A stretch of DNA of 64,000 bases from Oikopleura dioica (Eukaryota > Animalia > Chordata). The position numbers and the translations under genes were made by a program. The notes beneath the pieces were generated by a model. It was not told where the DNA came from. It made no database searches and saw only the letters and a program-made list of their open reading frames with translations. The stretch is from the NCBI GenBank assembly GCA_907165135.1, contig OU015569.1:12338001-12402000 (forward strand). Reading direction: 5' to 3'. This document shows, piece by piece, positions 1 to 64,000 of the stretch (its first letter is position 1; each line of letters starts with the position of its first letter).

Positions 1-242
1 TCTTCGTAAATAAAAAAATAGATTTTCCTCTTCTTTAATTTGATCCTGCTTTGATGAGATAAATGAAAGTAATTACGCTTTGGGCTGGGCTCCTTCCAAA
101 ATTTTCCAAAGCGGGCTTATTTCATCAAATTACGAATAATTCGGAGCGAGCCCAAACACCGCCATTGCTACACTTTTACATTCGGAATTTAGACGAGGTA
201 ACTCGATTTTTACACTCAATCTGGTTTTCCAAAAAGTCGCGC

Positions 243-776
243 AATTTTAATTAAAAAAGAGCGCTTTAGAATTTTCAGCCCAGTTTGTTCGATTATTTAT
301 TTTTGTCATTATTTATTATTAAATTTTTACGTAGACCAAATTATGACGATTTAGTTTCTGATAGGGATCTTATTACGATTTAAAATTGAAACGGTAAAAT
401 TCAAATGCGAGTTTGCTTAGACTCATTTATGGTGTTTGTCTCTTTTTCTAGAGAAAATTTGTCAAAATCGATACTCTCTTTTAAGCCTAAGCCAGATTAA
501 GGGGGTGTACTAGGCTCATCAATTTGTAAAAAAACCTGAGTCAGAGTCCATTTTACCTATTAAGGACCCTGACTCAGGTTTTTAATTGCCGAGCCTAGGC
601 TACCCCCTTAATTTGGCTCAGGCCTGAAAAAGAGTATCAACTTTGTCAAATTTTCCTGAGTCAGGGTCCTAAATGGGGAAATGGACCCTGACTCAGGTTT
701 TCTACATAGGTTTCTGATCCCAGAAAACCCTCTGTCTAGGTTAATCTGGCTGTATAAAGCGCAAATTCTAGAGCCA
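243..776 (+). repeat. Left copy of a ~530-bp inverted segmental duplication
   Basis: Reverse-complement match to 19655-20176, including non-palindromic sequence such as CAAATGCGAGTTTGCTTAGACTCATTTATGGTGTTTGTCTCTTTTTCTAGAG. Confidence 0.88.
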
Positions 777-1124
777 GAAAAGAGGAACTGAACTCAAACA
801 TTCGAAAATGATCTTGTTGAAGCTCGCCGCGGTGCTTTTTACTTTTGTGGTGGTTGTTTTATTTTTTCGGTTTTTGGGAAATGGCGAATGCGGTCGCTGG
901 GAATTGACTCTGCTGCTGATCCGGTTGTGGATTAGCACTAGAGCAGAAACATTTCTGCTTGTTAAATGTATCTCCCACGCGATTATTAGGTCACAGCGGA
1001 GGTAATCACCCTCTTTCCGGATTTCCCAAATCATATAATGCCGAATTATTGGAAAGAGGAGATCTAACCCGGTCAAACTTTGATTGCAAAATATCTATCT
1101 GAGGAGAACTTTTCTCATGACGAA

Positions 1125-1402
1125 TTTTAAGGGGTAGAGTCTGAAAAGGGGCAACATGGAAAAAAACCCTATCTTGGCCCGTAGGGCCAAGCTAAGACCA
1201 TCTAGAATCTATTCTCTAGAATCAAGAATCTATTTTCTAGAATCCAGAATCTAGAGTCAAGAATCTAGAGTCTAGAATCTAGGGTCGATTCTAGATTCTA
1301 GAGGGTTTTAGCTTGGCCCTACGGGCCAAGATAGGGTTTTTCCATGTTGCCTTTTCAGATATACCGTATATCATATACGGTATATCATATACCCCTTAAA
1401 TT
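1125..1402. repeat. Foldback with a (TCTAGAA)-rich core
   Basis: AAAACCCTATCTTGGCCCGTAGGGCCAAGCTAA mirrors TTAGCTTGGCCCTACGGGCCAAGATAGGGTTTT. A related TCTAGA tract lies at 20590-20645. Confidence 0.75.
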
Positions 1403-1834
1403 TCGGGTTAGAAAAATCCTCCTCGAAAGTCGGAAAAATCTCATTCCTTTTCATTCCTATCCCCTTAATTGCGAAAAGAACCGTCTAATAAGCGTTGTTA
1501 AGTGAAATGCAATACAGTAATGAATACGACAGTAATATGGCAAGCGGGGGCAGGGGTGGACAAGAAAAGTCGTCCATCAGCTGTCCATCGCGGGTAGCGA
1601 TCATTAAGGATACACACACGGGCTCATTATTATTCACCCGGAGCGCTCTGCATAATAATGTTTTTCTTTTCGCCATGTGGACAAGGCGTGAATTCGAAAT
1701 CTACCGCAGCGAGGTCTGTTTATGAACCCGCCAGAATACACAACGATCTTTAATTATTCCCAAACGCAAAGGCGACAGAAATTCGCAGCATTCCATTTTC
1801 AGAAGAGACCACCCATTAGTCCCAGCTACTAACT

Positions 1835-2350
1835 GAGCTGGCAAAAGGAGTGATACCCTTATTTGAAATTTCGAGTTTGTTTTAATAAGGGTGTCCCTCA
1901 TTTGCCAGCTCAGTTGCTATTAGTAACTAACTAATAAGCTACGATGCTGGGCTCAATAACCTGTGTAGAAAACCTGAGTCAGGGTCTTGAAATCTATTTT
2001 ACATTCTAGCGATTTCCTGACTCAGGTTTTTCACAGTTATTGAGCCCAGCATTGTAGCCTATTACTAATAGGCTATTAGTAAGTTTCTAATAGCAACGGG
2101 GCCGGCAAAGGAGGGATACCCTTATTGGAAATTTCAAATTTGCTTCAAGTCTTATTTCTTTACAATTTGAAATTTCCAATAAGGGTATCCCCTATCCTTT
2201 TGGCAGCTCAGTTGTTATTAGTAGCTTACTAATAGGCTACAATGCTGGGCTCAATAACCTGTGTAAAAACCTGAGTCAGGAAAGCAGTTTCGCTAGAATG
2301 TAAAAAGATTTCAAGACCCTGACTCAGGTTTTTACACAGGTCGCTAAGCC
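1835..2350. repeat. Chain of alternating inverted repeats (family-A plus CCCTTA modules)
   Basis: Segment 1905-1983 recurs directly at 2204-2280, with an inverted copy between them. Confidence 0.7.
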
Positions 2351-3489
2351 AACGCACCAATGATGGAGAGTTGATTTATTTTTTTACTTCGATTATATTT
2401 TTAAACCGAGGAAGTCCTTAAAATCCATCTTTTCTGGGAAAAAGAAGGTGTTCTCAAAACTCGGCAAAACTCGCTCAATTGGAGAATTGGCGGAAGTGGA
2501 CCAACTCCTAAGCTTGTTTTGAGTGCAACTGCCTCTGTCCTTAGGCTGAAGTGCTTATTTTTGATAAATAGCTTTCTTCGTTCCATATTCTTGTTCTGTT
2601 TTATTCTAAACATAACACCTCAATTTTTCGAAAAACGAAAAGAAAATACTTTTATTGTGCCAAATTCGAATCCAAAATCGAGGCCAAGAAAAACTTATGA
2701 AACAAAAATATTCACACCTTCTATTTTCTTTTTTCCTTTTTCAGGTCAGTTACAGTCAAATAAAATGACTGGGCGGGAGAGAAAGAAAATGCAAAATTAA
2801 GTTTTTATATAATCAGAATTTTTAATTAAGGGCTTCTCTCTGTTATGTTCATTTTTGGAAATTTTAACCCGTTGACGCGTAGGGTTCAATTTAGGTATTT
2901 TCATGCAAGTTTTTTCTCTTTTTCCAATTATAAAGCGAAAAACAAATTTTAAGGGTATCACCTCGTAACCCGCTCCTTCGATACTGCATTTTCCCACGCT
3001 GGGAAATTCTAGAATTTCAACCCTCATATTTCAAATGTGAGAAAAAACTGCCATTTCAAGAAAGAAAAAAATAAATAAGGAAGGCATTCCCTTAATAATT
3101 CAATCCGGAAATAGGGAAGAGAGCCTTAAAACACTCTCAAGTGTTTTAAGTTTGAAGTGAACGGCGTTTCCGGACTCGATCGTTCAATTTTCGTAAATTG
3201 GTACGTTTTTCGAATTTGGACGCAATTTTTGGCGCAAATTGGATGGACGAAGGAATCCTCCCAGGTCTTCAAATAATGATCAGCAGATGGGCGAGAGGGA
3301 GCCGGATTAGGCGAAAATTTGGTTATCCACGGCCTCAGCCCCGTCAAAATGCGCCATTAGCGTTACGAAAATAAATGCACCCGTCACTCACTCTATAAAT
3401 CGAATTAGAACGTCTAAATCTTCTCCAAAACACAGCCCAAAAACCTGAAAAATTCTGGAATTCCAGTTCTACTCGTTTTCAGACTGGAA

Positions 3490-4030
3490 TCGGCAACCTG
3501 TGTAGAAAACCCTGAGTCAGGGTCCTGAAAAGCCGTCGTAAAATAGCGAAGCAGGACCCTGACTCAGGTTTTCTACTCAGATTCTCAAACCTAGATCTTG
3601 CTTAAAATTGCTTACCTAAAAAGCCGCGTAGCGGTTTTTCTGACAATTAGCCGCAAAGCGGCTTCGCCAAAACTACCATCGTAACCTGTTGTTTATTTTG
3701 GCGAAGCCGCTGTGCGGCTAATTGTCGAAAAGCCGCTAAGCGGCTTTTCAAGTAAGCAATTTTAGGCAAGATCTGGGCTTGAAACCTGTGCAGAAAACCT
3801 GAGTCAGGGTTCTTCTTCGCTTTTTAATAATGCTTTTCAGGATCCTGACTCAGGTTTTCTACACAGGTTGCCAGGCCCAAATCTTGCCTAAAATAGCGAA
3901 GTTGAAAAGCCGCGTAGCGGTTTTCAGAAAAATTAGCCGCAAAGCGGCTTCGCCAAAATTAATGATAGATTTTTATGGTAATTTTGGCGAAGCCGCTTTG
4001 CGGCTAATTTTTCTGAAAAGCCGCGCGCTT
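3490..4030. repeat. Chain of alternating family-A and GCCGC palindromes
   Basis: AAAAGCCGCGTAGCGGTTTT...ATTAGCCGCAAAGCGGCTTCGCCAAAA occurs at about 3618 and 3905, with inverted copies between. Confidence 0.7.
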
Positions 4031-4431
4031 TTATCCAAGCCTTTTGCACTGACTCAGGTACTACCTACCTAAGGGAGGTTGCCGGGCCAAGATAACAGGT
4101 TAACCGCGAATTTTTGGGGATATTGATTTCTGATTTTGATTTCAGGATTGCAGGTAAATTAGATGCAATCAGACAATTTCAAAGGCGTTGTTGCAATAAG
4201 GGCACGGCTGCAATAAAAGCAACGGCCGAGTCAGATAGCTGCGGCGATAATTTGGCCTCGGGCGCGTTTTGCTCGTAAAAGGCGGCGCGATCGAAGCTGA
4301 TCAAAAACGAGGCCCACGTGACCTGATAAAGAGCGATGGACGCGTGTTTGAGCGATTTATGGCCGATTTATAGCAACTTCCGACAAAAATAAAAAGACAA
4401 AAATAAGCACCGAGGTAGCTTAAAAATTACT

Positions 4432-4749
4432 ACTTTATCGCCCTGCCCGTCGAAATGGGTTAAATCTTCAAAAACCAAAATTTTACCCAAAATTTAAAAA
4501 AGAGTGACACCTTAATTTATTTTTCTGATTTTTAACAAGAAAGGGGGCGAGTTTCATTTATTAATTTTTATCAGAATTTTTATTGAGAAATTTTTTTACC
4601 AAAAAAACTAATAAAAAATTAAGAAATGAAACTTGCTCTCCTTCTTGTTAAAAATCAGAAAAAATTAAGGGTGTCACTTTTTTAAATTTTTGAGTAAAAT
4701 TTTGGTCATTGAAGATTTAACCCATTTCGACGGGCAGGACGATAAAGTG
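4432..4749. repeat. ~320-bp foldback palindrome
   Basis: CTTTATCGCCCTGCCCGTCGAAATGGGTTAAATCTTC...GAAGATTTAACCCATTTCGACGGGCAGGACGATAAAG. Confidence 0.78.
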
Positions 4750-5357
4750 GCAATTTTAAGCTACTCAATTGCGAAATTGAGTTGAGCCCATTTTGGATGG
4801 AAAAGTGACAGCTGGAAGCCGCAAGGAGGAAATTTTGACAGAAGAAAATCAAGTTCTGCTTATTTGAGTCTAAGTGGAGCAAATGATCAAGTTCAGGGTC
4901 GATCAGCTCGCTCGCGGGCGGAGTGTTTATTGGTGCCAGTTTCTGTTGAGTGCTTTTAATCCGCGCGATCGTCCCTTCCGGAGTCGCGAGCTGGGCTGAC
5001 TCTATCGCCCTGTTACGGCTCCAGCGGCGCAGAAAATCCGCTTCCGACTCAAAAGACGCCCAAGCCAGCTACCAGCAGCAGCCACAAACAGCCACTCAAA
5101 GACGGGGTCACTAAAAACTCTAAGCGAATTCCGAACTCGCCCCAACCAAAAAGAAAAAGAATTCAAAGGAAAGCGCGAAAATTCCACTTCCGCCAGTTTC
5201 GACTAATACAAATACTCGACTCCTTTTTTCTTTTGTAACTCAATCCGATAAGAACCAACTCCAAAACTCAACCAAAAATACTTTTTGAAAGAAAAAAACT
5301 AGAAGTGGTCTTTTTGAACTGTTTCTCGAATTTCATACTCGTTTTTATCAAGTGCTA

Positions 5358-5600
5358 GTCTTGGAAACCTGTGTTGAAAACCTGATTCAGGGTCTGAATA
5401 ATTCAAACGAAAAGCCGCGTAGCGGCTTTTTAAAAACGAAGCCGCAAAGCGGCTTCGCCAACTTATCATTTCAATATCTTCCGAAATTTTAAGATAAGTT
5501 GGCGAAGCCGCTTTGCGGCTTCGTTTAAAAGCCGCTACGCGGCTTTTCATTTGAATTCTTCAGACCCTGAATCAGGTTTTCAACACAGGTTGTCAAGTCC
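5358..5600. mobile_element. Family-A MITE
   Basis: Mirrored ACCTGTGTTGAAAACCTGATTCAGGGTC arms around a GCCGC core. Confidence 0.75.
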
Positions 5601-6518
5601 AGATTCCAGGAGTTCAGAATTTGGGAACTTATTGAAATAATAATTTGGCGAAGCCGCTTTGCGGCTTCGTTTTCAAAAAGCCGCTACGCGGCTTTTCATT
5701 TAAATTCTTCAGACCCTGGCTCAGGGTTTCTACACAGGATGCCGAGCCCAAATTTCAGGGATAATTACTAAATTCGACGATTCAAAGAAGCGAAGAAATC
5801 TTTGGATTCTTGAGCTAATTTTTTCTGCTCCGAAGAAAGTGATTGACAGGGGTGCTCAAATCAAAGGAACCCGTTGGCAAGTGCGGGTGTAGTTGGTTAG
5901 CTGCGTTGTCAGCAGATCTTGACAGAGGTGATGTTTGGGGACGGATGAGCTGTTCGAGAATTCGCAAATTCGGCGCCTTCTCGTGTTTACCCTTTTTATC
6001 AGCAAGCTCTCAAGGCCCAAGCGCGTAAATCCTTCAAACAAGAACGCCACTACACGCAAGAAAGCCCTACTTGACATAAATCAAACAACATCACTGCCAT
6101 AAACTTGTAACCAAAATTAAGATTTTGCTCGTTATAAATTTCTTCTCGACGTTACTTTGCAAATATTCGGCTTCGACTCAAAAATCATCTAGCCGCGCTT
6201 CGTGCGGCTTTTTTACATTTTTTTGAAGCCGCAATCGTCTTCTTGAGTTTTAGCCCAAAAGAATCTATTGTTGAAAGTTATTTTGATTTTATGAAAATCT
6301 TCTCTAGAAAAGAAAAAAAGACACCATAACTGCTCTTTTGTCAACTTGTTTTTGACTTTTCTTATTTTCAATATAGTCGGAAAAAGTAACATATCAGTTG
6401 AATTTTGACTAGGAATATTACCATGAATAACTTTATGATATAACAACAAAGAAATATGACTTGAAACAAAAATGAAATTTCTACTAAGGGTGTCCCTCTT
6501 CTACCAGTTAAGCACCTA

Positions 6519-6717
6519 GCTGGGCTCGAAAACCTGTGTAGAAAGCCTGAGTCAGGGTCTGAAAGAACTGAAATGAAAAGCCGCGCAGCGGCTCCGCCAA
6601 AATTTTTGATAGGTTGAATTTTTGCGACTTCGTTTTTAAAAAAGCCGCTGCGCGGCTTTTCATTTCAGTTCTTTCAGACCCTGACTCAGGCTTTCTACAC
6701 AGGTTTTCGAGCCTAGT
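6519..6717. mobile_element. Family-A MITE (arm GGCTCGGCAACCTGTGTAGAAAACCTGAGTCAGGG; core AAGCCGCnnnGCGGCTT)
   Basis: Representative ~200-bp palindromic copy of the dominant family, which has more than 30 full or partial copies in the window. Confidence 0.8.
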
Positions 6718-6804
6718 CTGTCTAGACTCTGAAATGTTGATTTATTTGAAAAGCAGAAAATAAAAAAGCCGCGATTTGCGCGGCTTCTCGATTTGCAATT
6801 TACT

Positions 6805-7374
6805 TAGGGTTCCGCACGATTGGGACAGAGACTTTAAATTTACCAAAATTTTTTAATTCTACTAAAAATGACTAGTAGAATCCATTTCCGATCCTAGTTT
6901 TTCCTAAAAGCCATTTTTTCTGTCATTTTAAAGCTATTTAAAAATACAAAGTTTAATTAGCTTCTGCGCTCTGATTGGTCAGCTGTACAAGGGACTTTTT
7001 CTAGACTGAAGATTCTTCCATCTGAACAACACAGTCAGAAATTCGACCAATCAGCGCGCGGGAAATGAAAATGTTAATGCTTATGAAAACTTTAATTGAT
7101 CAGCCCACAAAAAGTTCGCTGAGTTATAATTTCATTTAAAAACAAAAACTACTATTTTTTGGTGTTCTTTTCAATGGGAGGGCGACTGAACGTGGGCGAC
7201 AGAAATATACCGGAAAAACCGAGATAAATCGGCGAATTTATAGAGTTATCAGAGTATAAGTATCGTCATTTTCTTCGCCATAATCGAAAACCTCAATCCC
7301 ATTCAAAACTTCAAAATCTGTTATAGTTTAATTTGGTTTTTGAAATTTGGGTCCTCCGATCGTGCGGAACCCTA
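6805..7374. mobile_element. Non-autonomous hAT-type MITE (TAGGG termini)
   Basis: Terminal inverted repeats (TIRs) TAGGGTTCCGCACGAT...ATCGTGCGGAACCCTA. Perfect 8-bp TSD AATTTACT at 6797-6804 and 7375-7382. Confidence 0.85.
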
Positions 7375-7823
7375 AATTTACTAAAAATGATTAACTGTTA
7401 ATAAAATGGTCTTAATAAAGGTCTTATTAAATAAAGGTGTCCTTTGTATCTCCCGCGGTGGAAAACGATCGATTGCAATGATGGTTTCAATAAATCAACC
7501 CTTTTTAGCAATTTTATTCAGTCTAAATTCAGTCTTAAATTTGAGCCGTTTTCTAATTTGGCAGATTGATTCGTCCCAACTCAATCAAGCCAAAAAACGA
7601 CTCGCCACTGGGAAAAAGGAAAAAATGAAAATTTACGATTTCGCCACATGCAGCTATTAATTTCACTAAATCACCCGCGAAAAACCAAATACCCTTCAGA
7701 AAGTGACGTTTTTACACGGCAAACAGATAGCGCTCAATTTCGGGCAAGGAATGAATCTACTGCCAGTTTTACAATACGACCATTTTTTTAGTCAAAACCG
7801 AACTTTTGCTCCTGTAGAGTGCC

Positions 7824-8395
7824 CGGCAACCTGACTTAAAACCTGAGTCAGGGTCCAAAGATTCAGATCGTACGGCAATTTTAGGACCCTGACTCAGGTT
7901 TTTACACAGGTTTTTCCAAGCCTAACCCCAAAAGAAAGCAAACAAAACAAAAGTTGGGCTTGGAAAAACCTGTGTAGAAACCTGAGTCAGGCTCCAAAGA
8001 TTCAGATAGTGCGGCGATTTTAGGACCCTGACTCAGGTTTTAACACAGTTTTTCAAGCCTAACCCCAAAAGAAGGCAAACAAAACAAATACAGAAACTGG
8101 ACTTGAAAAAACTGTGTAGAAAGCTGAGTCAGGTTCCTAAAATCGCCGTACCATCTGAATCTTTGGACCCTGACTCAGGTTTTAACACATGCTTTTCTTT
8201 CCAAGCCTAGTTTCTGTATTTGTTTTTGTTTGCGTTTTTTTGGGGTAAGGCTTGAAAAACCTGTGTAGAAACCTGAGTCAGGCTCCAAAATCGCCGTACG
8301 ATCAAAATCTTTTGACCCTGACTCAGGTTTCTACACAGGTTTTTTCCAAGCCCAGTTTCTGTATTTATTTTGTTTGTGTCCTTTTTGGGGTTAGG
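7824..8395. repeat. Four-unit chain of family-A palindromes with inverted spacers
   Basis: The unit CCTGAGTCAGG-TCCAAAGATTCAGAT..CGGC.ATTTTAGGACCCTGACTCAGG appears twice forward and then twice reversed. Confidence 0.75.
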
Positions 8396-8662
8396 GAAGT
8401 AGTTAACTGTTTGGGAGTTGTTAAGTGGCGAGAGAGGAATGCGGGAAGCAAATAACAGAATGCGAAAAGTGAAGGACACTTTGCACTAATGAGCTTGTGA
8501 ACCGGCTAATGGAGATCACTAATAGCAACCCTTCCCGAATCCACAAATTAACTCTTTTTCGCCCAGCGCATTCCGATTTGCAATTATACCAAATAAATCA
8601 AAATGTAAATAACAACTCTAGTACTGCCACCTGCCAAGTAGAGGGTCTTTAAAATGGGAAAC

Positions 8663-9016
8663 TAGGCTCGGCAACCTGTGTAAAAATCTGAGTCAGGTTT
8701 TCGAAGGTTTAAGATGAAAAGCCGCGTAGCGGCTTTTTTAAAGAGAAGCTTCGCCAAATAATCTTTAAATTGAATATTCTAATTCTGGCGAAGCCGCTTT
8801 GCGGCTTCGTTTTTAAAAAGCCGCTGCGCGGCTTTTGATTTAAAACTTTAAAGTCCCTGACTCAGGTTTTCTACGCAGGTTGCCGGGAAAAACTCCCAAA
8901 ATTGGGCTCGGAAACCTGTGTCAGGGTCCTGAGTCAGGGTCCTGAATGAGCTCAAAAATAGATAACAGCTTTTTCAGGACCCTGAGTCAGGTTTCTACAC
9001 AGGTTGCCGAGCCTAG
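8663..9016. mobile_element. Two adjacent family-A MITEs
   Basis: GGCTCGGCAACCTGTG...CAGGTTGCCGG followed by GGGCTCGGAAACC...GGTTGCCGAGCC. Confidence 0.7.
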
Positions 9017-10433
9017 CTCTTGGTAAATTGATTTTTGCTTTGAATTTTGAAGTTGAAAGTCAAAAATTGCGACCGAAAGTGGCAATTTCGCCAGCTCCAG
9101 CGAATTTCTAAAGCTCAAACTCGGATTTCGAGTTGAAGAGCGGGGCTTACAGTATTTCGAATAAAAGGGCTGAGTTGCTCCTTCTGCCCCTTAGTCCATT
9201 AGAGCGCTAGTTACTCCTGTTTTGCGCCCGTCTAAATATTTCAGCGCGTATACAGAAGCTGAATTATAAATAAAGAAATGATGATTTCAAATTCAGAATC
9301 TGGCTCTTCGAAATTGACAATCTCAAATCTTCAAAATACAAAATAGATGAAAAAAGTCTCTTTTACTTGAAAAAAGGAGCGACAGAAGGGCAGTTACTGC
9401 ATTAGCCAGAAGCTATCCGATACATAAGCCAGCCAAAAAGGGTTTAATAGAATCATCATCGCCCTCATCCCCCGATCAATACCAAATACCATTTTCATTT
9501 TGTAGATCTGTATTTATTACTTTAGCGGTTTTGGATTTTCAGAATTTAAGGGTGTCTCCGTGATTAAATTTCTAGACTTTTCACAGTTTGATACGCTTTT
9601 TCTTTAATAGACTATTAAAGATGAAATGAAAATAAGGGTGTCACTCTAAAAAATAAATTTTGCTAAAATCGATTTTATGATAGGTACGCCCTTAAATACG
9701 CATTTTTTTATATCAATAAGTATTACTTATAGTTGTTGATATAAAAAATGCGTTTTTAAGGGTGTACCTTCCATAGACTCGATTTTCAGCTAATGTCATT
9801 TTTAAGAGTGACACCCTTATTTTCATTTCATTTTGAAAGCATTAAAATAGAATATCACTTTTGAAATCTTAATTTCCACCGTAAAAATTATGGATATGCA
9901 TACCCTTAAAATCTCAAAGTAAGTCTGTTTGTATCAAAACTGGCAAAAACGCGTCAGGGAGTTAAAAATTCAAAACGCGGGTTAATTTCGAGTTAGCTCT
10001 TTTCTGGTTCTGAGGAGAAGAGGGAGCAATAAAGCTTGAAACTGATTGAGGCTGACTGTAATAAAGCGTTTTCCTACAAGCAGTTTCGCTGTATCTTTGA
10101 TTTTAGTAGTTTTGTGAGTAGCATTCTATTTTGATGAATTTGAGCGTTTGGGCATTTAGAGGGTAATTTGGTGCTCGCCACCTGGCCGCCCGGCGATCCA
10201 TCAGCATCTAATTCTTACCTTGATGAATCCTTTCGGCAACGGGCACGTTGAGCACACATAATAAAATACCAAAAGAACCAAGATTTATCTTCCAAAACGT
10301 CTCCGCTTTTGTCATAACTCTTAATACCCGCCGCATTCTTCTTCCCTTTTTTATCCGAATCGGCCACCTTTTTAACCATCCGCCTAGCTCAAATTCATTA
10401 ATTCTAGTTCAAGAGAAATTTAAGGGTATCGCT

Positions 10434-10911
10434 CAGAGTTGCAAATTTGCTGAGCTGAGTGAGCTCAGCTCAGCTCAGCTCAGTGATTCTTGAAAATGAT
10501 CTGATCTGCTCAGCTCAGCTCAGACAATTTTCACTCAGCACAGCTCTAATTAGGGTCCGCTCAGCTCAGCTCAACTACCGTAAAATGAAGGCCCGCTCAG
10601 CTCAGCTCAGCTCACACAATTTTCACTCAGCTCAGCTCAATGATTATAACACAATTTTTCTACTAAAAGCACAATAAAACAGCTCAGCTCAGCTCAACCA
10701 GCTCAGCACAGCTCTAATTAGAATCCGCTCAGCTCAGCTCAACTACCTTAAAATAAAGGTCCGCTCAGCTCAGCTCCGCTCAATAACTTCTGAAAAGACC
10801 AGCTCAGCTCAGCTCAGTGACCTCCGAAATAGGCCAGCTCAGCTCAGCTCTGAAAAATTTTTACTCAGCTCAGCTCAGCTCAGCAACAATAAACCAAAAT
10901 TTGCAACTCTG
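10434..10911. mobile_element. hAT-type MITE filled with (GCTCA)n pentamers
   Basis: 15-bp TIR CAGAGTTGCAAATTT...AAATTTGCAACTCTG. Perfect 8-bp TSD GTATCGCT at 10426-10433 and 10912-10919. Confidence 0.88.
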
Positions 10912-13014
10912 GTATCGCTATTAATTTCGAGGAAGAAGTTGGCTTTTCAAAAAGTTGGCAGAAAAAAGCTGCGCGATTCTGATTCTGATAAGTTCGTCTG
11001 GATCCGTCATCCTATCGGCCAGGACTGTCAAGGAACTCTTCCGGGCGTGCGAGTTCTGCCCCGGGGCGAGGGCTCTTGCCAGCAGTCGATTATTACGGGC
11101 GAGAGGCCTATCGATTACGCAAGCGTAAAATCGCCGGAGTCAATTAGCATTGTCCAAAGTGGCCATTCTTTCTCTCGTTTTTTCGATCAACAATTTCGTC
11201 AAATATCGACCGCATAATAGCTGTCAGATAAACTCGATTGAATATCATCCCTCTTTTTGCAACAATAGACAAACGCAAACTTTGCAACGCGAAAAAGGGC
11301 AAATTTACCTGTCGAAAAAATAAACCCTTTTTCAGCGAGTTGCCGGAAGCAGTGAATAAATAGCTTCAGTTTCATTAAAATTAAGGGAGTGGACAACGAT
11401 AAACCCGATTTTCTGGATTTTCAGAATTGTCTTTTATCTTATTAACCATTTTTTGTTAGCATGGTGACACCCTTAAAAATATCGGACATTTTTGATCTTA
11501 TTTTGAGAAGAAAAATAAGGGTGTCACTAGCTTAAAAACCGATTAAAAGAAACCTGAATTGGACTATTTTTAGTGGAGCTAGCTCAAATCTTAGTTGGTG
11601 AGACCCTTATTTTTTGCTCAAAATTAAGAGATTTCTTTAAAAATTAAGGGTGTCACAATGCTTCTTTTGAGCTAGCCCCGTCAAGTTTGAGTTATTTTTA
11701 AGCTTGTGAGACCCTTATTTGAAATAAGTTTTTCTTCCTTATCAAAAGCAAGCTCAATATTAATAAGGGTGTCATTATAATTAACCAAAGTAAAAAATTG
11801 AAGGAAATTAAGAAAAAAGAAAATCTAATAAAATTAAAAGTCTGGCCAATTTCCTCAAAAAATGCGAAAGTGTGAATATTTGTGTTTTGGCGAGTCGGGG
11901 ACACATTCTTTTTGTCGCTTTGCTGCGGTTTTTCGAATTGCTTGCTTGATTGAAATATTTCTTGTTACCTCAGTGGCGCTTTTTTGCTTTGTTAACGTGA
12001 GTGATTGGCAATTATCATAACACCGCCGGCTGCTGCTGCATACCCAAGTGCACCGTAATAACCCTCCTCCGCCAGATTTCCCCTGACGTGGACCAAAAAC
12101 ACCTGCTTTTCCAACAACTACTTTACCTTTTTCCTTTTCCTTTTACTTTTTGTCGCTATAAGCTGGAAAACCTGTGTAGAGAACCTGAGTCAGGGTCTTG
12201 AAATCTTTTTATGTTCCAGTGAAGCTGCTACCCTGACTCAGGTTTTTACATAGGTTATTGACACTGCCCAGATTCTACTCGGCAAGAACCTGTGTAGAAA
12301 ACCTGAGTCAGGGTCTGGAAGATCTTTAGTGAAAAGCCGCGTACCTTTTTGTCTTCCAAAAAGATCTTCCAGACCCTGACTCAGGTTTTCTGCACAGGTT
12401 CTTGCCGAGCCCAGTCTGGGCTCAATAACCTGTGTAAAAACTGAGTCAGGGTAGCAGCTTCACTTGAATATAAAATTGATTTCAAGACCCTGAGTCAGGG
12501 TCCCTGACTCAGGTTTTACACAGGTTGCCGAGCCCTGTCAGCGATTCCTGACTCAGGTTTCTGCTCATTTAAAATTCCCATCTCATTTGGCGCCCATAAA
12601 AGGCGCCCCAAATGAGCCCAAATTTTGGGTAAACAAAATTAGAAGAAAAAAGAAAAAGAAGAAACGAAATTTCACCACGGTGAGAATTCTAAATGCGCGG
12701 CGCCTTCGCTTTCATTTCGTTCTCCATAAAAAGTAGCATTATCGCTCGTAAAATGGAATTGTTTCCGTTCAAACGCGGCTCATCCTCAATTCTCGCCAGC
12801 GCAGAAAAATGGGGGTCAGGCTCGGCTTAACTCGCGTCCCGCACAATAAATTTCGTTTACTCACGAATCGGGTCATGTGACGATTTCTTTTTAACGGCGA
12901 TTTGATGAGGCTGCTTTCGATAATTACTGTTGCCTTACTGAGCAAATTTGAAGAACAAATGAAAAATGATACTGACCGTTTTTAATGCTCAAAAATCAGC
13001 TACAGTAATTCAGA

Positions 13015-13227
13015 CTGTGCTCGACAACCTGTGAAGAAAACCTGAGTCAGGGTCTCGAAGAGCTAAAATGAAAAGCCGCGCAGCGGCTTCGCGAATATTA
13101 CCATTACGATCTATTAAAAATTCTAGCGAAGCCGCTGCGCGGCTTCGTTTTAAAAGCCGCTGCGCGGCTTTTCATTTTAGCTCTTTGAAACCCTGACTGA
13201 GGTTTTCTTCACAGGTTGCCGAGCCCA
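13015..13227. mobile_element. Family-A MITE
   Basis: Mirrored arms with a GCCGC core. Confidence 0.75.
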
Positions 13228-14414
13228 AGAACTCAAAGATCAAAATTTTTTTGATGAATTTCAGACAGTGACATCCTTAAGTTTTATCGCGCTCTTGAAA
13301 AAGGCCTTCAATAAAAGAATTGAGGAAAAAGCGTAAAATTGAATGATGGTTGTCGATTTCTGCACTAGTAGCTTGAGAGCGCGAAGTTGTTTGTCTAACC
13401 GAAAGTGAATGTAGAATTGACTAAACATTTCATGCCTTATTACTGCTCGTCACGTGACAATGCCTTCCGAAAACTCACCACCTTTTCATGTTCAACTAAC
13501 GATTCAAAAACTTTCTATTTCCCAGAAAAGCAGCTAATTAAGGGGGTAAACTTTCTTATTTCTATCCTGGTTTGAGTTTTTGGGATAAAAATAGTGTTGT
13601 CACACCCTTATTTTTTATAAGTTTAAGGGGGTAGCAATCAGTCATTAGATCAGTTAATTTTGCAAAATATTTAAAGATTTTACAAAGTGACACCCTTATT
13701 TTGCTAAGGAAAAATAAAGTCACGAAAATTTCAATACTGATAGCTATCCCCTTAAAATAACATATGGTAGCAAGCAACAAACAGACCAGTAAATTTTTTT
13801 ACTTGTTTAAAGATTTTACATAGTGACATCCTTATTTTTCTTAACAGAATAAAGTCGCGAAAATCTCAATACTGACAGCTATCCCCTTAAAGAATTCGGC
13901 AGAAAATAGCCATTTACTCCCTTAATTTATATCTTTCATGTTGAATTTTCGTCTCGAGTCAAGTTATCATGGTGACTCCCTTAAATATTTTTCATCAAAA
14001 CTTAAGGGATTCCCTCCCTTAACAACTTGTCTCGAGAAAGAAATTCAACATGAACTGTTAAGGGGGTAACTGGCAATTTTCAGCAGTAAACGTGGGAGAG
14101 GAGTAACAGGTATGCGAAATTCAAATATTTTGTGATTGTTCGGCTCTCGGAGAGTACTTTTGAAAAGTGGCTATTATTTAACCTATTTGACAGGCAAGTG
14201 GGCACGTGAACCTCCATTCTCGCCGATTGCCCTTTCGGGCGCTAATTTGCATTCTATTTGATTTCTTGCGGAAGTTAGACAGCACCTCAATTTTTGGCAA
14301 ATCGCCACAGTGAAAATAAGAACTTTTTACTAAAAATTTTATATTTCAAAAATATCAAAAGAAACTAACTAAAAAATTAAGGGGATAGACATCGATAATC
14401 GAATAATGCGTAAA

Positions 14415-14748
14415 ATCCTGACTTAGGCTTGGAAATCCTGACTCAGGGTAAGAAATCCTGACTCAGGATTAGAAATCCTGACTCAGGGTTAAAAATCCTG
14501 ACTCAGGGTTAGAAATCTTGACTCAGGATTCCTGAGTCAGGAAAGCAAAATTGCCATCTTCAGCTAAATTTTGCGAAGGACCCTGACTCAGGATTTTAAA
14601 CAGGGTGACACTTGAGCTCGACACCCTGTGTAAAATCCTGAGTCAGGGTCCAAAAGAGCTTCGCAAAAATTTAGCTAAAAGATGGCAATTTTGGCGAAGC
14701 CGCTTTCCGGACCCTGACTCAGGATTTTAAACAGGGTGTCGAGCTCAA
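14415..14748. repeat. 20-bp tandem repeat (AGAAATCCTGACTCAGGGTT, about 5-6 units) plus family-A palindromes
   Basis: Tandem units at 14433-14530. Confidence 0.75.
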
Positions 14749-15354
14749 ATGTCAGAAGTAATAAAAAGGCGTTAAATAATGATTTTATAAATCTGTTTTT
14801 TGGCACCAGATTAGTAAAAACAAAAAGCTCTTGTTTAATATTGGTTGTAAATTAAAGTTGTAGCTGGCTGAAAGTAGCTAGGATTAAGGAGGTCACTTTC
14901 CGTTTGAGTGGGGAGGATGCGATTTTACGAGTAGCCAAGTAGCCAGCTGACGGAAGCGATTGCGTAACGGATTAGCCCGCATTATTTCCGGAAATCTTCT
15001 TCTCTTGACCTCGGCTCAGGCGATTGCCGGAAACTTCTCCACTCGATCAGTCGACCTTTTTTTGACTGACATCATCGTTGATTCTGATACAGATAACTTA
15101 CTATCATTGCCCCCCTTCTTGGTAGTATTTGAAAACAAGGGATTAAGATTCTAGAGCGCGAATAGTCGCCCTTCTCATGAGCGATTAAGGAGGGGATCAT
15201 GTTTTCTAAAATTGGATAAACGCGAATTTCTAATTTGGCAATAATAAAATCTTTTCCCAGACAATTTGAAAAATAAAGATTAACTAACCATTTCTCCTGT
15301 AACAGTTCGTGTTAATCTATACAAGATTTTCAGCTAAAAATTATAATGATTCCA

Positions 15355-15655
15355 TAATAGTCGAAAAAATTAAGGGAATAGGGCCCTAAATTGTCGATTT
15401 TCATAATAAAAATTATAAGAAAAATCGACAATTTAGGGGGTGGTGCCAGGAACCGACATAAAAATCGACAAATTTTGCGTGGGCAGCTGATTGGCTGGTT
15501 AGCCGAATCCAGGGTTCTGATTGGTAGAAAATTTCTACGCAAAATTTGTCGATTTTTTTGTCGGTTCCTGACACCCCTAAATTGTCGATTTTCTTAAAAT
15601 TTTTATTCTAAAAATCGACAATTTAGGGCTCTTCTTCCAAATTTTTTCGATTTTT
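15355..15655. mobile_element. CGACAA/TTGTCG-family palindromic element with a central double CCAAT box
   Basis: Arms of AAATCGACAATTTAGGG around the core GCTGATTGGCTGG...TCTGATTGG. Homologous copies lie at about 47500-48045, 57490-58015 and 63075-63300. Confidence 0.72.
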
Positions 15656-17894
15656 TCGATTCACGATGATTTGAGACGAGAATCTAAGCTAGATGGTCTG
15701 TTATTTTGAAAGTGGATTATTCAACAATTCGGATTTATTCTTCAAATCCGAAAATAGCCGCCCTTGATTTGAGAAAAAAGGGTTCAGCTGGTTCTTGAGT
15801 GGAATTTCGCGCTGCTTTGGCGGCGTCTTTCGAACGTGAATAGGTAGTAATTGTATTATCCACGTCGTCGGCATCACGATTTCACGCATGTGCGATGGGA
15901 CAAGCGTCAACTTTTTCGCGCTTTTAGAAAAAACGGAGATGGCCGCGTAATCATTAGCAGATATTCCTTTTCGTTAATTTTTAAACAAGACGGCATCAAT
16001 AATCATTATTCCTCTCCAAAGCAGCGGCGAATTGGATCCTTCCGAAAAACTCGCATAATTGAAGAATCATAATTTTTCAGCGGCTTATTCTTCAAAAGTT
16101 AAGATAGTGACACCTTTATTTTAAATTAACCAAAAGCCCGAATTTAAAATAAGGGTGTCACTAATTTAACTCTTGACGAACAGCTCTTGAAAATGAAAAA
16201 AGAAGAAGCCGAGCAAAATGGTGACACCCTTATTTTCAATTTTGGCTTTCTTTTGGCAAATTTGAAATAAGGGTGTCACTATTTTAACTCCAGACAAAGA
16301 GCTCTTGAAAATAAATATTTAGTTGTTGCTAGAATTTGCCATTTGATTGACAGTAGATTCAGTACATCTGAATCTGTAGATAAGAAATCAAAATAAATTT
16401 GAGGAATGAGTTTTATTGCCGAAAATAGTATCGCGATAAAAATGAAAATTGAGCAAGGTCACGTGAAGGAATTGATCGATCGAGCTGGGTGGTCGAATTT
16501 ATGATGAATTCGTAAAACGCGTCGATTTATCTTCATTCGCCGTATTCCGAAAGGGCCAAGGTTGCCTCTAATTAACTTTTTTCCATCGTAAAATATTTTC
16601 TTGTTGCTTTTTTGAAATATTCATTTGCGCCCGTTTTCTCACTCCCATCCATCATAATTCGCTGCCTCGTAATAGAATTAGTCGATGAGCACGACTAAAT
16701 CAAACGCGGGAATTTTTAGCTTGAGCATGAATCACTTCTTTTATTATTTTATTCATCACGTGATTAGCTTCAGAAATTTTTACTTAATAATTTTTGTGGA
16801 GAAATAAAAGACATTTTCTTCGGATAGAATGAAAATCGAATTAATGCGGTGTATCACCTTAAATTTCTATAAATTAACAGTCGAGTGAGCATTTGGCGGT
16901 AGCAGAAGGCGAGCCGGGTTAACTTGATTATCCGAAATGGAGCTTTGATCGTCTCTTTTTCGAAAATAAAATTATCTTTTTGATCAAATTTATTTCGCTC
17001 TGCTGGGGTCAACCATAAACTAAGCCAAATACCCCGTTTTGGAAATTGCAAAGTGAGCATTTTAGACTTTCCGAAGAATTTTTAACAGATCAGTTCAAAA
17101 AAATTCCTAAATATATAATTTGAGCATTTTTGCCCAAATTTTTGGTCTAAACTAAACCCTAACCCGAACATAAGAATTCCATAATTTAAGGGTATACCAT
17201 CCTTCGTGAGGAATATGAAAAATTTTAAAGCAAAGTGTACCCTTAAATTATGAAATTATGATGCTAGGGTGAGGGTTTAGTTTTGACCAAAAATTTGGGC
17301 TAACCTATTTTCCCCAAATTTTTGGCCAAAACAAAGCCCTAACCCGCACATAAGAATACCTTTCTTTATAAGTAATATGAAAAATTTTAAAGTTCCTGAA
17401 AAAGCAAGGTATACCCTTAAATTATCGAACTCCTATGTTCGGGTTAGGGTTCATTTTTGACCAAAAATTTGGGCTAAAAGCTCATAAGTTCATTTTTCTC
17501 TTAACTTCGGTTTTAAATTGGTTTAGAAATATCAGCGTCGCCAGAAAATGCGCTGGCGGGAGTGGAAGGTGGGATTTGGCGGTTTCTGGAATTTCATATT
17601 TTCGGCGATAAGCGGAATCAGTCCCAATTAACGTGCCTCAGATTTTTTAGAGGATACTCGAAGTCGCATTTCTCGCCACGCTGCCAGCAAGAAACAAAAG
17701 AAAGAAAAAGTGACAATTGCGGAGCCGCATTCCTCCCACCAAATGCAACAACTTCCGGAGAGCGACTTTGAGAGCGCTGCGCTGCAAATTACAAAATCGA
17801 CTATTTCAAAAATTCTCTAATTGCCGCTTTTAAAACATCTTCGAGACCCTTATGTCTTTGTCAATCAAGTTTACCTCTTTTGACATAATTTCTC

Positions 17895-18185
17895 GGCGAC
17901 CAGTGTCGAAACCTGAGTCAGGGCCCGAAAAGATCGCGGCTTTGTATCATTTATCTTTCAGGGCCCTGACTCAGGTTTCTACATAGGTTTTCCTTGACGG
18001 ACCTATTTGGAAACCTGAGTCAGGACCCTGAAAATCGATAATTGAAAGTCGACTCAGGTTTCCAAACAGGTCCGTCAAGGAAAACCTGTGTAAAAACCTG
18101 AGTCAGGGCCCTGAAAGATAAGTGACACAAAGTCGCGATCTTTTCGGGCCCTGACTCAGGCTTCGACACAGGTTGCCGAGAAATT
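17895..18185. repeat. Perfect-style foldback built from family-A modules
   Basis: TGTCGAAACCTGAGTCAGGGCCCGAAAAGATCGCG mirrors CGCGATCTTTTCGGGCCCTGACTCAGGCTTCGACA. Confidence 0.72.
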
Positions 18186-18915
18186 ATCTCAAAAGAGGAG
18201 CACTTCTGCATGAGAAACTGTCGCGGCCCGTGTTTGGTACTAAAGTTGACAGCTTGTTAAAAAAGCCCACGTTGGGGTCAAAAGGGGGATTACAACTCAA
18301 GTTGAACCCAGGCGAGACCTCCACGGAGGTCAACAAACACCAAAAAGAAACATTGCCGCTCTAAATGACGCTTTTTATTTCGAATAATATTTCGAATTCT
18401 TTGAAGAAATTTTTCCTCCTAAGTTAACATTGTGACACCCTTATTTTTTTGACCGAAAATTAGTTGAAATTCAGAGTCATCTTTTGGCTTGTTAAAATTC
18501 GAAGCTTTCAAGTTGAAGGTGCTCGTTGGCTCGGCTGGAAGTGGCACAGGTTGCGGCCTCATTTTGCCTTGTCGAATTGATTAGAGATTGCTTTTGATTT
18601 TGGAGGATCAGCTTGAGCGTGAAATGGGCGACTTTGATGAGTTGAAAAGAGTAAAAATGGGTTTTGTCCAAATCCGAACAGTTATCGAGTTTCTGTCAAC
18701 ATTTTGCATCTTTTATTCATAAGCTACAATTTCAACCCTCTCCAGCTCGAGCAGCTGAAATATAGACCCTCATTGATTTTTTTAAAAGAATCAAGGTCTT
18801 CGCTATTTTTGAAGAACTAAAAGAACCTCTCAAAAGCCAATTTTCAATGATATAAAATAAGGGTGTCACTATGTTAATTCTTGTACAAATGATGATTTGC
18901 CACGAGATATATAAT

Positions 18916-19198
18916 ATAAGGGGATAGACATCCTTAGCTTTATTTTTCAGGATTTTCCCTCAATTTAATACAGTGACACCCTTATTTTTATTCAAAATAA
19001 AGATTTGACCAGAAAAATTAAGGGTGTCTTAAGAATATATCATATATTAAATGATCATATAATAAAGGATATATTCTTGAGACACCCTTATTTTTTCTGG
19101 TAAAATCTTTATTTTGAGTCGAAAAATAAGGGTGTCACTGTATTAAATTGAGGGGAAAATTCTGAAAAAGTAAATTTAAGGATGTCTATCCCCTTAAA
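18916..19198. repeat. Foldback of the GTGACACCCTTA / TAAGGGTGTCAC family (family B)
   Basis: Nested mirrored ACACCCTTA modules. Similar units occur at 9630-9835, 11460-11780, 13540-14070, 16105-16290 and 25275-25415. Confidence 0.72.
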
Positions 19199-19654
19199 CA
19201 CTATCAATCGCATTTTTTCTTGTTTAATCAGAATAAGCTTTTTGATAATAATTCGAGCTGCGAATTTTCTCGTAGCTTAGTGGGTTAAGAAAGGAACTAG
19301 TTTTGTGATTTCGGCTTAAGGGGTGGCAAAGCACGCGAGTGGCGATTTATTAAAATTTCTTCGAGGTTTAACCTTGCTTGCCCTTGATCGCGCTTGAAAA
19401 ACGATCGACCCCGGGGTCGCCAAATGCGCTAAACAGCGCGATTATCGCGATTTTAAGAAAACATAATTATTTTCAAAAGAAGGAGCAGCTGAATTTGCTC
19501 AATTCAAGTGCCAAGAATACAGATTAGCATTTTATTCACAACTTTCGAAGGCGACTCAAGCACCCACTTTTCAAATTTGAGAATTCCCAGCAATAATACT
19601 GCCAAAATACTCGAATTGCTGAATTCTTAAATCACCATTTTGTTTTACCGCTAT

Positions 19655-20176
19655 TGGCTCTAGAATTTGCGCTTTGTACAGGCAGATGGGCTCAGAAACC
19701 TGTGTATTAAACCTGAGTCAGGGTCCATTTCACCTCTTTAGGACTCAGGAAAATTTGACAAAGTCGATACTCTTTTCAGGCCTGAGCTAGATTAAGGGGT
19801 AGCCTAGGCTCAGCAACTTGTATAAAAAACCTGAGTCAGGGTCCTTAATAGGTTAAATAGACCCTGACTCAGGTTTTTTATACAAATTGCCGAGCACAGG
19901 ATACCCCCTTAATCCGGCTTTGGCCTGAAGAAGAGTATCGATTTTGACAAATTTTCTCTAGAAAAAGAGACAAACACCATAAATGAGTCTAAGCAAACTC
20001 GCATTTGAATTTTACCGTTTCAATTTAAAATCGTAAAAGATACCTATCCGATACTAAATCGTCGTAATTTGGTCTACGTAAAAATATAATGATAAATAAT
20101 GACAAAATAAATAATCGAACAAACTGGGCTGCAAAAAGCGCTGAAAATCCTAAAGCGCTCTTTTTTGATTAAAATT
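19655..20176 (-). repeat. Right (inverted) copy of the ~530-bp segmental duplication
   Basis: Contains CTCTAGAAAAAGAGACAAACACCATAAATGAGTCTAAGCAAACTCGCATTTG, the reverse complement of about 402-453, and is collinear throughout. Confidence 0.88.
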
Positions 20177-21129
20177 TGAGAAAATGTAAATAAGGGTTTC
20201 CTCGAAGATAGAGCCGATCTCGTTCGGCAAGAAGGGGCGTCCTCGGGATGCATTTCCGCCTTCCGCTTGGGCACTTGAAGAGATAATGGAGCATCCCATT
20301 ATTTAAAAAGAGAGGAAACAAACCGGTTAATCCTAAACCCAACTCTTCATCCGAATTTTTTATTTACAGTCGTGGAGTTCTTCTGTTTTAGATTTGGTCG
20401 ATTACCTGAGATTCAAATTCAATCAGGAATGTGTCTCTAGAATCAGAGGGCGGAGTCGGAAGAGCATTAATTAGGAGCGAAGAGGAGAAATAATTGATTC
20501 AGAAATGAGAAATTAAGGGTATCCGGGATACCGTATCCCGAACGATCGGATTCTTTCGAACGAGTCCTCCTTAATTTTCATCCATTTTTATTCTAGAATG
20601 ATTCTAGAATCTAGACTCTAGAGTCTAGATTGATTCTAGAGCCTTGAATTTACCCCTTAATAAATTGGGAAAATTCACTGTTGACACCCTTAATTTTAAA
20701 CAAGAAAAATTCAGGTTTCTTAATTTTTTTCAAACAAAAAATAAAACTGACGCGCGTTTATTTATTCCCCGTCAACAGTAATTAATCATCGCTAACGATG
20801 ATTTCTCGTTTTTTCGTTTTTTTTTCGTTTTCGGAATTTAAAATTTATGTTTTGTTTGATTTGGGATGATTTCGAATTCGCATTTGTGAGTGTCTGGCTT
20901 TGTTCGCGCTGAGAATAATTTGGAAACGGAAGCGCCTCGATTCCAAAATTCAAAAGAAAACGACGATTATTCTCAAGAAAGCAAATACGCCCATCTGACG
21001 CCTCTGTATCTACTGTAGCCTCCTTTTTACCATTGTCTTTTTAGTTTGACTCTTTGCTCATCTGGTTTTCTAGCAGAAGAATTTTTTGCTCGTTTCTTGT
21101 GTCGGCTCAGAAATCTGCGCAGAAAAACC

Positions 21130-21648
21130 GGGCGACACTGGGAATGTCGCCGAATGTCGCTGAATGTCGCTGAATGTCGCCACTCATTTTTAAAAACAGA
21201 ATTTTCTTTCAAAATGCCTGTATTTTTAAGAAAAAGTGGTGACATTCGGCGACATTCAACAAGATTTAGCGACATAGGCGACATTCAACGACATTCGGCG
21301 ACATTCAGCGACATTCGGCGACATCCAACGACATTCGGCGACATTCAGCGACATTCGGCAACATTCATCGACATTCGGCGACATCCAACGACATTCGGCG
21401 ACATCCAACGACATTCGGCAACATCCAACGACATTCGGCAACATTCATCGACATTCGGCGACATCCAACGACATTCGGCGACATCCAACGACATTCAGCA
21501 ACATGCAACGATATTCGGCGACATTTGGCGACATTCGGCGACATTCGGCGACATTCTGTGACATCCAACGACATTCGGCAACATTCAAGGACATTCGGCG
21601 AAACTCGGCGACATTCGGCGACGTTTGGCGACTTTCCCAGGGCGCCCC
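21130..21648. mobile_element. MITE containing a 9-bp (GCGACATTC-type) minisatellite, nested inside a family-A TIR
   Basis: TIRs GGGCGACACTGGGAATGTCGCC and GGCGACTTTCCCAGGGCGCCC. TSD GAAAAACC at 21122-21129 and 21649-21656. About 40 9-mer units at 21240-21630, with inverted units at 21142-21180. Confidence 0.8.
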
Positions 21649-24436
21649 GAAAAACCTGAGTCAGGGTTTTCCGAAAGGGCTTAAATAAATTTTGACTCAG
21701 GTTTTCGCACGTAGGTTCCAAGCACCCGTTCTTGGAGAAACCACTGTAATCCGTGAATAACAAAGAATCTGATCTAAAACGCCACGTTCGTTTTAAATAA
21801 TCGAAAAGAAACTAGAAGAAGGGTTCACCTTGGCGCTGAATAATGAATGGAGCAAGGAGGAGTGAGTCGCTCTTGCCTAAGTGCTGTCACAATCTAAATC
21901 GGATTCTAGCGCGGCCTTCTGCTTTGTGACCTGTCTCGCGGAAACGATAGATTTCACCGCTGACGCGCGCTACAAACAACGGAAATCGCCGAAAATTTGG
22001 TTAAAATGCATTTTCGCTTTTTCTGAACTTTTTCATCGAATATTCGAATATTTCCAAAACGACTCGCTTAAAATTGTCAATTGGAAGAAAACAAACAGTC
22101 GATTTCTTTTTGGTCTTTTTCTCCCGCTGCGTTTTGAAAATGCCCCGTCCATGTTGATCAGCTTTAAACTTATTTACATGGCGCAGCTTCCTGTCTGACA
22201 GACGCCAAAATAAAGAAGAAGAATCGTCGAAAATTAAAGATGCGCAAAAATGTCCTTCTTTCCAGAAAAAAGAAAGGTTGAAAATGTCGCTCTGACCCAA
22301 TCTCACGTTCGCCAATTCTGGAGATTCTAGAGCCGCGCCGCTTTCCGCTGCTCCGGATCAATCTCATTCCGCTCGTTTCTTTGAAAGTTACAGCGAATTT
22401 GCGACTTTCAAGACTGTAATTAGACTCGCTCCAGTGAGCGTCTTTTTTATTGTTTTCGGTTTTTTGACAATTCGTAAAAATCATAATTTGCATCATTAGC
22501 CGGATACTCAACCCTCTTTACTGACATAATAACTGGCAAGACAACATCATTCTCCTTTTTATTGGTCACCTTAAGGGTGTCAACATCGATTGAGTAAGGG
22601 TATCTCTTATGAGTCGAACAATTACTCCGAAAAATCGATGTTGACACCCTTAAATCATGATTTTTTTCTGAGACCAACGGACTTGCTCTTCAAATATTGG
22701 ACGAGAAAATACGAAAATCGGCTCTAGAATGTGAGTTGGATGATCCATCTTGTCGCGATTGAGCGTTTAGCGACAGGGAGTGGAGCTAATCAATGCTGCC
22801 CAAGCTATCAATTTTGCAATTAGGCTCGATTAGGACGTAAGTTGGAGGAACCTCCACGACTCGAGCACTTACTAGTAAAGTCTTGTAACTGTAACGAGAA
22901 AATCGGACACGCGCCGCCTGTTCCAAATTTGCATAATGTATCAACCCAAACCCAATCTCATCGCGCTCTCACGTGTTTTCATTCCGACCCGCATAAGTTC
23001 CATAATCGCCGCGGCCTAAGAATTCTTAATTTTATTTCCAAGCCGAGATTTTTTCGAAAAAAAAAATTTAAAAAACCGGCATTGAGCTTGGCAATCTGTG
23101 TAAAAAACCTGAGTCAGGGTTTTTTTTACATCCTGACTCAGGTTTTCTTCAAAGATTCCCGAGCCCTGTGTTTCGGCTTTTGAGAAATCCAAAAAATAAA
23201 CGGGATGAGGATTAAAACAAATCATATTGTAGGAGAAAAAAATTGACGGAAGTAAAATTTCCACGAAAAAAAAGAGGCTTAGACCCAATTTTGGGCGAAT
23301 GTTTTTGAGCAAACAAGGCGCAATAGGGAAGCACTTTACGCCGGAGGGGAGCCGAATGTGCCCAACTTCCGAACTCAGTATCCGCCGTTTTGAAAAGGCG
23401 AATAAGCAAAGCACTTCCGAAATCTGATTGTTAAAATTATATTGTCTCTTTTGGAAAATATCCAATCGCGGCTCCCGCTCTCACAAAAAATAAAACATTT
23501 TTCTTCAAAAACGGAAACATTCTCATTTTAAAACAATAAAGAATGTAATGTACTGTTTTCATCTGAGCTCGGCAACCTGTGCAGAAAACCTGAGTCAGGA
23601 TCCTGAAAGTCAAGGATCCTGAGTTACAATAAAAAGCCGCCACTCGGCTTTATATTTAGGTCCCAAACTCAGGTTTTTTACTCAGGTACTATATTTTTAT
23701 ATTAATCTTAATAATTTCTTCCTTTGTATATTTTCGAATTATCGCTAATAATTCGTAGCGGAAGCAGCTTATTACCAAAATACAACTTTCGCCTTGGATC
23801 GTTTTTTGTCTGATCCTGGCTTGATCCCGCTTTTTAGAAGATTTTAAACATCAAAACGCCGCGGCTGTTTTCACCAAAATTCGAAATTCGCAAAAAGCAA
23901 GTTTCAAAAAGCAAGTTTCGTTTTTCCGTTTTTTCGCTAAATGCTCTTTCAAGAGCGGCGCATTTCCGCTCGTAATCCCCGAAATAGCCGCTTTCACAGC
24001 TTCTCGACTTTCCGAAAGCAAAAACGCTAGAACACTAGAACTTCAATTTTACGCACCCGTTTCAATAAATTCATTTTTATTGATTTTTTTTTCAAGGTCA
24101 AAAAAGAACATTTTTTGGAAAAGGAGGTGTTGATTTTTGCAATTATAAATTGCAAATTCAAAATAGGCCTTGTTGGCGAGTATCCAGCGCCGTCGATACA
24201 ATTTGTTGAAAAATTAATCTTTTGTTAATCTGGCTCTGAATTATTGAGGGGTTGTCTTCTCAGCTGGAGAAAATAAAATTATTGTCGCCTAATTCGCTGA
24301 CTCGTGACTCGCCTCGCCCGTCAAACGCATTCAACACCGACTAGCTTCTTTTTTGAAATCGCTCTTTACTAAATTACCGAAACATCAATTATGCAGCCTG
24401 TTATTGCATTTTGATAAAAAACACTATTTTCTTTTC

Positions 24437-24664
24437 CGTGTAGAAAGCCTGAGTCAGAATCTGAAGGTTTAAAATGAAAAGCCGCGTAGCGGCTTTTTGA
24501 AAATCGAAGCCGCAAAGCGGCTTCGCTAGTTTTCAATTAGAGATTTAAGAAAGTTATATTGCGAAGCCGCTTTGCGGCTTCGATTTTTAAAAAGCCGCTA
24601 CGCGGCTTTTCAGTTTAGCTCTTTCAGGCCCTGACTCAGCCTTTCTACACATGTTGCCGAGCCA
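24437..24664. mobile_element. Family-A MITE
   Basis: Mirrored arms with a GCCGC core. Confidence 0.75.
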
Positions 24665-26801
24665 AATTGGTCACTTTTAAGGGTGTCAACATCGATTTAA
24701 AAAAGTATCTTTAAAACCCATTTTCGATGTTGACACCCTTAATGAAGTTATCCAAATACAGAATGATTGAAAAAATAAGCCAAATGAAAATAAGTGTAAT
24801 TAAGGGGGTGCCCTTAATTATTTTTATTTCTAAATTTGCTTTTGAATCGGAGGGGCGCAATCATAATTAGCGTAAATACGCGAGCTCAAATTTGAAAAAA
24901 AAATGGCGTGTGAAATTTTTCGCTGAAACTTGAGCCGCGGCACACGTCTCCGTAATTTCGCAGCTCAGAAACTAAAACGCCGAAAAGAAGAAGAAAAAAA
25001 CGTAATGGGCAATTTTTCGAAAATTGGCGCGTTAGGGGCGGATTGTTCACAGCACGGCCGTTTTATCGCCGCCTAAAGATAACCGCTTGTTAAGGGACTT
25101 CCGAAAGCCCCAAACAATCCGACGCATGCTCACTTTATTCGGCAAAGTCCACTCATCATCATTTACTCATTCGGGCGAAAGATCGCTTCTTCCGGAGAAA
25201 TCAATTCAATTTCAGATGATGAGGTAAATATCAAGCTTCGTCTTTTTATACTGCCTTTTCCTCCTTAATTTAACATAGTGACACCCTTATTTCATTTCAT
25301 CAAAAGAAAGTTCAAATAATTTTGTTTCTTCTGAAATATAAAAGAAAAAAATAAGGGTGCGACACCCTTATTTTTATTTCTAACTTTCAATGAAGAGAAA
25401 TAAGGGTGTCCCTTCGCTAGCTTCAAAAAAAGGCCTGAGCAAGTTCAGTAACAAAGAATCGTTTCTTGCTTGTCCCAAAAAAAGGGCGCGAAGAAGCGAT
25501 AACAAACGCAGCAGGATACCGCGGCGATAAGGCATTCTTGCTTTGCCAGGTCAGATGCCGCAATGCGCTATCTAGAATTTGCGCGAGAAGAAAACCGACA
25601 AACTCCAGCCTCAATTAAGAAAACGCGCAAGAATGCTCGAAGATTGATAACACTTATCAACTCCTTTTCGTTTTTTTTTTTCTCAGACTTTTTTTAAATT
25701 TTGAAAGAAAAAAAGGAAAGTTGATTGCAAGTGGCATTGTTTGTAGGCAGCGATTAAGGGGAGCAGTGGAAGGGAAAGTGCTTTGAAAGTGAGAACGGGC
25801 CGCATATGGCTGAGAGGGGAGGGATGAGACGAAACACTTGCCGCGCAGCTCGGTCGGAACAAAGTCCCTGTTTCCACATCGAACAGAAGACCCAACATCT
25901 GGACACTTCTTCGTTCCATTTTTTCGGCCTGGTCATCGTTAATTCTATTTAAAGCAGACTTTTTGAAAGGTTCAAAGGTTTCTTCTTGGGCTTAATAAAT
26001 AAGGGTATCACTCTGCTAATTGTTAAAAACGTCGAAGAAAAGTCATATTGGAGCCTAAGCTTGGCAACCTGTGTGGAAAACCTGAGTCAGGGTCTGAGAG
26101 ATCTTTTTCATTCAGATTTTTCAGACCCTGACTCAGGTTTTCAAGCTTTGTCTTTACTTCAGATTTTTGTCCTTTAATTAACATAGTGACACCCTTATTT
26201 AATTTCATCAAAAGAATGAAGTAAAATAAGGGTGTCACCTTGGCAAACTGTATTGAAAACCTGAGTCAGGGTCTAAACGATCTTTTCAGATCATTCAAAA
26301 TTTCCTGACTCAGGTTTTCTACGCAGGTTTTCGAGTTTAGCTCGGAGCGTTTTATTTTGTAAAAATAAAAGTTTTCAAGTGAAAAGTCGCATTTGCCGTC
26401 TGTTTGTTTTTTGTTTGACAAAAATAAGAATAATTTGAGAGAACGGAAAATCTAAAATAGGATCGTCGTTCGCGGGCGGGTTAAACAGGTTAAGGAAAAA
26501 AAGACGCGGTGGAGAGATGAGAAAGTGGATTTATGTTTGCATCCGGGAGGGGATGAAAGGGCTTACATCGGCTGACGAGCGTAAACAGGCGATTAGATTC
26601 AACCCCACTCTAGAATCAAGAAGATCATACTTATGTTACCATCGGAGATAATTACGCGCGCTTTCAGCCAGCGCCAAAATAGATTAAAACGACACTTGCC
26701 ACTTTTTTGATAAAAAAGAAGATTTACGTTTTACTAAGCCCCCGAGTTGATTACATAATCATCCAACATTTTTTTTAAAAGAAGCTAAAAGCTTGAGCTC
26801 T

Positions 26802-27033
26802 TGGGCTCAAAAAAAACTGTGTACAAAACCTGAGTCAGGGTCTCAAAAAGCTGAAATGAAAAGCCGCGCAGCGGCTTTCTTAAAAACGAAGCCGCGAATA
26901 CTACCACTGGAATCTATAATAAAATTCTAGCGAAGCCGCTTCGCGGCTTCGTTTTTGAAAAAGCCGATGCGCGGCTTTTCATTTTAGCTTTTTCAGACCC
27001 TGACTCAGATTTTCTACACAGTTTGTCGAGCGC
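26802..27033. mobile_element. Family-A MITE
   Basis: Mirrored arms with a GCCGC core. Confidence 0.75.
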
Positions 27034-27661
27034 ATATCAGAAGAAGAAGAAGATAAGGTTGCGCGAGTTTTGTGAAGTCTGAAAAATCTTGGAAGCCGCA
27101 AGTTTGAAATGATCCGTTCTCGCCGCTCACCACTGGTTTGATGGCATTAGCCACGGCGCGCGGTCGACCGCGTGCTTATGTTTCTCTAAACTTGACAGAG
27201 CAGCTCAATCAGCTCAGAATTTTCTCAATTCGCGGGCGACGCCATTGGAATGCGCGAATTTGTTCTCTACTCGCACACCCTCGGAATACGCCGAGTTGAC
27301 ACGCTCACGCTCACTCGAAGTACTCGAAGTTTAATGCTGGAATTCTAGCTTAGACGCTCAGCGACCTGAGTAAAAACCTGAGTCAGGGTCCTGAAAAACA
27401 CCTTAATCTATTTACGAATCTCTGGAGAAGCCGCGTTGCGGCTTTGATTATAGAAAATTTAAAAAATTGAAAGCCAAATGTCTTCAAATTGATTTAATTG
27501 CGCATTATTGTCGATTTTTCCCTACTTTGAATTGTGATAATAAAAATAAGTCGTAAACTCAGAGTCAAGAGTGTGGTCTCTCGCCAGTTTATGATTTTCC
27601 GCGATTGAGAAATATTTTGAAATCACTCTTTCGGAATTTTGTTTATTGCTTTGTATACAGA

Positions 27662-29877
27662 ATGCAAGTTTCAACTCATCCAGAAGAACTGACGAGAGAA
27701 GTTGTTGAGAAATGGCTGGAAGATTTTCAAAAAAAATTGAAGAGAAAAACGAGCAGAGATGATTTGGACAGGTTGATTTTGTGCATGGGCAGAATGCAGT
27801 TTCAAGATAATCGTTGTGCTGCATGGGACGAGAGCATTTTCGAAGATGGAAAAGGAAAGCTATCTGGAACTGACTTTTGGGGAGACAAAGTTAAGGTAGA
27901 ATGGAGAGTAACTTCTTTTCAAAAAATGATTCTCGACAAAAATCCAGATTTCGAAGGACGAAAAATTCAACGTTCGGAATTAAATGAAGAAACCGGAGAA
28001 TGGGTTCTCGATGAATCTTTTGAATTGATTACAGTTGGAGGAGAAGCGATTGTTTTGAAAGAAAAATTCGGCGAATTGGAAGTGGCCGTTCGCGTTCAGG
28101 CTTTTGATCCCGCGTTGTTTGTGGGGAATGAAGAATTGGAGTTTAAAATTCATCTTTCGGAAGGTAATTTTTATTTTTTATTTCTTTTTATGATTTTTAA
28201 GAGTACGAAATCGCCCAAAACGAGAAAAAAGACGACGCCCGAGTAATTCCTTTTCACGAAAACGTGATCAAAAATTTTTGCAACATCGAACTCTTTTTGA
28301 GAAGCGATATGGAAAAAGAAGACTGTCTTGGCTGGATCACGATTATGGAGAAATGCGACTCGGATTTGAGATGCAAATTGAAGAATGGAGAACTTAATTT
28401 GGAAGAAAGGAAGAAAATTGCGATTGGCGTCGAAGAGGGAGGAGAGTATTTGGGGAATATTGGAATCGTTCATTACGATAAGAAGCCGGAAAATGTTCTT
28501 TTGAAAAATAGAGAAGCAAAATGGATCGATTTCAGCATTGTTCAGGAAGAGACTGGACGAGAGAGTTATCGGGAGATGGGATACGCGAGGAGAGGAAGCA
28601 GATTTAGAAATTGGAGCTGTTTATGTAAGTTTTGAGCTTGTTGAGAAATTGTGTTTTATCTCTTTTTTTTCGTAGATGCGGGGTCTCCTGCCTTTTCTTA
28701 TGGCCCGCAGATAGGCGGAGACTACGGAGGTTATAGATCTTCTCCTCATATTTTGATTCTTTGCGAGTGGAAGACAGCCTGGACTCTTTTATTCAAACCA
28801 ATCGAAGAAAAAGAAAGAGAAATCATCAAAAAAGAACTTGAGGTAAATCTTTACTATTTATAAAAGAAAATAACCTTTCTCAGACTTGCAATGCTGGCTG
28901 GCTCACAAACTACGATCCATCAATCTCAAAAATCCAAAACTTGTCGAAGATCATTTCTCTAAAAAGCCCGTCTTCTGATTTTTACTTGGACGATCCAAAT
29001 TTGACGAAATCAACTGCAATGGCCAGTATAAAACAGAAACTGACGAAAGAGATCAATTTCGACTTCAAAAACGTGACAAAGAATGTTTTAAACCAAAAAG
29101 AAAGCGATCTTTGTGTACCCATTTCTGTTTCGGTGCTTTTGAGATGGGCACTCAAAAATGATTTGGGAACTATTGATCACTATATGAAAAGATTTTTTAC
29201 TCTGGAAAAAATCTTCACAAAACTGACAATGCTGATTTATCCGCGGAGTTTGGCTGGCTTCAATTTCAATCCGAAATTCGAAGAACAAAAATTTCAAAAC
29301 AACGAAATTGAAATGCTTCTCAGAAGATTGAAATTCAGGACTTATTTGAATGAAAGTGGATGGCAAATTATCAGAGAAATATCAAGCAACTACTACTCAA
29401 GCGAGTACTCGATAAATGCCAATTTTGATTTCGAGCAAGGTAAAAATTCAAAACTAAAAAGAAAATAAAAATTAAAATTCAGTCCTCCTCCATGGCAAAT
29501 TCGTCTTCTCCCGTCCCCTAACAGTCACCGGCGCCTATCTGGAACCCGGCGACGGGAAAACACCACTTTTCCACCAAATGGTGCTGGACCGAATCGAAAA
29601 CTTCGACTTCATTCTCCAAAACACTCTCATCGCCCATTCTGGCTCTCAAATCAGAATTCCAGTTTCCAGAGAATACTACGCAGGTTACGAAATGATGTTA
29701 GATTGCTTTAACAGCTACAACGACTTCGTCTTTTTTGGACCAAACAAAGAGTTCCTACCTTTGGTGAACGAAGAATTCAACATGGAAACAGAAAAATGGT
29801 ATCTTCTGCCTCAAGCTTTTTCAGTTACTCTGACTAGAACTCGATCACTGAAAAGAAAACAATCATTCCTTTATTAA
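27662..29877 (+). CDS. Atypical protein kinase fused to a papain-like (clan CA) cysteine protease; 5 exons, 680 aa (copy 1, intact)
   Basis: Exons 27662-28163, 28202-28624, 28676-28842, 28884-29439 and 29483-29877 join through GT-AG introns of 38-51 bp into one open frame of 2043 nt. Kinase motifs: ITVGGEAIV (Gly loop), VAVR (beta3), ITIMEKC (hinge), HYDKKPEN (catalytic loop), WIDFS, AGSPAF. Protease motifs: NQKESDLC (Gln to Cys +6), RPLTVTG, HQMVLDRIENFDFILQN (His to Asn +16), GSQIRIP. AATAAA follows at about 29895. Confidence 0.9.
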
Positions 29878-30446
29878 AAACACGTGATCGTGAAAATAAA
29901 AATTGTGAAAATTATTTTCATTTTTTATTTTTTTTTATTTTTTAATAGATTATTACTAGAGCGGGGAAGATCCCCAGAGCAAACAGGCTTGTTACAGGCT
30001 TGTTTTTGACCTTTTTTTGCAGGTGTCGATTTCGGGCTTGTTGAGAGTAATTAAAGAAGCGTCCAGTGTAAATTTATCTTTGGAGTTTTTGGCATTTATC
30101 GCGTCATGTAGTGCTCGCTCGAGTGGTTTCCGGCGCTGGTTTCTTTTTGCGGCTAATCCAGACAGCTGACACTAATCGCCCGATTCTCTTCCACGCTCAA
30201 TATCAAACGCAGCTCCACAAAGGCTAGAATTTCGGAACTAACACCTTCTTCTCGCTTTTCAACTTTACCAGATTAAAAGTAAAAAAAAACGCTTTCGAAG
30301 AAACTCATCTCTATTTCGTTGAGGAAACGGCTCAAGCATTTTTTAGCCAATTTCCCACAGCAAAATTATTTCGCCATAGATACTGAAAAAATTAATATTT
30401 GCACTAGACATCAGTAAAATAAGAAAATCTCAAACCCGATGCATAA

Positions 30447-31687
30447 ATGAGCGAGAAAACTCCACCGAATTATTCCGAGAGTTCTCTCGGTAGTTCCTAT
30501 TATCAGTCAAAAAATGAGAACAATTCAAACCATCCTGATTATCAGCTTGAATCAATTATTGACCGTATTGACACGCTAGAAAAGGACAACACTTATCTAC
30601 GAACAGTAACATTTGATCTGCAACGAGAGAACAATGAGCTAAAACAGAAAAATGATGAGCTGGAGAAAAAATTTGCGACTTGGGAAGACATGACTCAATC
30701 TGATCAGTTGCTTGAGTTACAAATCTTTTTGAATTATTCAAAGATATTATCTTGAAAATCTTATCCCGAGTATTTCAAGCGTTTGCCCCGAGAAAATAAA
30801 AAGTCTCACTATAGACTACATAATAAGGAGACTTTTGGAAATAAAAATCAGTTTTTAGTTAATCAGAGGCTCGAATGTCTTAGTGATGGTGCTTTTCGGG
30901 TTAAAGTCAACAATACTCGGTATAATTAATTATTACAATTAAATCTTAAAAAATTTGAAACTCTGTCTCTGAAAACTAAAAAGGCAAATCAGATCGTCAA
31001 GAAAATGGAATTGACTGACCTCGACTTGCGTCATTTGGAAAAATCGAACATGCTTGGGATTCCAAGTTCGTTTGTAAAAAATGCATATGAAAGAGCGTTT
31101 TTAGGCGAGCGCATTTTGTTGACACGGGATTACAAAAACTACCACACAGAAAATGATGTTCAACAGTTTTTGAAGGCAATAAACTGTGGAATTGACGCCA
31201 TCAATATAGCTGTATCATTTGGAAACTGCGATAGGCATGGTGGTTTATAGACTATAAATTATAGTAATTAAAATTTAACGTAACAATCGAAGAAACCATC
31301 GGATAACAGCAAAAAGATTTACGCTGGACAACTGATAAAATTTGAAAACTGCTCATTTAAAGTTGTTATGGATTATATTAATGATGAATATATTCTGAAA
31401 ATGGATTTACGAATTGTGAACGATAAAAACTTCAATACGATTGCAATGCTTACTATGTTGAAAAAATCAGACTAAGTGACGAATGGATACATAGTGATAG
31501 ACTTATTGTCAGAAAACTAGAAAATTCTAATTCCTGCGAACGCCAAGGATTATCGCATCCCTCGGAAGCGACAGCGATTGAATCCGAAGATCAGAGTGAG
31601 AATACCAAGGAATTGTTTTATAACTATGTCGTTGATCGAGAAAAAACAAAAAAAGTTTTTACGTTCTGTTTTAAAAGAAAAAAATAG
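30447..31687 (+). pseudogene. Fragmented orphan gene with N-terminal coiled coil; function unknown
   Basis: ORF 30447-30755 has a heptad pattern (IDRIDTLEKDNTYLRTVTFDLQRENNELKQKNDELEKK). Further coding-like segments follow at 31005-31240, about 31287-31475 and about 31440-31687 in different frames. I could not build a clean GT-AG gene model. Confidence 0.45.
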
Positions 31688-32245
31688 AATGCTATTGCTG
31701 ACAAAATGCTGTGTCTATTGTCTAGATTTGTGTTCTTTTTCAAATCCGTGATTCAGGAATCAAAACTAGGTGATATCATATAACTTATATGCGAAAGCAA
31801 TTCTATTTATTTCAAATGTAGCTGGCAATGATAAGAGCAGGGGTTAGTCTGAGTACGTAATGAGTAGTAAGTAATGTAGATGTATGCGTAATTGGCAGTT
31901 GATTTTGATTAGCAGCGGCGAAATTGGCTTCTTGCGTTGTTTGGTTTGAGTGGCAACAGGGGCTGACCCGGGGTGAGGTGGCTCTCTCTTGTTTCTAAAA
32001 CACGAAACATATTTATTAAATTGGGTTTACGGCGCGAAGTAGGGTCGACCAGTGAGTGATTTAATTAGCCCGTCCGGCTGCAGCGAAAAAAACCGCTAAT
32101 TGGTAACGCAAAGCACAACAAGAACATCAAATTCGACGAAGCCAGCTCTCAAGAAACACCTTAAACCCGGACGCGTGAACATCTTGATACAGTCATCAAA
32201 TTACTGAACATCGCTGCCTTTAGAATGACACTTTGGTACCCAAGG

Positions 32246-32611
32246 CGCTCGGGAATCTGTGAAGAGAACCTGAGTCAGGGTTCTAAAATAGCAAAGAAGG
32301 CCTGAGTCAGGGTCCCGAAAGAGTTGAAATATAAAGCCGCGTAGCAAAATTACCTATACGATATCTCTTGAAATACTGGCGAAGCCGCTTTGCGGCTTCG
32401 TTTTTAAAAAGCCGCTACGCGGCTTTTCATTTCAACTCTTTCGAGACCCTGACTCTGGGCTCGGCAACCTGTGTAGAAAATCTGAGTAAGGTTCAAAAGA
32501 GCTAAAATGAAAAGCCGCGCAGCGGCTTTATTCAAAACGAAGCCGCGACGCGGCTTTTCAGTTCACCTCTTCAGAACCTGACTGAGGTTTTCTACACAGG
32601 TTTCCGAGCCT
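32246..32611. mobile_element. Tandem family-A MITEs
   Basis: Two adjacent CCTGAGTCAGG / GCCGC palindromic units. Confidence 0.7.
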
Positions 32612-35154
32612 ATTCCTGACTCAGACCTTCTTTAGTCTTTTAGAACCCTGAGTCAGTCGTCCACAAAGATTGACAAGCATGAGCGCATACAAGTCAAGGG
32701 AATTGCCAATTCCGAATTGGTAATCAGCGGACCTTCGCTCATGAAAAAATAGATCCCACGGAAGAGAGTGATGAAGAATGGCAAGAAGTCTAATGCAACT
32801 AAGAGAAATGTCTGCAAGATCAAAACAGGCACTTGTCTCGGGCGCTTCTAATCTCGTGTTCACTTTCTTTTTGCAGTAACGATAAAAATACGATACGATA
32901 AAATTTAATTGCCACGTTGAGCGCACACGAATTTCGTAACTAGAATGAAACTGAAACTTCAAGGAACTTTAAGAGTTGATAATATCCTTCAAAGAAGCCC
33001 TTACTACTATTTTCACAAAAATGATGAAGATTGAGGACTTTTTCGTCTCTTTAGTCGCGAAGAAAACCTGAGTCAGGGTCTGAAAAAGGGGTGGATATTT
33101 TGATTTCAACTCCCATTTAGCCATCCTGGTTGGTCGAGAACGGGAATTTAGAGGTCTGAAATAAGGTATAACTAAAATATACACCCCTGTTTCAGACCCT
33201 GACTCAGGTTTTCTAGTCAGATTGTCGAGCCTTCAGATGCTCACTTCCCGTTTTTGAAACTGTTTTTGGTTGAGCAAATAAAGTTCAACAAAAAAGCAGC
33301 GGTGCGGATGATCTCCGACCGGTTATTCTCTTTTCTTTATATTTTTTATTCGTTTTCGTCCATTTTGAGAAGGAGGAAATCAAGTAAGGCGGATGAGCAT
33401 TATCTGGCGAACGGATAAGCCGGCTATCAATACGTGCCCTTATGTGCATTTTGCAGCCACTTCGCTCAAAACACGTGATTTTCTTACGATCACATTTTGA
33501 CTTTTTTCAAAGTTTAATATTTAATTTTTAGAAAAAAAAATTTTTGAGGGATAAATATTTAATTTTTCGTTATTTTTTTTAGAAAGCCTCATTTTTTTGA
33601 ATATTTATTTTTTGGTTTCATTAACATGTTCGGTGTTCCAGCGATGGGAAGATAGGTGATTGCAGTTTTCGAATTTACCCAAAATGAATGATTTGGTTTG
33701 GCGCATTTCGCAACTACTATGATGTTGATATCTGGCAGCACTTTTACGCCGTAATTTCGCGTTTTTCATTTTCGATTAAAAAATGACAACTTCAAAAGAA
33801 AATTTTATGATGAGGAATTATATATTTTTTCGGATAAAAATTCCTCAGATTTTCATCAAGTTTAGAATCTTCAAAAGGAAGTGAAAAAACAATTGACGCG
33901 CTCGTCAGCTGATCTCTTCTTATTATAACTGGTCTGAAAATTTGGTGAAAAGATTGAATTTTTGAATGAAAAATGAAGTAACCGATTGCTTTCTTTTGAA
34001 TAGGAATCTAGTGAATCGAGAATTTATGCAACCTTGGAAATCGAAAAAATGTTGAAATTTCTATGTTAAAAAATGATTCACTTCTATATACGTTAATTTC
34101 CTCGATAATGTGAGTACTATAGTATATGATACTATGATGATTATAAATACTGTGATGACAGCAAAAAATAAACTCAAAAATCAAAATGAAATATTTAAGG
34201 CTCGGCAAACTGAGTCTGGTTCTGAAACACAAAAATCAAAAGCCGCGTCAAAGGAGTTGCGGACCCCAGCTATTTAGCCTAAGATATACTTATTTTGTAG
34301 GAGTGTTCTTTCAGAACATTTTGATGGTATAATCTTGGAAGTTGCGCTAGAATTTCTGGCAAATGCTGCTGATCAGAGCGCAACAAATGAGTCTGAGGCG
34401 TTGTCACAAAATCTGGGCAGGGTACGTGTCGGGCGCTTCAATCGTCGGAATTTCGACCAATTTGGAGTTTTTTCGAAATTGAGAAATGGGCGAGAAGCAT
34501 TCTTGGTGGCTTTTTCGAAATCGCGAAAAAGCGAATTCCACATTCCGAGCAAATGGAGCTCCAAATAACAAAAAGAAAAAGCTCCAACTGGCGCCTACTT
34601 TGTCAGCTATGCAGCCCGGCGCCAGAAACGACGCCAATTCGCTAAATGGGCAATAATTAACGGACACCGCCTTTTTCAGTACATTTTCAGAAATTTTCTT
34701 TATGAAGAAATATTTTCTGAAAAATCGAAATGAGGCATAGTTTCTTACAAATCCCGAGCCCCCTTTGACCCCCTGGGGGGTCGGTGAAAAGAATCCAACT
34801 CTTCACGACCCCCCTAAAGGGGCTCCCTTACTGGCAGCCCCGCAAGGGGGCTCTCAATACGTCCAATTTCAGTGACACCCCCATTTTAATTTTGCATGAT
34901 TCTTGTTAAAAATTTTCCCGATTTGAAAAAGACAAAGAGTCTCACAAAAGAAAAACCAGTTTGTCGTGAGATTCGAAAAAACGGGAAAAATTAAAAATTC
35001 AGATTTTGAGATTCCAATGGAGCATCTCGCGCTTGTTCTCATAACGTTCCTTCCACTGTACCGATACATAAATTTTCTCCTTTCAAGTGGCGACCGAGCC
35101 GAAAAGCAAGAAATTCAGAATTTTCTTGCTCTGCGAATTTTATTATAATATCGG

Positions 35155-35538
35155 CTCCCCATTTTAACTAAGAGATTAAAATGGGGACCTCATACATAAT
35201 CGAAAAGCCGATTGCGGCTCCGAGCATGATTTTGACAAAAAAGCCGCGCTCTGTGCGGCTTGAGTTTTTTCTTTACCTCGGATCCGCAATCGGCTTTTCT
35301 TTAAAATATGGGGTCCCTATTTTAACATCCCGAGAATAAGGCAAATTAAAATGGAGACCCCATATTTAAGAGAAAAGCTGATTGCGGCTCCGAGTTAAAA
35401 AAGACTTAAGCCGCACTGAACGCGGCTTTCTTTGTCAAATTTATGTTCGGAGCTGCAAGCGGCTTTTCGATTAAATATGGGGTCTCTATTTCAATGTGTC
35501 AGAGAAATTTTAACGTTAAAATGGAGACCCCATATTTC
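35155..35538. repeat. Chain of inverted repeats (AAAATGGAGACCCCATATT family)
   Basis: Three direct AAAATGG(A/G)GACC units alternate with reverse-complement copies. Confidence 0.65.
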
Positions 35539-35806
35539 TATTTCTTGATTCAGGATGTTTCATGCTAATTTTCGAAGGTAAAAATTAGCATGAACTGTTT
35601 AGCAGTAAAATCCAGTTTTGAATGAAACGGGAGGAAGAAAGGAAAAAGGTTGAAAGCTAGTCTGATAACCCAAAGTGTCACCAAAGTTATTCTACCTCTC
35701 GGTGAGCGCGCTTATCTACTACTTTGAAACAACCCCCACCTGACACTGGAAACATTGTCGAAACGTGCCAATTCTTTTTCTTTTCAGACAATTTTTATTC
35801 AAATTT

Positions 35807-36013
35807 TGGGCTAAGAAACCTGTGTCAAAAACCTGAGTCAGGGCCTGAAAGAGCTTAAATAATAAGCCGCGTAGCGGCTTTTTGAAAACAAAGCCGCAAG
35901 GCGATTCTGCCAGAATATGGTTTGCGGCTTCGTTTTCAAAAAGCCGCCACGCGGCTTTTCATTTAACCTGTTTCAGGCCCTGACTCAGGTTTTTAACACA
36001 GGTTGCCGGGCTC
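35807..36013. mobile_element. Family-A MITE
   Basis: Mirrored arms with a GCCGC core. Confidence 0.75.
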
Positions 36014-36676
36014 AGGCCGGATTTCTTCCCGTTTTTTCTTGTTATTCTGAAAATTGAACTTTGAAAATTGGCAATGAAAAATGCAGAGATTTAGCTGAAT
36101 TTATGCGTCGCGCATGATTAATATCGACAGAAGGGACAATGCATATTTTTTTCAGAATATGCAGATCGCAATCGAGATCGGGCTCGTTATGAATGCATGA
36201 GTGTCCAATTACGGGTGCTGCATTTTTGAAGAGTCCGAACAAGTACTTTGATTTCTCAGCGCGATTAAAATCGACTTTTTAATAAATCCACCTCTTGAGG
36301 CGGCGGAGGAGATGCAGTTTTCTACTGTCTTTAGGACTGAGCTCGGCAACCTGTGTAGAAACCTGAGTCAGGATTCGGATCGCGCTTCAGTTCAATCAGG
36401 ACTCTGACTCAGGTTTCCACGCAGGGTGCCGGGCTAAGTCTTGAGAGCTAGAAAGCAGAAATCATATAAGCAGATATCTCTTAGAATAGATCCACTAAAG
36501 TCAACTGAAAAATTCGCAAGCGCAAGTAAAGTTCCATTCTAAAAACAAGAGGACCGGTAGAAGGAGCAACCACAGATTGATAATACCAGGAGTTGGAACG
36601 GAAGTTCCTACTCGCTCTTCCTTGCAAGCCTCTCTAGAAATAGCAAAAGAAAAGTCTCGGTCTAAAAGATTGGAAC

Positions 36677-36920
36677 TGGACTCGGCAACCTGTGTAGAAA
36701 TCCTGAGTCAGGGTCCAAAAGATCTTAATTGAAAAGCCGAATAGCGGCTCTTTTAAAAACGAAGCCGCAAAGCGACTTTTCACTTTAGTCTATTCCAAAA
36801 TTTTGGCGATGATAAGGCAAAGCCGCTTCGTGGCTTCGTTTTAAAAAGCCGCTACGCGGCTTTTCAATTAAGATCTTTCCGAGCTTGACTCAGGTTTTAT
36901 TCACAGTTTGCCGAGCCTAG
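36677..36920. mobile_element. Family-A MITE
   Basis: Mirrored arms with a GCCGC core. Confidence 0.75.
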
Positions 36921-39869
36921 TTAAATTAACCGATAAACATCAATCGAGAGAGCTGTCATCTACTTTCTATAGAATTCTAGAGAGGGAACGTCCGCTGACA
37001 GCAACGTGAAACTGCCCTAGAGTTTGGTGGGTCATTTGGCCTCCGAACTCTGCGGTTAGCCGTAATCACGATGCTTATTTGAGCGGCGCTGAGGGCGTAA
37101 TTGCAACTTCGCTTTTTTTTTCCTCGGCCATCGTGATTTTCTCTTTTTTTTTCAGCTCCAGCATTGTCTTATCGCTCGAAAGCTCGGCAGGTCATCATTA
37201 CTGCCGCTGCGGGGCATCATCATTAGCCCTGTTCAACTTACGGAAGCTGCTGCGTTTCTTATGCAACATCTCTTTTATGCAATTTTCAAAAGGCGCAGCA
37301 GCTTTTCATTCCCCTGACTCAGGTTTTCTGCGCAGGTTGCGGAGCCTAGAGATTAGATTCGACTTCTACAGTCTTAATTAAGCTGCTGTAAGAGTTGTTT
37401 TTACGAACAAAAAATTTCTAGAAATAAATTTTGAAGACCTTAATACCGGATCAAAGCAATCTATATTTATTTTTTTATAAAAGACTCGATTATCGATAAA
37501 GCTTACCTAGAATCAGGATATCGTTTACATTCGTAGCATCGACCATAACTACCAGTATCTCCCTGATAAATAAGATTTGAACTCAGCACGCCTACAAGTG
37601 TAGAAAACCTGACTCAGGTTCTGAAGACCTGAAATGGGAGACACTGACTCAGGCTATCTTGGCAACCTGTGTACAAAATCTGATTCAGAGTCTAAAAGAT
37701 CTCACTCGCAAACTTAAAATCTCTGATGGCTACTGTTTTCCATATTTATCTTAGAGGTAGATAGTTGACACGGTTAAAATCAAGATAAGCGTGGATCGAT
37801 CCTTACCATCTGTTTTTTGCTATATAATGTTCACTAGAACTCAAAAGATTCACACAAAAAAATTTTATTTCTTGCCTTTTGAAAATGATGCATTTGTTTC
37901 TGTGTTTTCATTAGCTAGTACAACTGCAGAATTTCTGAATATGTTTTTAAAATAAAATGTGATTCAAGCAATTTGGAGTACTGTTATTCGGTTAATAAGC
38001 TTTATATTTTCATAACGACCGTCTCTAGTATTTTGATTGCTGCACGCTGCGGCTCGTTTTTAAAAGTAGCTGCGCGGCTTTACAGTAGAAATTTTTCTGA
38101 CCCTGACTCAGGTTTTCCGCACAGTTTGCTAAGCCCAGGATTCGAATTCTAGAGTACGAATTCTGCTGCAACAATTATTTCTTGAGAAAAAGAACGGTTT
38201 TTCTTTATTTTCAGAGGTGAAAGTCGCGGTAGCCATTTCTAGTTTTGAGAGTTCTGCAAGCGGCAATTAAAAGACACAAAACACAAATTGAGTAATTCGC
38301 GAAAAACAGAAAAGGGAGAAGAAAAAAGGAGATAAGGAGTTTGCGACCGCGGAGTTTGTTTTCGGCTGCGCACCTTCCCCGCGATTATGCGGTCCAGGCC
38401 TCACTTTCGTCAAAGAAGCAGGTCTCGTGACCTCGAGGATCAACTCGACCAGCCGCCCCTTAAAAACACGACCGACTTGTATAAGAAGCCAGAAAGCTCC
38501 ACCTGCGCAAGCTCAATCAGCTCAAAGAAGCAAAGACTCTTGCAACTTGCAGGAGCATATCTGCTTTTTAGCTGCCTTTTTCAATACCTAATCGAGGGTT
38601 TTATTACGTAGCAACAAACTGGGCTCAGTAAGCTGTGGAGAAATCCTGAGTAAGGGTCTGACGGGTGCTTAAAGAAGTATTGAAAGGTAATTTTCGCTCA
38701 GGAACCTGTGTTGAAAACCTGAGTCAGGGTGTGAAAAGCTTAACTGAAAAGCCGCTGTGCTTTTTCGCACCCTGACTCAGGTTTTCAACACAGGTTCCTG
38801 AGCGAAATTTACCATTTCAATATATTTTTAAGTACTTTTCAGAACTTGACTCAGGATTTCTACACAGGTGGCCGAGCGAAAGATTTTGTATTAAGATCAA
38901 AAATATGTTACTTATGAAAAATATGTAGGTAACATGATATCCTTTGTATATGAGGTGTTATTACTAGAACAACTTCTGAGTAAACAGAAAAAATCTTATA
39001 AGAATTGAGTTTTCTGGTCTTATGGTCTTTGAAAATCATATCTAGAAATCCGTCAAGTTAATAGTTAGTCGATTTTAGAATAGATTCTGTAGAATTTTTA
39101 ATAGAAGTTTTCTCAAAGGTGATTGTTTCGATGTGAAAATTAACATTTGCGGCGAAGTAAGTCTGTGGTGATAGTTATAGTCGTTCCTTACACAAAAATC
39201 GAACAGTATCCAGCTGAGATGAATATCAAAAGACGAAAAACATTTGACTCTTTTTGCAGCTGATTTTTTATTTAAAAGTGGACCCTTAATTGAAATTTTA
39301 TCATTGAAAAAATGAAGCATAAACATTTTTACACATGTTGCTGAGTACCTTTGTAAATAAATAAATAATAAAATATCAAAATTTCTCCGCTGATTCTTTA
39401 TTTTATGACCGTAGCAATAGTCGATAAAATTAAATTGCGAAAATGGGTTTAAAAAAGTACGAATTTTTGGCAACGTGTTTTTCAGGATGGGTTTTTGTTT
39501 TTGGGCAACAATTCGGTTTGATTCTCGGCGGGAGGCAGGACAAACTGATAAGCGCTCGCCTGATGGTGATTAGACTCAACCAAACATCCTTTCTTTTGCC
39601 AGCAATCGTTGTCGCGCTTTTATCATTCCAGAAGCCAGAATCCAGATACAAGAGTATTCATAATTTTAAACGATACAAATCTACACTGCTAGAATCGGGG
39701 CTGAACGAAAACTTGTTAAAAATATTTTATGAATCACAGCTTTTACAAGCTTGATTACTTCAGTCTTCGGTCTAGCCTCTTTCGTAAGAAAAATATTGCA
39801 AAAGAAAAATCGTAAAAATACTTGTCTTTCTTTTCGAAAATCGTCATTTTGACGAGAGGGGCTCAAACT

Positions 39870-40363
39870 TCCCGAGCTGAGCTGGCTGAGCGAACGGAGC
39901 TGAGCTATCAGCTCAGGAGCTCTGAGCTGGGCTGAGCAATTTCGAGGAGAGATTCAGCTCAGCTCGGCTCAGCTTAATGATTTTTGGAAAGAAGCCAGCT
40001 CAGCTCAATTTTGACCAAAGCTTGGCTCAAATATTTCGTAGAAAATCAGCTCAGCTCATTTCATCGAGCTAGAGCCTCGATGTAGTAAATATTAGCTCAG
40101 CCCGCTTAGCTCCAAAGGACGTCAGCTCAGCTCCGATTTTAAGGAAATTTCCAGCTAAGCTCAGCTCAGCCAGCTCAGCTCAGTAATTTTCATGACGAAA
40201 TTAGCTGAGCTGAGCTGAGCACACACTAATTAGAGCTGAGCTGGTCGACCTGAGCTGAGCTGATTTTTACTGTATTTTAATAGTAAAATAAGCTTAAAAT
40301 AATTGAGCTGAGCTGCTCACTCAGCTAGCTCAGCTCACTCAGCTCAGCAAATTTGCAACTCTG
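39870..40363. mobile_element. Second copy of the GCTCA-rich MITE family (left end degenerate)
   Basis: Right end AAATTTGCAACTCTG at 40349-40363. GCTCA/TGAGC runs occur in both orientations. Confidence 0.7.
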
Positions 40364-41182
40364 CTTAAAATTATCTCGTGACCCGTAAAACTCTGAAATT
40401 CTAGCTATTTATGATCTCAAAACTCGCCAGATGCAAGGGCTCAAAATGCAGAGCACAAGAAAATATTGCCATTGCATTATTCGTTCGTTGAATTGTGTAT
40501 TACATAAGCCCGCGTCTTTGCGGAATACTTGGGCTGGGAAAAATGAAAAATGGAAAGTTGAAAATTTTCGCAGCTGTCGTGGCCAGCATTCCAGAAGGGG
40601 AGATGATCTCGAGCGAGTTTATCGATGGAACGCGGCGCATTTTTGTGGCTCAACGTCAGAACTCAGCAGTTGAGCTCCGACCGCCGCCAGAGCACTAGAA
40701 TTCGCTCCAAAATGCTCCAAATGTTCATTCAGCAGCAATTCTTTAATTCCCGATCCCGAGTAAATAAAATCCACAAATTGTTTTTCGCATTCTTTCCAAA
40801 ACTGAAGCCAAAGGTTAAAAACTCACCCTCAGTCTTTCAATACAACTGATCCCCTTTGAAAATTTCAACCGAAGCTAACATAGTGACACCCTTATTAATT
40901 TTGCCATAAGAAAGCCAAAGCCAAAGCCCTAGTCTACTAGAAGTTTCCTACTCTGCTCAGTACCCTGAGTAGAAGGCCTGAGTCAGGTTCTCAAGAGCTA
41001 AAATTTTCAGAACCTGACTCAGACTTTCCACTCAGGTTGTCGAGCCCAGCAAATGAGGCCCATTTCAAAAGGAATTTCACCAAAAATATTGATAAATTAA
41101 ATTTTTTAGCCGAAAATAATTTTTCAAATTTCGAGAATAAATTTCTGAGAATCCGATTCTCTGAAATGTTATAACTTATAAG

Positions 41183-42127
41183 TAGGGTAAATCACTAATA
41201 ATTGAGCTTTTTTGGGCTTAGAAGGGTATGCATATAATACAGTTTTAGAAAGCCCAGAAGCTGAGTATCATTTTGACTATTGATACCGGGGTTGATCTTG
41301 TACCCTGAGGGCATTTAGGGACCTCCAAAGTCCCAAAATCTGGCCAACTTCGGAAATTCGAATTTTTGAACGCCTAGACCGCCCTTTTAGAGCCAGCGGC
41401 TGTGCTAGAATTGTAGCCCAGGCTCTGACGGTCATTTTGAGATATAGAAAAGTACTGAGGCCCGGAGGTTCCTGAGGAGCTAGCGGCTCTTGAAGTTGGG
41501 AACTCGACAAAAATTGAGTACTTTTTCACAAAAGTACACCATTTGTGTCACAAATGCCTCCAAAGACTTTTTATCTGTGTTTCTTCATGAAAAACGTTCA
41601 AGAAATAATTTGGGGTCACCTGAGGTCAAATCGGGTCACTCATGACAGTTTTCTTAATTTTTCAGAATTCCTGACCTACAGTGACCTCAGATGACCCCAA
41701 ATGATTTCTTGAACGTTTTTTCATGGAGAAACACAGATAAAAAGTCTTTTGAGGCATTTGTGACACAAATGGTGTACTTTTGTAAAAGTACTCAATTTTT
41801 GTCGAGTTCCCCAACTTCAAGAGCCGCTATCTCCTCAGGAACCCCGGGCCTCAGTACTTTTCTATATCTCAAAATGATCGTCAGAGCCTGGGCTTCAATT
41901 CTAGTACAGCCGCTGGCTCTAAAAGGGCGGTCTAGGCGTTCAAAAATTCGAATTTCCGAAGTTGGCCAGATTTTGGGACTTCTGTTGTGCCTAAATGCCC
42001 TCAGGGTAGGAGCTGACCCCCACTATCAATAGTCAAAATGATCCCCAGCTTCTGGGGATTCTAAATCTGTATTATAGCCTCACCCTTCTAAGCTAGAAAA
42101 AAGTTAAATTATTAGTGATTTCCCCTA
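41183..42127. mobile_element. 945-bp foldback hAT-type MITE with ~430-bp arms
   Basis: Ends TAGGGTAAATCACTAAT...ATTAGTGATTTCCCCTA. Perfect 8-bp TSD CTTATAAG at 41175-41182 and 42128-42135. The arms mirror each other, producing the twin ORFs at 41277 (-) and 41691 (+). Confidence 0.9.
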
Positions 42128-42642
42128 CTTATAAGTAACAAAAAATCAAGAAATGTTCCTTGCTAAAATATTATCGCGTGACGGAACCAGCGCAGTTCAA
42201 TATTTATCTTTCTGAAAAACATCTCATCCTTGCCAATTATTGCTTTAATTGGAAGCAACGTCAATGCCGACTGAAAATATACTAACATCCAAATTTTTGC
42301 TAAAACGAAGCGCTACGGCTCTAGAATTCTTTATTCTGCCTCGTCGATTTTGGATGAACGCACTTATTGGCCCAAGAAAGAAGAGAGTCCACTTTGCTTT
42401 TCGGTGAGCGTGTTCCAGAGTTGCAGAAGTCGCTAATGCGAGTCACAAAGAGCCTCTTCGCGGCATTCTCCATGTGCATACATTTCTCTCTGAGTGCTAC
42501 CTCTCCACAAATGAAGCCAAACAACTCGTTTTCTAATTCCAGTTCACTCTTTTTCGGCCACATCTTTTATTCTACTAGTTACTGTTTTTTTTCCTTACTA
42601 AATATTTCTTATGAAGAAATTCCGCTCCTATAAGTTATAAGC

Positions 42643-42882
42643 TGGGTTCGGCAACCTTCGTACAAAACCTGAGTCAGGGGCTGAGAGAACTAAAATGAAA
42701 AGCCGCGCAGCGGCTTTTTCAAAACGAAGCCGCAAAGCTGCTTCGCTAATATTACTATTACAATCTATTGAAAATTCTGGCGAAGCCGCTTTGCGGCTTG
42801 AGTTTTAAAAGTAGCTGCGCGGCTTTTCATTTTAGTTTTTTCAAACCCTGACTCAGGCTTTCTACAAAGGTTGCCGAGCCCA
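42643..42882. mobile_element. Family-A MITE (full-length example)
   Basis: TGGGTTCGGCAACC...GGTTGCCGAGCCCA. A copy of its right half recurs at about 43120-43215. Confidence 0.78.
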
Positions 42883-44021
42883 GGTTATAGCCTATATTGT
42901 CAATTCGAGTTTAGTACGAAGGGAGATAATTTTGAGTTTTTCAAGTAAAAACCATAAGTAAAACATCAAATTATGCACAAGAAATTTTGAATCACCAAAT
43001 TCTCTGAATATATAAAAATATCTTGTTCAATAAGTACCCCCTATGGACACACAGGCTGATAACATGAAAGTTACTCGCTCACGTGATTATTATTACAAGT
43101 TTTGAAATCCGCTCAAAGAGTGGCTTGAGTTTTTAAAAAGCCGCTGCGCGGCTTTTCATTTCAGTTCTTTTAGACCCTGACTCAGGCTTTCTACACAGGT
43201 TGCCGAGCCCAGGTTAAAGGCTATAGTTCAGAAGTCTAAAACTTAGATTCGGGAGGCATAAAAAGAAAAAAGTGTGACAGTTTTGCCCAAAATTCTGGTC
43301 AAATTTTATTGACCACTCAGATTTCCGTTTTCCAGCGATAGGCCAATCAGATTTTTGAAAAAATTGACTCTAAAATTTGAGTTTTTTTGTCGCCTTTTTG
43401 TCAATTCGAGTCACTAACCCTAACCATTAGCCTTTTGGGTAAAAAATTAAGGATGTCACAATGTTAATTTTTTTCTAGGTTTTTTAAAATCATCTATATT
43501 TTCGTAAGCTAAGCTTATCTCTTGGTTTCTAAAGCTCTTGATTTGCAAGTTTTTCAGTTCCATAAGTTTCATTTTATCTTCGGCCACGTGATCGGGCGCT
43601 AGATTTCATCGCACTCTGATGTTTTCGTTTTTGTGGCGATAAGGGACTCTGGCGCGTTTAGATTCAAAAAGTACTCGAGTCTTCCAAGAGAAACAAAAGC
43701 GAAATCGCCAAGGCGCAATCGCTCGAGATAAAAAGCCAACCTAAACAAGATTATTTTGCCATTGCTTGAAGCTTCTGATAACTGCAACTAGACCCGACGC
43801 CCTTAAGCAAACCGCCAAACTGTTTTCCTTCACCTTTTACATCACTACTGCTGTGGCTGCTTTTTCGTGAACTGGGAGTCACTTCTTTTTATTATCTAGC
43901 CTATTCGAAGGTGATTTTCCTGAAATCTTCTGAAAAATTAGCCCTCTCACCGACAGATCAATGATGAGCGATAGAGTGGCTGCTAAAAATAACAAATGAA
44001 AAATATTAAAACCAATCATTG

Positions 44022-46966
44022 TTACTCGGAACTTTCACTTTCAGTTTCAAGTGAAATAAAAGGGTATACAACAGGAGGTGGTGAAGTTAGAGTGATTGAA
44101 TAAGCTTGCGATAGAAGATACCACTTTTCCGTGTCCATGTTGAAATGTTCGTTGACTAAAGCTAAAGAAGTTTTGTTGGGTCCAAAATAAACAAAATCGC
44201 TGAAAGTGTTGTAGCAATCTTGCATCATTTCTTTTGAAGCGTAAAATGGTCGACCAAGAGGAATTCTGATTTGAGGGCCAGAATGGTCGATCAGAGTGTT
44301 TTGGAGAATGAACTCAGAGTATTCGATTCGGTCCAGCACCATTTGGTGAAAAATTATTGAACGATCGGGATTCATATACGCACCCGTGACGGTTAGAGGG
44401 CGCGAGAAAGTGAAATTGTGGTGCAGGAGGACTGGAAATTTATTAATTTTTCGATATTTTAATATTTTTAACCTTTTTCAAAATCAAAATTGCTGCCTAC
44501 TCGATAGCCAGTTTCTGTGATAATGTGCCATCCCTTGCAGCGAAGATAAGTTTCGAATTTCAATCTTTTTAGAAGAATTTCAATTTCGTTATTTTGAAAT
44601 TTTTGTTCTTCTTTTTCGGGTTGAGATTGAAGCCAGCCAAACTCCGCGGATAAACAACCATTGTCAGAAGTGTGAAGATGTTTTCAAGAGTAAAGACACT
44701 TTCCATTATTGAATTATCATAGCTTACTTTTAAAAATTTTTGATGGCCCATCTTAAAAGAACCGAAACTGAAATGGGCACACAGAGATCGCTTTCTTTTG
44801 GTTTAAAATAGGGTCAGGCATTATCACGTGATGACCGCTGGACACGCTCAAATTTTTTTGGGTGATAGCCTTGGGGGAACTGATCATAAAAATCATAGCG
44901 GCCCTTGCTTAACCCATCAACACCTTAACCATTTTAACCTGTTTTCGAATTAACCCGTTTTTGGCTATTTTTCACGAGAAAACGTATTTTTACTCGATCT
45001 TATACGTATCGAAACAAATAATTATTATTAATATAAGTTTAAATTATTCTTAAAATGCAGACTTAAGAATTTTACTTCGGGCCGTCTCAGCCCCGTTCCT
45101 TGACTTTTAAATTTAAGGGGCTTGACAAAGGCTTGGAACACTGAGTTGATCAATCTCAGTTATGTCCCCAACCCCACCCGCACCCATCGTTATAAAAATT
45201 CAAATTATTCTTGTTTTTTACCTTATTATGGTCTTCATAATGGAAAAAGTCGATTCTTTTCCTTGGGAACCCACATTTAATTATTAAGTTTGGATTTAAA
45301 GATTAATTAAAAGTTTTAAAAACTTATTTATTTATTTTGTATGCATTAAATCGAGCAAAAATAGCTTTTTTCAATTTAAATAGCCAAAAACGAGTTAAAC
45401 AGAAAACGGGTTAAAATGGTAAAGGTGTTGATGGGTTAAGCAAGGGCCGCTATGTTTTTGTGATCAGTATCCCCCAGGGCATCCCCAAAAAATTTGAGCG
45501 TGTCCAGCGGTCATCACGTGATAATGCCTGACCCTACTTTAAAACATTCTTCGTCACGTTTTTGAAGTCGAAATTGATCTGTCTCGTCAGTTTCTGCTTT
45601 AGACTGGCCATTGCGGTTGATTTCGTCAAATTCGGATCGTCCAAGCAAAAATCAGAAGACGCGTTTTTTAGAGAAATGATTTTTGACAAGTTTTGGATTT
45701 CTTCGGTTGATGGAGTGCATTTTTCTGAGAGCCAATCGGCATTGCAGGCCTAAAAGTGTTTTTTTAACAAAAATTGAGACTGACCTTAAGTTCTTCTTCG
45801 ATTTCTTCTTTTATTCTTTCCTCTTCAATCGGATAGAAAGAAAGAGTCCAGGCTGTTTTCCAGTCACAAAGAATCATTATTTGAATTGGAAATTCAGCCC
45901 CTCCCCATTTCCCAATTATCTGCCAGCCATTCGAAAACGCAGCAGACCCAGCATCTACGAGACAAGAGATACATCACTAGTATATTTAAATAATACCAAC
46001 TAAAACATACGTAAATAGTTCATATCCCTATGTCTGCTTCCTCTTCTCGCATAGCCCATTTCGCGATAGCTCCTTCGTTCAGTAGTTTCTTGAAGGACTC
46101 CGAAATCGATCCATTTCGCATCTCCATTTTTTAGAAGAATATTTTCCGGCTTCTTATCCAGATGCCGAATTCCAATTTTCTCCAAGTATTCGAGTCCCTC
46201 TTTAATCAAAATCGCGATGTTCTTCCTTTCTTGCAAATTTAAATCGTCGTTCTTGAGTCTGGTACGCAGGTTGCAGTCGCACTTTTCCATAATCGTTATC
46301 CACCCAAGACAGTCTTCATTTCTCAAGTCATATTTCGAAAAGACTTCGATGTTGCAATAATTTTTGATCACGTTTTTGTGAAAAGGAATCACTCGAGCGT
46401 TGTCTTTATCGTCATTTATAGCGATTTCGTAATCTTGGATTTGTAAATCGAAATAAGAAAAATAATAAAGTTACCTTTTGAAAGATGAATTTCAAACTCA
46501 AACTGGTCATGCGACTCCACAAAGAGCGCCGAGTCAAAAGCCTGCACCCTAACAGCAACTTGCAATTCTCCGAACTTTTCTTCCAAAACAATTGATTCTC
46601 CTCCAGCTGAAAGTATTTTTGCTGGAGAGATTGATCGAGAATCCATTCGCCAGCTTCTTCTTTTAATTCTGACCGGTGAATTTTTCGTCCTTCAAGACCT
46701 TGATTTTGATCGAGGATCAATTGTTGGAATAAAGTCATAGTCCATTGTCCTGAGGACCATTCAGAAACTTTTCCTTTACCATTCTCAAAAATAACCTCAT
46801 CCCAGCCAGCACAAAGAACATCGTCAAACTCTATTCTCTCTACGGACAGAATTAATCTGTCCAAACCATCTCTGGTCGTTTGTCTCTTCAATTTCTTTTT
46901 AAAATCCTTAAGCCATTTTTCGACAGCTTCTCTTGACAATTCGATTGGATGCGTCGAAACCAGCAT
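44022..46966 (-). pseudogene. Paralog (copy 2) of the kinase-papain-like protease fusion gene; interrupted in this assembly
   Basis: Starts MLVSTHPIELSREAVEKWL (copy 1: MQVSTHPEELTREVVEKWL). Same four intron positions: 46474-46434, 46010-45955, 45784-45750, 44472-44432. Retains HLDKKPEN, WIDFG, DLCVPIS and HQMVLDRIEYSEFILQNT. Exon 4 contains a 728-bp MITE (44809-45536). 1-bp deletions occur at about 46618, 44797, 44734 and 44614. Confidence 0.82.
44809..45536. mobile_element. hAT-type MITE inserted in exon 4 of kinase-protease copy 2
   Basis: Long TIRs beginning TAGGGTCAGGCATTATCACGTGATGACCGCTGGACACGCTCAAATT. 8-bp TSD GTTTAAAA / CTTTAAAA (1 mismatch). Removing it restores collinearity with copy 1 (KNVLNQKESDLC). 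Confidence 0.9.
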
Positions 46967-47499
46967 CTCTCGTAATACGGTTATGAAAGACGATCTGAGC
47001 AAAGGCAGACGTTTACTATCATATGTTTGCTCAGTTCGTCGATGGCAAGTGCTGAACTTATTAAAAATTCAATTTTTCCTATGCTTTTTCCAGAATAAAA
47101 TATTGACATCGGCGTAACTCACTCACGTGATTATTACTACTAGTTTTGAAATCCGCCAAAAGCGCCCTAGAAAGAGGAAATCGTTTCGAAACTCCAACTT
47201 CGAAATCGAATTCGAATGCGCCGTTTTGTTTCGCCCATTTCAACTTTTCGGCGTGGCTGTTTTCCAAATCCTTTCGCCGAAACAAAGAAGCCGCCCGTTC
47301 CATTTCAAAATCTGCTGCGTTCTTTAAAAACCGAAAAAGTGGTAGAAAGGAGTAGCCAGATGATCCGCAACACCTTCTCGCTCCCAGTTCGAGTAACACT
47401 TAGCTCCCTTATCGCTCCCTGTTTTCCGATAAGCGGCAAATCTCCAATTCTTCCGGCACTTGTGTATTCAAATAATTCCAACAGATCAAACCCCTCCGA

Positions 47500-48045
47500 A
47501 TGCGACAAAACAAAGCTCTCACTTTTGAGAAAACGACAATTGTATTACTTACTCTTGAAAAAACGACAGAAAGCGACAAAACTTCCAACTGAAAATTTTG
47601 TCGGAATTTCGAATTGAGCTTTTCTGTCGCTATTTTAGAGACAATGATTTCAAATCTGCCATCTTATTGGGGAGCTGTTCCGAAGCGACAAAAATCTCGA
47701 CAAATTTTGCGTGGGCGACTACTCAGCTGCTGATTGGCCGGTTTGCCTAATTCAGGCTTCTGATTTGTCGAAAATTTCCACGCAAAATTTGTCGGGATTT
47801 TTGTCGGTTCCTGACACCTACCCGTCTCGAAGCGACAATTTTGGAGCGACAATAAAAATCTTCAAAAATCTCGATTATTTTGTCGCTTAAAAATTGTCGC
47901 TTCTTTAAACTTGCCCATCTTATTGGCTTGAAGGGATAATACAACCTTTTGATTGGTTTAAAATTATTGCAAAGCGATTGTCGCGATATATAGCGACATT
48001 TTTCTTTGTCGCGAAATCACATTGTCGCTCAAATTTGTCGGCAAC
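47500..48045. mobile_element. CGACAA-family element
   Basis: Multiple GCGACAA/TTGTCGC motifs; the core CTGATTGGCCGG...TTCTGATTTG matches the 15355 copy. Confidence 0.68.
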
Positions 48046-48819
48046 GTTTTTCAATATTTATTTTTCATTGTTGCATTGAAAAACAATGAATTATTATTGT
48101 TGTTGCGAGAAAACGAGTAATTTCGAAGTGAAGCAATTGTGTATTTACGCTTTACTCGATTCTGAAAAAGCGATGGCCGTTCTTCAAATTTAACGCCAAA
48201 TAAAGATAATGGAATAAACTCGTTGAGCGAAAAACTCGGAGCTCAACGTTTGTTGAAAAACACGAGACGAGATTTGACTCCTTTTTTCAGCTCTAAAATG
48301 ATACTGATTCAGTTTTTTTTTAAAGGACTGGAGAAGGAAGAAGAATGTAATTTTCTTGGAAGATTCTTTGGGAAAAAGCGGACCGAATTCGTGTAGAATG
48401 ATTCTAAAGGAAATTCGATTGCAACTGTGATGTGATTGCGTTTTGGCGATATTTTGGCCTCGGCGGGGCAAAGGGCACCGACGACTCACAGATTTGAGCA
48501 ATGTTCTTAACCTTTCTCTGCGGCGCGGGCGACCATTCACTAAAACTTTTTCTTGCGTCAGAAACAACCTTTTCTAGCTCAACAGTACTCTTCTAGGGCC
48601 AAAAATAACGTCAACCTAGGCACATTGACAAGCTACTTGCGGCTTTCGAATGAAAAAGCCGCGCTCGAAGCTGGGCAACCTCAGCAGCAATTATCATTAC
48701 AGCAACTTTGACCATGAAATGATTCGACATTAATTGATCTTCACTGTTGGCCTTGGAACATGAACAAATTTGACCGGAAATCGTGAAAGTGCAAGAATGC
48801 AATTAGAATTTTTCTTAAG

Positions 48820-49666
48820 AAAAGCCAAGTCGACTTGCTAAATAATCATTCTCTTATTTTACGGATTCCCCTTGCTTTGGCTTATCAAGATTGAGTAAAA
48901 AAATTGAGGAATTTTTCGGAAAAACCATAACTGTTTTTGAATTTTAAAAATCGGTGTTTCTGAAGTCTGATAATTAGCGAACGGAACATAAAAATTCTTT
49001 TTATTTGATCTAGAGTATCGGTATAAATTCATCTATCTGATCATTCAATAAGCATATTCATCAAAATAATCGTGTTGCAGAGGTCTGGCCTTGGTAAAAG
49101 CAGCTCGTCTTCGATTTCGTTTTTGGAGCAAAGATTGTATTTCGCCGGAGCGCGTTCGAGAAAAGCCGAAAAGATGTAGAATGAAAAGCCGCAACGCGGC
49201 TTTTTAAAACGAAGCCGCCTAGCGGCTTCGCCATAATTTAAACCTGATTTGTAGGGTAATTTTGCGAAGCCGCTCCGTGGCTTCGATTTTAAAAAGCCGC
49301 GTTGCGGCTTTTCATTCTACATCTTTTCGGCTTTTCTCGAACGCGCCCCGGCGAAATACAATCTTCGCTCCAAAAACGAAATCGAAGACGAACTGCTTTT
49401 ACCAAGGCCAGACCTCTGCAACACGATTATTTTGATGAATATGCTTATTGAATGATCAGATAAATGAATTTATACCGTTACTTTGGAAATTTTTATGCTC
49501 CGTTCGCTAATTATCAAACTTCAAAAACACCGATTTTTAAAATTCAAAAACAGTTATGGTTTTTCCGAAAAATTTTCCTCAATTTTTTTACTCAATCTTG
49601 ATAAGCGAAAGCAAGGGGAATCCGTAAAATAAGAGAATGATTATTTAGCAAGTCGATTTGGCTTTT
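48820..49666. repeat. ~850-bp near-perfect palindrome (foldback)
   Basis: AGCCAAGTCGACTTGCTAAATAATCATTCTC... mirrors ...GAGAATGATTATTTAGCAAGTCGATTTGGCT over about 400 bp. The centre is an AAGCCGC/GCGGCTT module. Confidence 0.88.
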
Positions 49667-50269
49667 TCATTAAGGATCTCTGAGCCCTTGTCTCAGGCAT
49701 TCCACACAGATTGCTGTTCTTGATGGAATAGAGATCTCTTTCAATTTGAGGCCGTTTTCTTTTTCGTGTGTTTGACTTTAGGAAGATGGCGTTTGCTTTG
49801 ATTAGGGTCGAAAATTCTAGGGACGGTGGCTGGTGGCTTACTGGGCGGCTAAATCAACCTGTTCGACCGCGCAGTGGTCAAATTGGACAAACAATAAAAA
49901 ATGAGAAATCAGAAAAGGCGGCGATAAGCAGCCGCAAATGGCACTCGAGAACATCGATGCGGTCACATCTCAAGAATCCCCTGCCCAGCATTAGACCGCC
50001 GCCAATGTTCTACAGCGGTTTCCGATCGTAATCACAACTTTATTTTTATATCATCCTCTTTTTGACACAACTCAACTTGCCTCCAAATCGAGGTCATCAG
50101 CTAGACAAGTGGCTTCTCGATTTCAGGACTTGCTGGGCTTCGCAACCTAAGTAGAAAACCTGAGTCAGAGTCTTAAAGATCTAAAATGAAAAGCCGCGTA
50201 GCGGGTTTTTTTAAATAAGCAAACTCGAAGCGGCTTCGCAAAATTAATTTTCTTTCTGTTTCTGTCAAA

Positions 50270-50510
50270 CTGAGCTCGGCAACCTGTGTAAAAAGCCTTT
50301 GTCAGGGTCTGAAAGAACTAAAATGAAAAGCCACGCAGCGGCTTTCTTCAGAAACGAAGCCGCAAAGCGGCTTCGCGGATATTTTGATAGATTGAAATGG
50401 TTGTATTAGCGAAGCCGCTTCGCGGCTTTATTTTTAAAGCCGCTGCGCGGCTTTTCATTTTAGTTCTTTCATACCCTGACTCAGGTTTTCTACTCAGGCT
50501 GCCGAGCGCA
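50270..50510. mobile_element. Family-A MITE
   Basis: Mirrored arms with a GCCGC core. Confidence 0.75.
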
Positions 50511-51070
50511 GAGTATTCGAGAGATCTCTTTTTCATCCTTCAAGAACTCAGGCAATTTGCAAGCAGTTTTGATTGTGGCTCTAGAATATTTTCGATCAAC
50601 AAAGAGGTCGATGAAAAAAACGGCGGCTTTAATTTGATTTGTTTTCCTGAGTGGAAGGAGTAAGGTCGCGTGTGTTCAACGAATTTCCCAAAAGAAGCAG
50701 TGAAATAAATTTATCAAATAAATTAGCCGCGTTTTTGTGAAAATATTTTCTCCCCAAAGAGGAGTTGCCCGCTCCCTTTTTTGTGTACTGATTTTCGTTT
50801 TTTGAAAGGAACTGGCTTGCTAATCCGCTGTAATCACGTTTTCTCGGGCCTCCTTATCGCCTTGTAAAGCCGAAAAAGAAGGACAGAAAGAGAAACGGCA
50901 GATTACGCAAACGAAAATGGAGAAAAGTGAACCCAACTTTGGCAGGTTTAATCGACCCCTGCCTCGGCTGGGAGGAGATAAATGACAGAAAAGACTAATG
51001 TTTTTTCTATCTAAAATGCTGGTTCAATACGACTTCTAGTCAAAGGCTTTTTAGAGTACCTTTAGAAAAT

Positions 51071-51454
51071 TCCGAAATTAAAAATTTCAGCCTTCTAGAT
51101 AAATCTAGACAAAGGCTTCAAGATTCTTTTGGAAAAATAAAATAAGGGCGTCCCTTTGTTAATTTTAAGACAAAAGGCCGTTGAAAGAAGCCGATTTTCG
51201 ATCTCTGGACTCAGGACCCTGTGTTAAAAACCTGAGTCAGGGTTCTGAAGAAACTTTAATAAAAGCCGCGTTTCTTCAGAACCCTGACACAGGTTTTCAA
51301 CACAGGGTCCTGAGTCCAGAGATCGAAAATCGGCTTCTATCAACGGTTTTTTTGACTTTAAATTGACAAAGCAACACCCGCATTTTATTTTACCAAATAA
51401 AAATTGAAGCTTATGTCTAGATTTATCTAGAAGGCTGGAATTTTAAATTTCGGA
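51071..51454. repeat. Foldback with a nested family-A core
   Basis: TCCGAAATTAAAAATTTCAGCCTTCTAGATAAATCTAGACA...TGTCTAGATTTATCTAGAAGGCTGGAATTTTAAATTTCGGA. Confidence 0.75.
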
Positions 51455-51786
51455 GCTAATAGTGAAAATGGATCTTCGGGAGCATGGCAGCTTTGAGTTT
51501 GAAGTAATGCCCTTAGTCGCTAATTTCTTGAGCACCGGTCGAGTCTGATCCTGCTTGAATTATCGAAACTCAACCCTTTTAATCGAGCTTTTTGTCGAGT
51601 AGTAGTCACCAGCGGCGCCAGTTCAGAAATCTGCTAAATCGGATTACCACTACAGCAAAACACCAATTTGCCAGAAAAGCAATAACTTTTTAGCAAAGTC
51701 AATTTTTCCCCAAACTTCTCGCAAAATGGATTATCTGGCGCGTAGCTGTAAATAGTGGCTGTCACCTGTTGCGCTTAATCAATTTT

Positions 51787-52577
51787 CTGAGCTGAGTGAG
51801 CTAAGCAGGCGCTCAGCTCAGCTCAGACAATTATCACTCAGCTCAGCTTGATGATTTTAAACATAGTCTGTTCTATTCAGCTCAGCTCAACCAGCTCAGC
51901 TCAACCAGCTCAGCTCAGCCCAACCAGCTCAGCTCAGCTCATCCAGCTCAGCTCAGCTCATCCAGCTCAGCTCAGCTCAACCAGCTCAGCTCAGCCCAAC
52001 CAGCTCAGCTCAGCTCAGCTCATCCAGCTCAGCTCAGCTCATCCAGCTCAGCTCAGCTAAACCAGCTCAGCTCAGCCCAACCAGCTCAGCTCAGCTCAGC
52101 TCATCCAGCTCAGCTCAGCTAAACCAGCTCAGCTCAGCCCAACCAGCTCAGCTCAGCTCAGCCAGCTCAGCTCAGCTCATCCAGCTCAGCTCAGCTCATC
52201 AAGCTCAGCTCAGCTCATCCAGCTCAGCTCAGCCCAACCAGCTCAGCTCAGCTCAGCTCAGCTCAGCCAGCTCAGCTCAGCTCAACCAGCTCAGCTCAGC
52301 TCAGCTCAACCAGCTCAGCTCAGCTCAACCAGCTCAGCTCAGCTCAACCAGCTCAGCTCAGCCCAACCAGCTCAGCTCAGCTCAGCTCAACCAGCTCAGC
52401 TCAGCTCAACCAGCTCAGCTCAGCTCAACCAGCTCAGCTCAGCCCAACCAGCTCAGCTCAGCTCAGCCCAACCAGCTCAGCTCAGCTCAGCTCAGCCAGC
52501 TCAGCTCAGCTCAGCTCAGCTCAGCTCAGCTCAGCCAGCTCAGCTCAGCTCAACATAAAAACTCTTTTGCAACTCTG
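51787..52577. repeat. GCTCA-family MITE carrying an expanded ~670-bp (GCTCA)n satellite
   Basis: Array at about 51878-52552 of GCTCA units punctuated by ACCA, TCCA and CCCAACCA. It ends in TTGCAACTCTG, as does the 10434 element. Confidence 0.85.
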
Positions 52578-53487
52578 CTGAGAATGGAAATTGCTGCTTC
52601 GAGTTCAATTGGTTAATGAAAGCTAATTGATTGATTAAAAACGTTCGCTGGAAAAAGCGAAGAGAAACGTCTATAACAAGTGCTGGTGGGGAATGTTAAT
52701 GATTAAAAAATCGTACCCAGTGCGGCTTTATCAGAATGTTCACAGGGTAAATTGTGGTCGCCAAAGAATTGTCCGCAAACGTGGTTGATTGGAAAAGTAA
52801 GTTGACTTCCTTCCTGGGCGAAGCGGCTTTGCATAATGACCTTTCTTGCCAATTTTGAAATCTCGGCGAAGCCGCTTCGCGGCTTTCTTTAAAAATGCCG
52901 CTATGCGGCTTTTAATTTTCAGTTAATTTAACTGTTAAAGTTAGGGTTTAAATATTAAAATGAAAAGCCGCTTCGCGGCTTCGTTTAAAATGCCGCTACG
53001 CGGCCTTCATTGGAACTCGAAAAATCAAATCAAAAGACTTAAAAACTGTCGCTAAGGCACGTTTTTAGCGCATCGACTTTAGCCTCTAGAATTTTGAATT
53101 CGGCAATTTGAGAAATTCGAAGATTTGGATTTGTCAGTCTTTGGCACAAACTGGCGTTATCGCGGCTATTCCATCACTTTAGAAAAAGGTGGCATCGATC
53201 AGCCCCTGCTTTCTGATTTCGCTGAAATTCGCGAATTTAGCAAGCGGCACTATCTTATCGAGCAGAAACCGCAGAAATTATCAGTTTTGGTGGCGAGCGC
53301 ACAGAATGTATATTGTCCCTGCTTTATCTGTATTTTGTCCATTGCCTCAATAAATCATGGCTGCGGGCTTACTGTAATTTCATTTGGAAGTTTTTGTTTT
53401 TAAATGAAGAGATGCCGGCTTCCTCAGAGGAAAAACAGTCGGTGAACAACAAAAATAGCCTCGCTTGACATTTTTATTCTTTGAAAA

Positions 53488-56124
53488 ATGAGATTTTTAG
53501 CTTATTTTTTATTTGTTCCATCTTGTTTCTCGCAGGACATACTGGTCAGCTGCAGAGAACACAGTAAGTACACGTTTCTTGCTTCTGAGTTAACGAGAAT
53601 TCTTAGCTGAGGAAGTGATGAAAAAGTGCCTTTCTGATTGACAAGCAGATTTTAAATAGCAAAAATTATTAAAAACAATTAATTAATTAAAAAATTAATT
53701 ATTGAAATCAATGAAAGCCGAGATTTTAAGTGCGCAAGAAATTGTCGCACAGATTTTACTGAGGCCATCAATGAATGTGGCGTTTTGTCAAGATCCGCAG
53801 CGCCAGTGTTTGAGTCAAATAATAATGAAACGAAGTGTTTTTCTGGTGGCTTTTTTAAAAATGGAAGAGATGGCAGGGATGGGCGTGATGGTTTGCCGGG
53901 ACTTGCCGGACTAACTGGAGAAAAGGGAGCTAGGGGACCTGTTGGTCAGAAAGGAGACATCGGAATCGGCGAGCAAGGCCCTGTTGGACCGAAAGGAGAA
54001 AAAGGAGCTAGAGGGCCCGCTGGTGAGAAGGGGAACATCGGAGTCGGAGAGAAGGGAGACGCTGGGGAACCCGGCCCTGTTGGACAGAATGGACTTGTTG
54101 GTGATCCGGGTCTGATTGGAAAAACAGGAGAAAAAGGAGAACCTGGAAAAGCATGTGAACCAAAGCCAAGAGTCGCTTTTAGAGCTGCACTGGAAAGCGA
54201 CTACGGTACTAAGCACACCGTCATACCGTTTTCAAACATTTTATTGAATATAAATGAGCACGATCCTAATAATGGTGGACTAGATAGCTCAACTGGCATC
54301 TTCACAGCACCTGTCAGTGGTCTTTATTCTTTTACATTTGTTGTTTATGCACTGGTTTATTACAAAGTTTAATGCTTTAAGGATATAGCCGTTCTCAAGG
54401 CACTTTCGTAGCGCCGAAATGGGGCGATAAAATTTTTCATTTCAAGACAGGTCCTACCTAAAATTTTGTCTAGAATTCAATTATGATGTTTTTAAAAATT
54501 TTTTCGAAGAAAATTTCTCTCTGGAGCGATTTGAAATCTTACGATCATTTTTCTCGAAAAATTTCAATTAAATCGCTAAAACTAAACCGTGTGTTATCAT
54601 GATTAACTGCTTATCTAGCTTTTTAGGGCCTCAAAATTTCAAAACTCGAGCAAATTTTCATTCTAGTGTCTTCTTCTTTTTGGCTTTTAGTTCAGGGCGC
54701 TCGACCAATCAGCGCGCTCTTTCACATGCGCGCCTCACCGCGCGTTGGAGGAGGGCGCCCAGCGCAGCAAACCAGAGCGCTGTCTGACGCTTCGGCTTAC
54801 TCAAGTAAGCCTCATAAAAATGGCTCTTGAATCGTAAATATTTGGAGTCTATTAGAACGTAAGCCCTAGGAATGTAGAAAAAGGTCCAAATTTTTAATTT
54901 ATCAAAAACTCGACCGATTTAATGGAAAATACTCGAGAAAAAGTGATCGTAAGATTTAAAATTGCTCTAGAGAGAAATTTCTCCATTAAAAATTAAAAAG
55001 AACACAAGAATCGGGTTTCTTAAGCAATTTTAGGTAGGGTTCCTTTTGAAATGAAAAATTTTATCGTCCCCTTTGGCGCTACGAAAGTGCCTTGAGAACG
55101 GCTATATCCTTTCATTGACATATTCTTTATAAAATAACTGATTTACAAAACCAGAAAAGACCAGTGTCGCGGACACTCGAGTAGAGATTCGGTCCAATTC
55201 AAAAGTGGACTGTTCCCGCATTTCCTGAAATTCCGCATCAAGAAATTTGGGGGTAAACCAAAGAAGGAACAGTTAAGATAGGATGAGACACAAAAGGAGC
55301 GAGCAAAAAATGAAGTGACGATAAAAGAGCAAGTAAGAAAGTATCATACACCAAAGGAACTGATCTGATGGATGGGTTTCTTATTGGCCGATTGGCCAAA
55401 TAGAGCAATCTTATTGGATCCAAAAATGACTTTCTTTAATGTATGATTCTTTCTTACTTGCTCGTTTGGTGTCTCGTACTATCTTTATTGTTCCTTTTCT
55501 TGGTTAGTGCCGAAATTTGGTAGATCAAGAACTTTTGAGAATGGGGGAATGCGTGAGCAGCCCAAAAGTATTTCATATGCAGTTAGTGGGAAAGCGGTAA
55601 GTTTGGATTCTACAATAAGATATATCTAGGCTTTCCGGTAGAAAAATGCTAACTTTTGATCCTCAAGGGGTTTTTACATTTTTATCGGCTCTATGGATAG
55701 CTTACATGATTTCAAGCAGGAATCTGAAATAAAAAGTAGGTGTATAATTTTGGAAGTTGGTCAAAAAAGGGGTTGAAAATTCGTACTTTTTCACATTTTG
55801 GCATTTTTGACCAACTTCCGAAATTATACACCTACTTTTATTTCATATTCTTGCTTGAAATCATCTAAGCTATCCATAGAGCCGATAAAAATGTAAAAAC
55901 CCTTGAGGATCAAAAGTTAGCATTTTATCTACCGAAAAGCCTATATATATATTTAGAGGGTGAACTGCCATCATTTGACAAAAAATTAGGATGCCAATAC
56001 ATCAATAACAGCTGCTGCGGTTCTTCTTTTGAAAAAAGATGATACTGTTCATACCTATCTATATAATGGAAAAGTAAGAAAAGGCACTGAATTTTCCGTC
56101 TTCTCTGGAATTCTACATTCATGA
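53488..56124 (+). CDS. Secreted collagen-repeat plus C1q globular-domain protein (C1qDC/C1QTNF-like); possibly pseudogenised
   Basis: Signal-peptide-like start MRFLAYFLFVPSCFSQ at 53488, first intron 53564-53606, then a Cys-rich segment. About 30 Gly-X-Y triplets (53863-54150). C1q motifs VAFRAAL, IPFSNILLN and TGIFTAPVSGLYSF end at a donor at 54355. Further exon pieces: TSVADTRVEIRSNSK (55160-55204), ISYAVSGKA (to 55596), and terminal exon DANTSITAAAVLLLKKDDTVHTYLYNGKVRKGTEFSVFSGILHS* (55990-56124). Lesions: TGA at 53639 where Cys is expected, and insertions at 53656-53720 and 55207-55563. Confidence 0.8.
54379..55111. mobile_element. TIR element (MITE) inside an intron of the C1q gene
   Basis: Ends AAGGATATAGCCGTTCTCAAGGCACTTTCGTAGCGCC...GGCGCTACGAAAGTGCCTTGAGAACGGCTATATCCTT, with about 200 bp of imperfect arms. 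Confidence 0.85.
55207..55563. mobile_element. Old palindromic MITE inserted in a C1q-domain exon
   Basis: Imperfect TIR GGACTGTTCCCGCATT versus reverse-complement GGGCTGCTCACGCATT. Flanking direct repeat AAAAGT at 55201-55206 and 55564-55569. Internal arms GAGCAAGTAAGAAAG / CTTTCTTACTTGCTC. Confidence 0.7.
55627..55943. mobile_element. Near-perfect foldback MITE in the last C1q intron
   Basis: Ends TAGGCTTTCCGGTAGA...TCTACCGAAAAGCCTA with ~140-bp mirrored arms, inserted in a TA-rich site. Confidence 0.8.
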
Positions 56125-56764
56125 TAAAAAGATTTTCCGAGTTTCAAAGCCGAATAATAACTTCCAAGAATATTCTAATAATATTATTATATCTACATTC
56201 TCCTTCATCTCTTTATTCGGCTCCCTTGTCTTAATAGAAGAAATAATTGCTCAATCAATAAAACCACTTATAAAATTTCGTTTCCTTTAGTTTTTAAATT
56301 TCAGTTGTTTATAAAAGCGCGAAAAAACGGGAGATGCAAAAAGAGTGTCTCTGTCAAAGTCTGAAATGTTAAAAAGGGAGAGGCCGGAAGCTCTGGCTCG
56401 GTCGTATCTCTTCGAATCCGGTTGATGTACAACGTGGTACACGGGATCAGTGTCGCGCACAGTTTATAGAAAATGTCACAAACGCTTGGAGCCTGATTCT
56501 AGAGACGCTTTATTGACGGTTACTGCGCAGTTCAATTGTATCAAGCAGCTGCGCCATTTCGGCCGAGAGGCTGAAATTTTCCATTCGTCGACGAAAATTG
56601 TAAAAATCCACCACTTCCAGCGCTATTTTAAAAATTTAATTTCGAGTCGAAATGAAATTTTCGAGTCGAAATTAGCCTTTTCGAATAAAAAATAATCGAG
56701 GATGAATTTGAATCACCTGCGATTTTCAATAAGACTTGAAAAAGAGCTTCTATGAAATCCGCAA

Positions 56765-57032
56765 ATTTGATTGGCTCAGAGTATTTCGAACAGCGCCATC
56801 ATGCGGCTTCTCAAATCAAAACTCAATTCAACGTGAAAAATTGAGGCAAAATCAAGAAGTCGCTTGCGGCTTCGAGTTATAAAATATTCAAGCCGCGCTT
56901 TTCGCGGCTTTTTTATTGGTTTAACTCGAAGCCGCAAGCGGCTTCTCGATTTTTTATTTCAATTTTTAATTGAATTTTAGTTTGAGAAGCCGCATGATGG
57001 CGCTGTTTCAAATGTTCTAAGCCAATCAAATT
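56765..57032. repeat. Foldback with a GCCGC core and CCAAT-box ends
   Basis: TTTGATTGGCT...ACAGCGCCATCATGCGGCTTCTC mirrors GAGAAGCCGCATGATGGCGCTGT...AGCCAATCAAA. Confidence 0.7.
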
Positions 57033-57489
57033 GACGGAAATGGCAATTTCAAATGATGAGTTTTTGAATAGTAGTTTGTTTAGAAAGATGAAGCTTTTCC
57101 TTGCGGGTGAGGCGCGCTGGTGGGCAATCCTTCTAAAAACTGAAACTTTGGAGGGATGATCCTTATTAGCTAAAAATCGGCATCAAACAACAAAAACTGC
57201 ATCCGTTCTTTGCGAGCAGCCGCGCGGAGTAGCAACAAATCGCCACGAAATCTTTTTCTTCTGTTTCAATATCAATCAAGCAAATACCAGCGAAAAGTGA
57301 TTTTAAAGAGACTCCCTTAGCTGTTGTGGCAACTCGGGCACTGTCACGTTACGGAATCGCGAAGAGAAACACTTCCTGACTCGGCGAGTCGAGAGGCGCC
57401 GCCGATCAGGGGAAGCGAGCGCTTGTAAACCACTGCCAAAAGCCTGACCAGTTTTCAGCCCAAAATAAAGGAGACCACCGAGAAGCGAC

Positions 57490-58015
57490 GACAAAATTGC
57501 GACACTGAATTTTGTCGACCTTCGGGCATTTTTAGGGAGGTGGCACGGAGCGACAATTTCTTGGTGAAAATATTTCACAAAAAGGACTGACCGCTGATTG
57601 GGCGGCAGGCAAAATACAGGCTTTAGATTGGCTGAAGATTTATTTAGGACTATGTCGCTCAGAAATTGTCGCTCCATGAAAACCCCTGCATTTTCCGAAA
57701 AATACGACAATTTTGTTTTTATATTTTCTGCCAATAAGAAGCGCGTATTTGGTAAAACAGCCAATTAGAAGCTGATCAGCCGCTCACGCAAAATTTTGTC
57801 GCATTTTCTGTCGCTCCCCAAACTATTGTAAATAAGCGACAAAAATGCGACAAATTTTGCGTGAACGGCTGATTAGCTTCTGATTGGCTACCTTAGCAAA
57901 TACGCCCTTTTTATTGGCAGAAAAAAAAGAGCAAAATTTGTCGGAATTTTTTTTTTCAAATGAGGAAAACACGTGATTTGCTGTCGAAATCGGATTTTTG
58001 TCGCTCCAGAACCGC
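57490..58015. mobile_element. CGACAA-family element (duplicated core)
   Basis: GCGACAA arms; TGATTGG core present in both orientations. Confidence 0.62.
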
Positions 58016-58699
58016 AATTAGAAATTAATATAAAGAATAGTTTTTACTAGTCAAGAAAAGAAATGATTTTTACTAGCGAGATAAGAGCGAGATAAAACGG
58101 AAGCAGGTGGAAGTAAAGCAGCGCCCAAAACTATTGCCAAATTAAATTTGATTATTTTGCCCAAAATGTGCAAATCCGCAAGAAGAAAAAAGAGGCGCAG
58201 ATTTGATTTAGAACTTTTCTAAAACTCAGATTTCGAAAACAAACCAAAACCCATCAAAAACCTTTGGCCAGGCTTCCTGAACACAAATCGTGGAAGATCT
58301 CGCGAAAGGCTTCTTGAATTCCGCGCTGCGAAATCGAATCCTCGCCAGAAGAGAATTTTTGAAATTTTCCTTTGAAAAGGGACTTGGCTTCGAAGCGTTA
58401 TTTGGAGAAATCTTTGAAGAAATCTCTTTTTTGTTCGTTTGGCTTCGTTTTCCTGCAGGACGGATGTGTACTTGTTCCCTGAAGAAAAAGTGAAAGTAAT
58501 TAAGTGACTTGAGAAGGGGCGTTTAGAAGCGCTGCAGCAAAATCTGATAAACGCTAAAACGGAATAACGAAACCTTCGCGGCCGGACGCGCTCAATGGCT
58601 CAAGAAGAGGGTTACATACGACAACGATAAACCCAAACGAAAGAGGAGAAAAACTCCTGAATCCGAAAAAATAACAACCGGCATTCTCTATTCTTGGCT

Positions 58700-58912
58700 C
58701 TGAGCGAGCTTTGAGCGGTGAGCAAGCGGAGCGATAATTTCGTGTCGAAAAGAAAAGTCGAGAAGCCGCTTGCAGCTTCGAGGAACGGATATTATAGCCG
58801 CGCTTCGCGCGGCTTTTTATCGCTGGCTCGAAGCCGCAAGCGGCTTCTTGACTTTGCTTTTCGACACGAAATTATCGCTCCGCTCGCTCACCGCTCAAAG
58901 CTCGCTCAAGCT
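58700..58912. repeat. Foldback with a GCCGC core
   Basis: GAGCGAGCTTTGAGCGGTGAGC...GCTCACCGCTCAAAGCTCGCTC. Confidence 0.75.
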
Positions 58913-59865
58913 CAGCCACCTCGATAAAACTGGTCAACGTGTGCTCCCATGTTCTCTCCACATTTTTCGCGTCAAAAAAGAAGTTCTAAAGAAAACGACA
59001 TGCGCATGTGTACTGTTTTGAGATGTGTATCTATTCAGCGTTGTCTTTTGTACCTGAGATATTCGAGAGCGCTCATTTTTTGAAGGCGGCGGAGATCCAG
59101 AGGAATGCAGAAGCGAATGTCGCCCAAGCGAGACCAGTCGCTAAAAATTCGAGACGGAAAAGAAGCGAAAATTCCAACACGTACTTTTTGGGTCAAGCAT
59201 TTTTCTCGATTATTTTAACACAGTGACACCCTTAATTTTTGATTTTTCTGTAAATAATAATTTTGAAAGCCAAAAATTTCTGTAAATAAAGTCGAATCGA
59301 AAAGCCGCGTGCGGCTTTGAGCCAAATAAACTATTGAAGCCGCGAAAAAGCGCGGCTCTTCCTTTATTTTTGCTCGAAGCCGCAAGCGGCTTTTCAATTC
59401 AACTTTCAATGACAGAGATTTTTGGCCCTCAGAATTATTTTTAGCAGGAAAATTAAGGGTGTGATTATGTTAATTTTTCTTGGCCCGATTCCTAATTTGG
59501 TGGTGGGATATATTTTGCCCGGATTTGTTCATTGGCGATTTTCGCTATTTCCTCGCTCGGCTGAAGCTTTTTTCTCCGCAAAAGAGCTCAACTTCTCCGT
59601 CTGAATTGGTTGTTTCTTGTTCGTGCAAATTATAATTTAAGTTGTACCGTGCCAAATGTTCTTTCTCCTGGCGAAATCCGCCACAAGCCGCTGTAGTTGC
59701 CGCACGAATTGAGCTGCTTTGAGGTCGAAGGTGGCGACGATTCCGTTTATCGCCACGCTCACGTGGACTCCTGCATCTTCTGCAGCAGAAAATTTGGGAG
59801 TGTTCAAAAATAATAAACAAACCTCTTTTTTCTTCTTTTGCTAAAATTTTGTATACTAGTTCAAT

Positions 59866-60102
59866 CTGGGCTCGGCAATCTGTGTAGAAAACCTGAGTCA
59901 GGTTCTGAATAGCTAAAACGAAAAACCGCGCAGCGGCTTTTAAAATCGAAGCCGCAACCCGGCTTCGCCAGAATTTTGATATATTCTAATAGTAGTATTA
60001 GCAAAGCCGCTTCGCGGCTTCGTTTAAAAGGCGCTACGCGGCTTTTCATTTTAGCTCTTCAGAACCTGACTCAGGTTTTCTACACGGATTGCCGAGCCCA
60101 GC
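59866..60102. mobile_element. Family-A MITE
   Basis: CTGGGCTCGGCAATC...GATTGCCGAGCCCAG. Confidence 0.78.
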
Positions 60103-60785
60103 TTGAAAATATCCTACAAAAAGCCGCAAAGCCTGAATTGCCATCTCTATCAATTTTAAGTCCTGTCGAAGCCGCATGCGGCTTTTTAGCAAAGTTCTCT
60201 CAGGAGGGCCCAGTTGATGGTTCCCCATTAATCCAGAAATAAGAACAAAAATTACCGATTTTCTTTTCTGATTTAATTCTTTGAAGATTCTTCTTTAGCG
60301 CAAAAACCTGGTTTTGAGATTTTTGAACTGGCTCATCCCTTTTTCTTGGTCATCTTTCGTTTCTATTTTCTGATCTTGGGTCTTTTTCAAAGAATAGAAG
60401 TCGCAGGAAAAAAGAAGAAAGAGGCCCGTTTCTTTTCTTTATTTTGCATTTCCGGCGGGATTGATTTTTGATTTTCGGCGTTTGCGCGATTTCGTTTTCG
60501 GATTTGGCCCCTCTGTGTTCCTATTTTGGTAATCATAATCTGCGCCGCCAGTTAGGCTCTCGCTTGATTTAATTTAACCACTAACTCGTATTTCTCGCGT
60601 TTCCGACTTCGATTCAGCGCTTTCGTATTCATAAATGATGTTTTCGCTTTCTCGAGAAGAGTTTTTAGACTTTACCAAATAGACGAATTGAAAACAAGAA
60701 GATAAAACTGATAAATTAACCCACTTTCGGGTTATGCAATGATTTCGGCGAATTATTAAAAAGTAAGTTCATATCTAATGCATAG

Positions 60786-61310
60786 CAACCTGTGTAGAAA
60801 ACCTGAGTCAGGGCCTTAAAGTTTTTAAATGAAAAGCCGCTACGCCTGAAAACCTGAAAACCAGAATTTATTTTTCTTGAATTACAACCTTTAATAATTA
60901 TTAATAAATTAATATTAATTAATTAATTTTTAATAATAATTATTATTATTGTAAATATAATTTACTTATAACTTATAAATTAAAAGTTATAATAAAAATT
61001 ATTAATAAATTAAATAATTACTAATAATTATTTTTAATTAATTAATAATAATTATTATTATTGTAAATATAATTTACTTATAACTTATAAATTAAAAGTT
61101 ATAATAAAAATTATTAATAAATTAAATAATTACTAATAATTATTTTTAATTAATTAATAATAACTATTATAAATTATAACTTATTACTCAATATCAAATT
61201 CTGGTGAAGCCGCCTTGCGGCTTCGTTTAAAAAAAAAGCCGCTACGCGGCTTTTCACTTTCAAATTTTAAGACCCTGACTCAGGTTTTCTACACAGGTTG
61301 CCGAGCCCAG
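60786..61310. mobile_element. Family-A MITE with an expanded, almost pure A/T centre (112-bp tandem duplication)
   Basis: Arms at 60786-60845 and 61205-61310. The centre (about 60890-61190) repeats with period 112 (GTAAATATAATTTAC at 60951 and 61063). Confidence 0.78.
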
Positions 61311-61791
61311 AACCTGAGAAATTTCAACCTGAGTCCTAAATTTCCAAATAGAAAACCCTTTTCTTTGATTCTGATGTGTTTTTCCGGCTGTCCTGGCTCT
61401 TCTTGAATCTTTTCGGGCAAAATGATCATGCTCTTGCTTTTGAAGAAAAGAAACGCCCGCTTGTCGGTTTGGTCATCGTCGCGAACTGCAAAAAGAATTA
61501 GCATCGCCCGATTTTGTCATAATTAAGGGCGGTACCTGCTGGCCCGTTGGGGGAATGTAACAATTCACCTTCGGGGTCGCGGAAGAGCATTTTGAAACTT
61601 TTCTAAAACGAGATTCTTATTCCGACTCCCACGCTCGAGCACACGTTTTTTAATTTTCAATTATTTATAGATTTTGAACTTTTCTTTCAGAAAATTATTT
61701 TTACCAAGTTTTCGTGAAAAAGGGAAATTACGGAAATTTCATATTTTTGGCTTCAATTGTGTCGAGGGGTTAAACTTGCTTATGACGCCAC

Positions 61792-61956
61792 AGGGCTCGG
61801 AAACCTGTGTAGAAAACCTGAGTCAGGGTTTGAAAGATATTCAAAGAAAAGCCGCGAAGTGACTTCGCCAGAATTTAGAAATAGATTGAGCTACGCGGCT
61901 TTTCATTTTTGATCTTTCAGACCCTTCTCAGGTTTTCTACACAGGTTGTCGAGCCA
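61792..61956. mobile_element. Family-A MITE
   Basis: GGGCTCGGAAACCTGTG...CAGGTTGTCGAGCC. Confidence 0.72.
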
Positions 61957-62814
61957 GGAAGGTCAGAGAAAGTTGTTTGAGATGATTGGAGAAGTTAAAA
62001 TCTACAAGCTGAAGTTGATTTGTAAACAACTGAAAATAAGATAAACTGATCGAACTAAAATTCTCTAGAAAATTATTTATTCATCTTGGCTTTCGCAAAC
62101 TTATGGTTCCTAAAATTCTCCGTTAATAAACAGCAATCTTCCATCTTTCCTTCTATTTATGGGGTGAATGGTATTAATTTAATTTTGAAGGAGGCGTTTT
62201 TCAAAAAATGGCAATTTTGAACCAATTTTCGGAATAAAAATCAAAATGAAAAAATCCGCCTTTTATGAATCTTAAATTAGGGCATCAACAGTCGATTTGA
62301 CTACAAAAATAAGGGCATCAATTTTTTAATTTCATAAAATAATAAGATGAATTATTCTCTAGTTGACCATGTCGTTATCTCTAGTCGCTGCCAATAAATG
62401 AAATAAGATGAATGCTTGAAATTCTCGTTTTTGTGTAAATTTCGAACTTTGCCCGAAATTTCTAAAAAGTCGTCTTTAAAAATATTCGCAGTATCATCAA
62501 CAAAACAAAAAAGTAGCTCCTTTCTATTGCCGAGCTTTAGAAAGAAAGTTGAGTGATATCAACGTGACCTGAGCTCGGCAGGTGACCCGCGGGTGACGAT
62601 CTTCCGTTCTCCAAAACACTTCCCACAGTCGTTTACCTTTTTCGAGTGTTGTTATTCCCAATTAGCTTTCTTGCTTTGTTTCTTACTTTTTCGATTACCG
62701 AGAAGCTCGTTCGCCGGGTTCGTCGCCAGTTGCCAGAACTCACGCGGCCCGGCGCAGTGTACGGTCTTTTAAAGAGCTCTAGAGTACTTTTAGGGCATTC
62801 GCTAAAAATGAACA

Positions 62815-63067
62815 CAGCAACACCCTTAATCGATTTCAGCGAAAATAAGCTCTAACCTCTGTCTTATTCTTTTTCTTATTTTGGTTTTAAAAATCGAGAA
62901 GCCGCTTGCGGCTTCGAGTCATTCAAAATTAGAGCCGCGCGACGCGCGGCTTTTTATTTGTTTGCTCGAAGCCGCAAGCGGCTTATCGATTTTTAAAACC
63001 AAAATAAGAAAAAGAATAAGACAGAGGTAAGAGCTTATTTTCGCTGAAATCGATTAAGGGTGTCGCT
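62815..63067. repeat. ~250-bp near-perfect foldback (family-B ends, GCCGC core)
   Basis: CACCCTTAATCGATTTCAGCGAAAATAAGCTCT...AGAGCTTATTTTCGCTGAAATCGATTAAGGGTG. Confidence 0.8.
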
Positions 63068-63074
63068 ATGTTAA

Positions 63075-63300
63075 AATTTGGAAAGAAAAATTTGGAATGG
63101 TGTCTGGAACCGACAAAAAATTTCGACAAATTTTGCGTTGGCGGCTACTCGGCTGCTGATTGGCCGATATGCCGAATCCAGGCTTCTGATTGGTTGAAAA
63201 TTTCCACGCAAAATTTGTCGAATTTTTTTTGTCGGTTCCAGACACCTCCCCAAAATTTCAACCTTTTTTCGAATTTTAGTTTTAATTTTTTCGAAAAAAT
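63075..63300. mobile_element. CGACAA-family element
   Basis: GGTGTCTGGAACCGACAAAAAA...TTTTTGTCGGTTCCAGACACC around a TGATTGG core. Confidence 0.72.
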
Positions 63301-63800
63301 TATTTGAACTTTCGCTGTTTCTAGCGACTCTTCAATCGACTGGTTGTTCTTTCTGAACAAATAATTTACAGAAAGCCGTGTTGAGCCGCGTTTAAGATCG
63401 ACAACTCCAAAAAGCAAAAGAAAGAAAAAAGCGAAATCGAAATCGTATTTTAAATGTCGAACACGTTTTTAGATAAACTGGTGCGGGAGCGGTACATTCC
63501 AGCGCCAGAAAAAAAGGTTGAAAAAATTGTTGAAATGTGAAAACCACCCGATAATGTCACGTTAGACTCAGAATGATAAACAGAACGCCCAAGAGCACCT
63601 CAGCCGATTAGAAAGACGCGGATTCTAGAGCCAGGCCTTAGAAGACGCGAGCAACTGGGAAACTGGATCACGGCGGCAAAAGGGAAATGAAAAATTCGCA
63701 AAAGAACCGCTAAGCTACTTTCTCTTTTTGAAAAAAGCGACAATTGGCAATCGCTAAGGGGGTAGACATCATCAACGAGATTTTTGTTAAAAAATTAACA

Positions 63801-63937
63801 AAGTAACACCCTTAATCTGGGCTCGGCAACCTGTGTGCAAAACCTGAGTCATGGCCTGAAAAGCATATTTAAGCTCTATCAGGTCCTGACTCAGGCTTTG
63901 TACACAGGTTGCCGAGCCCAGATTAAGGGTATTACTT
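63801..63937. mobile_element. Short family-A MITE nested in a CCCTTAA-type palindrome
   Basis: AAGTAACACCCTTAATCT-GGGCTCGGCAACC...GGTTGCCGAGCCC-AGATTAAGGGTATTACTT. Confidence 0.72.
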
Positions 63938-64000
63938 CGTTAATTCTTGAGGAAAATTGTGGTTGATGATTTCTCCGCCCATAACCCTAACCCTTACCCC

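What the first reader, a model, noticed from the sequence alone, without database searches (positions are those of the whole stretch)
27662..29877. Kinase-papain-like cysteine protease fusion: candidate undescribed signalling protease family
Seen in sequence: splicing the five exons gives one 680-aa protein with no signal peptide. Its order is an unknown N-terminal domain of about 110 aa, a kinase-like domain, a linker, then a C-terminal domain with FDFKNVTKNVLNQKESDLCVPIS...RPLTVTG...FHQMVLDRIENFDFILQNT...GSQIRIP. Established knowledge: papain (family C1A) reads DWR..AVTPVKNQGSCGSCWAFS...QPVSV...DHAVAAVGYG..YILIKNSW..GYIRI, with Q19 to C25 (+6) and H159 to N175 (+16). Both spacings are reproduced exactly, and Cys, His and Asn are conserved in the paralog. 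Papain's disulfide cysteines, signal peptide and a recognisable I29 pro-domain are absent, so it should be cytosolic. Inference: a kinase-gated intracellular protease, possibly an immune or cell-death effector. I do not know this architecture from characterised animal proteins. The ORF track splits it into five unrelated-looking pieces.
Basis: partly seen in the sequence, partly recalled or inferred. Interest (0 to 1): 0.92.

Follow-up and report, generated by a model that had tools for sequence, protein, structure and literature searches.

The report
Kinase fused to papain-fold protease
This is an intact gene of the planktonic tunicate Oikopleura dioica, one of more than a hundred copies of an unstudied family in which one protein joins an unusual protein-kinase domain to a very divergent papain-type cysteine protease; I found no paper describing the combination, and what it does is untested.

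Summary
Observation confirmed. Five exons with short GT-AG introns give 680 aa with no stop and no signal peptide. Each intron is absent from some paralog or relative, and Bergen O. dioica gene models align end to end, so kinase and protease are one chain. The genome is O. dioica OKI2018_I69 (X-specific region), with about 115-120 family loci. An AlphaFold model of a paralog's C-terminal domain matches only clan CA (papain-fold) structures, and Q435/C441/H580/N596 are 93-98% conserved. It is not family C1A: there is no Pfam or PDB sequence match, C39 peptidases fit as well and share the same spacings. The kinase is non-RD and keeps its catalytic loop and DFG Asp, but has an invariant beta3 Arg and no alphaC helix or APE motif. 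Both halves are under purifying selection, with rapid birth and death; the in-window paralog is a pseudogene. Best guess: a cytosolic protease switched by its kinase-fold domain, in defence. Activity, expression and function were not tested. Named relatives occur only in O. dioica, and I found no paper. This scan has already reported the same family at least 15 times on other DNA of this genome.

The parts
27662..28163 (+). Exon 1 (aa 1-167): family-specific N-terminal region (aa ~1-115) and kinase N-lobe with Gly-loop GGE (28037-28045) and beta3 Arg144 (28091-28093)
   Evidence: start Met conserved in paralogs
28164..28201 (+). Intron 1, 38 nt, GT-AG, phase 1
   Evidence: absent (gap 0) in paralogs L032, L033, L043
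28202..28624 (+). Exon 2 (aa 168-308): kinase hinge, catalytic loop H-Y-D260-K-K262-x-x-N265 (non-RD), D277-F-S, basic activation segment
   Evidence: Pfam PF00069 E 3e-8; conservation counts
28625..28675 (+). Intron 2, 51 nt, GT-AG, phase 1
   Evidence: this position is read through without insertion in L034 and P0092
28676..28842 (+). Exon 3 (aa 309-364): P+1 loop remnant and trimmed kinase C-lobe with the family motif C-x-W-x-T-A-W
28843..28883 (+). Intron 3, 41 nt, GT-AG, phase 0
   Evidence: absent in L034, L036, L037
28884..29439 (+). Exon 4 (aa 365-549): end of the kinase, a highly conserved interdomain segment (aa ~400-434), oxyanion Gln435 (29094-29096), catalytic Cys441 (29112-29114), helical half of the papain fold
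29440..29482 (+). Intron 4, 43 nt, GT-AG, phase 1
   Evidence: absent in L036 and P0092
29483..29877 (+). Exon 5 (aa 550-680): beta half of the papain fold with His580 (29572-29574) and Asn596 (29620-29622); stop codon
27458..27661 (+). Upstream ~200 bp shared with the closest paralogs (88-94% with L004 and L054); probable promoter or 5' leader, ending in an AG two bases before the ATG (possible cis- or trans-splice acceptor, inferred)
44022..46966 (-). Pseudogenised paralog in convergent orientation (frameshifts in exons 1 and 4, transposon insertion)
44809..45536 (.). 728-bp non-autonomous DNA transposon in the paralog's exon 4: perfect 50-bp terminal inverted repeats and an 8-bp target duplication (7 of 8 match), hAT-like

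Best explanation
A real, intact O. dioica gene encoding a soluble two-enzyme-fold protein. It belongs to a family of about 115-120 loci that evolves by birth and death.
SHOWN (sequence, models): one chain; kinase fold at aa ~120-395; clan CA fold at aa ~430-668; near-invariant Q/C/H/N; purifying selection on both halves.
INFERRED, likely (about 0.8): the C-terminal domain is an active cysteine peptidase or isopeptidase using the papain mechanism (Cys441 nucleophile, His580 base, Asn596 orienting the His, Gln435 oxyanion hole) in the cytosol or nucleus.
INFERRED, about 0.5: the kinase-fold half controls it in cis. It binds Mg-ATP through the intact catalytic loop and DFG Asp, with the invariant Gly-loop Glu128 and beta3 Arg144 replacing the usual Lys/alphaC-Glu pair. 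Its nucleotide or autophosphorylation state moves the conserved 400-434 segment, which would act as a built-in pro-peptide in place of I29.
INFERRED, about 0.4: the biological role is intracellular defence against pathogens or genomic parasites, explaining the copy number, clustering and turnover.
For: One chain. Papain fold: AF2 pLDDT 84, Cys at the start of the long helix, His on a strand, Asn after the next strand. All 50 listed VIA-align hits are clan CA-type folds, best Z 9.4, and the Atlas structure searches agree. Conservation among fetched loci: Q 58/59, C 56/60, H 55/56, N 54/56; kinase D260 53/54, K262 54/54, N265 54/54, D277 52/53, GGE 51/51, R144 51/51. dN/dS 0.18-0.47 in the kinase catalytic exon and the protease regions. 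Residues 401-440 are the most constrained stretch (pN/pS 0.15-0.16), yet the matching segment has pLDDT below 50 when the protease is modelled alone, as expected of an interdomain element. [quoted passage not shown] Clustered, largely separate expansions in the Okinawa and Bergen lineages, with pseudogenes.
Against: No activity, expression or phenotype data. Triad distances could not be measured because the tool gives no coordinates, and no full-length model was made, so interdomain contact is unseen. Fold scores are middling (Z 8-9.4; Foldseek no E<1e-3). Lys-to-Arg at beta3 is the classic kinase-dead change (established knowledge). No region shows dN/dS above 1 (highest 0.97, exon 3, within the youngest clade), so diversifying selection is not shown. 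No recognisable sensor domain in this copy.
Confidence: 0.42

Rival explanations
1. The peptidase is a deubiquitinase or other ubiquitin-like-protein isopeptidase, and the fusion edits ubiquitin signals, with or without kinase gating.
For: Many cytosolic clan CA enzymes of eukaryotes are Ubl peptidases (established knowledge; PMC3417536). ATG4A (Z 8.1), UfSP (Z 7.4, 6.8), ZUFSP/Mug105 (Z 6.3, 5.5) and viral PLpro appear in the fold list. An earlier, unchecked scan note reports a family member with a UBA tail (s1-354859).
Against: These hits rank below or tie with C1A and C39; there is no Ubl-peptidase Pfam match; this copy has no ubiquitin-binding domain.
Confidence: 0.22
2. The reverse polarity: the kinase is the effector, and the protease is an autoprocessing or releasing module that cuts the 400-434 segment to free or activate it.
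For: The phosphotransfer residues D260, K262, N265 and D277 are as invariant as the protease triad. The conserved interdomain segment leads straight into the active site. C39 domains, which tie for best fold, are processing modules of larger proteins. Deep-branching relatives keep the canonical beta3 Lys and an SPE motif.
Against: In O. dioica the beta3 Lys, alphaC helix and APE motif are lost, and a few intact-looking paralogs such as L032 have Ser for Cys, which fits either polarity.
Confidence: 0.18
3. A lineage-specific developmental or housekeeping role (for example in the germ line or in epithelial turnover), with the copy number due to relaxed duplication in repeat-rich chromosome ends rather than to conflict.
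For: dN/dS is below 1 everywhere. The clusters lie in subtelomeric, pericentromeric and short-arm regions known to be repeat-rich and rearrangement-prone (PMC11067885). A few deep members have counterparts in both Okinawa and Bergen genomes (L040/P0184).
Against: More than 100 copies in a 64-Mb reduced genome, with separate expansions in two lineages and frequent pseudogenes, is more typical of defence families (inference).
Confidence: 0.14
4. Cargo of a transposon or endogenous virus, or a non-functional multiplied sequence.
For: High copy number; neighbouring MITEs.
Against: Four conserved spliceosomal intron positions. Similarity between copies ends about 200 bp upstream, with no shared terminal repeats found in the flanks tested. 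Purifying selection. No close relative in viral or prokaryotic contigs (these scans find close relatives only) and no significant BFVD match.
Confidence: 0.04

Closest known systems
Papain family C1A (clan CA; pro-Der p 1 1xkg, cathepsin B 1qdq, xylellain 3ois)
   Same: Papain fold (Z 9.4, 8.7, 9.2; rmsd 3.9-5.2 over 153-163 residues); order Gln-Cys...His-Asn; +6 and +16 spacings; Asn as third residue.
   Different: 5-15% identity; no PF00112 or PDB sequence match; no Gly/Trp around the Cys, no Trp after the Asn, no disulfide pattern, no signal peptide or I29 pro-domain; fused to a kinase.
Peptidase C39 / C39-like (PCAT1 7s5j, ComA 5xe8, PF03412, PF13529)
   Same: Same fold with lower rmsd (Z 8.9, rmsd 2.9, 126 residues); same +6/+16 spacings (PMC6959990); cytosolic module within a larger protein; dominates the Atlas structure hits.
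   Different: Third residue is Asn rather than Asp; about 240 aa rather than 130-150; no Pfam match; no ABC transporter; eukaryotic and intron-containing.
Cytosolic Ubl peptidases of clan CA (ATG4, UfSP1/2, ZUFSP)
   Same: Fold (Z 5.5-8.1); cytosolic; no pro-domain.
   Different: No sequence match; no known Ubl-binding element; kinase fusion.
Eukaryotic protein kinases, non-RD and pseudokinase types (IRAK, RIPK/RLCK, IRAK3)
   Same: Kinase fold (Foldseek E about 1e-7; VIA Z 11-12, with plant RLCK/RLK, IRAK3/4 and PERK tied with many others); HxDxKxxN and DFG Asp; non-RD.
   Different: No subfamily stands out (14-22% identity); invariant beta3 Arg, GGE Gly-loop, no alphaC helix in the model, no APE, trimmed C-lobe, extra N-terminal ~115 aa with no usable Atlas hit.
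Kinase-fold domain controlling a second enzyme or effector in one chain (IRE1, RNase L, MLKL; from my own knowledge)
   Same: A kinase or pseudokinase domain coupled to an effector domain in a stress or defence protein; this is the analogy for how it may work.
   Different: Those effectors are RNases or a membrane-piercing bundle, not a clan CA peptidase; no homology claimed; gating not shown here.
O. dioica 'Protein kinase domain-containing protein' database entries (CBY10809.1, CBY36763.1, CBY40980.1, CBY37225.1)
   Same: Same family and architecture, aligning over aa 1-668 at 40-45% identity.
   Different: Automatic annotation only; the peptidase domain is not recognised in them.

Membership tests
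Clan CA (papain-like fold) | Papain alpha/beta fold | tested here: met
   AF2 model of paralog P0007:186-450 (48% identical to this gene's domain), pLDDT 84; all 50 listed VIA-align hits are clan CA-type folds, best Z 9.4. Foldseek alone was not significant.
Clan CA (papain-like fold) | Cys at the N-terminus of the central helix, His on a strand, Asn/Asp after the next strand, Gln before the Cys | tested here: met
   Model residues 31, 37, 176, 192 against the DSSP elements H37-53, E172-184, E187-191; 93-98% conserved across loci.
Clan CA (papain-like fold) | Triad side chains in contact | not testable with these tools
   The structure tool returns no coordinates.
Clan CA (papain-like fold) | Thiol-dependent hydrolase activity | not testable with these tools
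   Needs bench work.
Family C1A (papain) | Sequence-level match to Peptidase_C1 (PF00112) or to solved C1A chains | tested here: not met
   No hit at E<=1 or E<=10 for exons, full-length paralogs or profiles.
Family C1A (papain) | Gly23/Trp26 around the Cys, Trp177 after the Asn, conserved disulfides | tested here: not met
   Motifs read Q-x4-L-C-V-P and Q-N-T/S; only two Cys in the domain (441, 624).
Family C1A (papain) | Signal peptide and I29 pro-domain | tested here: not met
   Hydrophilic N-terminus; no I29 hit.
Family C39 / C39-like | Pfam PF03412/PF13529 match; Cys-His-Asp triad | tested here: not met
   No Pfam hit; third residue is Asn. Structural similarity only.
Protein kinase-like superfamily (ePK fold) | Bilobal kinase fold, catalytic loop HxDxKxxN, DFG Asp | tested here: met
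   PF00069 above its cut-off; model pLDDT 90 with kinase matches; motif counts. This copy has DFS.
Canonical active ePK | beta3 Lys (VAIK) paired with an alphaC Glu | tested here: not met
   Arg in 51/51 loci; no alphaC-length helix after beta3 in the model and no conserved Glu there.
Canonical active ePK | APE motif and full C-lobe | tested here: not met
   A G-S/T-P-A/G-F remnant is kept, the Glu is not; present as SPE in deep metagenomic relatives.
Canonical active ePK | ATP binding and phosphotransfer | not testable with these tools
   Needs bench work.
Transposon or viral cargo | Shared terminal repeats and flanks; viral relatives | tested here: not met
   (the contig scans reach close relatives only)

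The most novel reading that the evidence does not exclude
A new family of clan CA peptidases, hard-wired to an Arg-type atypical kinase, forms a single-chain sensor-switch-protease that serves as a main intracellular immune effector system of appendicularians, expanded to more than 100 variable copies.
Probability: 0.25. Interest if true: 0.85.

Novelty: new variant of a known kind. Interest (0 to 1): 0.56.

Why it matters
Both folds are well known, but the peptidase fits no catalogued family by sequence, and I found no description of a kinase plus clan CA peptidase fusion in an animal. At more than 100 loci among about 17,000 genes (PMC8008620), the family is on the order of half a percent of the gene set of a chordate with a drastically reduced genome, and databases mislabel it as plain kinases. 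If the kinase gates the protease, it is a new kind of one-chain proteolytic switch and a candidate for how Oikopleura defends itself inside cells. The invariant Arg-for-Lys kinase with an otherwise intact catalytic loop is a testable case in kinase enzymology. This copy is one more intact member and adds little beyond the family; it is a good candidate for expression.

Tried and rejected
Pfam and PDB sequence searches of the C-terminal domain found nothing relevant. Foldseek against PDB and BFVD gave no E<1e-3; the wide VIA search gave the fold. The Atlas had no usable hit for the N-terminal 120 aa. Three homolog searches and one profile search returned only O. dioica entries or unassigned marine metagenome proteins among those I could name; hits between E 1e-10 and 1e-3 were not listed, so wider relatives are not excluded. 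Five paper searches found no description of the family.
It was only checked inside local scripts; searches used single exons by reference, and folding used database paralogs (P0007, P0034).
Rejected: C1A membership, transposon or virus cargo, and the in-window paralog as a functional copy.

Full report
Source. The window is G000:C2:12,338,001-12,402,000 of a 64,281,565-bp assembly in 19 contigs. C2 (12,959,145 bp) has the length of the contig that carries an annotated XSR protein, so the gene lies near the end of the X-specific region.

Gene model. The five exons splice to 680 codons plus a stop, through four AT-rich GT-AG introns of 38-51 nt. The junctions have independent genomic support. 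Intron 1 is absent in paralogs L032, L033 and L043; intron 3 in L034, L036 and L037; intron 4 in L036. L034 reads in one frame from the kinase N-lobe past the protease Cys. The metagenomic ORF P0092 runs from the DFG region to the end of the protease without a break. Independent Bergen gene models (CBY10809.1, CBY36763.1, CBY40980.1, CBY37225.1) align over residues 1-668 at 40-45% identity. Kinase and protease are therefore one polypeptide in this family.

Protease half. No Pfam or PDB sequence match exists for it. AlphaFold2 on a 96-row alignment, with paralog P0007:186-450 first, gave pLDDT 83.9 and pTM 0.81. The equivalents of Q435, C441, H580 and N596 are model residues 31, 37, 176 and 192: Cys at the start of a 17-residue helix, His on a long strand, Asn just after the next strand, which is the papain arrangement. 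Foldseek found nothing at E<1e-3. The wide VIA-align search listed only clan CA-type folds in its top 50: pro-Der p 1 Z 9.4, Der f 1 9.3, xylellain 9.2, the C39 domain of PCAT1 8.9, cathepsin B 8.7, ATG4A 8.1, staphopain 7.9, UfSP 7.4. Each Z is middling, but the uniformity of the list, two Atlas structure searches dominated by C39-like and C1 clusters and the placement of the four residues make the fold call secure. The four residues are conserved in 58/59, 56/60, 55/56 and 54/56 fetched loci. Family C1A is not met: no profile match, no Gly/Trp around the Cys, no Trp after the Asn, no disulfides, no signal peptide or I29. It is best called an unassigned clan CA peptidase.

Kinase half. Exon 2 passes the Pfam Pkinase cut-off. 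A model of paralog P0034:8-412 has pLDDT 90 and pTM 0.90 including the N-terminal ~115 residues, which suggests that region packs with the kinase; alone it has no usable Atlas hit. Structure searches give ePKs with no subfamily standing out. Invariant or nearly so: Gly-loop GGE (51/51), catalytic D260, K262 and N265, and DFG Asp. Atypical: Arg at the beta3 Lys position in 51/51 loci; a strand and a three-residue turn where alphaC should be, with no conserved Glu; no APE; a trimmed C-lobe; and a highly variable residue in HxD (Arg in 3 of 56), so it is non-RD. This copy and its subclade have DFS. Deeper relatives from marine metagenomes (L061, L062, L068; organism unknown, GC 35%) have the same protease behind a more canonical kinase with an SPE motif, and L062 keeps the beta3 Lys. 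The fusion is thus probably older than the Arg substitution (inferred, without a rooted test).

Family. Exon 4 has 137 matches and exon 5 has 124 in the genome. My hand count after merging neighbouring pieces is about 115-120 loci, a lower bound. About 25 lie in the distal 2.6 Mb of the PAR long arm and about 16 in the distal 2 Mb of XSR; others are on short arms and beside centromeres. Of 60 fetched loci, at least 25 show all five exons uninterrupted; the rest are cut by the fetch edge, carry extra insertions, or are broken. dN/dS against the closest paralogs is 0.45-0.64, and 0.18-0.35 by region in an older clade; no region exceeds 1. A quick tree of 126 columns (weakly resolved, and biased because loci were picked by similarity to this gene) puts this gene in a young, mostly XSR subclade (SH-aLRT 95), and most Bergen proteins in a separate group. 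Copies share only about 200 bp upstream, and no terminal repeats were found in the flanks tested, so they arose as gene duplications. The in-window paralog is dead: frameshifts plus a 728-bp hAT-like element inserted just before the oxyanion Gln codon. All named relatives are O. dioica, and scans for close relatives in viral and prokaryotic contigs were blank.

Mechanism. The most constrained stretch of the protein is aa 401-440, which joins the kinase to the active site. It is poorly ordered when either half is modelled alone. I infer that it is an interdomain element, possibly a built-in pro-peptide, through which the nucleotide or phosphorylation state of the kinase fold controls a cytosolic cysteine peptidase. 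A defence role rests on indirect signs: non-RD kinase (PMC8463890), large clustered expansions and frequent pseudogenes. Rivals are a ubiquitin-like isopeptidase, a protease that releases the kinase, and a developmental role. None can be excluded without bench data.

Novelty. Five paper searches found no description; the library lacks most subscription papers. Databases label these proteins as kinases or as uncharacterised. This scan has reported the same family at least 15 times on other DNA of this genome; those notes are unchecked and were not used as evidence. Verdict: a real and apparently undescribed domain architecture built from two known folds, a new variant of known kinds, function untested; this copy is one intact member.

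Noticed in passing
window 44809-45536: 728-bp hAT-like non-autonomous element with perfect 50-bp TIRs and an 8-bp target duplication, inside the paralog's exon 4.
   Followed up: yes
window 26814-27034, 5360-5605, 8659-8885, 13015-13227, 24438-24663, 35807-36015, 36676-36920, 42640-42886, 50265-50511, 59863-60104: A ~230-bp palindromic MITE-like repeat with at least ten copies in the window (70-83% identity), one of them 630 bp upstream of the gene.
   Followed up: partly
L061:403-3455 (ENA ERZ508537): Metagenomic relative with a tandem kinase-protease-kinase-protease layout; the first protease repeat has Ala in place of the His.
   Followed up: partly
L062, L068: Deep-branching kinase-protease relatives with a more canonical kinase and longer introns at other positions; organism unknown.
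   Followed up: partly
L032 and L033 (G000:C4 about 3.23 and 3.29 Mb): Near-identical pair of paralogs lacking intron 1 and with Ser in place of the catalytic Cys; L032 otherwise looks intact, so it is a possible pseudo-protease member.
   Followed up: partly
P0127 (CAG5114306.1, chr2.g8366): Annotated model joins part of the protease to a J-domain-like sequence (HPD motif); may be a gene-model fusion artefact.
   Followed up: no
L040 / P0184 / P0112: A very divergent member conserved between the Okinawa and Bergen lineages, perhaps an old low-copy branch of the family.
   Followed up: partly
window 21238-21636: Tandem array of short imperfect repeats producing spurious ORFs on both strands.
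   Followed up: no
window 30447-31250: Downstream plus-strand gene pieces with a predicted coiled-coil ORF (102 aa); not identified.
   Followed up: no
window 243-776 and 19655-20176: Inverted duplication of about 530 bp at 83% identity, 19 kb apart.
   Followed up: no
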